From assembly GCF_016432865.1 (NCBI RefSeq), contig NC_067403.1:254944001-255008000 (forward strand): a stretch of 64,000 nucleotides of DNA, given 5' to 3'. Made by a program: the position numbers and the translations under genes. This document shows positions 1-64,000 of this stretch, one piece after another. The DNA is from Antechinus flavipes. Its lineage: Eukaryota. Under the pieces are notes generated by a model. It saw only the letters and a list, made by a program, of their open reading frames with translations. It was not told the DNA's origin and did no database searches. Position 1 is the stretch's first letter. The number at the start of each line of letters is the position of its first letter.

Positions 1-125
1 CAGACACGCAGAGCGAGCGGGGAAGCGTGCTCCCGCGCAGCCGCCGAGCCGGCCTCAAGCAGCCCAGGAAACCCGCGAGGCCTCGCCACTCCCGCCACGG
101 CCCAGACAAGAGGGAGCTGGCCTAG
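1..125 (+). CDS. KCNK4: 3' end of last exon of the TRAAK K2P potassium channel (partial)
   Basis: Frame from nt 3 reads DTQSERGSVLPRSRRAGLKQPRKPARPRHSRHGPDKRELA* (TAG 123-125). This resembles the recalled mammalian KCNK4 tail (SDTQSERG...PRKP.RPR), and the position upstream of CATSPERZ is syntenic. Confidence 0.85.
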   Translation, partial: DTQSERGSVLPRSRRAGLKQPRKPARPRHSRHGPDKRELA

Positions 126-308
126 CCGGGCGGCCGCTCAGGCGCAGCCCTCGTGGGCTCCTGCTCCTCTCGCCTCCCTCCGGGTTTTCGTTCAGCCAAA
201 GAGCTCCCATTCTCCGGGGAGTGGGGCATCCTGGGAACCGGTGCTCCTGTCCTAAAAGCTCCCTGCCTGTCTTCCCTCCCCGGACCCTCCCGCCCGGGCT
301 TCCTACTC

Positions 309-314
309 AATAAA
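309..314 (+). terminator. KCNK4 polyadenylation signal
   Basis: AATAAA ~185 nt after the stop, followed by a GT/T-rich stretch. Confidence 0.7.
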
Positions 315-987
315 GTCTTCCGTGCGCCTGCTTCTGTGTCTCCTACCTCTAGGGGGCCGAGGGAGGCGCGAGGTGCGCGCTGCACTGCCTAGGGGCTTGG
401 ATGGGTCCCTGAGGGGGTCAGGGGAGCCGCGGGCTCGCGGGGCGGCCGGACCATGCAGTGGATGTGGAATCAGGTTTCTCCTTCCTTGAGCTAGGTGAGC
501 TCGGGCAGTAGTCACTGGAGCGAGTGAGTGTTTAGGATAGTGGTGTTCCTCTCCCTCCCCCCCGGTTTTGTCATCTGTATGATGGTGCAGCGGTAGGAGC
601 ACCGAGCTCGGATCGGGAAGACCGCTTCCTGAGTTCAAATCAAGCCTCGGGCGCTCGCTGGCTGTGTGTATTGTAAACTCGTAAAATGAGCAGAAGACAA
701 CGGCAAGCTCCTCCGGCATCTTTGCCCACAACCCCCAAAAACAACCGTGGGAGGGATGGACTGGGCGGAGTCTCGGGGTGCTGGTCCTGGAGTTTGGGAT
801 CCCGGGAGCCTTTGGATCTCCGGCTTGGGCGAAGGGAAGGAGGGTCCTTTAAGTGGTAGGGTCCGAATTCCCAACTCGTGACTTAATCCCAACGTCTCCG
901 TCCCCCCTACCCCCCACCCCCCACTTCCCGAGAGCACGACCTTCAGAGCTCAGTTGTATAACGGGCTCTGGTCGTTGGGGCAAGAGG

Positions 988-2701
988 ATGGAGGAAGAAG
1001 ACGGCTCGCCCGTGGTGAAAGCCGGATCACAGCAGCAAACCTTTGTTCGGACGATCGAAGCCCCGGAAGGCTCTTTCCAGAACTCGACCGAAGTAAGGCC
1101 TCGTTTGGGACCACAGGCTGCCAGGAGCGCCCCGGACCCTAATCCTCAGTCTCCCATCCCCCAGCCCGCGCCCATCCCCACTGCTGCGGCCTCAGCCTCA
1201 GCCATCTCCAAACCAAGCCCTGTGCCCTCTCCTTTCCGGCTCTCTTCATTGCCCAGGGGCCACCTCACCTGGGAAGAAGGCTGAATATAATCAGGACCCT
1301 TTAGAAGGGGGGGGATGGGATGCCCTCCCCGGACCGAAGCTGGGGCTGGGGGCTTCGGCTCGTTCCCCTCCCTAGCCTCGGGCCTCCCTTTCTCCTTCCC
1401 TGGGCAGGAGTCCGAAGATTCCACGTTGGAGGAAAGCCTCGATTCCCAAAAGAAACCGCGGAAGCATAGATTCTCGTTAGTCCAGCGTATAAGCAAGTCG
1501 AGTAGGGAACGCGACAGCAGCGTAGACTCCGGCTCCAGCAGGGTTGCACCCCATAACTGGGGGGAGCCAAACGCCATCAGAGACGAGGGCCCGTTACAGT
1601 TTGCCCCCGGGCCGTCCAGTGGCTCGCTCGAGGGGCTCGCCCCCCACGAGCAGCCCTCAGCCTCGACCTCTCAGAACATCGGAGACGAAGAAAGTAAGAG
1701 AGGTCAGTCGGGGCTGGGGGCGGGGGATGCGCCCTGGCTGAGCGCTTCTGCGGGGCCGCAGGCGGGAGACGCCGGAGGGCGCGCTGGGATCTAGGGGAGG
1801 GGCCCCTCCCCTTCAGCGCACTTCCCAAGTCCTTGGAGGGGAAGAGCCGACACGCTAGGAGGAAACGTGATGCCCTCAGTGGCCATCCCCGGCCCTTCAG
1901 TGACTCAGAAAGGCTCCAAGTGACGACCCTAATAACCCTCCTCTCTTCCCAGACTTGCAATTCCAGAATTTGTTGGAGTCGCGCGATACTATGCACCGCG
2001 CCTACTGGGCAGAGCTGCAGAACCGAGTGCGTGCGGGCTGCGAGAGGGGGAGGCGGGGCGGGAGGGCCGGGACTCGGGGAGCGGGGCTGGTCGGCGAGTC
2101 AACTCTCGGGCGGGCTTCTGGGAAGTTTCTCCCTACCCGGCGTCCTAGCAGCCGCTTCTTTTTCCCATCCCCAGGTGCCTCTGCCTCTGGCTCACCTCAT
2201 GGAGGATGAGGCGCTGCAAATCCTTACCAAGAGCCTCAAAAGTGAGCGCCCCGGGGGATACCTCTACTTCGAGATCAGGCCCATGACTCACTAAGCAGGG
2301 AGGGAGGTCTCTGGAAGTGGGGCTCGGGGAGGGCGGGAAGATCACCTATTGGGGGGCCTTGTCTCTCTCCAAAGTCCATCATACATCTTCGAGACGCCGT
2401 GAGGGTAAGGATAATTATTATTTCCCCGGTGAAGGACCGAGAGTTCCTTGCCTCCGGATCCGGATAGCTTCTTAGACCGCTTTGGGGACACTGAGGTTCA
2501 GATGACTGGCTACCTGGGCAAAAAAGACGTTGGGGGGCGGGCGGCGGCCGGGCAGGTGCCCACCTACGCGCCTAAATCCCACCTTCTGATCTCCTCCCAG
2601 GTTACCGCAAGGGGATCGGGAAGGACCACAAGCTGACCCAGCAGCTGCAGCGGCACGTGGAGAAGTTGCGCAGGAACCAGAAGTATCGCCAACTCACCTG
2701 A
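988..2701 (+). CDS. CATSPERZ: CatSper channel zeta subunit (TEX40), 5 exons, ~213 aa
   Basis: Exons 988-1092, 1408-1702 (or 1693), 1953-2026, 2175-2241, 2601-2701, all GT-AG and phase-consistent. C-terminus HRAYWAELQNR-VPLPLAHLMEDEALQILTKSLKSYRKGIGKDHKLTQQLQRHVEKL matches recalled human HRAYWAEQQSRLPLPLMELMENEALEILTKALRSYQLGIGRDHFLTKELQRY. Exons 1-2 are divergent and less certain. Confidence 0.9.
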
Positions 2702-2788
2702 GCACCTGGTGTTCCTCCCACCCCCTCCCCGGGAACCCCGCCCCGCCGGGCGCTGGCCCCGCCCCGCAGGACTCCGCCCTCCCCGATA

Positions 2789-2794
2789 AATAAA
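2789..2794 (+). terminator. CATSPERZ polyadenylation signal
   Basis: AATAAA 88 nt after the TGA. Confidence 0.7.
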
Positions 2795-2915
2795 GGCGCT
2801 CCGCCCTCTGCTCTGCCCGCCTGGGTGTCTGCGCCTGCGTGGGACGCGTGCGGGTACGGAAAAGCGGGGGTGGGGGTGGTCGGCCGCGGTGCCACGTGAT
2901 AACTAGCCCCGCCCC

Positions 2916-3012
2916 GCGACCTTCAACGGTCACCGCAGTGACCTTGGGCGCCTGTGCGCCCTCCTGCGGGCTCCGCCCCCTTCGGTACGCAGCCCTGCGA
3001 CCTTGAGTGACT
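2916..3012. promoter_or_regulatory. ESRRA upstream multi-hormone / ERR response element
   Basis: GCGACCTTCAACGGTCACCGCAGTGACCTTGG (2916-2947) and CGACCTTGA (2998-3006). These resemble the recalled autoregulatory ESRRA promoter element built from TCAAGGTCA-type half sites. Confidence 0.7.
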
Positions 3013-3563
3013 TTCGCCTTTGCCCGCCTTCGTGCCATATAAGGCTCCGGTCCCGCCCCCAAGAGGCTCGTCCGCAGTCTTATTCGCATACGCGGGAGGC
3101 AGTGCAGCCGCCCGCTCTCGCGCTTCTTTGGATCCGCCCAAATGACATCATGCCAAGGCTCCACCCCTTGATCCCTCCTATTTAATGTGGCTCCCAAGTC
3201 TTAGACTTAATTATCTCAGGTTTCATCTCAGCTACGCGTGGCTTGATGATGGTAGGGGGCGAAGGGGTTTCTGCCGGTCCGGCGAGCGCGCGCCCACTCC
3301 CGTAACATTTCCAGGAAGACGCTACCATGTCCGCCCCGGGGCTTTGCCCGGGTGCCTCTAGGTTCCGCCTCCTGGGTTCTTTTGCATACGCTTCGGGGTC
3401 GCTCCGCCCCTTCCCTCCCTCGGCCCTGCCCAGCTCCGCTTGGCAGAAACCCCGCCCCCTCGGCTCCCCACCTCGTGCTGCGAGTTCTGCTTTGCATACG
3501 CGCCGGGCTGGCCCCGCCCCGCCCCCTGCTTTGCATACGCGCCGGGATAGCCCCGCCCCCGCT

Positions 3564-3860
3564 GTCAGCTGGAGGAAGCCGAGTAGGAAGCGGCCGCGAT
3601 GTCCTTTTGTGTCCTACAAGCCGCCGGCGGCGCCGAGTGAGCTACGGGCCGGGCCGGGCTGGGCCGGGACGCGGCGGAGGCGGCGGTGGAGGAGGCGGGG
3701 CCCGGGCCGGGCGGCTTCCGTCCAGCACCGCGCAGCCCCGGCGCCGCGGGGCCCCCATGCCGGGCCGATCGCTGCTGCTGTTGCCGCCGCCACCGCCGCC
3801 GCTGCTGTTGCTGCTGCTGCTGCCGCCGCCGCCGCCGCCGCTGCTGCTGCGGAGCCCCAG
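3564..3860 (+). other. ESRRA: ESRRA non-coding first exon within a CpG island
   Basis: Starts GTCAGCTGGAGGAAGCCGAGTAGGAAGCGGCCGCGATGTCCTTTTGTGTCCTACAAG, close to the recalled human mRNA 5' end. Ends GGAGCCCCAG|gtccgg. Preceded by many GC boxes. Confidence 0.75.
3771..3851 (+). repeat. Interrupted (GCT/GCC)n trinucleotide tract
   Basis: 27 triplets: 24 GCN, interrupted by two GTT and one ACC. Confidence 0.95.
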
Positions 3861-4749
3861 GTCCGGAGCCGGGCCGGGCGGGCAGGGCCGGGCTTCGGGA
3901 CTGCGGCCATGTGCTGTCGCCCAGGGTCCCGCCGTCGCTGGGCTCCGGGGCCGAGGCCGCGCCGCCCCGGGAGACACGTGGGGGCCGCGGGGCCGCGTGG
4001 GCGGGGGCTCCTCTCCCCGGGGCGGTGCGGGTTTTCTGGGTCAGGGGTCACGGCTGGCCGGCGGAGGGGGGGCGCCTCAAGTTTGTGGCCCATCCCCCCC
4101 CAGCTGCCGGGAGGTGGCCGGGGCGGGGAGGGGTGGGGGTGTTATAGGAGCTAGAGCGAGGCCCCGCCCCTCCCCCCTCATTGCCCTCCCTCTCCCCCCG
4201 CCGGCGCACACGCCAGGTGAGCGGGCGGGCAGGTGAGTGCGCAGGCCCTTGGGAAAAGGGAGGGAAGTTCATGCCCCCTGGGTGGGGGCGGGGAGCAGGC
4301 CCCCCCCCACCCGATGGAGGAAGTGAAGGCCGTGTTGCAGGAGGCCAGGTGTGGGCCACATCCAGGGAGGACCCTCGGACACCGGGGCTGGGGGTGACTG
4401 TCTAGGCCGGGGAAGCCCGTAGGGTGCTGAAGGTCGCTGGCTTATAAGTTTAACCTGGTGCTGAGTATGACTCATGTTGGGGGCCATGGTGCCCCTTCCT
4501 TATTTTGGGGGGCTCAGGCGGGGGAGGGGGCAGTTAGTGAGTTTCTTGAGACTTTTCCCTTGCTGCCCCCTCCCCCTAGCCTGTTTCCCCTCTCTTTCTG
4601 GGAATAAAATTCTTCTGGACTCTGCTCCCTCCCTCCCTCCCCCCCTCTCCAGGTGCTGGCTCCTTGCCCAGCTGTTGGGCAACCAGCATGGATGCCTCCC
4701 GGCCTCCTCCTGGAGCCGTTTGCCTCCCTGGGACATCCCAGAGGCTTGA

Positions 4750-7385
<2,636 letters not shown>

Positions 7386-7924
7386 TGGGGGAGGGCTCTT
7401 GTGGACATGCGTGTGGGGGGGTGCTGGCAGGACCGGCTGGGGGGGAGGGAGGGGGTTGAGCCCCAGAAGAAGCCCAGGGGAGGGCATGGGCAGTGCCCAC
7501 AGCCTGCTGGCAGTGCCAGGGCAATGCCAACAGCCCATGGGAACCAGGCCCATGCCCACCCTGCTCCGTTCCATAGGCACCTAGAGGATCGAGGCTAGGC
7601 AGTGCAGCTCCAACCGCTAGGGGGAAGCACTGCCCCTTGCAAGCCATAATCTACCCCCAGGGTTGGGGGGGCCTTGTGGAAGCCATAAAGGGGGGCTGCT
7701 GGGGAAGGGTTAAGAGATCTCAGGGAGGGAAGGGTTGAGGGGCCCCAGCTTCCCCTTTGGTTAGTGCTTTTTGCTGCTGCTTGGCCCATCCCCAGGGGCC
7801 TGGCTCCCCCCTCTAACAGAGCCGGGGGCTGGAGAGCAAGGACCCCTGAAACCCTTCCCTCCTTGCCATTTATACTGGGCATTATTACTGCCCCCAAACT
7901 CCAATCCTTTTCCCCCTTTAAAGC

Positions 7925-7930
7925 AATAAA
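7925..7930 (+). terminator. ESRRA proximal poly(A) signal candidate
   Basis: AATAAA. A distal AATATA at 8200-8205 is a second candidate. Confidence 0.5.
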
Positions 7931-8058
7931 TCAGAGCTGGCTCCTCTTCCCCCTCCCCACCCCGCCCTGGAGCTGGGGCCCAGGGATGATCCCAGACCCC
8001 GGGGAGGGGAGGGGGGCCACAGCATCTACTCTATCCCCTGCATAGCAATAACACTATA

Positions 8059-8188
8059 TTTATTTTTAGGGTTTGGACTGAGGGAGGAGCAGGGGCCATT
8101 GAGTGGGGGAACAGAGCTGTACAGAGACTCTATTTTAATGTATATTTGCTGCAAAGAAAAACCATGTGTTCAGTTTTGAACCTTTAAT
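8059..8188 (-). terminator. TRMT112 poly(A) signal candidates
   Basis: Minus-strand ATTAAA at 8183-8188 and 8134-8139, and AATAAA at 8059-8064. Confidence 0.5.
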
Positions 8189-8280
8189 GAGGAAAAAAAA
8201 ATATAACAGCAATCATCCCATCCCCCAGGCTCTGTGTGGTCTGGGATCCAAAGGACAAGGGGAGGGAGGGCGGCTGCGGC

Positions 8281-9332
8281 CTAGGACGCAGCCTCTTCGT
8301 CACTCAGCAGCATGTTGGGGATCCCTCGGCTGATGGGGAACAGGCGGCCGGACTCCGGACACTGCAGAGTGCCTTCCACTACCTCCACCTGCGCAGATCA
8401 GCAGAGAGGGAGATGAGCAGGGACCGGACCGAGCTGCCCCCCGCCCCCCGCCCCCCAGACCTGGGAGGAGGCCTCACCTCCAGCAGGACGTGGTGGACCT
8501 TCCGCAGGAACTCTTCGTCCTTCTCGTAGCCCTCGGCCAGCTCCCGGGGCAGCTCCGACAGGTGGCCCAGCTGCAGGAGGCAACCGAGGCAGCTAGCTGG
8601 GCGCCGCCCCGCCCCCGGGCCCCCCCAACGCGTAGCTTCTCCGCCTCCCCCTTTAGTGGCTCCAGGAGAATGGAGATCCGGGCGCTCTTTTACTAGGCGC
8701 CTACAATTTGCCAGGCCCCGTGCGGGGCTCCAGCATGACACATCCTCCGTCTCTGCGGAGGGGCCCCCCGTTCTATTCAGCTCGCGGCTTCCTCCCCGCG
8801 CAGCACTTAAGGGGTCTGGGGGGGAGGTCAGCAGAACTCGAACCCAAGACCCCCCGACACCGAATGCGGCGTTGTGCCCATGGAGCTCCCCAAAGGTATC
8901 CCCCCAATAAGTGCTTGTGACGAAGACGCTTCATTCAAGGGCTTTTCGCGTGAGCTTCGCAACCACGTGGGGAATCGGGGCGGCCTGAAACCCCGCTTTA
9001 CGGAGGGCAGAGGTCCTGGGGTGGGAGTGGGAGATGCGGGGGGAGGGGGCGTGCGTGGGCGCTCACGCTCTCGGCCGCTTCCACCAGCGCTGTCCACTCC
9101 ATCTTGGGGATCATGCGCGTTACGAAGTCCGGGTTGAAGTCCACGGGGCTCACGCGAACCTCGGTGGCCTAGGGAAGGGGGACACGCAGGGATTGTCACG
9201 TGGGCCGCCGGCCGGGCACGGCCCCTTCCCCCCGTCCCACTCCGCCTGGAGTACCTGGATGCGCAGTGGGAAGCCCCGGGGCCCCACCCCACGCACGTGG
9301 GAGCTCAGCAAGTTGTGGGTCAGCAGCTTCAT
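8281..9332 (-). CDS. TRMT112: tRNA methyltransferase activator subunit 11-2, 4 exons, 126 aa
   Basis: Exons 9332-9255, 9168-9067, 8570-8478, 8388-8281, all phase 0 and GT-AG. Reads [26 protein letters not shown]...[31 protein letters not shown]. Confidence 0.97.
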
Positions 9333-9339
9333 CCCCGCC

Positions 9340-9790
9340 TGCGCGCGCAACCGCACCGGAACCGGAACCGGAATCGGGCCGGCACCTTCCGTACGCCACT
9401 TCCTTCTTCCAGTTAGCGCCCCTCTGCCACTAGAGAACCTTTTCTCCCTCTCCCAATCCACCATCCACTTCCGTAAGAGGCGGGGCACCCTCCTCCTCAA
9501 ACAGGATGTTGCGGGAGCTGCCGCTTTTAGTTCCGGAAACTTCTCGTTTTCCTCCCTCTAGATGTAAATAACACAGTTAAAACCAGATGCGCATGCGCAG
9601 CTGCATCCGCGCGGGAGCCGGGGGCTAAGCTTCCTGATGCTGCAAAAGGGCGGTACCAAGCGCGTGGTAGGGCCAATGTGCGCATGCGTTCTCATACCTT
9701 GCACTGCGTCGGTGATCCTGCAGGTACATTTCTGCGCAAGCACATCGGGCACACGCATTTGCCTCTAGATGGCGGAGTGGCGAGTGTGCG
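9340..9790. promoter_or_regulatory. TRMT112 CpG-island promoter (head-to-head with PRDX5) with ETS/GABP, NRF1 and YY1-like motifs
   Basis: Tandem CCGGAA x3 (9356-9373), several CACTTCC, GCGCATGCG near 9589 and 9680, AGATGGCGG near 9767. Confidence 0.65.
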
Positions 9791-9799
9791 GGAGAACCG

Positions 9800-10195
9800 A
9801 ACAGGAAAATGTCTTGAGTTCGAATCCTCTCTGACAGTTTCTATAAACCTTTTCAGCCGATTACTCAGCCTTTCCCAGCCTCAGTTTCCTCATCTTTAAA
9901 ATCGGGATGAAAGTGGCTCCTGGCTCTCAGAAATGTTGTGAGGACCAAATGGGATAATAATAAGAGCTAGCGCTTAGGCTGTAGCATCCTTGCAGAGGAA
10001 GGTGCCATTATTAAAAGGGCCGCTAGGTGGCGCAGTCTAGAAGTTCTAAAGCAGACTCCGACTCTAATAGTTTGGTAACTTGGCCAAGTCCCTTCACCCT
10101 GTCTGCCTCGGTTTCCTCATCTGTAAAATGAACGGAGAAGAAAATGGCCCACCACCCCAATCTCTTTGCCCAAATGGTAACACGACTGAATTCGG
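9800..10195 (+). mobile_element. Two CORE-SINE (MIR/MAR1-like) fragments
   Basis: Core CCTCAGTTTCCTCATC-TAAAAT occurs twice; the second has a MAR-type tail. Confidence 0.6.
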
Positions 10196-11450
10196 CCACC
10201 AAAGTGATTCCTTAAAGGCCAGGTCTGACCGGGGGCTCTTGTCTCCAGGAGCAGATCGGAACCTGTTTGGTTTTCAAAACCTGCCCCTCTTCCCTTTCTC
10301 ATCCATCACTAGTCTTGAGGAAGACCCTCCCTCCCCTTCTGCCGAATCAGGGAATTTTTTTCAGTATCTGCCGCCCTTACAACCCTGTGCATCTTTTGTT
10401 CGCTGTCCGCCCATCAGACGCTGGGCTTCTTTCTGCGAGGGCAGGGGCGACTTGGGGGGCTCGGCACGTCGTATTTTGCTCAAAGCTACGGGGGAGTGGC
10501 CTGCCCAAAGAAGTGATGGACGGGATTGCCTGGGGACTGGCAAGGGAGGCGGGTCTAGGGCCTGAAGGTTTTTGGACACCAAGTAGAGGAGTTTGTATTT
10601 GCTCCTGGAAATCACAGGAAACCATTGGAGTTTATTAAGAGACTGTGTGCATGTGCGGTGCGTGTGCCATCTTCAGACCTGAATGCAGGAACACCAGTTT
10701 GGCGGACTGGGGCAGGTGGGCCCAGCCGCCGGCAATTTCAGTGGACCGGAAAGTGGAGGCACCAAACATAGACAGCTTGTGAGCCTCTCAACGTAAGGAG
10801 AGATGGGGCTGCCGTGGGCGCGGATGGAAGGTCAGCGAGGGCCTCTTTAAGGCTGGAGAAGCCCCGGCCGCGTTGGTCGGGAGGGGGACAGCGCGTAGAG
10901 ACGGGAGATTGACAAGGGGACGAAGCTCTGCAGGAGAGGGGCAGGGAGCAAGGAAGGCTTGCCGGAACGGGAGGGGACGAGACAAGGAGCCCTGCATCAA
11001 GGAATACGGGCGGAGGAGGGCGCCCTCGCCAGTCCGGGCGGGAGGAGCGGCTGCGCCAAGTGTGCCCTGGCAGCCGAGGGCTCAGACTACGTTCTTAAGC
11101 CGCACTCCCGGGCTCGGCCCGGCACTCCCTCCTCCCACGCCACCTGTCAATCACAAGCTAAATCGCTGCGACACTCTGCCGCTGGGGCAATCCCGGGAGA
11201 CAGAAGGCGGCCAGGCCAATGACCGACAAGCCCCGCAGGGTTCAGCCCCGCCCCCTTCGGCGCTTCGCCCCCGCCGCCGGCTGCGTGCAAATTTACTGGT
11301 TGCCCCGCGGACATGCCCGCCCCACCGCTCCCCCTTCATGACGGGAGCTGAGTGGCTGGCAGTCGCTAGGCCCCGCCCCCTAGCGCAATGAAAACCCCTG
11401 CAGGGGCGTGGCTTCAGCCGGGGGCGGGCCATACGCGGATCCGGGCGGGG

Positions 11451-14400
11451 ATGGGGCTGGCCGGGCTGCTCGCCCTCGGGCGCCGCGCGGGGCCGGCGCT
11501 TAAAGGGGCGTCGGGAGCTGCCACAGCAGCCCAGAGCTTCTCTGGCGCGTCGGTTCGGACCCTGCGCAGCGCACCTGCAGCCATGGCCCCGATCAAGGTG
11601 AGCCGTGGCCAGATCTTGCCTTTGACCTTGGCCGCCTCCTCCCTTCCCCTCCCCCGGGACCGACCCTCCCCCCCATGCATTCTGACCTTCCCCATCGTCC
11701 CCCCTGTCAGGGACCCACCTCGTGGACTGACACCCAGTGACTCGTCTACTGTCGGAGCCCTCCCCATCTATTCCCCTCCAGTAACCCAGACTCTCCATGT
11801 AGACTGACCTATTTTATAGACTAATAGATGGAGTCTGTAACAGTTGACACCCCCTGCCCCCTATTGAACGAATCTCCCCATCACCCAGGGATAAATCTCT
11901 TCATACCCTGACCTCCCTGCCCAGCCTCCTCCCTCAGCCCTTTGTGGACCCCCCTCCTCCTTGTGGGCCGACCATATTGGGAGGGTCCCTCTCTGGCCCG
12001 ACTCTCCTCCCATTTATAAACCAATGATGAATAGAGACATTGCTCCCAACTGGGCATCCGCCCTCTGCAGTGGTTCCGGAGGGTCACAGGCTCGTGCGCT
12101 CCCTGAGGGCAGGGCTTGCTCCCTTTGGCCTGACCCTTGGCCGGAGCAGCTTTCTGTCTGCTCCTTTACAGATGGGGAAACTGAGGTATAGGGCAGTGAT
12201 GTGCCTGGGCGGGGGACTAAGGAGGGTGGGCTTTAACACAGGTCTTCCGAAGGCAAAGCTTTGCTTAATGAGCCGAGCCTCCCAGGAAGGAGTACTTTTT
12301 CCTGGATTGGCTCCTCAGTTAGACTGACAGCTGCCCCCTCATCCCCTGTCATCCCAAGATCCTTGGGCATCTTCCATAAGGAGTGGCCTGAGCCTCCCCG
12401 AGGGTCCCCAGATCAACCGACATCTCCCTGAGGGATTGATGCCCCAGTGTAATACCCACAGCCCCTCAGCTACTCAGAGAGGGAACACTTTCCTTCCCCA
12501 AGTCTGTGCCTCTGGACCAAATTTTCTGCTGCCTGGCCTGTCCCTCCTCCCGCCCCTGAGGCTGAGATCTGTTTGAGTGTGAGTGTGTGTGTGTGTGTGT
12601 GTGACAGAGAGAGAGAAATGAAAGACAGAAATGAGAGACAGAAATGAGAGGCAGGAGACAGAAAGAAACAGATAAATGAGAGAGAAACAGCAATGAGAGA
12701 CACAGATAGAGGAGAGACAAAGAGAAAGAGACAGAGAGAGAAATGAGAGACAGAGGAGAGAGACAGAGAAAAATTAGAGATAGAGAGGAGACAGAGATGG
12801 AGAGATAAAGAGAAAAAGACAGACATAAATAAGAGGAGAGACACGACAGAGACAGAGAGGAAGAGAGAGACTGAGAAACATAGAGAAAACAGAAAAACAA
12901 AAACAGAGAAAGAAATGAGACACAGAGGAGAGAGACAGAGATAGAGAAAAATTAGAGAGAGGCAAGACAAGACAGATAAAGAAAAAGAGAGACAGAGAGG
13001 AGAAAGACAAGACAGAAACAGAGAGGAAGAGAGAGACTGAGAGACACAAAGAAGACAGAGAAACAGACAAACAGGTAGAAATGAGAGACAGAGGAAGAGA
13101 GAGACAGAGAGACAGAAATGAGAGCCAGAGAGAGCCCAATGAGAGAGACAGACAGAATGCTTTAGACTGTGTGTTGGAGACAGTCTCATGTTGGAGCCAT
13201 TTCCCCTCCCCTTCTTCCTGAAGCCAGATATTTTGGTCTCTGTGTCTTCTTCCAAACCACAGTCTCCTAAAGGGGACTCCACCAGGCAAATCCCAGCCTC
13301 TGACCAGACTTTGCCCTCTCCTTTCCCTACTCCAGGTCTTCCTGCCCCTCCCCTCCCCTCCCCTCTCATCCCTTCCCCATCCCACTCCTTTCCCAGAAGG
13401 CAGGCTTTGCTCTTGCTCCACACAAGCTATTAATCTGGATTATGCAACCCTGGCTTGGCCACAGAAAAAAACTCCCAGGTTACCAACCGTCCTTTTGATG
13501 CCCAAGGGAGGGACCATAACTTCCGGGAAATTGAGATCCCGCTGGGGTGGGGATGGCCGTGGGGTGATCCAGCTGGCCCCGGGACAGAGAAGGGAGCAGG
13601 AAACTTTCCTGGGGAATTTCCCTTCGCTGTCCCAGGCACGAAGGCTGTGGGTCCACTCCTGGCTTCCCGGGCCCTGAGCCTTCTCTTCCCCCAGGTGGGT
13701 GATGCCCTTCCATCCGTGGAGGTATTTGAGGGAGATCCAGGCAAGAAAGTGAACTTGGCAGAGCTGTTCAAAGGCAAGAAGGGGGTGCTCTTTGGGGTTC
13801 CTGGAGCTTTCACGCCAGGCTGTTCCAAGGTAAAGAAATGATGCTTAACAGGACCTCGCTGTGTTAGGGTGAAATGAGCTCTCTTTGGGGGCCCTTATCA
13901 TCCCTTATTTTGGGCACTGGGGAAGTACGGGTTAGAGAAGCAGCCCTTTCCCACTCTCTTGAGTGAAGAGTGACAGCATTTTGGGGTCCTTGGAAGCTCC
14001 AAGGGGAAATGAAGGAGGACTTGGGGAGCCTGGGGGAGGGGGAGAAGGCAAGGTCAGAAAGGCTGCTAACCCCTGTGCTCTGGTTCCCAGACCCACCTGC
14101 CTGGATTTGTGGAGCAGGCTGAAGCCCTGAAGGCCAAGGGGGCCGAGGTGGTGGCCTGTCTCACTGTCAACGATGTCTTTGTGGTCAGTGAGTGGGGCCT
14201 GTCACAAAAGGCTGCAGGGAAGGTGAGGCCCTGGGGGAGGGGACGCGGGCTGGGGAGGACTCATTGAGAGGAGGGTCGGCGGAGGAGGCTGACCCCCCCC
14301 CCCACTTGTGCTTCTATCTCCAGGTTCGGCTTCTGGCTGACCCCACGGGGGCCTTTGGGAAGGTGAGTCTTTGCTGTCACTTTTGGGGACCAACTTGGGA

Positions 14401-14907
14401 AAGGGGGGCAGCCACCACAGCTGGGGGTCCCTGAGGCCTGGCTCGGGGCGGGGAGAGGCAGGAGGGAGTCAGACGGAGGGGGGGCCATCCCAGTTGGGTC
14501 ACTTCCTAGCTCCGATTCCTTTTCCTCCTGGGGCCTGTGAAATGACAGGGCTGCACTAAAGCTCCCCAAAGCCGCCAAGTGCTTGGGGTGGGGTCCGAGC
14601 GGTGACCTTCCTTGGTGACCTTGACCTCTCTCCCCGCTCCCTGTCCTAGGCGGCAGAGCTGCTCCTGGATGACTCCCTCGTGCCCCTGTTTGGGAACCAT
14701 CGTCTGAAGAGGTGAGCGCTCCGGAGCCCTCTATGGGCAGTCCCCCTTCCCCTCCCCCCATGTGCCCCTAGGCGTCCCCTGACCCCTGTGACCATCTGCA
14801 GGTTCTCCATGGTGGTGCAGGATGGCGTTGTGAAAGCCCTGAACGTGGAGCCAGACGGCACAGGTCTCACCTGCAGCCTCGCCCCCAACCTCCTGTCGCA
14901 GCTCTGA
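11451..14907 (+). CDS. PRDX5: Peroxiredoxin 5, 6 exons, 206-aa mitochondrial form; short form from ATG 11583
   Basis: Exons 11451-11597, 13695-13829, 14091-14222, 14324-14362, 14650-14711, 14802-14907. Contains an MGLAG... presequence, MAPIKVGD, peroxidatic FTPGCSKTH, resolving GLTCSLAP and C-terminal PTS1 SQL*. Confidence 0.98.
12574..13150 (+). repeat. Compound (GT)n then degenerate (GA/GACA)n purine-rich tract in PRDX5 intron 1
   Basis: ~570 bp almost entirely G/A with interspersed C on the + strand. Confidence 0.95.
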
Positions 14908-14979
14908 AGCCTGAGCCCAGGGAGACAGCGCCAGCTGGCGTCCGAGCCCCCGCCTCTGGGGGCCCCTCTTGAGGCTCGC

Positions 14980-14985
14980 AATAAA
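14980..14985 (+). terminator. PRDX5 polyadenylation signal
   Basis: AATAAA 73 nt after the stop. Confidence 0.8.
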
Positions 14986-15279
14986 ACATGTCTGTTCGCT
15001 GACTCTCGGTCTCCTTTCTGCTGGGGGCCATCTCAGGGCCTGCCCTCTGGGGGGGTTACACTCTGCAGGAGACAATGGCCAGCCAGTCTCCTACGCGGAC
15101 ACGTCCATAGGTCATAGACAGCACAAGGGATGGCGCAGGCCCAAGGGGACAAGTCTCCTCTTGGCGTGGGCGACCAGGGTGGGCTCTGGGGAGACCAGTC
15201 TCAGGTGGATCTGGCGTCACCAGAGCGCCTGCGGTGGGGGCGAGCTTCCTCCCATGGCCATCCATCCTCCGCCATTGCT

Positions 15280-15790
15280 TGAGTCTGGACTCGGCCTCCC
15301 TCGGTTCTCTCTCTGGAGGTGGAGGCCATTTTTCACCACAGATCCTTCAGAATGGGCTTGGATCATCGCGTTAATCACGATGGCTCCGTCATTCGCGATT
15401 GGTCACAGTGCCCCATTGCTGTTTCTGTGCCGTTCTGGTTCCGCTCGCCTCACTTTATGTCGGTACACACACGTCTCCCAGGTTTTTCTGAACATCTCCC
15501 TCCTCACGTCTGATATTCCATCAACCTGTTCGCCGTTCCCCGATGGATGGACGTCCCCTCAATTTCCAGGCCTCTGCCGCCACGAAAAGAATTGCTAGAA
15601 AGATTTTTGTACGTTTAGGTCCTTTTCCTTTCACTCTTTGGGATACAGACCTGGTCGCGCTCTTGCTGGCTCCCAAGTTTATAGCCCTTAGGACAGTCCC
15701 AAGTTATTCTCCAGAATGGTTGAGCCAATTCATGGCTGCACCCACAGGGCCTCAATGTGCCCGATTCCCCACAGCCTCTCCACCAATAGT
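15280..15790 (-). mobile_element. Old marsupial L1 fragment (3' UTR / ORF2 end)
   Basis: Degenerate version of the L1 motifs seen in younger copies here (e.g. CTCTTTGGGATACAG). Confidence 0.55.
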
Positions 15791-15885
15791 CACTTTCCTT
15801 ATTCTTTGGTCATTTTTGTCAATCTGTAAAGCACTTTGCAAACCTTAAATCTCTATATAAGTACCTGAGATTATTCTTTTAATAT

Positions 15886-16050
15886 CCTTGGGAAAGATTG
15901 AAGGCCAAAGGAGAAGGGGGCGGCAGAGGATGAGAGGGAGAGACGGAGTCATGGAAACAACAAACGTAAACCGGGAGACAATGGAGGACTTAGTGTGCTG
16001 TGGTTAAGAGGAGTCAGACAGGATCCCGCCACTGAACAACCAGCAACAGA
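15886..16050 (+). mobile_element. RTE/BovB-type 3' tail (MAR1 SINE-like)
   Basis: TTGGGAAAGATTGAAGGC...GAGAAGGGG..CAGAGGATGAGA is typical of the BovB/MAR1 tail. Confidence 0.6.
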
Positions 16051-16564
16051 ACACTTTTAATTGGGAGGTGGTGGATTGAGAAGCAGCGTGCCTGGGGGTG
16101 GATTTATTTTGGAGTCTGTATGCTGCTGAAACCACAAGTTTTGTCCATGATAATATGATACTATTAAGGTTGAGAATTATATCAGTTATTTAGGTGATTG
16201 TTCTTCCCTCCCATGACTTTGTGAGTTGAAGGTCATCCTGGGTGGGAGCACGGTGCCTTTCAGGGGCCATCACCGGCTGTCTTGACTCTTCCTTGCCATT
16301 GGGCACCAAGAACTCTGGACTAGGTGTTCCACGAGCCTCCATGAGCCTCACCTTTGTCGGCAGAAGGGCCCCAGTTAGGATTGCTGCCGAGCCAGGCTAG
16401 GTCCGCTCTGATCCCTGGCTCTGCTTCTCAGTGAACTTAAGTGTTGCTAGGCGAGCCTGCCTTTGCCTTTATCAGACATCCTCTTGGGTCTGCTCTCTCC
16501 TCCCTGCCCTTCCACTCTCCCTCCCTCCATTTCCCGTCTTTCTGGTCTGAATTATCTCTGGGCC

Positions 16565-18150
16565 TGTTGGAAGGTCAGATGGTCAGAAAGACTGACCACA
16601 AAGTAAGGAAGCAGAGAGCTGAGGTCAGAGGCCTTTGGTTCAATGCAATCCCAACCACCCTGAACCTCATTTTTCATGAGGCCCCGTGGCCTGTGCTGTG
16701 GGTTAGGCTCTCTGTGATGGGGATTTGCTTTTTTAAAAATCCGACAAGCCCGGACCTGCCCCAGAATACGACCCAGGACCAAACATCCTGAGCTCTGGGT
16801 GCAGGTGGATTGTGGATTCCAGCTGAGTCACCCTCACCTTCTCACTGATGGGCCTTGGCAGCTAAGCGGCCACTGACAGGAGAAAGCCTGGATTACTGGC
16901 CAAGTTACTCCCAGAAGCCAGCGGGGAGGAGCACTGATAGGATCTTTTTTTTTTTTTTTCTTAATCGGCAAGCATTTATTAAGTACCTCTGTGTGCCTGG
17001 CATTGTATTATATGCTGAGGATGAAAAGACACATAGTCTTTATCTTCCACAAAATATCGCTAGGTTTGATTGGTATTGCCACAGTATCAAATGCAAACTC
17101 CTTTGTTGGGCCACTTGTCTCCTTTTCTTTTCTTTTTCTTTTCTTTTTTTTTTTTAAGCTGTTTATTTTCTTTTCTTTTTTTTTTAATTTTTATTTAATA
17201 ATTACTTTATATTGACACTTGTTTCTGTTAAAGCTTTTTATTTTCAAAACATATGCACGGACAATTTTTCAACACCGACCCTTGCATAGCCTTGTGTTTC
17301 AGATTTCCCCTCCTTCCCCTCACTCCCTCCCCTAAATGGCAAGCAATCCCATATATGTTAGATGTGTTACAATATATGTTAAATCCAACATATATAAACA
17401 TATATGTGCAATTATCTTGTCGCACAAGAAAAATCAGATCAAAAAGGAAAGAAAATGACTAAGAAAACAAAATGCAAACAAACAAAGTTGCCGTCCACAC
17501 TTAGTTCCCGCTGTCTTCTTCCTGGGTGTAGATCATCCCAAAATCACTGGAACTGGACTCACACTGATAGGATCTTAATTAGGCCTTTATTTCGGTTCGG
17601 CCTGGTTGAATTCTTTGTTCAATTTCTTGCATTGATGAATTCTATGTTTCTAATCAGAAGATCAAGTTATGATATCAACCACTGAGGGTTTTTCTCTCCA
17701 GTAAAAGAGCCTCCCTGTAGCTCACACCTGTTAGGACCCTAACTCTTTTTAGGATTAGCTCAGCAATGGCGTGATCCCAATGGCTAACTCCTTAGCCCGA
17801 CTGACATAACCCCTCGTTAACCTTTTTTTTTTTTTTTTTTAAGGAATTTAGCCCACCTTATGGCAGCAAGTTCTTTATGAACTTGCCTTACCTTTATGGC
17901 GTTTTCCCCCTTAATGGTGTATTCCCCCCGCTCACTTGTGAGTTCTGTCAGAGAATTTAGCTTGTGTCTTTCTCCTTTCTTGTCTAAAAATCCTATTTAG
18001 AAACTAAACCCTCTATTATATAATAGCAAGTAAATAAAATCTTTGCCTCTTGATTTGGAGATGATCTAAGCATACAAATTCTGAGATACCTCAGGATACC
18101 AGCCTGAGACCTCAATTTATTTTGAGGGTCCAAATCCCATCTCCCCAACA
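16565..18150 (+). mobile_element. ERV LTR, interrupted by an L1 insertion (5' boundary tentative)
   Basis: Ends ...CCCCAACA and is immediately followed by TTTGGTGG (PBS-like). AATAAA at 18033-18038. TGTTGG at 16565 is a candidate matching inverted terminus. Confidence 0.5.
16932..17576 (-). mobile_element. 5'-truncated L1 with 3'-transduced flank, poly(A) and 15-bp TSD
   Basis: CACTGATAGGATCTT at 16932-16946 and 17562-17576; T-run to 16959; L2-like flank 16960-17115; L1 3' UTR ~17186-17561. Confidence 0.75.
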
Positions 18151-18152
18151 TT

Positions 18153-18270
18153 TGGTGGACCCTATGAGAGAGTCCTAAAACCCCAATTTATTATTTGTGG
18201 TTTAGCATTCTGTACCCCTGTACCCCATTATTTGGTGGCCTTGTATGGGGAGAGTAACCCCTGTACCCCA
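18153..18270 (+). promoter_or_regulatory. Retroviral primer-binding-site-like motifs (tRNA-Ile type)
   Basis: TGGTGGCCTTGTATGGGGA (18233-18251) resembles the complement of the tRNA-Ile 3' end, TGGTGGCCCGTACGGGGA. A more degenerate copy starts at 18153. Confidence 0.55.
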
Positions 18271-18554
18271 TCACCATCATATCAGTTTGGCTTATTTTGC
18301 TTCAACCCAAAGTTTTCTTTGGGAAATGTCAGATCATCGATCTCTTGACAGATATGTGTAAAAAAAGGCTCCTAGATTCTGTATTTGTGCCCAAGGGAAT
18401 GGTACATGTTAGGTATAAGGCTGCCTGCATTTGTCCCACAGAAATTATAAGAGAAAACTGAAATGACTTGTAGGCTCCTAAAAGAGTAATTTAAGCCCAC
18501 TTCTCCCTCCTCACCCTAAGAGCTCATACAGGTTTCCAACCTCCTGAATGAAAA

Positions 18555-20290
18555 TGCATTTATTAAGTACTTAGCCTGGGCCAGGCTTGGTGATGGGTGC
18601 TGGTGATAAAAATAGAAAGGAATAGTGGAGCTTGTGTGCTGGTAAGGGAAACACTGCACACGTGGGCAGTGATGGCCTAGGAGGGCAGCTTCGTCCTGGA
18701 AAGTCACAGGGATGGTGAGCGGACTCATGCGACAGATCAGCCAAGAAGAAAGGGAGTCAGCCAGGAAGAGAACCAGGAGAGAGCAGGGGCACCAAAACCT
18801 AGGGAGGAAAGTATATCTAAGAGGAAAAGGTGCTGGTGAACTCGGAAGAGCGCACTGGAGTTGGCAAAGAGGAGATCCTTAAGACTGATGGGGCTTCTGT
18901 TCCTTCCTATAAAAGCTGGCTCGAATCTCTCCTCCTTCAGCAAGCCCTCCCTGATTTTTTTGGTCTGTAAGGTCCTTCTACCTTGAGTTTTACCTATCAC
19001 TATCTTCATCTCTGATGTCCTTATCATTAAATACTATATATTAAGGTTATCTTGTGTTAGTATATTGTTCCCCTACTTGATTATAGGCAAGAACCATGCC
19101 TTATCTTCATTTTGTGTCTTTTCTTAATCTCATATGGATATTACATACAGGAGGTGCTTAATGAATGCTTGTTGTATTTTACTGGGATACGCATTGGTTG
19201 TGGGAAGAGAAATCTCCCCTTGGATCTACAGGTAAAGGCTGTGAGATTTCTTCTAGGGGATTGTGGTAGGCTCGTGGGTCATATAGTGAAAGTGATGGCC
19301 AGAACTAGACCAAAGAATTCCTTAATTCTTCTCTATTCCACAAATATTCAAAACCTTTCATTCAGATTCCTCCCTAGATCATCATCGCCCCTGTCCTGGC
19401 TACATTCTTCTCCCTTCTCTATCTCAACTCCTTGGAACCAGTTTAACTTCATACTCTTCTGTTCTTGAATCCATGTCTCCTTATCCTATCACAGATTATG
19501 TCTTTCTGAACTCCAAGCTTAAATTACTCTGATCTTCTGCCTCCTTTACTCCTATTCTTGTTCTGCTGAGTGGGGCTAGAGAAAAGCATGAAATGGTGTT
19601 GGCCGGATCCACAAATTTATATATAATTTCGACTGGGCTCTCACCGCATCAAGGCAATCCTTTTGCAACTCACTAACTGGCTCATTCTCCCACTCAGCAC
19701 AGGGCCCTTCCAAATCTTTTTATCTCTCCTCAACCCTTCCACCATGTTACCCTTTTCACGCCCACCAGCTCACCTGAAAATCTTGCCTTCTACTTGACTG
19801 AAAAATGGAGGTCATGCACCAAGAGCTTCCTCTTCCCTCTTCCTCCTCAACTCACAGTTTCCAGAGGCCTTCTGCCACTATTTCTTCCATCACCCATTTC
19901 ACATGAGGTAGTGTCTTTTTTCTGGCCAAGACAAGTCCTTTTCACACACAAGGGATCCCATTCCATTTCATTTTTCTCCTCAGATTTCCCTCTCTTTCAT
20001 ACCCATTTTTTTCAATCTGTAATCACTCCCTGTCTACTGGCACCTTCTCTGTTGCCTTCAAACACCTTCATGTCTCTCCCACATTAAAAAAAAAATCCGA
20101 ATAGATCTAAACTTCCTTGATAAATACCATCCTATGTATCTCTTCCATTTTGTGGTTAAACTCCTTGAAAAAGCCATCTACATTTACTGCCTCCAGATAT
20201 CCTCCTAGCTCTGGTAAGCCCTCTGCAGTGAGGCTTCCAACTCATCACTCACCTGAAACTGTTCCCTCATCAGAATGACCAATAATCTCT
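18555..20290. mobile_element. Cluster of L2 fragments (minus ~18555-18800; plus ~18980-19180 and ~19330-20290)
   Basis: L2 3' motifs GCATTTATTAAG and GTGCTTAATGAATGCTTG, plus pyrimidine-rich L2 ORF2-like sequence. Confidence 0.6.
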
Positions 20291-20309
20291 CCCCCGCTTT
20301 GTTAAAATT

Positions 20310-21760
20310 AAAGCTTTTTATTTTCAAAACACATGCATAGATAATTTTTAACATTTACTTTTGCAAAACCTTGGGTTTCAATTTTTTTCCCTTTCTTCCC
20401 TCTATCCCCTCCCTTACATAGCAAGTCATCCAATATATGTTTTTTTTAAAATGTATAAACATATTTATACAATTCTCTTGCTGTACAAGAAAAATCAGAT
20501 CGAAAAGGAAAGAAAATGAGTAAGAAAACAAAATGCAAGTGAACAACAACAAAAAAGAGTGAACATGCTGTTGTGATCCACACTCATATCCCTCAGTCCT
20601 CTCTCTGGGAGCAGATGGCTCTCTTCATCACAAGATCGTTGGAACTGGCCTCAATCACCTCATCGTTGAAGAGAGCCACATCCATCAGAAGTGACCATTG
20701 TATAATCTTTGTTATTCTCATGTATAATGATCTCCTGATCCTGCTCGCTTCTCTCAGCATCAGTTCCTCTCAGTCTGTCCAGGCCTCTCTGAAATCATCC
20801 CGCTGGTCATTTCCTACAGAACAATAATATTCCATAACATTCATATACCACAATTTATTTAGCCATTCCCAACTGCTTGGTATCCGCTCAGTTTCCAGTT
20901 CCTTCCCACTGCAACAAGGGCTGTCACAAACATTTTTGCACTTATGGTCCCTTTCCCTCCTTTAAGATCTCTTTGGGATTAGGCCCAATAGAAACACCGC
21001 TGGGTCAAAGGGGATGCACAGTTTGGTAACTTTTTGAGCATAGTTCCAAATTGCTCTTCAGAATGGGTGGATCCATTCACAGTTCCACCAACAATGTATC
21101 AGTGTCCCGGTTTTCCCACATCCCTGCCAACATTCATCATTACCTTTTCCTGTCATTTTAGCCAGTCTGGCAGGTGTGTAATAATTGAACATATGTTAAA
21201 CACAAGCAATTCTTCTATACATATTTCCACAATTATGCCGCACAAGAAAAATTACATCAAAAAGGAAAAAAATGAAAAAGAAAACAAAATGCAAGCAAAT
21301 GAAAACAAAAAAGGTGATAATATCACGTCAGTTCCCACTGTCCTCTCTCTGGGTGCAGATGGCTCTCGCCATCCCAAGGCCATTAAAAATTGACTGAAAC
21401 ACTTCACTGTAGAAAAGAGCCACACCCATAAGAATTGATCATCACATAATCTTCTTGTTGCCGTGTTCTCCTGGTCCTGCTCACTTCCCTCAGCATCAGT
21501 CCATGGAAGTCTCTCCAGGCCTTTCTGAAATCCTCTGCTGATTATTTCTTATAAAACAATGATATTCTGTAATATTCATATACCATAACTTATCCAGCCA
21601 TTCCTCGACTGGTGGACATCCACGCAGTTCCCAGTTCCTTGCCATCCAAAATGTCCCGCTACAAACATTTTTGCACATGGAGAGCCTTTCCCCTTTTTTC
21701 TGATCTCTTTGGGATACAGGCTCAGTAGAAACACTGCTGGATCAAAAGATATGCTCACCC
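20310..21760 (-). mobile_element. Nested marsupial L1 3' fragments
   Basis: ORF2 C-terminal remnants in the ORF track (WMARNWELRGCPPVEEWLDKLWY) and repeated AAAGCTTTTTATTTTCAAAAC 3' ends. Confidence 0.85.
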
Positions 21761-22703
21761 CTCGCCTGAGCCAGCCATGTTCCGCAACCATAGTTCTGTG
21801 CATTTCCAAGTGGATCATTATAAAGGTTATTTCCTTGTTTCTACTTTCTTCCCTTGGCCTGTGTTGGGAGAATCCCTGTTGATGGGGAGAGAGATTAAGG
21901 AAAGCTTCCTGGAGGAGGTGCCACCGGAGCTGGGCCTTGAAGGATGGGTAGAATTTCAGCTAGCTCGCCGGGCAGGGAGTCACTGTGGCCACAGAGAAGA
22001 GCCCAAGGGAAAGTTGGGACACTGAGGGGTGTGTGCAGGGGTGGCTGGTATGGCAGGAAGGTGGGTAGGGCAGTGCTGGTAGTGGAGGGCCTTGAGTCCA
22101 GGCTTATTTGGTGAGAGACAGAGCTCCACCAATGGGGTTAAGGAGCAGCATGACCTACTCTGCGCCTTGTCCTGGCGTGAGAAAGCTAGAGGGATCAGGG
22201 CAGGGGTGGCCGCCCTCTTGCTCCGCACCCATCCCCTTGAATCGCTTTCCTGCGCTCCCATCCTGGCAGCCTTCGGTAGCCTGGAGCTGGCTGCTGCCTC
22301 CCCCCAGGAGATGTCCCCTCCCACCCCCTGCTCCCCCCAGGGAGCTCATTATAACACCCAGATTCCACTATCTCATCCCCCTTCTGCTCCTGGCAGAGCG
22401 TGGGCAGTGGGAATAGAGAGAGGAGGGACTCGTGCAGTCACAGACCCTGACAGCGGAGTAGATGTGGGAGGTGAGAGATACAGGGACCGTGTGTGAGGTG
22501 ACGGAACGAGAGCAAAAGGAGAGCAGACGTAGCAGGGAAGACAGAAAGCTTGATTTTGGACAATTCGGGTTTGAGACGCTTGTGGGATGTCCAGGGGAAG
22601 TCCAGCCTTGTATGCTAGTCTGGAGCTCCGAGAGAGGTCAGGGCTGGAGCTTCGGAACGGTCTCTGCAGACAGGGGTTACTTAAGCTATCGGAGTGAGTG
22701 AAA

Positions 22704-22705
<2 letters not shown>

Positions 22706-22750
<45 letters not shown>

Positions 22751-23023
22751 GATGGAGAGAGATGAGAGATGTGTGTGTGTGTGAGAGAAAGAAAAGGGAG
22801 AGAAACAGAGACAGAGAGACAAAGAGACAAAGAGAGAGAGAGAGAAAGAGATGTGTGTGAGAGAGAAAGAGGAGAGAGACAGAGACAGAGAGACAAAGAG
22901 AGAGAGAGACACAGAGAGAGAGAGACAGAGACAGAGAGAGACAAAGAGAGAGATAGACAGATGTGTGTTTGTGAGAGAGAAAGAGAAGGAAGAGAGAGAG
23001 AGACAGAGACAGACAGAAATATG

Positions 23024-23068
<45 letters not shown>

Positions 23069-23160
23069 AAAGAGAAGAGAGATCGAGACAGAGACAGAGT
23101 GACAGAGACAGAGAGAGAGACAGAGAGGAAAAGGAGAGGGAGAATGAGACAAAGGCAGAG
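22706..23160 (+). repeat. Compound (CA)n/(GT)n/(GA)n microsatellite
   Basis: Directly visible. Confidence 0.95.
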
Positions 23161-24349
23161 AGATTGAAACTCAACCTTTTAAAAAGTGAATGTGAAATTG
23201 TTTTATGTTATTGAGAAATATTTAACAAAATAAAATTATAATTAAAAGAGCCAGAGACACTGAGAGGAGGTCCAAGAGAGAACTGGGAATGAACTTTAAG
23301 GTTCTGGGGAGAAGTGAGGGAGGTGAAGGAGCCCCGAGGAGGACTGGGAGAGTGTCCTGCGTCACAAGTGAAGGAAGAAGGGGATGCAGCTGGAAGCGAT
23401 GGTCACAGAGGAAGCACGGAGGTCAAGAAAATGCCCCCATTCCCCCTTCCTGTCTTATCTCGGACATCCTGGCCCCGGCTGCAGCATATGACACCACTGA
23501 TCACCCCTCCATCTTGAAACTCTTTCCTTCCTTGGCCCTCGTGGGCTTGTTATCTGCGTCTCTTCTTACATCTCCCTCCCAGGGAGGGCTCCTCTTCCCC
23601 CATTCTGCCCCTGTCTCAGCGGTTCTCTGTCTCCGGCTCCCCTTACTCCTCTGAGTCCTCCATAGCCCTCTCCCCAGGTTCCAAGCTTCCATCTCCAGCT
23701 CCCTGTTGGGCAATTCCATGTGGTTGCCTCTGACTCAACTAGTTTGTCCCTTTCCATTTCCATGGCCACTCCCTTCAGTCAGGGTTGGGGCCACAAAGGA
23801 TTTCCTAACCCTGTCAGCCTCGCCCTCCCTGGGCCTTTGGTTTCCTGATCTTAGTCTTCCCACCTGGCTCTCTTGAATTCTAGGTCGTGGCCTTTGGGGA
23901 CTTTTGGCTGAGCCTCCCAGCTCATGGACCTTATCCTTGGAATCAAGTCCTTGAACCAGGAGAGACCTTAGCCATCACCCAAGCCTACCCCTCAGGTGGC
24001 AAAACTTTCATTGATACCTTTTGTTTCTACATTTCATTCATTTCCTAATAACTTGCTCTCCCTCTCCTAGTTAGCCTCATCTTATTAAAACAAACGAACA
24101 ACAAAAGAAAAAGAAAAAAGAAAAATTGAGATGGAGGGAGGGAAAAAACCAAAGCAATCTTTTCAGCAAAACTAATCAACAGGTGAACTGAATCTGCCGG
24201 TGTGTGCCATGTTCCACCATCGTGGTCCCCCACATCTCCTGGGACAGCAAACCCCATCCTTAAATAGAGAATGGGGGCCTACAGAGGGAAAGAGATGGAT
24301 TCAAGATCACAAGGCCAAGTGGTGAACACTGACACAGTTTAGGCTACGT

Positions 24350-25320
24350 AATGTGTGGTGCCCCCTCCCCTATCCACACTCCGGCCACCATATTTGATAC
24401 CCCATCTTCCCTCCTCAAGTTATCGTCCCCTCTTATTCCTCCCTTTTTCAGTCAAACTCCCTGAAAAAAGCCGTCTGCTTCTACTACTTCCTCTCCTCTC
24501 ATTCCTTAGGCCTTCGCAATCCGGCTTCCTATTGCCATCCTGAGCCTCCCAACTCAACGGAAACCGCCCTCCCCAGAGTAACCAACGATCTCTTCATTGC
24601 CACATCTGGCTCCCGTGAGCCTTGGACCCCACTGATCATCACTCCCTCCTCCATTTTCTCGGGTTCTCCTTCTATCTGCCCACTCCTCCGCCTGTTTTGT
24701 GGCTCTCGGGCCATACAAGCTCCCAACTCTGTCCCAAGTTGTCCAAGGCTCTATCTTTCTCTCCCCTCTCTTGGTGATGTCATGAGCTCCCTTGGGTCTC
24801 ATTATCATGTCTATGCTGTTGACGCTGAGATCTATATATCTAGCCCCAGTCTCTCCCCTGAGCTCCAGTCCCTCATCATCCATTGCCCACTGGGCATTTC
24901 AAACTGGATGTCCCAGAGACATCTTCAAATCAACACGTTCAAAACAGTATTCGTCAGCTTGCTCTCCAAACTCTTCCAGATTTCCCCGATTCTGTCGAAG
25001 GCCCCGCCATGATTCAACTTTGTCTTGACCCAAGCATCACCCTCGATTCCTCACTCCCCCTCACTCCCCAAAGCTCAGCAGCTGACAGATCTCACCATTT
25101 CTATTTCGGTAGCGTCTCTCACAAGCGACGCGTCTCCACTTCCATAGACATTCTATTCCAGGCCTTTATCTCCTTCTCTCTTGGACTGTTTCAGCCTCCT
25201 GACTGCTCTCCCGGATTCTAATGTCTCCTGACCCCAGTAAATCCCACACTGCTGCCCGAGTGAATGAATATCCCTACATGGCACCCTATTTAAGAAACTC
25301 CAGTAACTCCCTCATCCTTT
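24350..25320 (+). mobile_element. L2 ORF2 fragment
   Basis: Typical L2 motifs, e.g. CATTTCAAACTGGATGTCCCAGAGACATCTTCAAATCAAC. Confidence 0.65.
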
Positions 25321-25329
25321 TAGTATAAC

Positions 25330-25333
<4 letters not shown>

Positions 25334-25391
<58 letters not shown>

Positions 25392-25408
25392 TGCGTGTGT
25401 GTGTGTGT
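25334..25408 (+). repeat. (TG)n microsatellite
   Basis: Directly visible. Confidence 0.97.
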
Positions 25409-25553
25409 AAACTATAAACACCCCTGTTTAATTTTTCATTTTTGTTTAGGTTTTAAAACCTAAATACAAAATAGAAAAGAAGAAAAAATATTGTTATGTG
25501 CCCCTATTTAGTTTTTAAATTCTTTACAAGGAGATTCTGGCCTATCTTTTTTA

Positions 25554-25688
25554 NNNNNNNNNNNNNNNNNNNNNNNNNNNNNNNNNNNNNNNNNNNNNNN
25601 NNNNNNNNNNNNNNNNNNNNNNNNNNNNNNNNNNNNNNNNNNNNNNNNNNNNNNNNNNNNNNNNNNNNNNNNNNNNNNNNNNNNNNNN
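25554..25688. other. Assembly gap (135 N)
   Basis: Run of n. Confidence 1.
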
Positions 25689-25867
25689 ATAATTGTCTTG
25701 CTGCATAAGAAAAATCAAATCAAAAAGAAAAAAATGGAGAAAGAAAATAAAATGCAAGCAAACAACAAAAGTGAGAATGCTGTTGTGATCCACACTCAAT
25801 TCCCACAGTTCTCTCTCTGGGTGTAGATGAAAGTATTCTCTGTCTCTCTGTCTCTCTCTCTTTCTTT

Positions 25868-25975
25868 GGCTGAGGCAATTGGGGTAAAGTGACTTGCCCA
25901 GGGTCACACAGCTAGGAAGTGAAAAGTGTCTCAGGTCCTCCTGACTTCAGGGCTAGTGCTCTATCCACTGCCCCC
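25868..25975 (-). mobile_element. WSINE1-like marsupial SINE
   Basis: TGAGGCAATTGGGGT.AAGTGACTTGCCCAGGGTCACACAGCTAGGAAGT. Confidence 0.8.
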
Positions 25976-26431
25976 AGTCTAGCTTATTAGCATGATTCCT
26001 CTTCCCACATTTATCCAGCCAAATTTCCCTCTCTCCATTCTTTAAGTACTCTTTGTATTTGTCTTTCCCCATGCTTAGAATATACTTTATCTTTACCTCC
26101 ACTTTAAAGAATCCCTGTCTTCAGAATTGAACTCAAGCACTACCTTCTAGAGCCTCAAGTGCTCTCCCTTCTAAATTACCTTGTATTGGTTTTGTTTATA
26201 TTAATTCTATATGTGGCGCTCCTTCTGGCTTTACTTAATTCAAACTGCATATGAATCCACAGGTTAGATCCCCAGAGAAAGGATGACTACTATCTCCCTT
26301 GAAATTCTAAGGAGAATGAGAATTCTCTAGTATTATTTATCATGAACTCCTATCATTGTGTTTCTCACTGATTACCAGTCAGATTTAGTTTTTACAAAAG
26401 GGATTTACTAAGAAGGTAAAGCCAGGACAAT

Positions 26432-26572
26432 TTTTTTAAATACTTTTTTATTCTGAGGTTAAGCGACTTGCCCAGGGTCACACATCCAGGAAGTGTTAAG
26501 TGTCTGAGGTCAGATTTGAACTCAGGTCCTCCTGACTTCAGGGCTGGTGCTCTATCACCAACTAGATGCCCC
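26432..26572 (-). mobile_element. WSINE1-like SINE with TSD
   Basis: SINE body flanked by CCAGGACAAT at 26422-26431 and 26571-26580. Confidence 0.8.
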
Positions 26573-26854
26573 AGGACAATATTTAAAAAACAATAATAAC
26601 AACAATTGCCCCAAACCAGAGCACACTTTACGGTTGTACATAATTTCTTTGGGAACGGTGGACTCAAACTTATAGTAAAATAGTAAGGAAATAATAAAAT
26701 GTGCAGTGAAATCACATGTGGTGAAGGGCAACTCATAATGGTTCCTGATTATTGGACGTTCTTTTTTGTCTTCATAGGTTCCTCATGAAGTTCTTCTTAG
26801 GATATATGTCTGCTAGGGGTCAAATCTGGGTGACTTTTGAAAGTCCTGAAGTAG

Positions 26855-26855
<1 letters not shown>

Positions 26856-26912
<57 letters not shown>

Positions 26913-26920
26913 CTATATAT
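26856..26920 (+). repeat. (CA)n(TA)n microsatellite
   Basis: Directly visible; abuts the NUMT target-site duplication. Confidence 0.95.
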
Positions 26921-26937
26921 AATATAGTATATTCTTT

Positions 26938-27082
26938 CTGGGCCTAAATCAGCCCAGTGTAAGTATCATTAGGCTGAGTTGGCTGGATGTGGAGAAGGCT
27001 ACGATTTTTTTAATGTCATTTTGGGTGATGGCACAGATAGCGATAAATAAGGTTGTGATGCTTCCTAAACATAATATAATGG
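26938..27082 (-). pseudogene. MT-ND5: NUMT: nuclear fragment of mitochondrial NADH dehydrogenase subunit 5
   Basis: Minus strand, vertebrate mitochondrial code: [43 protein letters not shown]. Matches the ND5 motif [34 protein letters not shown]. Flanked by a 17-bp direct repeat. Confidence 0.92.
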
Positions 27083-27189
27083 AATATAGTATATTCTTTT
27101 GGAATATGTTTGATTTGTCCTTGATGGGTCTCTTAGGTCCTGATTCTTTTCTGCTTGTGTTAAATTAGGCCCATTAACACTAAGAAAAC

Positions 27190-27820
27190 AGAGGTTCTCC
27201 AGCAGCCAGCACCATACCCTCCATTAGGGGAACCATTGGTTACATCAAACAGAGATGTGGAAGGCTTACCTTGGCAATATATCTTCCAGCGAGGTCCTCA
27301 TGGAAATGAGGCGGATGAACGAATTTCCAGAGCTGGTTCAGGGTTTGGAGACTCTGCTGGAAAGTGCAGAAGAGAGGAGGTGTTAGACTACCTGTCCTAC
27401 TGAAAATCTGCCTAGCGGTCGTGCCGACCTCATTGTTGTATACCTGTGAAACCCGGACGGTCTACCAGCGCTGTGTCAGGACATTTAATCACTTCTTTCT
27501 GAATTTTCTCAGGAAGATTCTGAAGTTCACCAGGAAGGATAAGGTACCAGACATTGAGGGATTTTCTGGAGCTGAGCTGCTGGGCATTCAGACCGAGAGT
27601 ACAACTCTGATAGTTGGCCACATCACTCAATGCCCAAAGTACATTTGTCTACAAGACAATTTTGTGGAGAACTTACACAGGGCAAGTGCTTACACGAAGG
27701 TCAGAAGTGATACAAGGACACTCTCAAGATCTCTGAAGAATTTTGGAATTGATTGTGAAATGTGGGAGACACTGGCATAGGACCACTTAACATGGTATGT
27801 CAGCATTGAAAAAGGTGCTG
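27190..27820 (+). mobile_element. RTE-clade LINE 3' fragment
   Basis: Translates to TSLLYTCETRTVYQR...LRKILKF..KDKVPD...LKNFGIDCEMWETLA, typical of the RTE ORF C-terminus. Confidence 0.85.
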
Positions 27821-27929
27821 GTTAGTTTTTGTTTGTTTGTTTGTTGTTTTGCTGAGACAATTGAGGTTAAGTGACTTGCCCAAGATCATACAGGGTGCTG
27901 TTTTTAAAAAATGTTAACTAACATTTAAA

Positions 27930-29146
27930 AAATATTAATAATAGCTTTTTATTTTCAAAATACATGCAAAGATAGTTTTTTAAACACTCACCCTTCCAAA
28001 TTCTTGTGTTCCAAATTTTTCTCCCTCTCTCCCTTCTCTCCCCTAGACAGCAAGAAATCCAATATAGGTTAAACATGTAATTCTTTTTTTTTTTTCCCAT
28101 GCCAGGGTAATTTTTTTTTTTTACAACATTATCCTTTGCACTCGTTTCTGTTCCAATTTTTTCCCCTCCCTCCCTCCATCCCCTCCCCTAGATGGCAAGC
28201 AGTCCTTTATATGTTGGATATTAAACATGTAATTCTTATAAACATATTTCCACATTTGTCATGCTGCTTGAGAAAAATCAGATCAAAAGGGAAAAAAATA
28301 TGAGAATGAAAAAAAAAAACAAGCAAACAAACAATAACAACAATAAAAGTGAAAAATACTATGCTTTTATGCACATTTGATGTCCATAGTTCTCTCTTTG
28401 GATGTGGATGACTCCATCACAAGTCTGTTGGAATTGTCTTGAATCACCTCATTGTTGAAAAGAGCCACGTCCATTGCAGTTGATCAGCACATAATCTTAT
28501 TGCTTTGTACAATGTTCTCCTGGTTCTACTCGCTTCACTCAGAATCAGTTCATGCAAATCTCTCCAGATCTTTCTGAAATCATCCTGCTGATCATTTCTT
28601 ATAGAACAATAATAATTCATAACATTCATATACCATAACTTATTCAGCCATCTCACAACTGATGGGCATCCATTCAGTTTCCAGTTCCTTGCCATCCAAA
28701 AAGTCCTGTTACAAACATTTTTGCACATAGGGGGCCTTTCCTCTTTTTTATGATCTCTTTGGGATACAGGCCCAGTAAGGACACTACTGGGTATGCAGTT
28801 TTATAGCTATTTGGGCATAGTACCAAATTACTCTCTAGAATGATTGGATCAGTTCACAACTCCACCAACAATGTATCAGTGTTCCCGTTTCCCCACATCC
28901 CCTCCAACGTTGGTCATTATCTTTTCCTATCATCTTAGCCAACTTGGGAGGTGTGAAGTGGTACCTCAAAATTGTCTTAATTTGTGTTTCTCTGATCAAT
29001 AGTGATTTAGAGCATTTTTTCATATGACTATGTTTTTAATTTCTTCATCTGAAAATTGTCTCTTCATATCATTTGCCTATTTATCAATTGGGGAATGACT
29101 TTTCTTCTTATAAATTTGAATCAATTCTCCATGTATTTTAGAAATG
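27930..29146 (-). mobile_element. Marsupial L1 (ORF2 C-terminus and 3' UTR)
   Basis: MKKCSKSLLIRETQIKTILRYHFTP...CWRGCG-like region and CPSVVRWLNKLWY, both L1 ORF2 motifs. Confidence 0.9.
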
Positions 29147-30299
29147 GGGAAAGGTGCAGTTCTCTGAGTGAATCAAAATTGTGGTAGTTCCAAAGAAGTA
29201 TGAGATGCGTAAACATTCACGTGGACTATTTGTGCCTAACATGTGACAGAGCCTTCCAAGCTCATGTTGGTCTGATCAGCCATAGTTGGACACACTGTAC
29301 TTTGACCCTGACATAGTGTCCTCTTTTTGGTCCTCTTCGATCAGGAAGAACAACCACCAACCAGGCCTTGGCGCAGACTCTGACAACAACCACGGTTTCT
29401 TTAGGGGGGGATGCTTCCTCCTTGGTGGAGGAATTTGCCACCAAAATTGATAAGAACTCCTTGTCTGTTGATCTTTCAAAGTTCACAAGGCTATGATCTG
29501 GCCAGTCCTATCTCTGGATACTTCGGTCTTTTCTTGGGATAGCTTCTCTTGCTTCTCTGCCTATTTCCATTCCCAGTGAGTGAATGGTCCAGCATTTCTG
29601 TTTATGTGACAGAAGGAGCGAAGGCTGGGAAGTCTAGAGATGCATTTTTCCCTTCTCTTCTCCCTCCAAATGATTTCTTTTCAGGAACTTGCAGCTCAGC
29701 TCAATCTCATATGGCTCAGCTCCCATATCTGGAGTTCCTTCCCCTTGGATCCACGGGCTTTGAACTAGCTTGATTTTAGACACAGGTTCACCGATTTTCT
29801 TCAACCAATCCCAAGATATTTCCTGTATTGAATCATCTATTTTCATGCAATGACCCAAAGCCACTACGATCCTCTCAAATTCATCCAGGACTGATTCATG
29901 GTCTTCACTTCTGATTGATCCTTTGAGATGTCTGGATCTTCTAGGATATATTGGGGTGGAGGTGGATCCCTTCCATTTATAGTTCTACGTGTATTTTCTG
30001 TCTCTCCTGTTAGATTGAAAACTTCTTGCTGTAGGAATTGTTTTGTTTTGTCTCTGTCTGGAATAGGGGAAGACTATGAATGCTTGTCAACTCATTGTTC
30101 TCCTGTCTCCATGTTGTTCCGCCTCCCTTCCCACACCAACACCTCTTATTCCCTTCAAGAAGTCTTCTCAGATTTTCTCAGTTGTAGATAGTCTCCCCAC
30201 CCAACCCTTATCACTCCTTTTTTAAGGAAGGGGACTTGCACCTGTGATTTCCTTGAGGTAGAGAACTCCAGATCAGAGAACTCTAACAAGTGGAGTAGC

Positions 30300-30440
30300 G
30301 GGGGAATACAGTGCTGGACATGCAGCCAACCAAGACTGGGTTCAAATCCTCTCTCTGCTCTTAACTAGTTATGTGATCCTAGAATAGTCAGTTAACTTTC
30401 CTCAGCCTCAGTTTCCTCATTTGCAAAGTGATATTGCTGG
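30300..30440 (+). mobile_element. MIR fragment
   Basis: GACTGGGTTCAAATCC...CCTCAGTTTCCTCATTTGCAAA core. Confidence 0.7.
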
Positions 30441-32639
30441 ATTTTTGAAACCATTATTTTTGCTCCATCTATGAAATAAATGTTTTTTGGTAAAAGCTAT
30501 TAGTTATTAAATGGATAAATGGATTTACTGAAAAGAGGAGGGATCTGGCCAGTGAGTGTTTGTGAGGCTAACCCAATCGCAGAGGCTAAACTAGAGGGAA
30601 GTAGCCACAGCCACCCCTCTGGGGACCCAAGTGACCAGTGAGAAGCAGCTTGCATTGGCTCAATGAGCCCCAAGAGGGCGTTACATGAATAATAACAAGA
30701 TGAGAATAGCTAATTTTTAGGCAGCACTTTACGATTTGTAAGATACTTTACCTATATCATCTCGTTATTGTAATCACTGTGTAGATTATTTTCTGGGTCT
30801 TGATTAGTTCATTCAAATGACCTAACACCACAGGGACCTAATACTGTCTCCCTCAATTAGGTCTGGGGGAAGTGTGGCTCATTCAGTGTCTACATGCCTT
30901 GGTCCCCTCAAATTTCTGTCCAAAGGTGATGAGTCCTACCCCCGAGGTCACTCCCAAAGCTCACCCCTTGCTCCTGATTCCGTCTAAGTTGGGCTGGTGG
31001 CAAATCCAAACTGGATTCTGACTCTGGGATTCCTGTGGCTCACTCACCAATCTTTGAAACTCCCAAGGTTGGGAACTGACTCTACAATGAAAAAAAGATA
31101 ACCTGGCCTTTCAGTCAAGATGGTCCTTAGGGTCCATATGGACTCAGTGAAGGAAAGAGGACCCAAGCCTCTTCTGTTGACATCATGGTGTCACGGGATG
31201 CTGGGAATGAAGGTGTCACCTTGCTTCCTCAGTGTGTGTATAGCCAAGAGAAGGCTGGAGCTGACCTTTACATCCCCCCCTTTTTTTGTACAAAGTTGTT
31301 TGCACATTGTCTGCCTCATTGGACAATGAGCTATTGTCCGGCAGGACTGCCTTTGGTCTTTGCTTGTAACCCCAGTGCCAAGCACTTAATGAGCATTTAT
31401 TAGTGACTCGGTGACCCAATTACAGAACATTTGTGGCTACTCCAGTCATCCAATTCTCCCAAAAGCAGTTCCCTGGCACAGGCCGGAAGAAGCTAGGCTC
31501 TGTCCTCCCAGGCCTTTATTAAATAAACATGGAAAGCAGAAGGAAACAATTGAAACTGAGTGATATGATATTATCAAGTATGGCTCCAGAAAGAGATAAG
31601 AAGAAGTAGCTTCCTCCTTTCTTGGCAGAGGTGGGGGGGTCATGGGTGGAGAAGGTTGCTCCGAGAGTCACATTATCTGATATCTTGATAAACTTTTGCA
31701 AATTCCTTTTCTCCCTGTTTAAAAAAATTTTTTATCAGAAGGAATGACTAGAAGTGGGTGTTAGGGAGACAAGGGAAGCATGGGGGAAACGCAGGCGTTC
31801 GTTAGAAAAATAAAAATTTCTTTTAAAAAACTGAGTCATCAACAAAAATTAAAAAAAAAAAAGAAAGAAAACAATTTTTAATGAGCATTTACTGTCCTAG
31901 GTCCAGGGGATGTAAAAGCAATGGCAGAGACAGTCCCTTCCCCTGAGGAACTGTAGGAGGGGTGTGACTCCAGTCAGGTTGCGTAAGAATGACTTCAGAG
32001 TAAGGAGTGAGGTAAGTGTGACTCAGCACCCTTGGACTGGGGCACCCTGGCTACTGCTACCTCTTGCACCTGCTGGGTTGGAGTCCGGTCCCGTATGCCT
32101 CCTGCCCTTTTGGTTTCAGCCCCAAGAAGTCCCTTGCAGCCCCTTGAATTTTCCCATTTTAGCTCCTTGCCCACAATCAGGAGTTCTCGTTCCATCCTCT
32201 GGGGAGGTCCCCTTCCACCTCCCCCTTCCTCAGGGAGCTCATTACAACACCCAGCCTCTTTCTGCATCATAGATTGCCCTTCCTGGGCCAGCTCCCACAG
32301 GAAGCCAAAGGCCTCACCTGCTGGGTGAGAGACGCAGAATCATGGCGCTAGAAGGGGACTTCCAGTGCACTGAGACCCATCCTTCCCATTTCACCAAGAA
32401 GGAAACTGAGACCCAGGGAAGGGAAGAGACAGAGCAGGGGAGCTGGGATCTAAACTAGGGTCTTCCAGTTCCTTATCTAGTTTCTTGTTAAGTTGGGTAG
32501 ACGTACCTTTCTTTTTCTCAGAAGCAAAAAAGGCAAGAGAAAAAGAAAATAGTTGTTAACATAATGGAGTGCATTGTCTCCTGGAAGTCAGGGACTAGTT
32601 CCTATCGCAGCAGAAACAGCCTGTCTGACACATAGTAGG

Positions 32640-33480
32640 CACTTAATATTTTAAAAATAGTATCTTATTTTTCTAAATACATGCATAGGTGATTTTCAAC
32701 ATTCACCTTTGCAAAACATTGTATTTCAGTTTTTTCTCCCTTTCCTTTTTTCTTCCCCTCTCCAAGAAAGTGAGCAAATCTGATATCGGTTAAACATGAC
32801 ACTTAATACTTAAAAAAATTTTTTTTCAATAACAAAGTTTAACATTTGTTTTTTTTTATTACAATTTTGAATTCTTCAAAATTCTCTCTTGCTCTCTCTT
32901 TCCTCCTCAATCACTGAGAAAGCAGAAATTTAATATAGATTATACATGTGCAGTCATGCAAAACATGTTCTCATACTGATCGTATTGTGAAAGAAACCGC
33001 AGACAAAAACCCCAAGAAAAATAAAGTTTTTAAAAAAGTCTGCTTTGGTCTGCATTCAGACTCCAGCAATTCTTTCTTTCTCTGGGTATGAATAACACTC
33101 TTCACTGTTAGTCTTGCAGAATTCTATGAGATCATTGTAGTGGGGAGAACAGCAGAGTCATTCACAGTTGTTATAATGTTACGATTATAATTGTTACAAC
33201 GTTGCTGTTACTGTGTACAATGTTGTCCTGCTTCTGCTCGTTTCATTTTGCATCGGTTTGTGTAACTCTTCCCGAGTTTTTCGGAGAGCATCCCGTCCAT
33301 CATTTCTCATGGTAGTCTTTCTTCGCAATCATATTCCACATCTGGCTCAATCATATCCCGATTGAGGGACATCACTTCCATTTCCATTTCTTTAGCATCA
33401 CAAAAAGAGCTGCTGGAAATTTTTTGGTATAAATAGGTCTTTTTCCTTTTCGTTTTTTGGGGATTTCTTTGGGATAGATA
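32640..33480 (-). mobile_element. Old marsupial L1 3' fragments
   Basis: Same 3' UTR motifs as other L1 copies in the window. Confidence 0.7.
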
Positions 33481-33889
33481 ACGTTTGCTAATTGAATTTC
33501 AAAAGCCCTGGGTTTGAATCCTTCCTTGATCACAAGACACTTCTATGATCTTGGGCTCGTTATTCCCCCCTTGCTGGGCCTTGGTTTTTCCATATGTAAA
33601 ATGAAGGTTTGGAGTCAAGGATCTCTAGCTCTCGGCTCTGTAGCTAGTGAACAGCGAGCATTTGGGGTGGGGTGGAGGGAGAGGCAGGGGTGTCCTGGTA
33701 CAAAAGGTCTCATGGTTTCCTATGTCTTCACTTTTTTTGAGGGGAGATGGAGGGACGTCTACACTATTGAGATGTGAGGAATTAGGGAGAAAAAAGCTTG
33801 GGAGAGGGGTGCACGTGGTAGGTTCAGGGGGTCCTCATGGTTCGAGAAACCCCCCAAGCCTGGGATGGGATGGGGGATGAATGGCCTGC

Positions 33890-34031
33890 CCCGGTCTCAC
33901 CACCGGAAGGAGGAAGCCGCCTTGCCTGAATCAGGCAGACTGGGTGTCCCCTTCCCCCCCTGGGGACTTCCTCTTCCTCCTCGGGGGCAGGTGTAGCGGT
34001 AGCTGGGCCCGGACCGGCTGCGACCCCGGGA
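33890..34031 (+). promoter_or_regulatory. CCDC88B proximal promoter with ETS/PU.1-like boxes
   Basis: CCGGAAG, GAGGAAG and ACTTCCTCTTCCTC within ~130 nt of the ATG; no TATA box. Confidence 0.45.
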
Positions 34032-37000
34032 ATGGCTGGGGGCGTGGGGCCCAGGCTCAGGGACTTCCTGAGTGGGAGCCTGGCCACCTGGGTGAGGTAG
34101 ACGGGAGGGGAGAGAACTAAGGGGGAGGAGGCTGGAGGGGATGTGGTGCCGAGGTGGGGGAGGAAGGTCCCAGGGAGGTAAGGGCGTCAGGAGAAGGGAG
34201 ATCCAGGCGGTTCATGGCGCTGGGCAGGCTTGCCAGAGCCAGCTGGGGGGCCGGGAGGAGGGTCTGACTGAGTCCAATCTTCTCCCCTCCCCCCCACCCC
34301 ACAGGTGCAGGGCCTGGCAGGGTTGGTTGGGGAGGGGCAGCAGGAGGAAGATGGGGAGGAGGAAGAAGACCTGCCCCTGGCTCCTGAGGACTGCTTCCTG
34401 AGGCTCAGTGACGGCTCTCTGCTGCACCGGGTCATGGGTCTCATGTAAGGGGGTGCAGGGGAAGCCCCAGCCTGGGGCGGGCCTTGGATGTCGGGCAGGA
34501 GATCTGGAGACCCTGGGAGGAGAGGGCCAGGGGTGGGGGGAGGGGGAGAGGAGAGGGCGGGGGGGGGGGGCAGGAAATCACCTGCCCCCGCCTCTGGGTG
34601 ATGTCTGCCCCTCCCCAACAGAGCCCCCAGCTCCCGAGGGAGTCTCCACCTCGGAGGAGTTCAGGGGGGCCCTGGGGCTCGCCGGGTGCGGCGCCTGAGC
34701 CACCTGCAGGCTCGACTGAGAGATTTCTACCAGGTGAGAGGCGGGGCTGGGCACTGGTGGGGGGGGCATAAAGGCAGGGGGGCAGGAGAAGTGGTCACCC
34801 CGACCCCCTTCATAGGGAAAAAGGCGTCGGGTGACAGAGCTTCAGGTCTGGCCGTGTGAGCTCGGGCTGTTCTCAGCCCTCTCTGGGTTCTGTCCCCCAT
34901 GGGGTGTGGATCTGGGGGTGTCGGGGATCCCTGCCGGTTCTCTCACCTCTCTCTCCCCTCAGGAAGAACTGCAGCTGCTGATCCTGGCGCCGCCCCCAGA
35001 CCTCCAGATGCTGGGCTTGGAGCCGCTCTCAGGTACCCCCCCCCGCCCTCCTCCCCCTCCCCCTGTACCCCCTTCCCCTCCCCTTCCCTATTGGCATCTG
35101 CCCGGTCTCCCTGCTCACTTCTTGTTATCTGGGCCTGCAGAGGAAGCCATAGAGGAGCTGGAGGGGATCCTAAAGTTGATGCTGGGGGCTTCTGTGCAGG
35201 TGAGAGAGGAAGGGGGGGCTGGGGGCCCAAGTGAGGGACTGGGAGAGGGGAAGATGGGGAGTCTGGGGGGGCAAGTGGGCAAGTAAAGAGGAGAAGTAGG
35301 GGAGGAGGAGGGAACCTGAGAGGCTCATGAGGAATTGGGGGGGTAGGGGAGGATGGGGGAGTCTGGGGGACCCAAGGGAAAAGAAGTGGGAGAAGCGGGG
35401 GCATCTCTGCAGGCGGATTGGCCGAGGACCCATGCACGGGATCCCCTCCCCCTCTTGTCACAGTGTGAGCACCGGGAGCTCTTCATCCGGCACATCCAAG
35501 GACTAAGCCTGTCGGTGCAGAGTGAGCTGGCGGCCGCCATCCAGGAGGTAGGCCCTGCTCCTGCCTGTCCCTCTGCTCCTCCACCCCCCTCCCCCCTCCA
35601 GCTTCCGAGGGCCCGGCTGGACAGAGCCTACAGTCATCTTGCCTGCCCCTTTTTTTCTCTTTGGGGATACTGAGGCCCAGAGATGGGAAGGCCCCGGGCA
35701 GGGAGCTGGGGAGGGAGACCCAGCCTTGGAACTCAGGCTCTCTGACTATTGCCCAACGACCTCATGTCTCTCCCGCCCCCGCTGTCTCCCAAATGCCCCT
35801 TCCTAGAGCCTGCCTGTGCCAGGCCAGGTGCCAGGCCCCAAAGCAGGGGTTGTCTCCCAGGAGCTTCCATTCTGGGAGGGGAGACCTTGGGCCTAAAGTC
35901 GCAGAGGGGGCTATAGGAAGGGAGCAGGGTTTGGGGCCCAAAGGCCTGGGTTCAAATCCCAGCTTGCTGCTGGTTCCCTGTGGTCTTGGGTGACTGAGCC
36001 TCTATATGCCTCCATTTCCACAGTAGTCAGAGGCCGGCTTCAATGCCCTCACACTAAAATGGAGGCTCTAAATCATTTCTTCACCTGCACGGGAGGGGTG
36101 ACCCCTCTGGGCTCTGAGGCCCGCTGAGGAGACAGAGAGGAGTCTCAGCTGGAGAAGCAGGGAGGGCTTCCTGGAGGAGGGGGCACTGAGGGAGGGCGGT
36201 TTTGGGTTCCAGTCCGGCTGGGGGCCCGCGGCAGAGCAGGGGGACGCCCAGTCCGGGCCGTGTCCCTAGAGGCAGAGGCCGGAGTTCTCGGGCTAGCCCC
36301 AAGCTGGCTCCCCTCCATCCCCAGGTGAGCCAGCCCGGCGCAGGCGTGGTGCTGGCCCTGGCCGGGCCTGAGCCGGGGGAGCTGGCGGGCCCGGAGCTCG
36401 AGCTGCTGCTCCGGAGTCACACGGAGGCTTTGGTGAAGCTGGCGCGGGAGCGGGACCGGGCCGCCCAGGTCTGAGGCACAGGCCAGGATGGGCCCGGGCG
36501 TGGGCAGGGGCGGGCAAACCTGGGGGGCCCCGAGGCCCTGGGGGAGGGGCTGGGATCTGGCAGCGGAGGTTGGGGCTGCAGCAATAATCATAATAGTAAC
36601 CAGTTATTTGGGCATCTGGGGGGCAGAGGGAGTGGTCCTGGGTCCGAGGAGACAGGGGGGGGGGTAGCAGTCTGCGCATTGGGGTAGGGGGAGGAAGAAG
36701 CTCGTGGCGACTCCCAGGCTCACAGGGCGCCGCCTCCACCCTCTCAGCGCCTGGCAGAGACGCTCCAGGAGCAAGAGCTGCTCTCCCTCCAGCCAGAGAC
36801 CCCCCAGAGGGGCCCTCAAGAGGGCCCCCACCACCACCTGACTCTGCAGCTGGCAGACGCCAAGGCCCAGCTCAGGAGGCTGAGGCAGGAGCTGTGAGTG
36901 ACCACGTGGTGGGAGGACGAGGGAAGAGGGCCGGAGCTGGGGAGGGGGCGCTGGAGGGGAGGGGCCAGAACTGGGAGGGTGGGACCAACGGGGGAGGGAG

Positions 37001-40000
37001 TGGGAGGGTGGCGGGAGGGGAGGGGCCAGATCTGGGGGATGGGCGGAGTTAGTGAGAGGGGCTGGGGCCGAGTTCTCAGGGGTCTCCCAGGACCACAGTA
37101 TCTCCTCACAGCCTCCATCCCCCTTTCTCCAGGGAGGAGAAGGCTGAGGAGCTGTTGGACTCCCAAGGAGAGGTGCAGGGGCTGGAGGCCGAGATTCGGA
37201 GGCTGCGGCAGGAGGTAAGGTCCCCCTCCCCATCCCCCCCATCCGTTGCTGCTGCCTCTGGGGCATCCTCCTGCCCGGGCCGCCTGCTCTGCTTCTCCCT
37301 GCGCCCACTCCATCCCTGCCCCCAGGCCTGGCCTCCCTGCGGGACCTCCGGCCCCCTGCGCTGCCCCGGGCTCAGCCTCCCCCTCTCCGCAGACACAGAT
37401 GCTGTCGGGCCAGGCCAGGAGAGCCGCCGTGTACCGAGAGGAGGCAGAGACGCTCCGGGAGCGGGTCGGGCGCCTGCCCCGGCTGCAGGAGGAGCTGCGC
37501 AGGTGCCGGGAGAGGCTCCACGCCGCCGAGGCTTACAAGGGCCAGCTGGAGGTGAGAGCAAGGGAGAGGGGCTGGTCATTAAGCCAGGTCCAGGGGGAGT
37601 CCTTCATTTGACAGATGGGGAAACTGAGGCCCAGAGAAGTGATCTGTCTGAGGGCGCGGCTGATTTATCGCACTGCCTTTCTCAGGTGTCTCACTCTGGC
37701 TCAGGGGCTCAGGGGCAGCAGGGGTGATGGGTCGGCCAGAAAGCCGCGGGTCCCCCTCCTGGCTAGTGCTAGCCGGGAAGGGGGAGCAGATCCCAGTCAC
37801 ATCATGTATGGCAGGCTCTGCACATGTTCACCACCACTAAGTGGGAGCTACTTTATTATGTGTGGGGCCTGCCATGGGCCGAGCTGGCTGGTGGAGAGAA
37901 CACAAGAGCTGAAGCTGGAGGAGCGAGTTCTCGTCCGACTCTGCTGCTAGGGACACACAAGCCCTCTCCTCTCGGGACCTCGGTTTCCCCTTCTGCACGG
38001 TCGGGGGCTTGTAGTGGCCGTTCTCCAGGAGCAGGCCCGTTCCTGATCCGCTCCTTCCTCCCTAGGAGGAGCGGGCCCTGTCCGGAGCACTGGAGGCCGC
38101 CCGCGCGTTGCTGGAGGGGCAGCTGGACGCCGCCCGGGAGCGCTGCTCTCGTCTCCATGAGACCCAGAGGGAGAACCTCTTGCTGCGGGCCCGGCTCGGG
38201 GAGGCCCAAGTGGTGAGGGCAAGGTGACCCCGACCCTGGGTGGCTTCCCCACTGAGTGGCTCCTTTCTCCGTGACCCCCGGCCCAGACAGACACCAGGGG
38301 GCTTCTGGGTGCCGTGTGTGTGGGCCAAGGAGTCCTTTCTCTCTTGGGCGTCTCCAGGAGTTGGAATCCACCCGACAACAGCTGGACAAGCTGGTGGAGG
38401 AGAACGTGGAATTGGAGGCGGAGCTGAGCCGGACCTTGCGGCCCGGCCCCTGCTCTCCCGGGGATGGTGAGAGGGGTCTCCAGAGGGTAGAGGAGGGGGT
38501 GGGGAGCAGCCATTCAGTCTAGTGGGAAGATCCAGTGGGATCTGGAATCAAAGGACCATTTCCTTCCTTATCTCTTTCTGCCTGTACACCCTTGGGTAAC
38601 TCACTCAGCCCCTCCTGGCCTCAGTTTCCCCTACTGGAAAATTTGGTCTTAGCTTCTTAAATTTCTTTTACTCACTTTTTGCCTGAGAAATTTTACACGA
38701 CCCTGGATATGTATATATAAATATGGGCCCACACATCAAACATTTACCGATAATAAACCGTGATTTTGCGGCCCTCACATTCAGTCTGAGACCTCCTATG
38801 GGTAAGGAACCAGTTGCCGAAGCCGGGGTCTAGAAGAGCCTCTCCCGGCCAGAGCTGTACCGAGCAGTTTTGGCTCCTGGGCAAGCAGCAAGAACCCAGA
38901 TCGACTTTGTGACTCATGATGTGGGGAAAAATCACACCAGAAGTAGTTAGGACGGTTTTGGTCGAGCGGGAGGAGAGATCAGTGGCTATAGTGACTCATG
39001 GGTTACCGTAATGCTTCACAGTTGGCTATTATGAACAAGGTTCATTTTCTGTTTTTTTTTTTCCCCCCTGAGGCAATTGGGGTTAAGTGACTTGCCCAAG
39101 ATCACATAGCTAGGAAGTGTTAACGTCTGAGGCCAGATTTGAACTCAGGTCCTCCTGACTTCAGGGCTGGTGCTCTATCCACTGCGCCACCCAGCTGCCC
39201 CCTGTTTTCTGTTTTAACGAATTATTCTTGCTAAGCTGCAGATTCACTGGCTGCCAAGTTCATTTGTTTCTACGCAGTTGTTGTCGCTCTATCAATAAAA
39301 ACTTATTAAGTGTCGGGCACTGGGTTCAAGTTATGAGAGGTCATGGGTTCCATTTTTGCCAAATTTGGGTGCCCAAGAACGGGACTTTGGTGCCTTTCCT
39401 AGTCTAACTCTACCTCTAAATCCGAACCCTCCCTTTTCTGGGCTTTAGCCAAAGGGGTGAAGAGAGGGGAAGACATTGAGTTCCGGGCAGGGCTCAGTCT
39501 TCCTTGAGTGGCCACCAAGGACTCTGTGCCCGTTTGGCAGGGAGGGCTGCAGCTGTGGGCAGAGGGAGGGAAGCTGCCTCTGGGGAGTGGGGCTCTGGAG
39601 CTCTCAGCAGGTCCCGATGTTGCCCCCTTCTCCCTCCTATAGCGCCCCAGCCTTTCTGGGCCCCCTCCCTGCAGGATGAAGTGAGAGCAGTAGAGGCAGG
39701 GCGCCTGCGGAGCTTGGAGCAGGAGAACCGGGACCTGCGAGGTCAGCTTCAGGAGCTGAAGGCAGGGAGATGGAGCCAGGTATGTCAGTACCCGACCCAG
39801 TTCCCAAGACCCCTTGGCCCTATTTCCCGAACCTTGCCCTTCCCCTCTGGTGCCTTGCTACTTCTGGGTGTCTTTCCCAGCCTCCCTTGCCTGAGGTGGA
39901 AGATGAAGAATCAGAGATCGCCAGACTGGAGGAAACCCACCAGGTCTTGGGGCCTTTGGACGTTGCTCATGGCTGTGAAAAATCCCTGCCTCTCGCAGAA

Positions 40001-43000
40001 GGGCCTATGCTCCAGAACTCCGGGCCCTCACACTCCGCAGGGGCCCAGCCGGACGCCTCTGGGGAGGCAGAGAAGCCAGTCCGAGCTCAGGACCCGGACC
40101 CTTTGGCCTTGATCCCACCGCACCCGGAAGGGAAGCTTGTCCAAGAAGAGCTCCAAGGGAAAAGGCTAGAAGGGGAAATGGAGGCTGAGGCCGGGGACTT
40201 GAAAAGGAGGGTCTTAAGGGCCGAGCATGAATCTTTGGGACTGAGGCATGAGGGGCAGCCGGGGGACCAGCCTCCCAGTCCAAAGCTGGAGGCGATGGAG
40301 GGAGAGGAGGAACATGGAGGAAATGAGTCCCTGGTCCAAGACCAGAGACTAGAGTGTGAGCTCCAGGATGAGAAAGAGTCATTTCAAGAGGGGACAGTAG
40401 GGGAAGCTGGGGCCTGGGAAAGGGAACAACAGGCTCTGAAAGCGGAGATAGAGATTCTGAAGAGGGCTACGGAGGCTTTGGAGAAGGAACGGGAATCTTT
40501 GAAGGGAGAGGTGGAGGCTGGGGAGCAGAGGCTGAAGACCTTGAAGGCGAAACATGAAGCTCTGAGAGAAGAGCAAGAAGCCCAGGTTCAGAGACTGGAG
40601 GCTCTGGAAAGGGAGATAGAGAGCCTTCAGCAGGAGCGGGAGGCCCTTCGGGGTGAGCTGGAGGCCCAGGGGAAGAGGCTGGAGGCCCGGGGAGAGGAAG
40701 CTGCCCGACTTGGGGAGGAGCTGGCTTTGGCCAGGAGGGCTGAAGCGGAGGCACACTCTGAGGCTAAAGCTGAGGCTCAGGAACGAGATGGGCTTCGGAA
40801 GGCCCTAGAGGCTGCAGGGCGAGAATTGGAGGCTGCTGGGCGGGAACGAGAGGCTCTGGCAGAGGCTCTAGGAGCTGCTGGACGGGAACGAAGGCAATGG
40901 GAACGGGAGGGACCCAGGCTGCGGGCCCGGGCAGAGGTTGCTGAGCAAAAGCTGCTGGATCTGGAGAGTGAAGCACGAGCCTTGAGGGACCAGGCTGAAA
41001 AGGAGCGGCAGGTGATGGAGACAACGAGAGAGGTAATGGCACCTCATCAGCCACACCTCTGGTCTGAGGCCTGTTGGATCTCCACTCACTCTTTTTCTTC
41101 TTTTCCTTGAGGACCCCCAGCTCCTCCAGACTAGCCATGTCTCCTCTCTTCCTTCACCAAGCAGTGCCAGGTGGCGTAGATACAAGAGTGTTGGGTCCAG
41201 ACCTCGGCTCTATGATCAGCTCTGCCATTGACCAAATGGTTGACTTTGGACTGGTCATTTCCCATCAGGCCTCTGTTTCCCCATCTATACAATAGGAGAC
41301 TAGAATAGTTATTTTTCCCCCTAGCTTTTTTAGTTGTAAGCCCAATTAATTGATTTTCTCTATTTTATTTAAGTAAGCTTCTAGAGATAGAAAATTTCTC
41401 CTAATAACCACTTTGGCTGCATCCCACAAATTTTATGTCATCTCATGGTTGCCATTCTTTTGGATGAAATTATTGATTGTGTCTATGATTTGTTGTTTCA
41501 TTCTTTAGGATTAGATTATTTAGTTTCCAATTAATTTTTAGTCTTCCTTTCCCCTAGCCTTTTATTGCATGTGATTTTTATTGTGTCATGGTCTAAAAAC
41601 ATGCATTTACTATCTCTGCCTTTCTGCATTTGATTTTGAGGTTTTTATGTCCCAATACATGGTCAATTTTTGTATAAGTTCCATGAACCACCAAAAAGTA
41701 AACTCCTTTCTGTCTCCATTCAATTTTCTCCAAAGAGCTATCATATCTTTTCTAAAATTTTATTTACCTCCTTAACTTCTTTCTTATTTATTTTGTGGTT
41801 CAATTTATCTAGTTCTGAGAGAGCAAGGTTGAGATCCCCCACTAGTATAGTTTTCTGTTTATTACTTCTTTGGAGTACTCATAACTTCTCTAGGAATTTG
41901 GATGCTATACCACTTGGTGCATATATGTTTAGCATTGATATTGCTTCATCGTCTATGCTAACCTTTATCAAGATATAGTTTCTTTCCTTATCTCTTTTAA
42001 TTAGATCAACTTTTACTTTCTCTGGATCTGAGATCAGGATGGCTACCCCTGCCTTTTTTTTTACTTCACCTGAGGCATAATAGATTCTGCTTCAGCCTTT
42101 TATTTTTACTCTGTATGTCTCACTCTGCTATAAATGTTTTTTATAAACAACATAATGTAAGATTCTGGCTTTTAACCACTTCTTTTTATGGGAGAGTTCG
42201 TCCCATTTATATTCACAGTTAAAATAACTAATTTTGTATTTCCTGCCCTTTTATTTACCCCAAGTTATGCTTTCCTTTTTTTCCTTTTCCCCTTCCCTCC
42301 TCTCCAGTATTTTGCTTCTGTCCACCACCTCCTTCAAACTGCCCTCCCCCTTTACAGCACCCCCTTTCTTGTACCTTTCTTTTATTACTTCTGTTTTCCC
42401 TTCTATTAGTCTCCCCATTTCCTTTCCCCTTCCCCCTCCCACTTCTCTATAAAGTGAGACAAGTTTCTCCGTGAAACCAAATATTAGACTAGTTCTTTTT
42501 TAAGAAAATGTATTTTCATTCTGAACTTAACATATTAAAAACATACTTAACATGCTAAAAAGAAATAAGCATTTCTACATACTAAAAGGACTGAAAAAAA
42601 GTCTTCCTATCTCTTGTTATGTCCAGCTTGTCTTTTCTTTTTAAGTATATAACACATTCAGCCTGTAGCTTTCAAAGCTGTCCTTCTTGTCTGTGCTTCC
42701 TTGTGGCCTTTCTTTAGTTCTCTTTCTTTGTATTTTAAAAAAGAAATGCCTCAATGACCTTCTTTACCTTCTCCTTCCCTTCCTGACTCTCTTCTGTCCC
42801 TTCTTCTCCCTTTTCCTTTTCTGTCACTTCCTCTTCCTCCCTTTCCCTTTCCCCTCATCTCTTCTTCCCTCCTTCCCTCCCTTCATTTCCTCCAATCCAC
42901 TTTTGTATAGATAGCTCTTGTTCAGAAGGTTTTCCTTACAGAAGGGAAATTTGCTTCTCTGCCGTCTTCCTTTCCTTTTTGTCTTTTAGGTCTAAGCAGA

Positions 43001-43417
43001 AAAAGCTGTAGTGTTGGGGAAACAACTTGCCCGGGTTCACTCAGTTACTAAGTTGCAGAATCTGGGTTTGAATTTAAATTTAGGTCTGCAGATTGCAGGG
43101 ATTCTGTAGTTACTGCCTTCCTTGGGGTTGTAAGCAGAGGCTTGCTGGCTACTTGATGGAACTGCTAGAGTGGGGTTGTAGTCAGGGGAGGTGCTGCCCC
43201 AAAGCATCCCTTGCTCCATGAGGTCCTGGGACTTGCCTGAGATCTGCCTATCTTGTCATTTCTGAGCTGGGACTTGAACCTGGTACCAGGTCCTATAATT
43301 TTACTATTGCATAGTAATAATACTAATAATATATACTAATAATACTACTCTACTACTACTACTCCTCTACTCCTCTACTATTACTACTACTACTACTACT
43401 ACTACTCTACTACTACT

Positions 43418-43459
<42 letters not shown>

Positions 43460-43497
43460 TATTACTACTCTACTACTACTACTACTCTATTACTACT

Positions 43498-43533
<36 letters not shown>

Positions 43534-46500
43534 GAACATGGCCCCATTCCTCCCTCTTTAATTCAGTCAATTAGTTATAAACATGCATTAAGTGCTCACT
43601 GCATGCCTGGCACTGTGCTAAGCCCTGGTAGTTTGCTTGGGCCTCAGGGTAGTGAGGTGCACAAGGCAGGGACTTCTGGCTTCATTTTATAGACAGGGAA
43701 ACTCAGGCTCTGAAGGTCATAGAATGTCAGGGCCAGAACGGGCCTTGAGGGAAATCAACTCACCACAGCCTCTCCCTTGAAAGACTCCCTGGAGACTTGA
43801 TGATAAAGGTCCCGCAGGCTGTGAGCCGCATCTTGAAATATCCAGTCCAAGGCTTCCCCCTGGCTCCCGGCCCTCTCTGTTCCTTCACTGTCCTTCGGTC
43901 CTGCTTTCTTCCTGCAGGTCTCTGCCCTCCCTTTCCTGACAAGTTCCCCTAAACTAAACTGAATGGAATGGTGCTTGACCACCTTCCCTTCCTGGTCCTA
44001 ACCTCCTAGTCTTTGATCACGTAGGAGCTGCAGGGGAGAGTGGTCGAGAGTCAGCAGCTGAAGAGCCAGCTGGAAGAGCTGCGCTTGGAGCTGGAGCAGG
44101 TGAACCAGGATCGGGACAAGCAGCTGAGGGAGCAGGAGAAGCAGCAGGAGAGGTGGGTCTGGGCCCAGGAAGGAGCTGGAGAATGGAGACAGGAAAGAGG
44201 GGAGAGGCAGAAAGAGGAAAGATCAGCTCTGTGCTGGGAGAAGGTTGCCAAGGGAAGGACATTTCAATTTGACGGTGGGATAAACCACTTGAGCTATCCC
44301 AGTGTGGAACGGGCTGCTTCGGAGATAGCGAGTCATCCATCCCTGGAGGTGTTCACCTCTGCATGGCCGCTCAGTGGGCATGTTTGAGGGGGATTCCTAT
44401 CCCAGTACGGTCCCTCTTGCTCTGCAACACTTGAGTCGGGGCCTGGGGCTTTGGGCTGGGAGGGAGATGGCAGAGGGTTTAGCCTTAGAGAGCTGAGATT
44501 GAGGTTTGGAAGTGAGCGCGAGAGGGATGAGTGATGTCCTTCCTCCCCCATCCCCGGACAGGGCGTCCCAAGCTCTGCAAAAGCGTCTGGAAGAAGAGAC
44601 TCGCGTTGCCCTCGCTACCAAGGATGAGGAAATGATGGCTCTAAAGGCCAGGATCCAAGGCCTGGAGGATCAGGTGAGAAGCCGTGACCCTACAGTCACG
44701 GCAGAGTCAGCCTCCACCCCAAAGCCTCCCCTTCTCCTCCTTTGATTTTTTTCCTTACCCCTGTCTGGCCCTTCATTTTTTAAATTTAATTTTTAAAATT
44801 ATTTCTACATCATTACATATGACGTCAATTTCTTGACGTAATACCTCCCCCTTCACGATCATCGTCACAGAAAAGTTCAGCCAAGACAAGCGAGACGGTG
44901 AGCTTGCCTGACGGTGTCTTCGGTGTCCAGCCCCTCTTGCCCTTCACCTCTCTGCAAGGGCGGGAGAGGCTTCGGCTGCTTTCTAGGCCCTAACGGTTTT
45001 TCAGCTGCTTCTCGGGGAACCGTTTTTAACGGTCTCTTCATTTAAGTTGTTGCTCATTCTTTTGGCTTTGCTTACTTCCCTCTGAATCAGTCCATCCAGA
45101 TCGCATGCTTCTCAGAAGCCCTCAGTCATCCCTCCATTTTCTTAGGCTTAAAGTTTAGGTGGCTAGGTGGCTCAGCAGATACAATGCCAGGCCTGGAGTT
45201 CAAATGCAGCCTCAGTTGTATGCTAGCTGCATGACCCTAGGCAAGTGACTTTACTCTGCTTGCCTCAGTTTCCACATCTGTAAAATGAGATGAAGAAGAA
45301 CTTGAGAATTTTTGCCACAAAACCCCATTTCCAGTGATGAGGGGCCTGATCCGCTGGTGGGCGGCCCCCTTTGTAGGGTCAATGACATTCAGTGGTTTAT
45401 TACGATTCCTCATTGAGCTGATCCATGGGTTGATTGATAAGCATGTTATTGTTTCTATGCGTCAGACACCGTGTTAGGTGCCGGAATCAGGTCTTCCCTC
45501 AAGCTGGCATTTTATTGGACGAGACAGTTTATAGATATGTGTCTGTGTGAATGCCTCCGTGTACATTATGCATGTGGACGTGCACATAGAACAGACCAGA
45601 CGAGACGCACTTGAGGGGGAAGTGAGGCTGGGGGGGAGGGGGAGCCCAGAGAACTTTGAAGGGTCTGCGCATGCTGGGGAGGGGGGAGTTTAGGGGAGAG
45701 AACACTCCAAGCCTGGGAGACAGGGAAGGCCAAGGGGACAAGACTGGGTGTGGAGGGGGCTTAATTCTAGTGCGGGGAGGAGAAAGCTGGGGCGGGGGGC
45801 AGGGAGTGGGGAGTTTTCAAGGCCGAAGCATGGGGCTTGTCAGGATTGCTGAGAAGGGACCTGAGTTTTTGGTAGATCCCTTTGGCCACAGAATGAAGGA
45901 TGCACTGGCCTGGCCTGGGAGGTAGGGTGGCTCAATAAGAGCCTACTGCCATAGGACAGGTGAGAGATGATGGGAGCCTGAGCCCAGGCTTGTCTAATGG
46001 GGTGCAGGATCTTGATCTCTGGAAGGCTGCTCTCCTTCCTTTTGGCTCCCCCTCCTCCCTCTAGTGCTGACCCCGGGGGCTGTCCTCCTCAATCCCCCCT
46101 CCTCCCTCCAATGCTGACCTCGTGGGCTGCTCTCCTTGGTCCCCCCCCTCCAGTGCTGACCCCATGGGCTGCTCTCCTTGGTCCCCCCTCCTCCCTTCAC
46201 TGCTGACCCCATGAGCTGTCCTTCTCCTTGGTCCCCCCTCCTCCCTCCAGTGCTGACTTCATGGGCTGCTCTCCTTGGTCCCACCTCTTCCTTCCCCCCT
46301 CCTCCCTCCAGTGCTGACCCTGTGGGCTGCCCTCCTTGGTCCCCCCTCCTCCCTCCAGTGCGGACCTCGTGGGCTGCTCTCCTTGGTCCCACCTCTTCCT
46401 TCCCCCCTCTTCCCTCCAGTGCTGACCCCATGGGCTGCCCTCCTTGGTCCCCCCTCCTCCCTCCAGTGCTGACCCCGTAGGCTGCCCTCCTTGGTCCCCC

Positions 46501-47897
46501 CTCCTCCCTCCAGTGCTGACCCCATGAGCTGTCCCTCTCCTTGGTCCCCCCCTCCCTCCAGTGCTGACCCCGTGGGCTGCTCTCCTGCAGCTCCAGCACC
46601 AGGCTTCCTTGAGGCTGAAGGCAGAGGACCCCCCTGGGCCAGGGAGAGCCGCAGAGGCCCCCGCTGCAGCCGAGGCGGTCCAGGAGACCCTGAGTGGGCG
46701 GCTCATCGCGGTGGAGCGCAGTGTGAGTTGGGGCTTGGCAGGGCTGTGCTGGGACGGGTGAGTTGACGGAACCTAACCCTACTTCTCCTCCCTGGACAGA
46801 ACGCAGCCCTGGCGGCCGAGAAGGCTTCTCTGCAGGGGCAGCTGAGGCAGTTGGAGGGCCAGCTGGGGACTCTGCAGGGCCGGGTCCAGGAGTTGCAGCT
46901 GCAGAGCAGCCGGGCTCAGGAGCACAGCAGCCACCTCCAGGTGAGTCCCCGGCCCAGCCAGGGAGGACCCTTCTGCCCTCTGGGACGGTCCCTTTCTTCC
47001 TCTCTTCCCTGTCCCCGCACAGTCAGTCAGGGGGGCTGGGCGCTGCTCACTAGGTGACTTTTGGCACATGTTTTGATGAGCCTTCATTTCCAGGTGACTG
47101 CTGGATTCCCTATGACCCCATGCTCATCTTCAGCCTTCACCTTCTCATCCTTCTCATCTCCTCTCTGTGCCACGCTCCTCTCTTTTCCGCCCTCCCTCTT
47201 CCTTTCTCTCTCCATCAAGGGAAACATAAGATCTAGGAATAAAGGTGGGTCTCAGTGGACCTCCGTCTTGATCTGACAGCCTCTGGATACTTTTTTCTCC
47301 CTTCTTTTAAAACTTTTTTTTTTATTTTTCAAGTAACTAGTATTTAAAAAACAAATCTGTCCCTTCTCTCTCTCTCCCTTTCCTCCATCAAACTTTTTTT
47401 CCTTTTTTCTGAGACAATTGGGGTTAAGTGACTTGCCCAGGATCACACAGCTAGGAAGTGTTAAGTATTTGAGGGAAGATTTGAACTCAGGTCTGGTCCT
47501 CTATCCATTGCACCCTCTAGCTGCCCCATTCAAACAAACTTTCAAAAATAAAGCAAAAACTTTACCAAAAATAAAACTCACCACATCAGAAACCATGTCT
47601 CTTTCTGCATTTGTCCCCTCTCAGGGAGGAGAATTTTGACATTTTCCTTCATTTGGCCTCGTGCCTTACCATTGTCTCCATCGGAGTTAGTTCTGAAGTC
47701 TCTCAAAGTCCTTTTTTTCTATAATATTGTCACTGTATAAAGTATCCTCCTGCCTCTGCTCTCTTTCTTCTGCTTCTGTTTGTACTACCCAGAATTCCCT
47801 GTAAATCTCTCATTAATTTTTTACACAATAGGATTCCACTCCCTATATCCACCACAATTTGTTTAGCGGTTCCCCAAGAGGAAATCCCTTTTTTGGT

Positions 47898-47936
<39 letters not shown>

Positions 47937-50900
47937 GCTACTTAAACACTTTTTTTGAACATATAGAGCCTTTCTCTCTTACTCTGACTTCTTTGGAGTA
48001 GAGGCATAGTAGCTAACTGGCTCCAGGGACATGTGGAGTTTGGTAATTGTTTTGGACATAGTTCCAAATTGCTTTCTCCAGTGATTGGACTCATAATTCA
48101 CAGCTCCACCAACGGGGCGTTAACATGCCTATTTTTCCACAGCCCCTCCAACATTTGTCATTTTCCTCTTTAATTACGTTGCTTCATCTGATAGGGGTGG
48201 GATGGACTTCAAATTTAATTTGTATTTCTCTAATTCTTACTGATGTAGAACATGGTTCTTAATAGCTTGAATTTCTTCCATAGGAAATTGCCCGCTCATA
48301 TCTCTTGATCGCTTACCTATTGAGGAAAGCCCCTCAGTGTTATAAATTTGAATCAGTTCTTGGAAATGAAACGTGTAGCATGATTTTTTCCCTTATTACT
48401 TTCCCCCTTTCTAATCATCACTATATTAAGTTTATGCAAAAAAATTAAATTTGCTATAATTCAAATTGTCCGGTTTATCTTGGGCTATCGTCTCCATCAT
48501 TTGTTTGGTCAGGAAGTCTTTTTGTTTCCATGGGTCCAAGAGGTAGTTTCTTCCTTGTTCATAAGGTGACTGTTAATGTCGAAGTCATGTATTCATTTGG
48601 AGCTTATTTTGGTATATGGTATATGTATACAGTCAGTCAGGGGGACTGGGCTCTGCCCAGGTAAAAGTAATTTCTGCTGTCTAGTTTTCCCAGAATTTTT
48701 TTGATGTGGATGAAATACTTTAATTATTATGGGATTGTGGTGGTCAATGTCTTTTTTTTTTTTAAATAAAGCCTTTTATTTTCAAAACATACGCACGGAT
48801 AATTTTTCACAAGATAATTGATAGCTTGGATTCTTGCTTCAAAAACCGCTTGTTTATATCCTTTGACCATTTATCTATTGGTTGAGAAATAGCTTTTATT
48901 GTTACAAATTTGAATCAATTCCTTTCATATTTTGGAAGTGAGAATTTTAAAACCGCACGGGTAATTTGACAACATTGACCCTTGTATAGCCTCATGTTGC
49001 AGATTTTCTCCTCCTTTCCCCCATTCCCCAGATGGCAAACAATTCAATATATATAAACATATTTATACAATTCTCTTGCTGCACGAGAGAAATCAGATCA
49101 AAAAAAGAAAGTAAATGAGTCAGAAAACAAAATACAAGCAAACAACAAAAAGAGTGAGCATGTTATGTTGTGGTCCACACTCCGTTCCTACAGTCCTCTC
49201 TCTTTCCATTTTTGTAAGATAGTTTCCCCAGTAACTGAGGTCTTTGAGTTTATGACATGATGCTTCTGTGTTTGTTTTCTTTTGTATGTGGTATACTTAA
49301 TCTGTTCTGCTTCATTTTTTTAAACCGATGGCCAATCATTTTAATGTCTACTGCTTTATGTTCCCATAATGCTGTGTTTGAGAACCTGCAATGATAGAAT
49401 CCCTTCCTATTTTTTTCATTATTGCCCTTGAGATTTTTGACTTTTTGTTTCTTCAAACACTTTTTTTCTTTTTAATTTTTTTGATGTGAATTTGGAACAG
49501 CACTGAATAAATTAGTTTAGATAATATTGTCATTTTTATTATGTTGACTCTTCCTACTCATGAGCAATTAATGTTTCTCTATCCAGGCTTCTTCCTTCCT
49601 TCCTTTCTTTCCTCCTCCTTTTTATTTTATGTTTTGAGATCGGGTCTCTTTATCTTGCCCAGGCTGGAAATACAGTGTCCTGATTCCACTTCTGATTGGC
49701 ACACAGACTTTGACCTACTCTGATTTCAACTGGGCTGTTTCACCCCTCCTTAGGCAGCCTGGTGCCCTTCCCCCAACAGTGACTCAACATTTTGTTGCCA
49801 GACTTGAGAAGCACATTTGCCTTAGCCCAGTGCAGCTTAGAACTCCAGAGCTTAAGTGATTTATAAACCTTGATTTCACCAGGAGCAGGATTATACAGCT
49901 GTGTCACCATCCCTGCAGGCCTCTATTTCTGCTAGAAATAGTCTAAGTATTTTCTAAGTATAAAATATTCTCTATTCTATGCTAAGATTTTTTAGAATCT
50001 TTCTATTCTAAGTATTTTATACTTTATAGAATAGAATAAAGAATATACTTTATTCTAAGTATATAAGGTATATAAAATACTTAGATAAAGCATATTCTTT
50101 ATTCTATTCTAAGATTTTTTAGAATCTTTCTATTCTAAGTATTTTATACTTTATAGAATAGAATAAAGAATATACTTTATTCTAAGTATATAAAATACTT
50201 AGATAAAGTATAATCTTTATTCTAGTCTAAGATTTTTTAGAATCTTTCTATTCTAAGTATTTTATACTTTATAGAATAGAATAAAGAATATACTTTATTC
50301 TAAGTATATAAAGTATATAAAATACTTAGATAAAGCATATTCTTTATTCTATTCTAAGATTTTTTTAGAATCTTTCTATTCTAAGTATTTTATACTTTAT
50401 AGAATAGAATAAAGAATATACTTTATTCTAAGTATATAAAGTATATAAAATACTTAGATAAAGCATATTCTTTATTCTATTCTAAGATTTTTTTAGAATC
50501 TTTCTATTCTAAGTATTTTATACTTTATAGAATAGAATAAAGAATATACTTTATTCTAAGTATATAAAGTATATAAAATACTTAGATAAAGTATAGTTTT
50601 TATTCTAGTCTAAGATTTTTTTAGAATCTTTCTATTCTAAGTATTTTATACTTTATAGAATAGAATAAATAATATACTTTATTCTAAGTATATGAAGTAT
50701 ATAAAATACTTAGATAAAGTATAGTCTTTATTCTATTCTAAGATTTTTTTGGAATCTTTCTATTCTAAGTATTTTATAATTTCTATATTTATTTCAAGTG
50801 GATTTCTCTTCCTAGTTCTTCTTGTTATGTTTTGTTGGTTTAATGGATTAGAAAGGTTGTGATTTATTTGGATTTATCTTACAGCCTTCAACTTTGCTGA

Positions 50901-53900
50901 AATTATTCATTATTTAATTTTGGATGATGCTCAAAAATTTTTAGTATCCCATTATATGACTTGCAGAATGATCATTTTGTTCCTTCTTTCCCCGTGCTTG
51001 TTCCCTCAGTTTCTTTTTCTTGCCTTTTTGTTATAGCTATCTATCATTCCTAGCAATAGTGGTGATGCAGGGTGTCCTTGATTTACCTTGATCTGATGGG
51101 AAAGCCCTCTAACTTTACATGTAACATTTGCTGTTGGACTTAAATAATTGCTATTTGCTATTTTAAAGAAAGTCCACTCATTTCTGTGATTTATGCAGAT
51201 TTTTTAATAGAAATAAATGTTGGATTTTGTCAAAAGTCTTTTCAGCCAAATCATAATATTTTCACTTTTAAAAAAATGTTGATTTGTTGTTTTTATAATA
51301 TTTTCACTTTTTAAAAAAACATGTTGATTTGTTGTTTTTTTTCTTTCTCGTGCTTTTTCCCTCTTTTGGTCTGATTTTTCTTGTACAACACGACAAAGAT
51401 GGAACATGTTTAAAACCTATTTATCAGGTTGCTTGCTGTCTTGGGGAGGAGAGAGGTAAGGGAGCAAGGAAGAAACATTTGAAACACAAAATCTTACAAA
51501 ATGAATGTCGAAACATTAAAAGATTATTGAAAAGGCTTTTCAGCATCTCTCGATATAATCGCATTATTTAAAATATATATTATTAAAACGACTGATTCTA
51601 TTTATTATCTTCCTTATGTTGAGCTAACTGCCTTCTTCAGACCAACACAGCCTGATCTTCCTAACGTCTACTGGGGTTCAGTCTCATCGCTCACGATGAA
51701 TACATATAACCTGGGGCACTTAATTCAACTTTTTTTTCCCTTCAAAAAATGAAGGGTTTGGGCCAGATGGTTTGTGGTGCCCCTTCCAGCTTGAGATCAA
51801 TGAGGCTCCTTACCTGTATGCCCTTTGTCAGTAAGGTCAGCTGCAGCCTCAGTTTCCCTGTCTGACAGCCTAACCATTACACTGCTGCAGGATGATTACT
51901 ATTTTTTCTCTTCTTCCTCACCCTTTCCCTCTTCTCTTCCTTCTCTTCCTCTTCCCATCCTTCCTAACTCTTCCTCAGGCAGAGAAAGCTGTGCTGGAGC
52001 AACAGAGCCAAGAGTTAAGAGAGAGACTGGGGGCTTTGGACACGGAAATACGAGGGGCTCGGCGGGAACAGGAGGAGAAGTGGGTCCAGCATCAGGCGCT
52101 GCTAAGGGACCATGAGGCTTTGGGGCGGCTGCAGCAGCGGCAGGAGGCAGAGCTGGAGGGCCTCCTGGGCCGCCATCGGGAGCTGAAGGCCACTTTGAGG
52201 GAGCTGGAGCTGACCCACAAAGAGCTGCAGGGCAGGTGAGCCCAGCCCATTTGCCCTTCCCATCCCCCCACTGGCTCTTCCCATCCCCCTACTGGCCCCA
52301 TCCCATGCCCCCTACTGGCCCCTTCCTATCCCCCTACTGGCCCCTTCCCATCTCCCCACTGGTCCCTTCCCATCCCCCTACTGGCCCCTTCCCATCCCCC
52401 TACTGGCCCCTTCCCATCCCCCTACTGGCCCCTTCCCATCCTCCCACTGGCCCCTTCCCACCCCTGCTCTTCCTCTGCCCTTCTACCTTAAGTCTTAGAA
52501 TGTTAGAGGTGGGAGGCCCTTAGAGACCACCTGAGTGTCCCATGGTGGGGAAAATAAAATCAATCAGCATCTAACAGTTACTCTGTTAGAGTAACTATGG
52601 GTTCTATGGCTCTGCGTAAGCTATTCCCCCTCTGGGCCTCTAGTCAGACTAGACGGCCCTGAACGTCCTTTCCAATATTAAATCTCCATGATCTGAATGT
52701 ACCATCTGGTCTGACCAGCATTTATTATGTGCCTACTGTGTGCAGAGGTAAGGATATACAGTTGTTCAGTTGTTTCAATTGTGTGTGGCTTTGTAACCCC
52801 ATTTGGGGTTCTCTCGGCAGAGATAGAGAACTGGTTGGCCATTTCCTTCTCTGGCTCATTTTACAGATAAGGAAACTGAGGCAAGCAGGGTGAAGGGACT
52901 TGTCCAGGGTCACGCAGCTAAGAAGTTCCTGAGGCAGGATTTGAGTTCAGGGAGATGAGTCCTCCTGGCTCTAGCCCCTCCGTGTATTCTATCCACCCAG
53001 CTGCCCAGGAAGGATATAAAGAATGGACAAACGCCCAGTCCTTTCCCTGGAGGAGCTTACCTTCTATGGGGGATGTCAGCTATCATCTAGTCTACTTTGC
53101 TTAGACAGAGCCCCAGGAGGGCTCTGGGCCCAGATCCCGGTTTGTGCCCCCTTCTCGGGACATCCCCGTTCACACACCTGTCTCCTGTTTCCCCTCCAAC
53201 CCACAGGCACGAGCAGCTGCAGGCCCAAAGGGCACAGGTGGAGGCCCAGGCGGTGGCTCTGCAGGAAGAGCGGGAGAGGCTGGCCCAGGACAGGCTGCAC
53301 CAGCGGGGCCTGGAGGAGGAGCTCCGGCGGCTGCAGAGCGAGCACGAGAGGTGCCAGCCTAGCTGACCCCCGACCCGGCCTCCCTCCATCCCTGCTCCCA
53401 GCCTCCCTGGGCTCCCTGTCCGGAGCCTCTCATTTTCCCCGCAGACGCTGGGCCCGGGTTCTCCTTGTCCTTGCTGGGGCTGCTGGGGGGGAGAGGACAA
53501 GGGGAGCTCCTCCCCACCCGCACCTTCTCCTCACAGGGCCCAGGTGTCTTTGGCTGAGGCCTCCAGGGAGCGCGGGGAGCTCCAGGGCGAACGGGGGGAA
53601 CTGCGGGGCCGGCTGGCAAGGCTGGAGCTAGAGCGGGCACAGCTGGAGGCCCAGGGCCAGGGCCTCCGGGAGGCCAACCAGAGGCTGGACCTCAGTGTCT
53701 GCCGGCTGACCACCCAGTGCCAGGTGGGCTCAGGGCAGCGGGGAAGGTGGGCTGGGGGCATGGCCAAGGGCTGGGGGCATGGCCTCGGGCTGTGCCCTCA
53801 CCTGCGCCATCTGGGCTGGGCTGGGGGCAGCTGCTGACCGAGCTGAGGGCCGCCCAGGAGGAGGAGAATCGGCAGCTACTGGCTGAGGTGCAGGCCCTGA

Positions 53901-56900
53901 GCCGGGAGAACCGAGGCCTCATGGAGCGCAGCCTGGAGAGCCGGGACCACCTGCACCGAGAGCAGCGCGAGTACCTGTGAGGGCCCCCACCTGGGCCGTC
54001 CTGACCCGCTCTCTCCAGCCCCCTGCCTGCTCAGATCCCTCTCATTCCCCTAAGAATAGTGGGGGGAACTCTTAGAAAGCCCTGAGTGCAAATCTGCCCC
54101 CAGAGCCTTACTGTCTGTGTTTGAGCACAGTCCGTCATAACTAACTGCAAGCTACTTCACCTTTCTGGGCCTCAGTTTCCCCCTCTGCAAAAGCAGAATC
54201 TGGGTTCCTTCTAGCTGTCGGTCTGTGATCCTGTGACCCTTCCATCGTCTCTGATCCGGCCCCATTCTGGTCTCCTTGCAGGGACCAGCTCAATGCTCTG
54301 AGACGAGAAAAGCAGAAGTTGGTGGAAAAGATTATGGACCAGTACCGAGTGCTAGAGCCTGGACCCCTACCCCGGACCAAGTGAGTCCTCCCGTCTGACC
54401 TCAACCTTTGCTCCTCTTCTGGCTCCAGGGCCTGCTCTGGACACCCTTGATGCCCTGCAGGCCCCCGGCCAGAGATGCCCCCTAGTCTTAGGCCCTTGAC
54501 CCCCTATTCCCTGTATCCCATCTCTACTCCTTCTTCCTCCCCCCAAGGAAAGGCAGCTGGCTGGCAGACAAAGTCAAAAAGCTGATGAGACACAGGAGGG
54601 AAGGGGGTCTCCATGGAGGACCCCGACCAGGGGCCGAGGGAGCCGGCAGCACTGAGAGCTTGGGAGGCCCCCTGGACGTGGAGCCCCCTGAGGGCAGGGA
54701 AGCCAATGAAACAGGTGGGTCTGGGACTGAGCTGGGACTGGGGCTCATCCTGTGCTGTGTGTACCTTCATCATCGCTCTGTCGGTCCACCATTACCTCCA
54801 ATCTGGGTCTCCTTCCCCGGAAGCCCCATGTCTCCGAATACTGAGAGACTCATATCAGGGAACTGGCCACCCAGGACCTGTGACTCCCCTGGCCCAGGTA
54901 GCCCGGGCTTAGAGACCGGCATCAGAGGCAGGAGTGGTAACAACAATGGTGCTAATTTGCCATTTGGTGAATCACCGATCATTTATCACTATTACTAATA
55001 ATAACCTTGGGATACTTCTCACCTCTGTGGTTTTATGGGCGTAGCTGGTGGGGGACTTCCTCTGGCAATACAGTACTGTTTCTTCTCAGCTTCAGAGCTG
55101 GGGCGCCGAGAAGTTCCGAAACTTGCCTAGGGTAACCGAGTCACTGCGTCAGAAAAGTGACGGGAACCTTGGCCTTCCTGATTCCCAGGCCAGCCGGCGA
55201 TCCAATCTGTTAGCAATAGCGGCGGCAACAGCCTCCAGAGAAATGCTCAGAAGTCAGAGAATAGGGCCAGCTCGCAGAGAAGCCGGCGTGGTTACTGGCT
55301 GGTAAAAGTTATTATATATTATATATTATATATATATACGCACATAATATATAATATATATAATATTATATGTACATTATATATATTATATCTAAAGTTA
55401 TATATACTTTCTTTTTCATCTTCCTTTAATTATTTCTTTTGTTTTTAAATCACTGTCATTTATCAATCTCCCTCCTTCCCCTGTGGAACAAAGGAAGAAG
55501 AAAAAAACCCAATGAGTCCATCCCAACCAATCAACCCTTAACCGTATTTGATAGTGTATGCAGTATTCTGCACCCCCAGTCCCATATTTCTACAAAGGTG
55601 CTTTTCCCTCAGCTCTTCTCTCAGGCCAAACCTTGTACGATGGGAGTTCATGTTGTCTTGTGGGCAGATGAGAGACCAGGGGACTCAGCTCTGAGTTCAG
55701 TTTTGAACGCCATCTCTGATGGGGAAATAACTGGTTGATTATGGTCCTTTTTCTTCCTCTATGAAACATGAGAGATTTGTTTGGGGATAAAGCAAGAAAA
55801 TGGGCGTGAAGGGCTTTGCAGACGTAAAGTACTCTGTAGGTGCTAGCTTTTAACAAAATTGTCGGGTCCAAGAACACGTGCAGCTTTCCACTTTTCCAAA
55901 CACACCGGTTTTTAACAGAAAAGGAAGGAAGGGCGTTCTGATCTCGGCCGTCTGGAGCCAACTTTGCCCGTCGTATTTGGTCAGAATTCTCTTGCCTTTC
56001 GGTGTTGCGTTCATTTTTTATTGTCATCATTAAGTGTATTGCTCTTCAGCTTTCTTCCCTCTGCATTTCCTGTTTTATTGATGTGAGCATTTAGAGGGAG
56101 AAATCTCCCCTTAAGTACTACATTAGCTGTATCCCACAGATTTGGCTATGGCATCTCATTTGTGTCATCATCTTTAATGAAATTATTGATTGTATCGATG
56201 GTTTGTTCTTTGGCCCACCTAGTCTTTAGGATTAAGTAGTTTTGTTTCTAATTAATTTTTAATATACGCTTCAAAGGCCCTTTATTGAATGTAATTTTAT
56301 TACATTATGATCAGAAGAGATGCATTTAATATTTCTGCTTTTATGTGTTTATTTGTGAGTTATAAGCCTAGATCTGTTACCTCCTGGAATATCATATTTT
56401 AAGTTGCTGCGTATATAGAGTTGGCTGCTAAATCTTGGGTGATCCTGACTGTGTCTCTGGGGTACTTGAATTCTTTCTTTCTGGTTTCCAGCAGTATTTT
56501 TTCCCTGAGTTAGGAGTTCTGGATTTTGGCTATATTATTCCTGAGAGATTTTATCTGGGGGTTTCTTTAATGAGGTGATCACTGGATTCTTTTAGTTTCT
56601 GCTTTGTCCTAAGTTCTAAGATATCTAGGCAGCTTTCTTTAATGACTTCTTGAAATATTATGTCGGGGCAGCTAGGTGGTACAATGGGTAGAGCATCAGT
56701 CCTGAAGTCAGAAGGACCTGAGTTCAAATCTGGTCTCAGACACTTATCACTTCCTAGCTGTATGACCCTGGGCAAGTCACTTAACCCTAATTGCCTCAGC
56801 AAAAAAAAAAAAAAAAAAAAATGTTATATCTAAGCTCTTTTTGTTGTTGTTCATAGCTATCAGGTAATCCAATCATTCTTTTTGTTATTGTTGTTCTCCT

Positions 56901-59900
56901 TTTATCTAGTATTTTATTTTATTTTATTTTCACCCAGCTACATGTAAGAACAATTTTTAATATTCATTTTTAAAACTTTGAGTTCCAAATTCTCTTCCTC
57001 TCTCTTTCCTTATCCCCCGCCCCCATTGAAAAGGGAATAATCTAGTGAATCTTAAATTATCTCTCCTCAATCTGTTTTCCAGATCAGTTTTTTTCCTATA
57101 GAATATTTCACATTTTTTCTATTTTTCTAGAATTTTACACTTTATTTTATTGTTTTTTGCTGTCTCATGGAGTCATCAACTTTTACTTGGCAATTCTAAT
57201 TTTTAAGAGTTATTTTCTTCAATGAGATTTTAAAATCTTTCCCAAGCTATTAAATATCTTGTCTTATCTTTTTTTTTCTTATAGGTTTCATTTGGTTTTT
57301 AGGTTTAAAAACAAAAACAAAGACCTCTTGCTTTAACTGTTCTAGGGATTCTTGTTGGACTTTTGATCAGGCTGCAGTTTTCTTTCAGGCTTTGCTAATA
57401 GATGCTTTTAGATCATTCTCTTATTTTGTCCTTGTATACTGAGTTTTCTTATCACCAAAATAATTCTTTATGGTCAAGTTCTTTTTTTGTTTGTTCATCC
57501 TTCCAGTCTATTTTTGATTTTGGACTCTAAATGTGCTGGGCTTTGTGCACTTCTGGGGGAGGAGAGAGTTGATTTGAGCTTCTGTTCTTTTATGCCCTTC
57601 TGCTGCTTTCATAGCTCAGGCTGGGGGCCTGCAAGTTTTCAGGGTGTGATTCAGGAAGAGATCTGTTTGTTGTCCTGCTCTGAGCTAGGCAGATTTCTGA
57701 CCCAGATTTGGGCCTGTTGGCTTGTGTGTGGCTGAGTAGACTGCTACTGGACTTAGTCACTGTTCTGTAGGTTCAGATGACTGAACCACTGGATTTCCTT
57801 TGGTCTTGGTTTCCTGACTTAGTTTATTCCATTGTGGGCTATTGTGCTGGGCTAAAGATTAGAACTCTCTTTCCTCTGTTTTTGTGCTCAGAGCTATGGT
57901 TCTGTAACTTAGTACATGGTGAGAACTCCTGTTTCCTTGTGATGGGGACCACTACTCTCTGCCTTGGATCTATGATCCAGAATTAGATTATGGGTGACAG
58001 CTTCCAGATGGCACCTGTTTATTCTTGTAGTGTTTGTTCAGGGATCCCCTGAAATCTCTTTTTAAAAAATCTTTATTTATTTCACTAAATATTTCCCAAT
58101 TACATGTAAAAAAATTTAACAATCATTTTTTTTTTAATTTGGGTTGAAATCTTTTTCTGCTTTGCTGTCCAATTCTCATGCCCTGTCTTGATCCTCTTTG
58201 TGTCCCTGTGCACTGGAATAATTCCTACTGTTGTTGCCATGAGTGCTTCTGGTCAGCTTCTGTTCTCAGTATCTGGAGCCTTCTTTGTCTCCTTAAACTT
58301 TCCTGAAATGACTTATTATGACTTCTCCTTGACTTTCCCAGTCAGACTTTGGTCTGATGCATTTTCTAGGTCAGCGTGGAAGAAGAGTGCTGGGTGAGCT
58401 AGACAAAAAGACTTTTTCTGTTTCCACCATCTTGATTCTGCCCTTTGTATCAGTTAACCTTGGTCATCTTATGCTTCTCTGAATCCTTTCTATTTTTTAA
58501 TATCCCTTTCTAAAGCAATACTACTTTATGGCATCCATATAATATATTTTGTTCAGCCATTTATTGCCTTTTCAATAGGCACTGATTTTCTTTCTTTTTT
58601 TGTTTTGTTTTGGTTATCCCCCAAAGTGGTGGTAGTTATATTTTGCTTTATATTAGTGTTTTACTGTCTATCTTCAATCAATTTGGAGTAAATGTTCAGT
58701 TGTAGGATCACTGGATCAGGTACAGTATAATTCCAATCAGAAAGTAGTAGATGCCTATTATATGCAAGGCACTATAGTTAGCCAGTGAACATTTATTAGG
58801 CTCCTGTTATATGCTAAGTTCTATACTAAACACTAAGGATACTAGGAAAGGAAAAGGCAAAAACTTTCCTCTAGCTCACAGTCTACTCCTAGACTGCTCT
58901 GGGGATCCAAAGACAAAACACTAAATAGTACCTGCCCTCAAGGGCATATATGCTGTGAGGCCAATGGGCATGAATAATAGTCACTTTTTTAAAGTATATT
59001 TTCAACTTTTTTCCAGAATGATTTGACCAATTCATAGCTCCGCCAGCTCCATATTAAAGTGTGCCTGTCTTTTTACAGTCTCTCCAACATAGACTGTTTT
59101 TATATTTTATCGTCTCGCCAACTTGATGATTTAATTTGCCCTTTTCTTATTATTCATGATTTGAAGCTGTCTTTCTTTTGGTTGTTGATGTATCGCATTT
59201 CTTCTTTTGAAAACTGTTCATCTCCTTTAGCTGTTCATCTATTTAATTCAATTCCATGAATATTTATTAAATACCTAATATGTGCAAAGCACTCTGAAAC
59301 AGTCCTAACCCTTAGAAGCTTAGTTTTACAAGTGAACCCTGAAAATTTGTGTCAATTCCCTGTAAATCTTAGAAGTTCTTGTTATCATCATCCCCATCCT
59401 TATCCTCATCATCCTCACAGGAAGGAACTCCCTGCAAGTGCTCAGTGGAATTGTTTTGAGTGGGGAAGAAGAGCCTTTGGGTGCAGGTACTCAGGCTCCT
59501 GACCCATCTCTTCTCTCTCCTTTTGTCCGGCCCCTGCCTCCCCTGTGATCCTCCTCCTTACCGCTCTGTCTTCTCCTGATCTAGCTTCCCCAGGGCCTAT
59601 GCGCAGGGCCCAGAGCTCTCTCTGCCTCAGGGATGAGACCTTGTCGGGTGGGCAGCGGAGGAGGCTGAGCTCCCGGCTCCCTTTGGTGAGGGGCTCTGAA
59701 TCCTTCAGCCCCGGGGATTCCCCCCGCCAGCGGTTCCGCCAGCGTCGCCCTGGGCCTTTAGGGGCACCCAGCTCTGGAAACAAAGGTGAGATGGCCACAT
59801 TCCTTCCCGGCAGACACCAGCTCTCCATCCAGCTCCTGTTGGGCCCTAGTTTCCCTCTTCCTTGTCCCTGCCTCCCTTTCCCATTTTGGTTTTTACACTT

Positions 59901-60219
59901 ACATCCTTCTGTCCTCTGGCCTCCCCTTCTCCCAACCACACTTTCCTGCCCTTTCAGGATGGGATGGCTCAGATGACATCTTGGAAGGACCAGAGCCTGC
60001 TGCTGACCAAGAGGGTGAGGCGGGCCTGGGAGCTGAGTAGGAGGAGTGCCTGTGAGGCAGAGGGGAGGAGGGAGCCTGGGCTGGGTAAGAGCGTGAGAGG
60101 GGCAGCTGGAGAAACATGGAGCCTCCCAGCCCTGCCCCAGCTCTGTGTCCTCTCCCTCTGTAGGTCATTTGGAGCAGGAGCCCAAGAAGGCTCCCCTTAA
60201 ATCATCCCTCAGCCAGTGA
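34032..60219 (+). CDS. CCDC88B: Coiled-coil domain-containing 88B (Gipie/HkRP3), 27 exons, 1475 aa
   Basis: Exons: 34032-34091, 34305-34444, 34622-34733, 34963-35032, 35141-35199, 35464-35547, 36325-36468, 36748-36893, 37133-37214, 37393-37551, 38066-38212, 38358-38466, 39643-39779, 39881-41032, 44025-44152, 44562-44673, 46591-46722, 46800-46940, 51979-52235, 53207-53350, 53537-53723, 53831-53976, 54282-54380, 54548-54714, 59585-59785, 59958-60014, 60164-60219. All are GT-AG and phase-consistent, summing to 4428 nt. Starts MAGGVGPRLRDFLSGSLATW, contains LNALRREKQKLVEKIMDQY and MRRAQSSLCLRDETL, ends SSLSQ*. Confidence 0.96.
38650..38830. mobile_element. Short non-autonomous DNA transposon (hAT-like MITE, tentative)
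   Basis: Begins AGCTTCTTAAA..., internal GCCTGAGAAATTTTACACGACCC, degenerate ...CAGTT..GAAGC terminus; resembles a recalled marsupial MITE. Confidence 0.4.
39052..39200 (-). mobile_element. WSINE1-like SINE
   Basis: Full SINE body with a T-rich tail. Confidence 0.85.
41300..42490 (-). mobile_element. L1 fragment (ORF2 endonuclease region), CCDC88B intron 14
   Basis: Characteristic reverse-strand L1 text such as GCTGCATCCCACAAATTTT and GATCTGAGATCAGGATGGCTACCCCTGC. Confidence 0.8.
43343..43533 (+). repeat. Interrupted (TAC/CTA)n trinucleotide tract (~190 bp)
   Basis: Directly visible, with periodic CTCT interruptions. Confidence 0.97.
45150..45330 (+). mobile_element. MIR/MAR1-type CORE SINE
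   Basis: CTAGGTGGCTCAG...GCCTCAGTTTCCACATCTGTAAAATGAG. Confidence 0.75.
46025..46590 (+). repeat. ~47-bp minisatellite (about 11 units, 42-61 bp) ending in the CCDC88B exon-17 acceptor
   Basis: Units start at 46065, 46112, 46154, 46201, 46251, 46312, 46359, 46420, 46467, 46514 and 46562. Consensus TGCTGACCCCRTGGGCTGCYCTCCTTGGTCCCCCCTCCTCCCTCCAG. Confidence 0.97.
47405..47527 (-). mobile_element. WSINE1-like SINE
   Basis: SINE body as above. Confidence 0.8.
49636..49913 (-). pseudogene. Near full-length 7SL (SRP RNA) retrocopy
   Basis: Reverse complement contains CACCAGGCTGCCTAAGGAGGGGTGAAACAGCCCAG (7SL S domain), CCAGCCTGGGCAAGATAAAGAGACCCGATCTC (3' Alu domain) and an A-rich tail. Many substitutions, so it is not the functional gene. 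Confidence 0.88.
49965..50790. repeat. AT-rich ~128-bp tandem repeat, about 6.5 copies
   Basis: The GAATCTT anchor recurs near 49994, 50121, 50239, 50367, 50495, 50623 and 50751. Confidence 0.97.
52250..52460 (+). repeat. 22-bp C-rich minisatellite (~9 copies) just after the exon-19 donor
   Basis: CTACTGGCCCCTTCCCATCCCC; period 22 (CTGGCCCC at 52381, 52403, 52425). Confidence 0.95.
52760..53000 (-). mobile_element. MAR1/MIR-type SINE
   Basis: CATTTTACAGATAAGGAAACTGAGGC...GACTTGTCCAGGGTCAC. Confidence 0.8.
55308..55410. repeat. Degenerate (TA)n tract
   Basis: Directly visible. Confidence 0.9.
56040..58450 (-). mobile_element. Old L1 fragments (ORF1/ORF2 5' region), CCDC88B intron 24
   Basis: Reverse-strand L1 text with an ORF1-like remnant (PDIIFQEVIKESCLDILE). 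Confidence 0.7.
56665..56821 (+). mobile_element. WSINE1-like SINE with intact poly(A)
   Basis: GGGGCAGCTAGGTGG...AATTGCCTCAGC followed by A21; degenerate TSD AAATATTATGTC / AAATGTTATATC. Confidence 0.9.
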
Positions 60220-60624
60220 CCCGTGATGAGCTCAGGAGCCCATTGGACTAAGAGGCGGCATAGGGCGACATCCCAGAGCACTCGTAGCCACAGGGCTCCT
60301 GGCATGGCTGGGAAGTGGTCTCTGGCTGGCTTATCTTGGGACCTGGGGAGAGGCTGCTGGGCCTACGTGCTTGGGCAAGGGTAGCCTCAGGCCTCGAGAG
60401 CACCCTTGGGCCCCCTGGTCGCTGGGGAGGAAGGGCTGGAGTCCCTGAAGAAGAGCAACATGGGAAGAAGAGGCGCCTTTGAGGAGAGGGCCCTGAGATG
60501 AAGCTTGCCCGGCTTTGGGCTCCGTTCCCTTCTACGGGAGTCAGCCCTTGTGTGTGAAGCACGTACCTTGGGCGAGCCCCCTTTTCTGTTATTTAAACCT
60601 TGGCTTTGTGTTTGGCAAAACAGG

Positions 60625-60630
60625 AATAAA
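60625..60630 (+). terminator. CCDC88B polyadenylation signal
   Basis: AATAAA ~405 nt after the stop. Confidence 0.75.
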
Positions 60631-61699
60631 GTCTGTGATTGAAGCGAGCTCTGCCTCTGGCCTCTCCCAGACTGTCTGACTGGACACTGGGGTCCCGTTG
60701 GAGGAATGTTTGGTGCTCCAGGACAAGCTCGGCCCCAGTTCCTGGCTATGGACGTGTGGGGGTGTGCCCCGGCACTCACATGTGTGATTGTATGTAGCAT
60801 GTATGTGTGTAGCATGTACATGTGCACGGCATGTGTGTGTGGTGTGCTTGGCGTGTGTGTGGACAGGGCCATCAGGGCGGGACCTAGGTGTGGGCAGGGG
60901 TTTGGCAAGAAGGTTCAGGGCCCTTCCACCCCGGCCCTGAGTGTGAGGGCAAGCCTGACCTGGCAGCTTTTTCTGGCCCATGTTCTGAATTGGCAAAGGG
61001 TCCTTGGTGCGACACAGGGATGGGCCTGGATTCTCCGAGGCCCCGCCAGGTGGGTACAAGCTTGGCCAGGCTCTGTCTTACTGGGAAGAGTTCTGATGGA
61101 CTCCCGGAGACCAGAGAGCACCGGGAGCCCCTTGGCCATGACAACTGGTAGAAGAGGGAAAAATACAGATTGCTGTCAGTCCCCTCTGCCTTTGTGCAGT
61201 GATCAGAAAAGCCCCCAGAGGAGGCTGGGAAATCAGAATTTTCAAACTTGGGTGTCAGCATGCTAAATGGAAACTCTTCGACCAGAGGTCGGGGGCTGCC
61301 CATGAGGCTCAAAACATCACAGCATCACAAGCTTCGAGCCGGGCAGGAGCCTTTCGAGGCCGCTGAGTGGCGTGGTCTCACTTTACGTGTGAGGAAACAG
61401 AGACACATCCAGGCTAAGTGACCTGGAAACTGCTCCCCAGGGGTATTCTCACTAAACCCATCTAGAAGAAAGGAGGAGCTGGAGCTTGGGGGAAGGAAGC
61501 CTCCTAGGCTCTCAGGACAGAGGCCTTGGGGGGGGGGGGGCGTTAATCCTGCATCCAAGGGCAGTAGAACATGATCCTCTCATAAGGAAGAGCTCTGGAC
61601 CAGCATTTGTATCTAGATGGGCATGAAAATAATTGCAGAGGATTACCGTTGTCGCAGAGAATGAGGAAGTAGAAAAATTCCCTGAAGAACTAGAGCTAG

Positions 61700-62270
61700 T
61701 GGGCAGTTAGGTGGCCCAGTGGATAGAGCACAGGCTCTGGAGTCAGGAAGATCCGAGTTCAAATCCAACCTCAGTTTTGACACATATTAGCTGTATGGCC
61801 CCAATGGCCTTAAAACAAACAAACAAAAAGAACTCATTGTAGTCCTGCAAAGCAAGGCAGCGTATAGTCTGCTACTCTATGATCTCAGAATAAAGATGGA
61901 AATAGAGGAGGATGGTGAGAAATACCCCAGAAGGATAAGGTGTAAGATAAGCCATAGAAGGGCAGACTATGGAGGAAGAAACCTCACCTCAAGAGACGAT
62001 GAATGAGCAATTATATTCATGAAAAGTTTCGGTCCAAGGCAATCCCAATGCATTTTGGGTAGAAAATGCCATCTGCATCTAGAAAAAGAATTAAAGAGAC
62101 TGAATATAAATCACTTCATGCTTCTTTTTTTCTGTTTTTTTTTTCTTTTCTGTAGTTTTTCCCTTTTGTTCTGATTTTTCTCTCTCAACATGATTCCTAA
62201 AGAAATGTGTATTTAAAAAGTCACTGTACATGTATAATCAGAAAAAAAAAAAAGAACTAAAAAAAAAAGC
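61700..62270 (+). mobile_element. WSINE1-like SINE followed by an L1 3' end
   Basis: SINE head near 61700; L1 3' UTR motifs and an A-rich tail ending near 62268. Confidence 0.7.
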
Positions 62271-64000
62271 TTAGGGTCTCCACAAGACATGAATCAGCAT
62301 CGAGAACATTCTATTTTAATAAGCGGGAAATGACTCATCACCAACGTGGGAGTCAATTCCTGAACGCACTGTGGTCAAGACCACCAACTTACAAAATTAG
62401 TATAAGGCTAGAAGAAAGAGTAAAAAATGAGAAAAAAAAAGATTTGCCAGGCAATTGAAATAAATCGATCCTGACCCATTCAAACTTTCTACTGAAAACA
62501 AAAAATGAGTCACAGGCAGAAGAAGGGCCATGGGACAGATTATAGTCATTTCATCCAGAAATTCAACTGAAATGAATTAACTACCATATAATCAATGACC
62601 ATAGCAAGAACCTAAAAAAGTACCTTCATGGTCAAAAAATCAGATTGACTTGTTAAGCGGAGCAAGATGGCACCTGAGGTAATGTTGGTTTATAATTTAT
62701 GCTTGTTCACAAAATCTTGTGGGCAATAAAGCAGTTATGGTATTTGTTATATTTTTTTATTATGTAATATATAATATAATAAATACATAACAATATACAA
62801 TTTAAAAATAATCATTATAATAATAAATTATAATTATAGGAGAGAAGCAGAGGTGGGTAAAATCGGTTGAAATTGGGGAATCCAAGTGAGTCAAGTTATC
62901 CTGAAGGCACATAAGGATAGGAACAGAAAGGGGGGCGCAAATAAGCAGAAAAGATCTGCAGAGTTTGTTTTTTTAAATAATTCTTTTCATTAAGGGTAAC
63001 TGAGTCCTCATGCTTGAATTCTAATATCAATTTGGATGTACCTCTAGAGGGGGTAGAATAGCATCAAAGAGAACAAAGACAGGGAAAATCATTGGATTGG
63101 ATCATGTGCACAGAGAGGAAGTCCACATCCCGGTGAGGGTTAGAAGAGATCAATTTACGAGGTATTGGAAAAAGGGAAAGATAACATCATGAAAAAAATC
63201 TTGGCTCTTTTTCATATATTAAAAAAAAAAAAGATGAGCTATGAGATGCTGGTCTCAATCCTCTGTTAAACCTCTGTTAAATGGTTGTTTGTTTATGCCT
63301 GACGGTGACCCTGTTGGGGGTTTTCTTAGCAAAGACACTGAAGTGGTTGGTCATTTCCTTCTCCAGCTCATTTTACAGGTGAGGAAACTGAGGCAAACAG
63401 GATAAAAAACAACAGGTTATTGTCTGGATCCAGGGAGATAAGTCTGCCTGACTCTAGCTCCTGACACTGTGTCTGTTTGGACAAAAACTGCCCTTATGAA
63501 AATTTGTCAAAGAATCTACTGTATGTCTCCTATGACAGTCCCTGACCTTAAGGGGTTTTCAGTAGAACAACATGTAAGTGGGTTAATAAGTACAAAATGT
63601 ATCACATAGGCTGATGGGGTTCCTGAGTTAGTCACTTCCTAGATTCTCTTTTCCTTCAGCGTAGGACGATGGTGAGCTCCAGGCAGGAAGGAACCCCAGG
63701 GTTCAGCCCCTGAGAAACGCTGCTGCAGTCTCTGCAGTCTCCAAATCCTGGCCCCAGAGAAGGGCACCGATGGCATCCTGCCTCCCTGCCCTCCACTTTC
63801 CTAGCCGTGTCCCTACTTGCAAAGGTCATCCCGTCCATCCGAGCGGTGCACAGCCCTGGCCCTGGCTTCCCCTGCTAGACGGGCCACGGAGGCGGGGCTG
63901 GCTCAGGGCAAGGCCTGCACAAATTGGCCGAAGCGCCTTGTGAGTGAGCTGCTCTCCCACAGAGTCGCCCGATATTGGTTTCCGTCCAGATGGCAAGAAG

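What the first reader, a model, noticed from the sequence alone, without database searches (positions are those of the whole stretch)
46025..46590. Minisatellite that multiplies the CCDC88B exon-17 splice acceptor into an array of stop-coupled decoys
Seen: the real acceptor (TGCTGAC...CTCTCCTGCAG|, 46562-46590) is a truncated last unit of the repeat. Each upstream unit has a branch-point consensus (CTGAC), a long pyrimidine tract and, in nine cases, a terminal YAG (46064, 46153, 46250, 46311, 46358, 46419, 46466, 46513, 46561). Exon 16 ends in phase 0, so eight decoys read TGC TGA (Cys-stop) at once, and the ninth reaches a TGA two units later. The decoy pyrimidine tracts look stronger than the real one. 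Established: premature stops in internal exons trigger NMD. Inference: copy number could tune CCDC88B dosage through unproductive splicing, or the repeat carries a silencer that lets the spliceosome skip nine good-looking sites.
Basis: partly seen in the sequence, partly recalled or inferred. Interest (0 to 1): 0.72.

Follow-up and report, generated by a model that had tools for sequence, protein, structure and literature searches.

The report
Branch-site minisatellite before a CCDC88B exon
In the yellow-footed antechinus, a 47-bp tandem repeat has copied the branch site, pyrimidine tract and an upstream AG of one CCDC88B intron ten times, giving nine look-alike splice acceptors that would all end in a stop; it is a young, lineage-specific example of a known kind of repeat, and I found no evidence that the copies are used.

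Summary
Window 46025-46590 holds a lead piece, ten full units of 42-61 bp and a 29-bp truncated unit that ends at the real acceptor. Eight read Cys-stop; the ninth stops after 37 codons.

The window is the Antechinus flavipes reference assembly, and the gene is CCDC88B. The array is not conserved. Tasmanian devil has one upstream CAG+TGCTGAC, Sminthopsis has one full unit, and Dromiciops has a single TAG+TGCTGAC in a 185-bp intron. So the repeat multiplied an old upstream YAG with the branch site, not the real AG.

All fourteen marsupial CCDC88B protein models read, bar one old automatic model, join the exons at the real acceptor. That includes the A. flavipes RefSeq model.

By simple counts the decoy tracts beat every working acceptor of the gene. 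But they sit 37-56 nt from their branch A (real site: 24), have T at +1, and are followed by pyrimidine-rich, intron-like sequence.

It is most likely a passenger minisatellite with silent or NMD-cleared decoys, like the F7 IVS7 repeat and amphioxus "mirages". The scan earlier noted a donor-side analogue (TMEM199) elsewhere in this genome.

The parts
44562..44673 (+). It ends in phase 0 (...IQGLEDQ), and the donor GTGAGA starts at 44674.
   Evidence: Sequence and translation. It aligns to residues just before the junction in 14 marsupial CCDC88B proteins.
44674..46590 (+). The 1917-nt intron. It carries a marsupial-type SINE at about 45150-45300 and ends in the minisatellite.
   Evidence: The orthologous introns are 855 nt in Sarcophilus, 1431 nt in Sminthopsis and 185 nt in Dromiciops.
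46025..46064 (+). Lead piece of the array: the 3' part of a unit, ending in CTCTAG. This is decoy 1, which has no consensus branch site of its own. Its start, GGCTGCTCTCCTT, recurs inside every unit and before the real AG.
   Evidence: Homologous lead pieces occur in Sminthopsis (ends TAA), Sarcophilus (ends CAG) and Dromiciops (ends TAG).
46065..46561 (+). Ten full units of 42-61 nt. Each has TGCTGAC (branch-site consensus; unit 7 has TGCGGAC), then a G-triplet, then a C-rich pyrimidine tract. Eight of the ten end in CAG. The decoy AGs end at 46153, 46250, 46311, 46358, 46419, 46466, 46513 and 46561.
   Evidence: Unit identities: u6/u8/u9 96%, u5/u7 93%, u4/u10 94%, and u1 and u2 66-85% to the other units. 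Units 5+6 and 7+8 form a 108-bp higher-order repeat.
46562..46590 (+). Truncated last unit: TGCTGAC with the branch A at 46567, a short tract, and the real acceptor AG at 46589-46590. The branch A lies 24 nt before the first exon base.
   Evidence: The same branch site plus acceptor is conserved in Sarcophilus (L001 11644-11674), Sminthopsis (L002 12202-12231) and Dromiciops (L003 15554-15580). A recognisably related TGCT..GA motif lies about 26 nt before the echidna acceptor.
46591..46723 (+).
   Evidence: It is 100% identical to residues 1105-1149 of the A. flavipes RefSeq protein P0133.

Best explanation
This is a boundary minisatellite, a young tandem expansion of the 3' end of one CCDC88B intron in the Antechinus lineage.

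Origin. The ancestral intron end in Australidelphian marsupials already read: C-rich tract, YAG, TGCTGAC (branch site), short tract, CAG, exon. A short direct repeat (GGCTGCTCTCCT) lies on both sides of the YAG-plus-branch-site piece. I infer that slippage or unequal exchange between those copies duplicated that piece once in the dasyurid ancestor and then to ten full units in Antechinus.

What it creates. Each copy carries a branch site, a long C-rich tract and usually a CAG. That gives nine cryptic acceptors. All lead to a premature stop, because the branch-site TGA falls in frame after a phase-0 exon.

Which site is used. The productive acceptor is still the ancestral, exon-proximal one.

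Why it wins (inferred, not shown):
- The real AG is 24 nt from its branch A, against 37-56 nt for the decoys.
- Exon sequence follows it directly, while each decoy is followed by pyrimidine-rich, G-triplet-bearing, intron-like sequence.
- Every decoy has T at +1.

Any decoy-spliced RNA would be a target of nonsense-mediated decay. I take the array for a neutral or slightly costly passenger, not an evolved dosage device.
For: Shown:
- The array is real and local.
- The window is identical to A. flavipes GCA_016432865.2, a 100x PacBio assembly (PMC9290055).
- Copy number among relatives: Sarcophilus has one CAG+TGCTGAC upstream of the real site, Sminthopsis one full unit, Dromiciops one TAG+TGCTGAC. 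Tandem Repeats Finder finds no array in Sarcophilus or Sminthopsis.
- The junction ...LE.Q|LQ.Q... is kept in 13 of 14 marsupial CCDC88B proteins and isoforms, including the A. flavipes RefSeq model.
- Spacing, +1 base and tract counts are.
- Purine content after each site is 22-36% for decoys and 48% for the real exon. It is 42-72% for 18 real exons of the gene.
- The decoy AG is not better conserved than other unit columns: 2 of 10 units have lost it, and they are the oldest 5' units.

From the literature:
- Human F7 IVS7, IFI6 (6-16), CBS, LMNB2 and PDGF minisatellites reiterate a donor. Only the exon-proximal site or sites are used (PMC1557585).
- Amphioxus 'mirages' reiterate either boundary without disturbing normal splicing in RT-PCR (PMC3087553).
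- The first AG downstream of a branch site is chosen, except AGs close to it (PMC9284458).
Against: - No RNA data were seen.
- Protein annotations cannot show NMD-targeted isoforms, so decoy use at any level is not excluded.
- By pyrimidine content the decoys exceed every working acceptor of the gene. The tract score is 10.3-13.1 against a natural maximum of 10.2 and 6.0 for the real site.
- C-rich tracts are the norm for working acceptors here, and some are known to be driven by poly(C)-binding proteins (PMC4797308).
- Seven decoys have a perfect branch site.
- No MaxEntScan or SpliceAI score was available.
- The set of 18 natural acceptors was hand-derived from tblastn boundaries, so one or two may be misplaced.
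Confidence: 0.6

Rival explanations
1. Unproductive-splicing rheostat. A substantial share of pre-mRNAs splice to decoys and are destroyed by NMD, so array length sets CCDC88B dosage.
For: - Seven decoys have a consensus branch site, an 18-20/20 pyrimidine tract and a CAG.
- All nine give a premature stop many introns upstream of the last junction.
- Would-be exon lengths of 162-304 nt for the four nearest decoys are within the normal range.
- Minisatellites are often length-polymorphic (PMC3087553, PMC1557585).
Against: - The array is lineage-specific and the decoy AGs show no extra conservation.
- In every studied donor-side analogue, the distal pseudo-sites stay silent.
- The decoys have longer branch-to-AG spacing, T at +1 and intron-like downstream sequence.
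- Neither polymorphism nor RNA usage could be tested here.
Confidence: 0.2
2. Protein-binding platform. The C-rich tracts and G-triplets of the units bind hnRNP K/PCBP, PTB or hnRNP H/F. These mask the decoys, or mark the region as intron, and so enforce use of the last site. Array length could then also affect splicing efficiency or retention of this intron.
For: - Each unit has 1-4 runs of three or more C, and usually one GGG, in the 50 nt after its AG.
- Poly(C)-binding proteins act on C-rich tracts (PMC4797308).
- The gene tolerated a proximal YAG next to the branch site in all four Australidelphian species examined.
Against: - This rests purely on motifs. No binding data exist for this species.
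- In F7 no autonomous intronic element was needed to silence the pseudo-sites.
- PCBP binding to C-rich tracts is reported to enhance, not repress, the adjacent acceptor.
- The RNA has no unusual structure: z = +1.37, and 18 of 20 shuffles fold at least as well.
Confidence: 0.12
3. Assembly artefact. The copy number, or the array itself, is an error of the long-read assembly.
For: Only one assembly of this species was available, and the window and L004 are the same sequence. Tandem repeats can be miscounted.
Against: - The array is 566 bp, far below PacBio read length, and coverage was 100x with short-read polishing.
- The units are individually distinct.
- One to two homologous units occur at the same place in two other dasyurid assemblies.
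Confidence: 0.03

Closest known systems
Human F7 intron 7 37-bp VNTR (Borensztajn et al. 2006, PMC1557585), and the donor-side minisatellites it lists in IFI6 (6-16), CBS IVS13, LMNB2 and PDGF intron 4
   Same: A minisatellite abuts an exon-intron junction and reiterates a splice signal several to many times. The pseudo-sites are functional-looking, and the exon-proximal site is the one used. Use of the other sites usually breaks the reading frame.
   Different: Those arrays repeat the 5' splice site and start inside the exon, so the pseudo-sites are identical to the real one. Here the 3' side is repeated: branch site, tract and AG. The array stops 4 nt short of the real AG, and the decoy AGs are copies of an older upstream YAG, not of the real acceptor. 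A 5'-to-3' scan from the exon cannot explain the choice on the 3' side.
Amphioxus 'mirages' (Adh3; globin genes BflGb6 and BflGb9; PMC3087553)
   Same: These are minisatellite-like tandem duplications of an intron-exon boundary. BflGb6 includes the acceptor side. Many units keep AG/GT signals, copy number differs between haplotypes, and RT-PCR shows regular splicing is undisturbed.
   Different: Mirage units are 10-160 bp and include exon sequence. The antechinus units are purely intronic. The host is a cephalochordate, not a mammal.
NMD-coupled 'poison' splice sites (regulated unproductive splicing, as in SR-protein genes; from general knowledge)
   Same: An alternative site introduces a premature stop well upstream of the last junction.
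   Different: Those elements are typically highly conserved and autoregulated. This array is lineage-specific and shows no extra conservation of the AGs. Its use is unproven.
Donor-side minisatellite in TMEM199 of the same genome (the scan's earlier finding s1-180297)
   Same: Same genome and the same kind of architecture: a splice site copied about nine times into the intron, each copy followed by a stop.
   Different: It is on the donor side and was reported as persisting across dasyurids. I did not re-examine that locus.

Membership tests
Splice-site-reiterating boundary minisatellite (F7 IVS7 type / 'mirage') | Tandem array of 10-160-bp units | tested here: met
   Units of 42-61 bp, about 11 copies, TRF score up to 557.
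Splice-site-reiterating boundary minisatellite (F7 IVS7 type / 'mirage') | One end of the array coincides with the exon-intron junction, so the authentic splice signals belong to a unit | tested here: inconclusive
   The last, truncated unit supplies the branch site and half of the tract of the real acceptor and ends 4 nt before the junction. The real AG (TGCAG) and the exon are not part of the unit.
Splice-site-reiterating boundary minisatellite (F7 IVS7 type / 'mirage') | Pseudo-sites are copies of the authentic site | tested here: not met
   The decoy AGs (CTCCAG|T) are copies of an ancestral upstream YAG next to the branch site. It is present once in Sarcophilus, Sminthopsis and Dromiciops. 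They are not copies of the real TGCAG|C.
Splice-site-reiterating boundary minisatellite (F7 IVS7 type / 'mirage') | Only the exon-proximal site is used physiologically | not testable with these tools
Indirect support only: the A. flavipes RefSeq protein and 12 other marsupial models use the proximal site.
Splice-site-reiterating boundary minisatellite (F7 IVS7 type / 'mirage') | Length polymorphism (VNTR) | not tested
   Only one assembly of the species was available; L004 is the same sequence as the window. Between species the copy number differs (0-1 full units against 10).
Regulated unproductive splicing (poison 3' splice site coupled to NMD) | The alternative site yields a premature stop more than about 50 nt upstream of the last exon junction | tested here: met
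   The stop falls in codon 2 for eight decoys and codon 38 for one. At least ten coding exons lie downstream in the window.
Regulated unproductive splicing (poison 3' splice site coupled to NMD) | The alternative junction is seen in RNA and stabilised when NMD is blocked | not testable with these tools
   No reads could be laid, and no transcript-derived protein fragments were found.
Regulated unproductive splicing (poison 3' splice site coupled to NMD) | Evolutionary conservation of the poison element | tested here: not met
   The array is absent from Sarcophilus, Sminthopsis and Dromiciops. Only the single proximal YAG next to the branch site is shared by the four Australidelphian species, and it is absent in echidna.

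The most novel reading that the evidence does not exclude
The array could be a natural 3'-side counterpart of the F7 experiment. Seven fully equipped upstream acceptors, with stronger tracts than any working acceptor of the gene, would be overridden by position alone. Alternatively, they would be used in proportion to copy number, making CCDC88B (a T-cell regulator, PMC4267237) a VNTR-dosed gene in a marsupial genus known for male death after mating (PMC9290055). Either outcome would bear directly on how mammalian spliceosomes choose among tandem branch-site and acceptor modules.
Probability: 0.12. Interest if true: 0.65.

Novelty: new member of a known kind. Interest (0 to 1): 0.36.

Why it matters
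Arrays that repeat a splice signal are rare natural experiments on splice-site choice. The donor-side case, F7, gave the 'exon-proximal site wins' rule. I found no studied mammalian acceptor-side case; the searches turned up only the amphioxus mirages.

This locus offers ten near-identical branch sites with nine AGs in a gene expressed in immune cells, and the genome paper reports 106 A. flavipes RNA-seq samples. One junction count would show whether position, spacing or tract strength rules on the 3' side, and whether such repeats carry a cost through NMD. If the decoys are silent, as I expect, it is a tidy but ordinary example of minisatellite birth at an intron end.

Tried and rejected
They were, however, inside the whole-window file used in local scripts (tblastn/blastn against the window) and inside a composition profile.
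- Word search with the 384-aa large exon. The 29 hits cover only its C-terminal coiled-coil third and contain no exon-16 or exon-17 sequence, so they gave no junction evidence.
- Word search with P0133:1000-1200, to catch transcript-derived ORF fragments. No hits.
- RNA structure hiding the decoys. Rejected: z = +1.37.
- Dispersed repeat or transposon origin of the unit. Rejected: the unit occurs nowhere else in the window.
- Selection keeping the decoy AGs. Column counts show none, though the power is low.
- More outgroups. No DNA was served for Petaurus, Trichosurus or Dasypus. The X2 isoforms were not on record.
- MaxEntScan and SpliceAI were not available. I used counts and a tract score built from the gene's own acceptors instead.
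- Spliced model. I built no joined model of my own. For the junction I used stored NCBI proteins by reference.
- Masked N run. The run at 25554-25688 was left alone. Locus L004 holds letters there (L004 10925-11059), which I did not read.
Full report
**1. What is there**

Window 46025-46590 is a genuine minisatellite. Tandem Repeats Finder gives overlapping arrays over 46048-46586 with periods 47, 61, 108 and 155 and scores up to 557. A 19-nt core of the unit occurs 11 times, only here. Shuffles give 0.04 matches.

Cutting at TGC[T/G]GAC gives three kinds of piece:
- a 40-nt lead piece (46025-46064);
- ten full units of 42-61 nt (46065-46561);
- a 29-nt last unit (46562-46590) that ends in TGCAG at the exon.

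Units 1 and 3 have lost the AG, and unit 7 has TGCGGAC instead of TGCTGAC.

The units differ in age:
- Interior units are the most alike: u6/u8/u9 96%, u5/u7 93%, u4/u10 94%.
- The 5' units u1 and u2 are the most diverged, at 66-85% to the others.
- Units 5+6 and 7+8 form a 108-bp higher-order repeat.

**2. Gene and species**

- The flanking exons translate to ...IQGLEDQ (44562-44673, ending in phase 0) and LQHQASLRLKAED...VERS (46591-46723).
- A profile-free search with the 384-aa large exon (39881-41032) found a 1491-aa protein at 74% identity.
[quoted passage not shown] The marsupials among them were Petaurus, Trichosurus, Vombatus, Notamacropus, Sminthopsis, Dromiciops, Macrotis and Sarcophilus.
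- The 90% cluster of the Sarcophilus protein also holds the Antechinus flavipes RefSeq protein XP_051822879.1 (P0133). Its exons match the window at 99-100%.
- The locus encoding P0133 (L004, GCA_016432865.2, CM028222.1) is base-for-base identical to window 14630-60719 apart from the masked N run.

So the window is the A. flavipes reference assembly. That assembly was built from 100x PacBio reads with short-read polishing and Hi-C (PMC9290055). It is not human sequence.

**3. Which acceptor is the real one**

Thirteen of the fourteen marsupial CCDC88B proteins and isoforms join ...LE.Q directly to LQ.Q.SL..., the join made by the acceptor at 46590. These include the A. flavipes model and five Sarcophilus models.

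The exception (P0043) is an old automatic model. It carries eight residues (LLLGELFL) that I traced by eye to intronic sequence of the Sarcophilus locus at about L001 11151-11175.

The branch-site-plus-acceptor module is conserved in three other marsupials:

| Species | Locus coordinates |
|---|---|
| Sarcophilus | L001 11644-11674 |
| Sminthopsis | L002 12202-12231 |
| Dromiciops | L003 15554-15580 |

A related TGCT..GA motif sits about 26 nt before the echidna acceptor. The real acceptor is therefore ancestral.

**4. Where the array came from**

| Species | Intron length | State at the 3' end |
|---|---|---|
| Dromiciops | 185 nt | ...CCCTCTAG, then TGCTGAC, then 20 nt, then exon |
| Sarcophilus | 855 nt | one partial unit ending CCAG, then the TGCTGAC module |
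| Sminthopsis | 1431 nt | lead piece ending TAA, one full 47-nt unit almost identical to the antechinus consensus, then the last module |
| Antechinus | 1917 nt | lead piece, ten full units, then the last module |

Tandem Repeats Finder sees no array in Sarcophilus or Sminthopsis.

So a YAG placed 5 nt upstream of the branch A is old: it is in 4 of 4 Australidelphian species but absent in echidna. One duplication of the YAG-plus-branch-site piece dates to the dasyurid ancestor. The growth to ten full units happened on the Antechinus lineage.

The motif GGCTGCTCTCCT stands both at the start of the lead piece and just before the real AG, flanking the duplicated piece. I infer that slippage or unequal exchange between these copies seeded the repeat.

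The decoy AGs are copies of the old upstream YAG, not of the real acceptor AG.

**5. How good the decoys are**

Entering any decoy in phase 0 gives Cys-TGA at once for eight of them, and a TGA after 37 codons for 46358. The TGA is the TGA of the branch motif CTGAC; in the last unit its A, at 46567, is the putative branch A. In the other two entry phases the frame stays open for 3 to 75 codons or more. The stop coupling is therefore a by-product of phase, not a sign of design.

I derived 18 working acceptors of the same gene by hand from tblastn boundaries and compared them with the decoys:

| Feature | 18 natural sites | Real site (46590) | Decoys |
|---|---|---|---|
| Pyrimidines in 20 nt | mean 15.6 (9.6 C, 6.1 U) | 14 | 18-20 |
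| Tract score | maximum 10.2 | 6.0 | 10.3-13.1 |
| T at +1 | 0 of 18 | no (C) | all nine |
| Branch A to exon | not measured | 24 nt | 37-56 nt |
| Purine share, +1 to +50 | 42-72% | 48% | 22-36% |

Further points against the decoys:
- Only seven of the nine have their own consensus branch site.
- Three have an extra AG 7-8 nt after their branch A.

The array RNA is no more structured than shuffles (z = +1.37).

**6. Is there evidence of function?**

The terminal G of the decoy AG is one of the more variable unit columns: 2 of 10 units deviate. The five branch-motif columns show one deviation in total. With ten related units this test is weak. It gives no sign that AGs are kept or purged by selection.

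**7. RNA evidence**

The look-up of sequencing runs listed four runs on record as RNA that hold about a tenth of the sampled words, plus DNA holders.

They were part of the whole-window file in local scripts and in one composition profile, as listed under Tried and rejected.

Two word searches meant to catch transcript-derived ORF fragments gave nothing useful. Whether decoys are ever used remains open.

**8. Comparison with what is known**

- Minisatellites whose first unit spans an exon-intron boundary and reiterates the donor are described for human F7 IVS7, IFI6 (6-16), CBS, LMNB2 and PDGF.
- In F7, 50 constructs showed the pseudo-sites are functional, yet the exon-proximal site always wins. 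No intronic silencer is needed (PMC1557585).
- Amphioxus 'mirages' reiterate either boundary, acceptors included. They vary between haplotypes and do not disturb normal splicing in RT-PCR (PMC3087553).
- The scan has already noted a donor-side array in TMEM199 of this same genome. That note led me to the F7 paper.
- The present locus is an acceptor-side, purely intronic member of this kind, in a mammal.
- It fails the conservation criterion for a classical poison splice site.

**9. Verdict**

Most likely (about 0.6) it is a passenger minisatellite. Its decoys are silent, or their products are cleared by NMD, and the ancestral exon-proximal acceptor is favoured by spacing and exon context.

| Rival | Probability |
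|---|---|
| Dosage control through unproductive splicing | about 0.2 |
| Protein-binding platform | about 0.12 |
| Assembly error | about 0.03 |

A junction count in the RNA-seq samples reported for A. flavipes would settle it.

Noticed in passing
window 49960-50782: A second intronic tandem array. Its period is about 127 bp, judged from the self-match offsets, with roughly 6 copies at 92-95% identity. It lies in the long intron between the exons ending at 46940 and starting at about 51976.
   Followed up: no
window 15130-15234, 24509-24628, 29341-29463: The A. flavipes RefSeq protein P0133 (1633 aa) has about 134 extra N-terminal residues from three exons far upstream of the start used by the other marsupial orthologues (34032). 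These may be alternative first exons or an over-extended model.
   Followed up: no
L001 11560-11610 against window about 45466-46030: The Sarcophilus intron lacks some 560 bp that Antechinus and Sminthopsis share just upstream of the repeat. A devil-lineage deletion may have removed further units there.
   Followed up: partly
L001 about 11151-11175 (protein P0043): An old automatic Sarcophilus model replaces the first 17 residues of this exon by LLLGELFL, which reads from intronic sequence. This looks like an annotation artefact.
   Followed up: partly
window 46586-46602: The exon starts CAG|CTCCAG|CACCAG, so two further in-frame AGs lie 6 and 12 nt downstream of the real acceptor. They are possible small alternative acceptors, but no annotated isoform uses them.
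   Followed up: no
window 45150-45300; L001 11300-11440: A marsupial-type SINE lies in the same intron and is shared with Sarcophilus. It was the first hint that the window is marsupial.
   Followed up: no
window 14630-14907 (L004 1-278): The upstream neighbour gene product carries AhpC-TSA/Redoxin domains, which suggests a PRDX5-like gene.
   Followed up: no
The tool said this is no evidence of anything.
   Followed up: no
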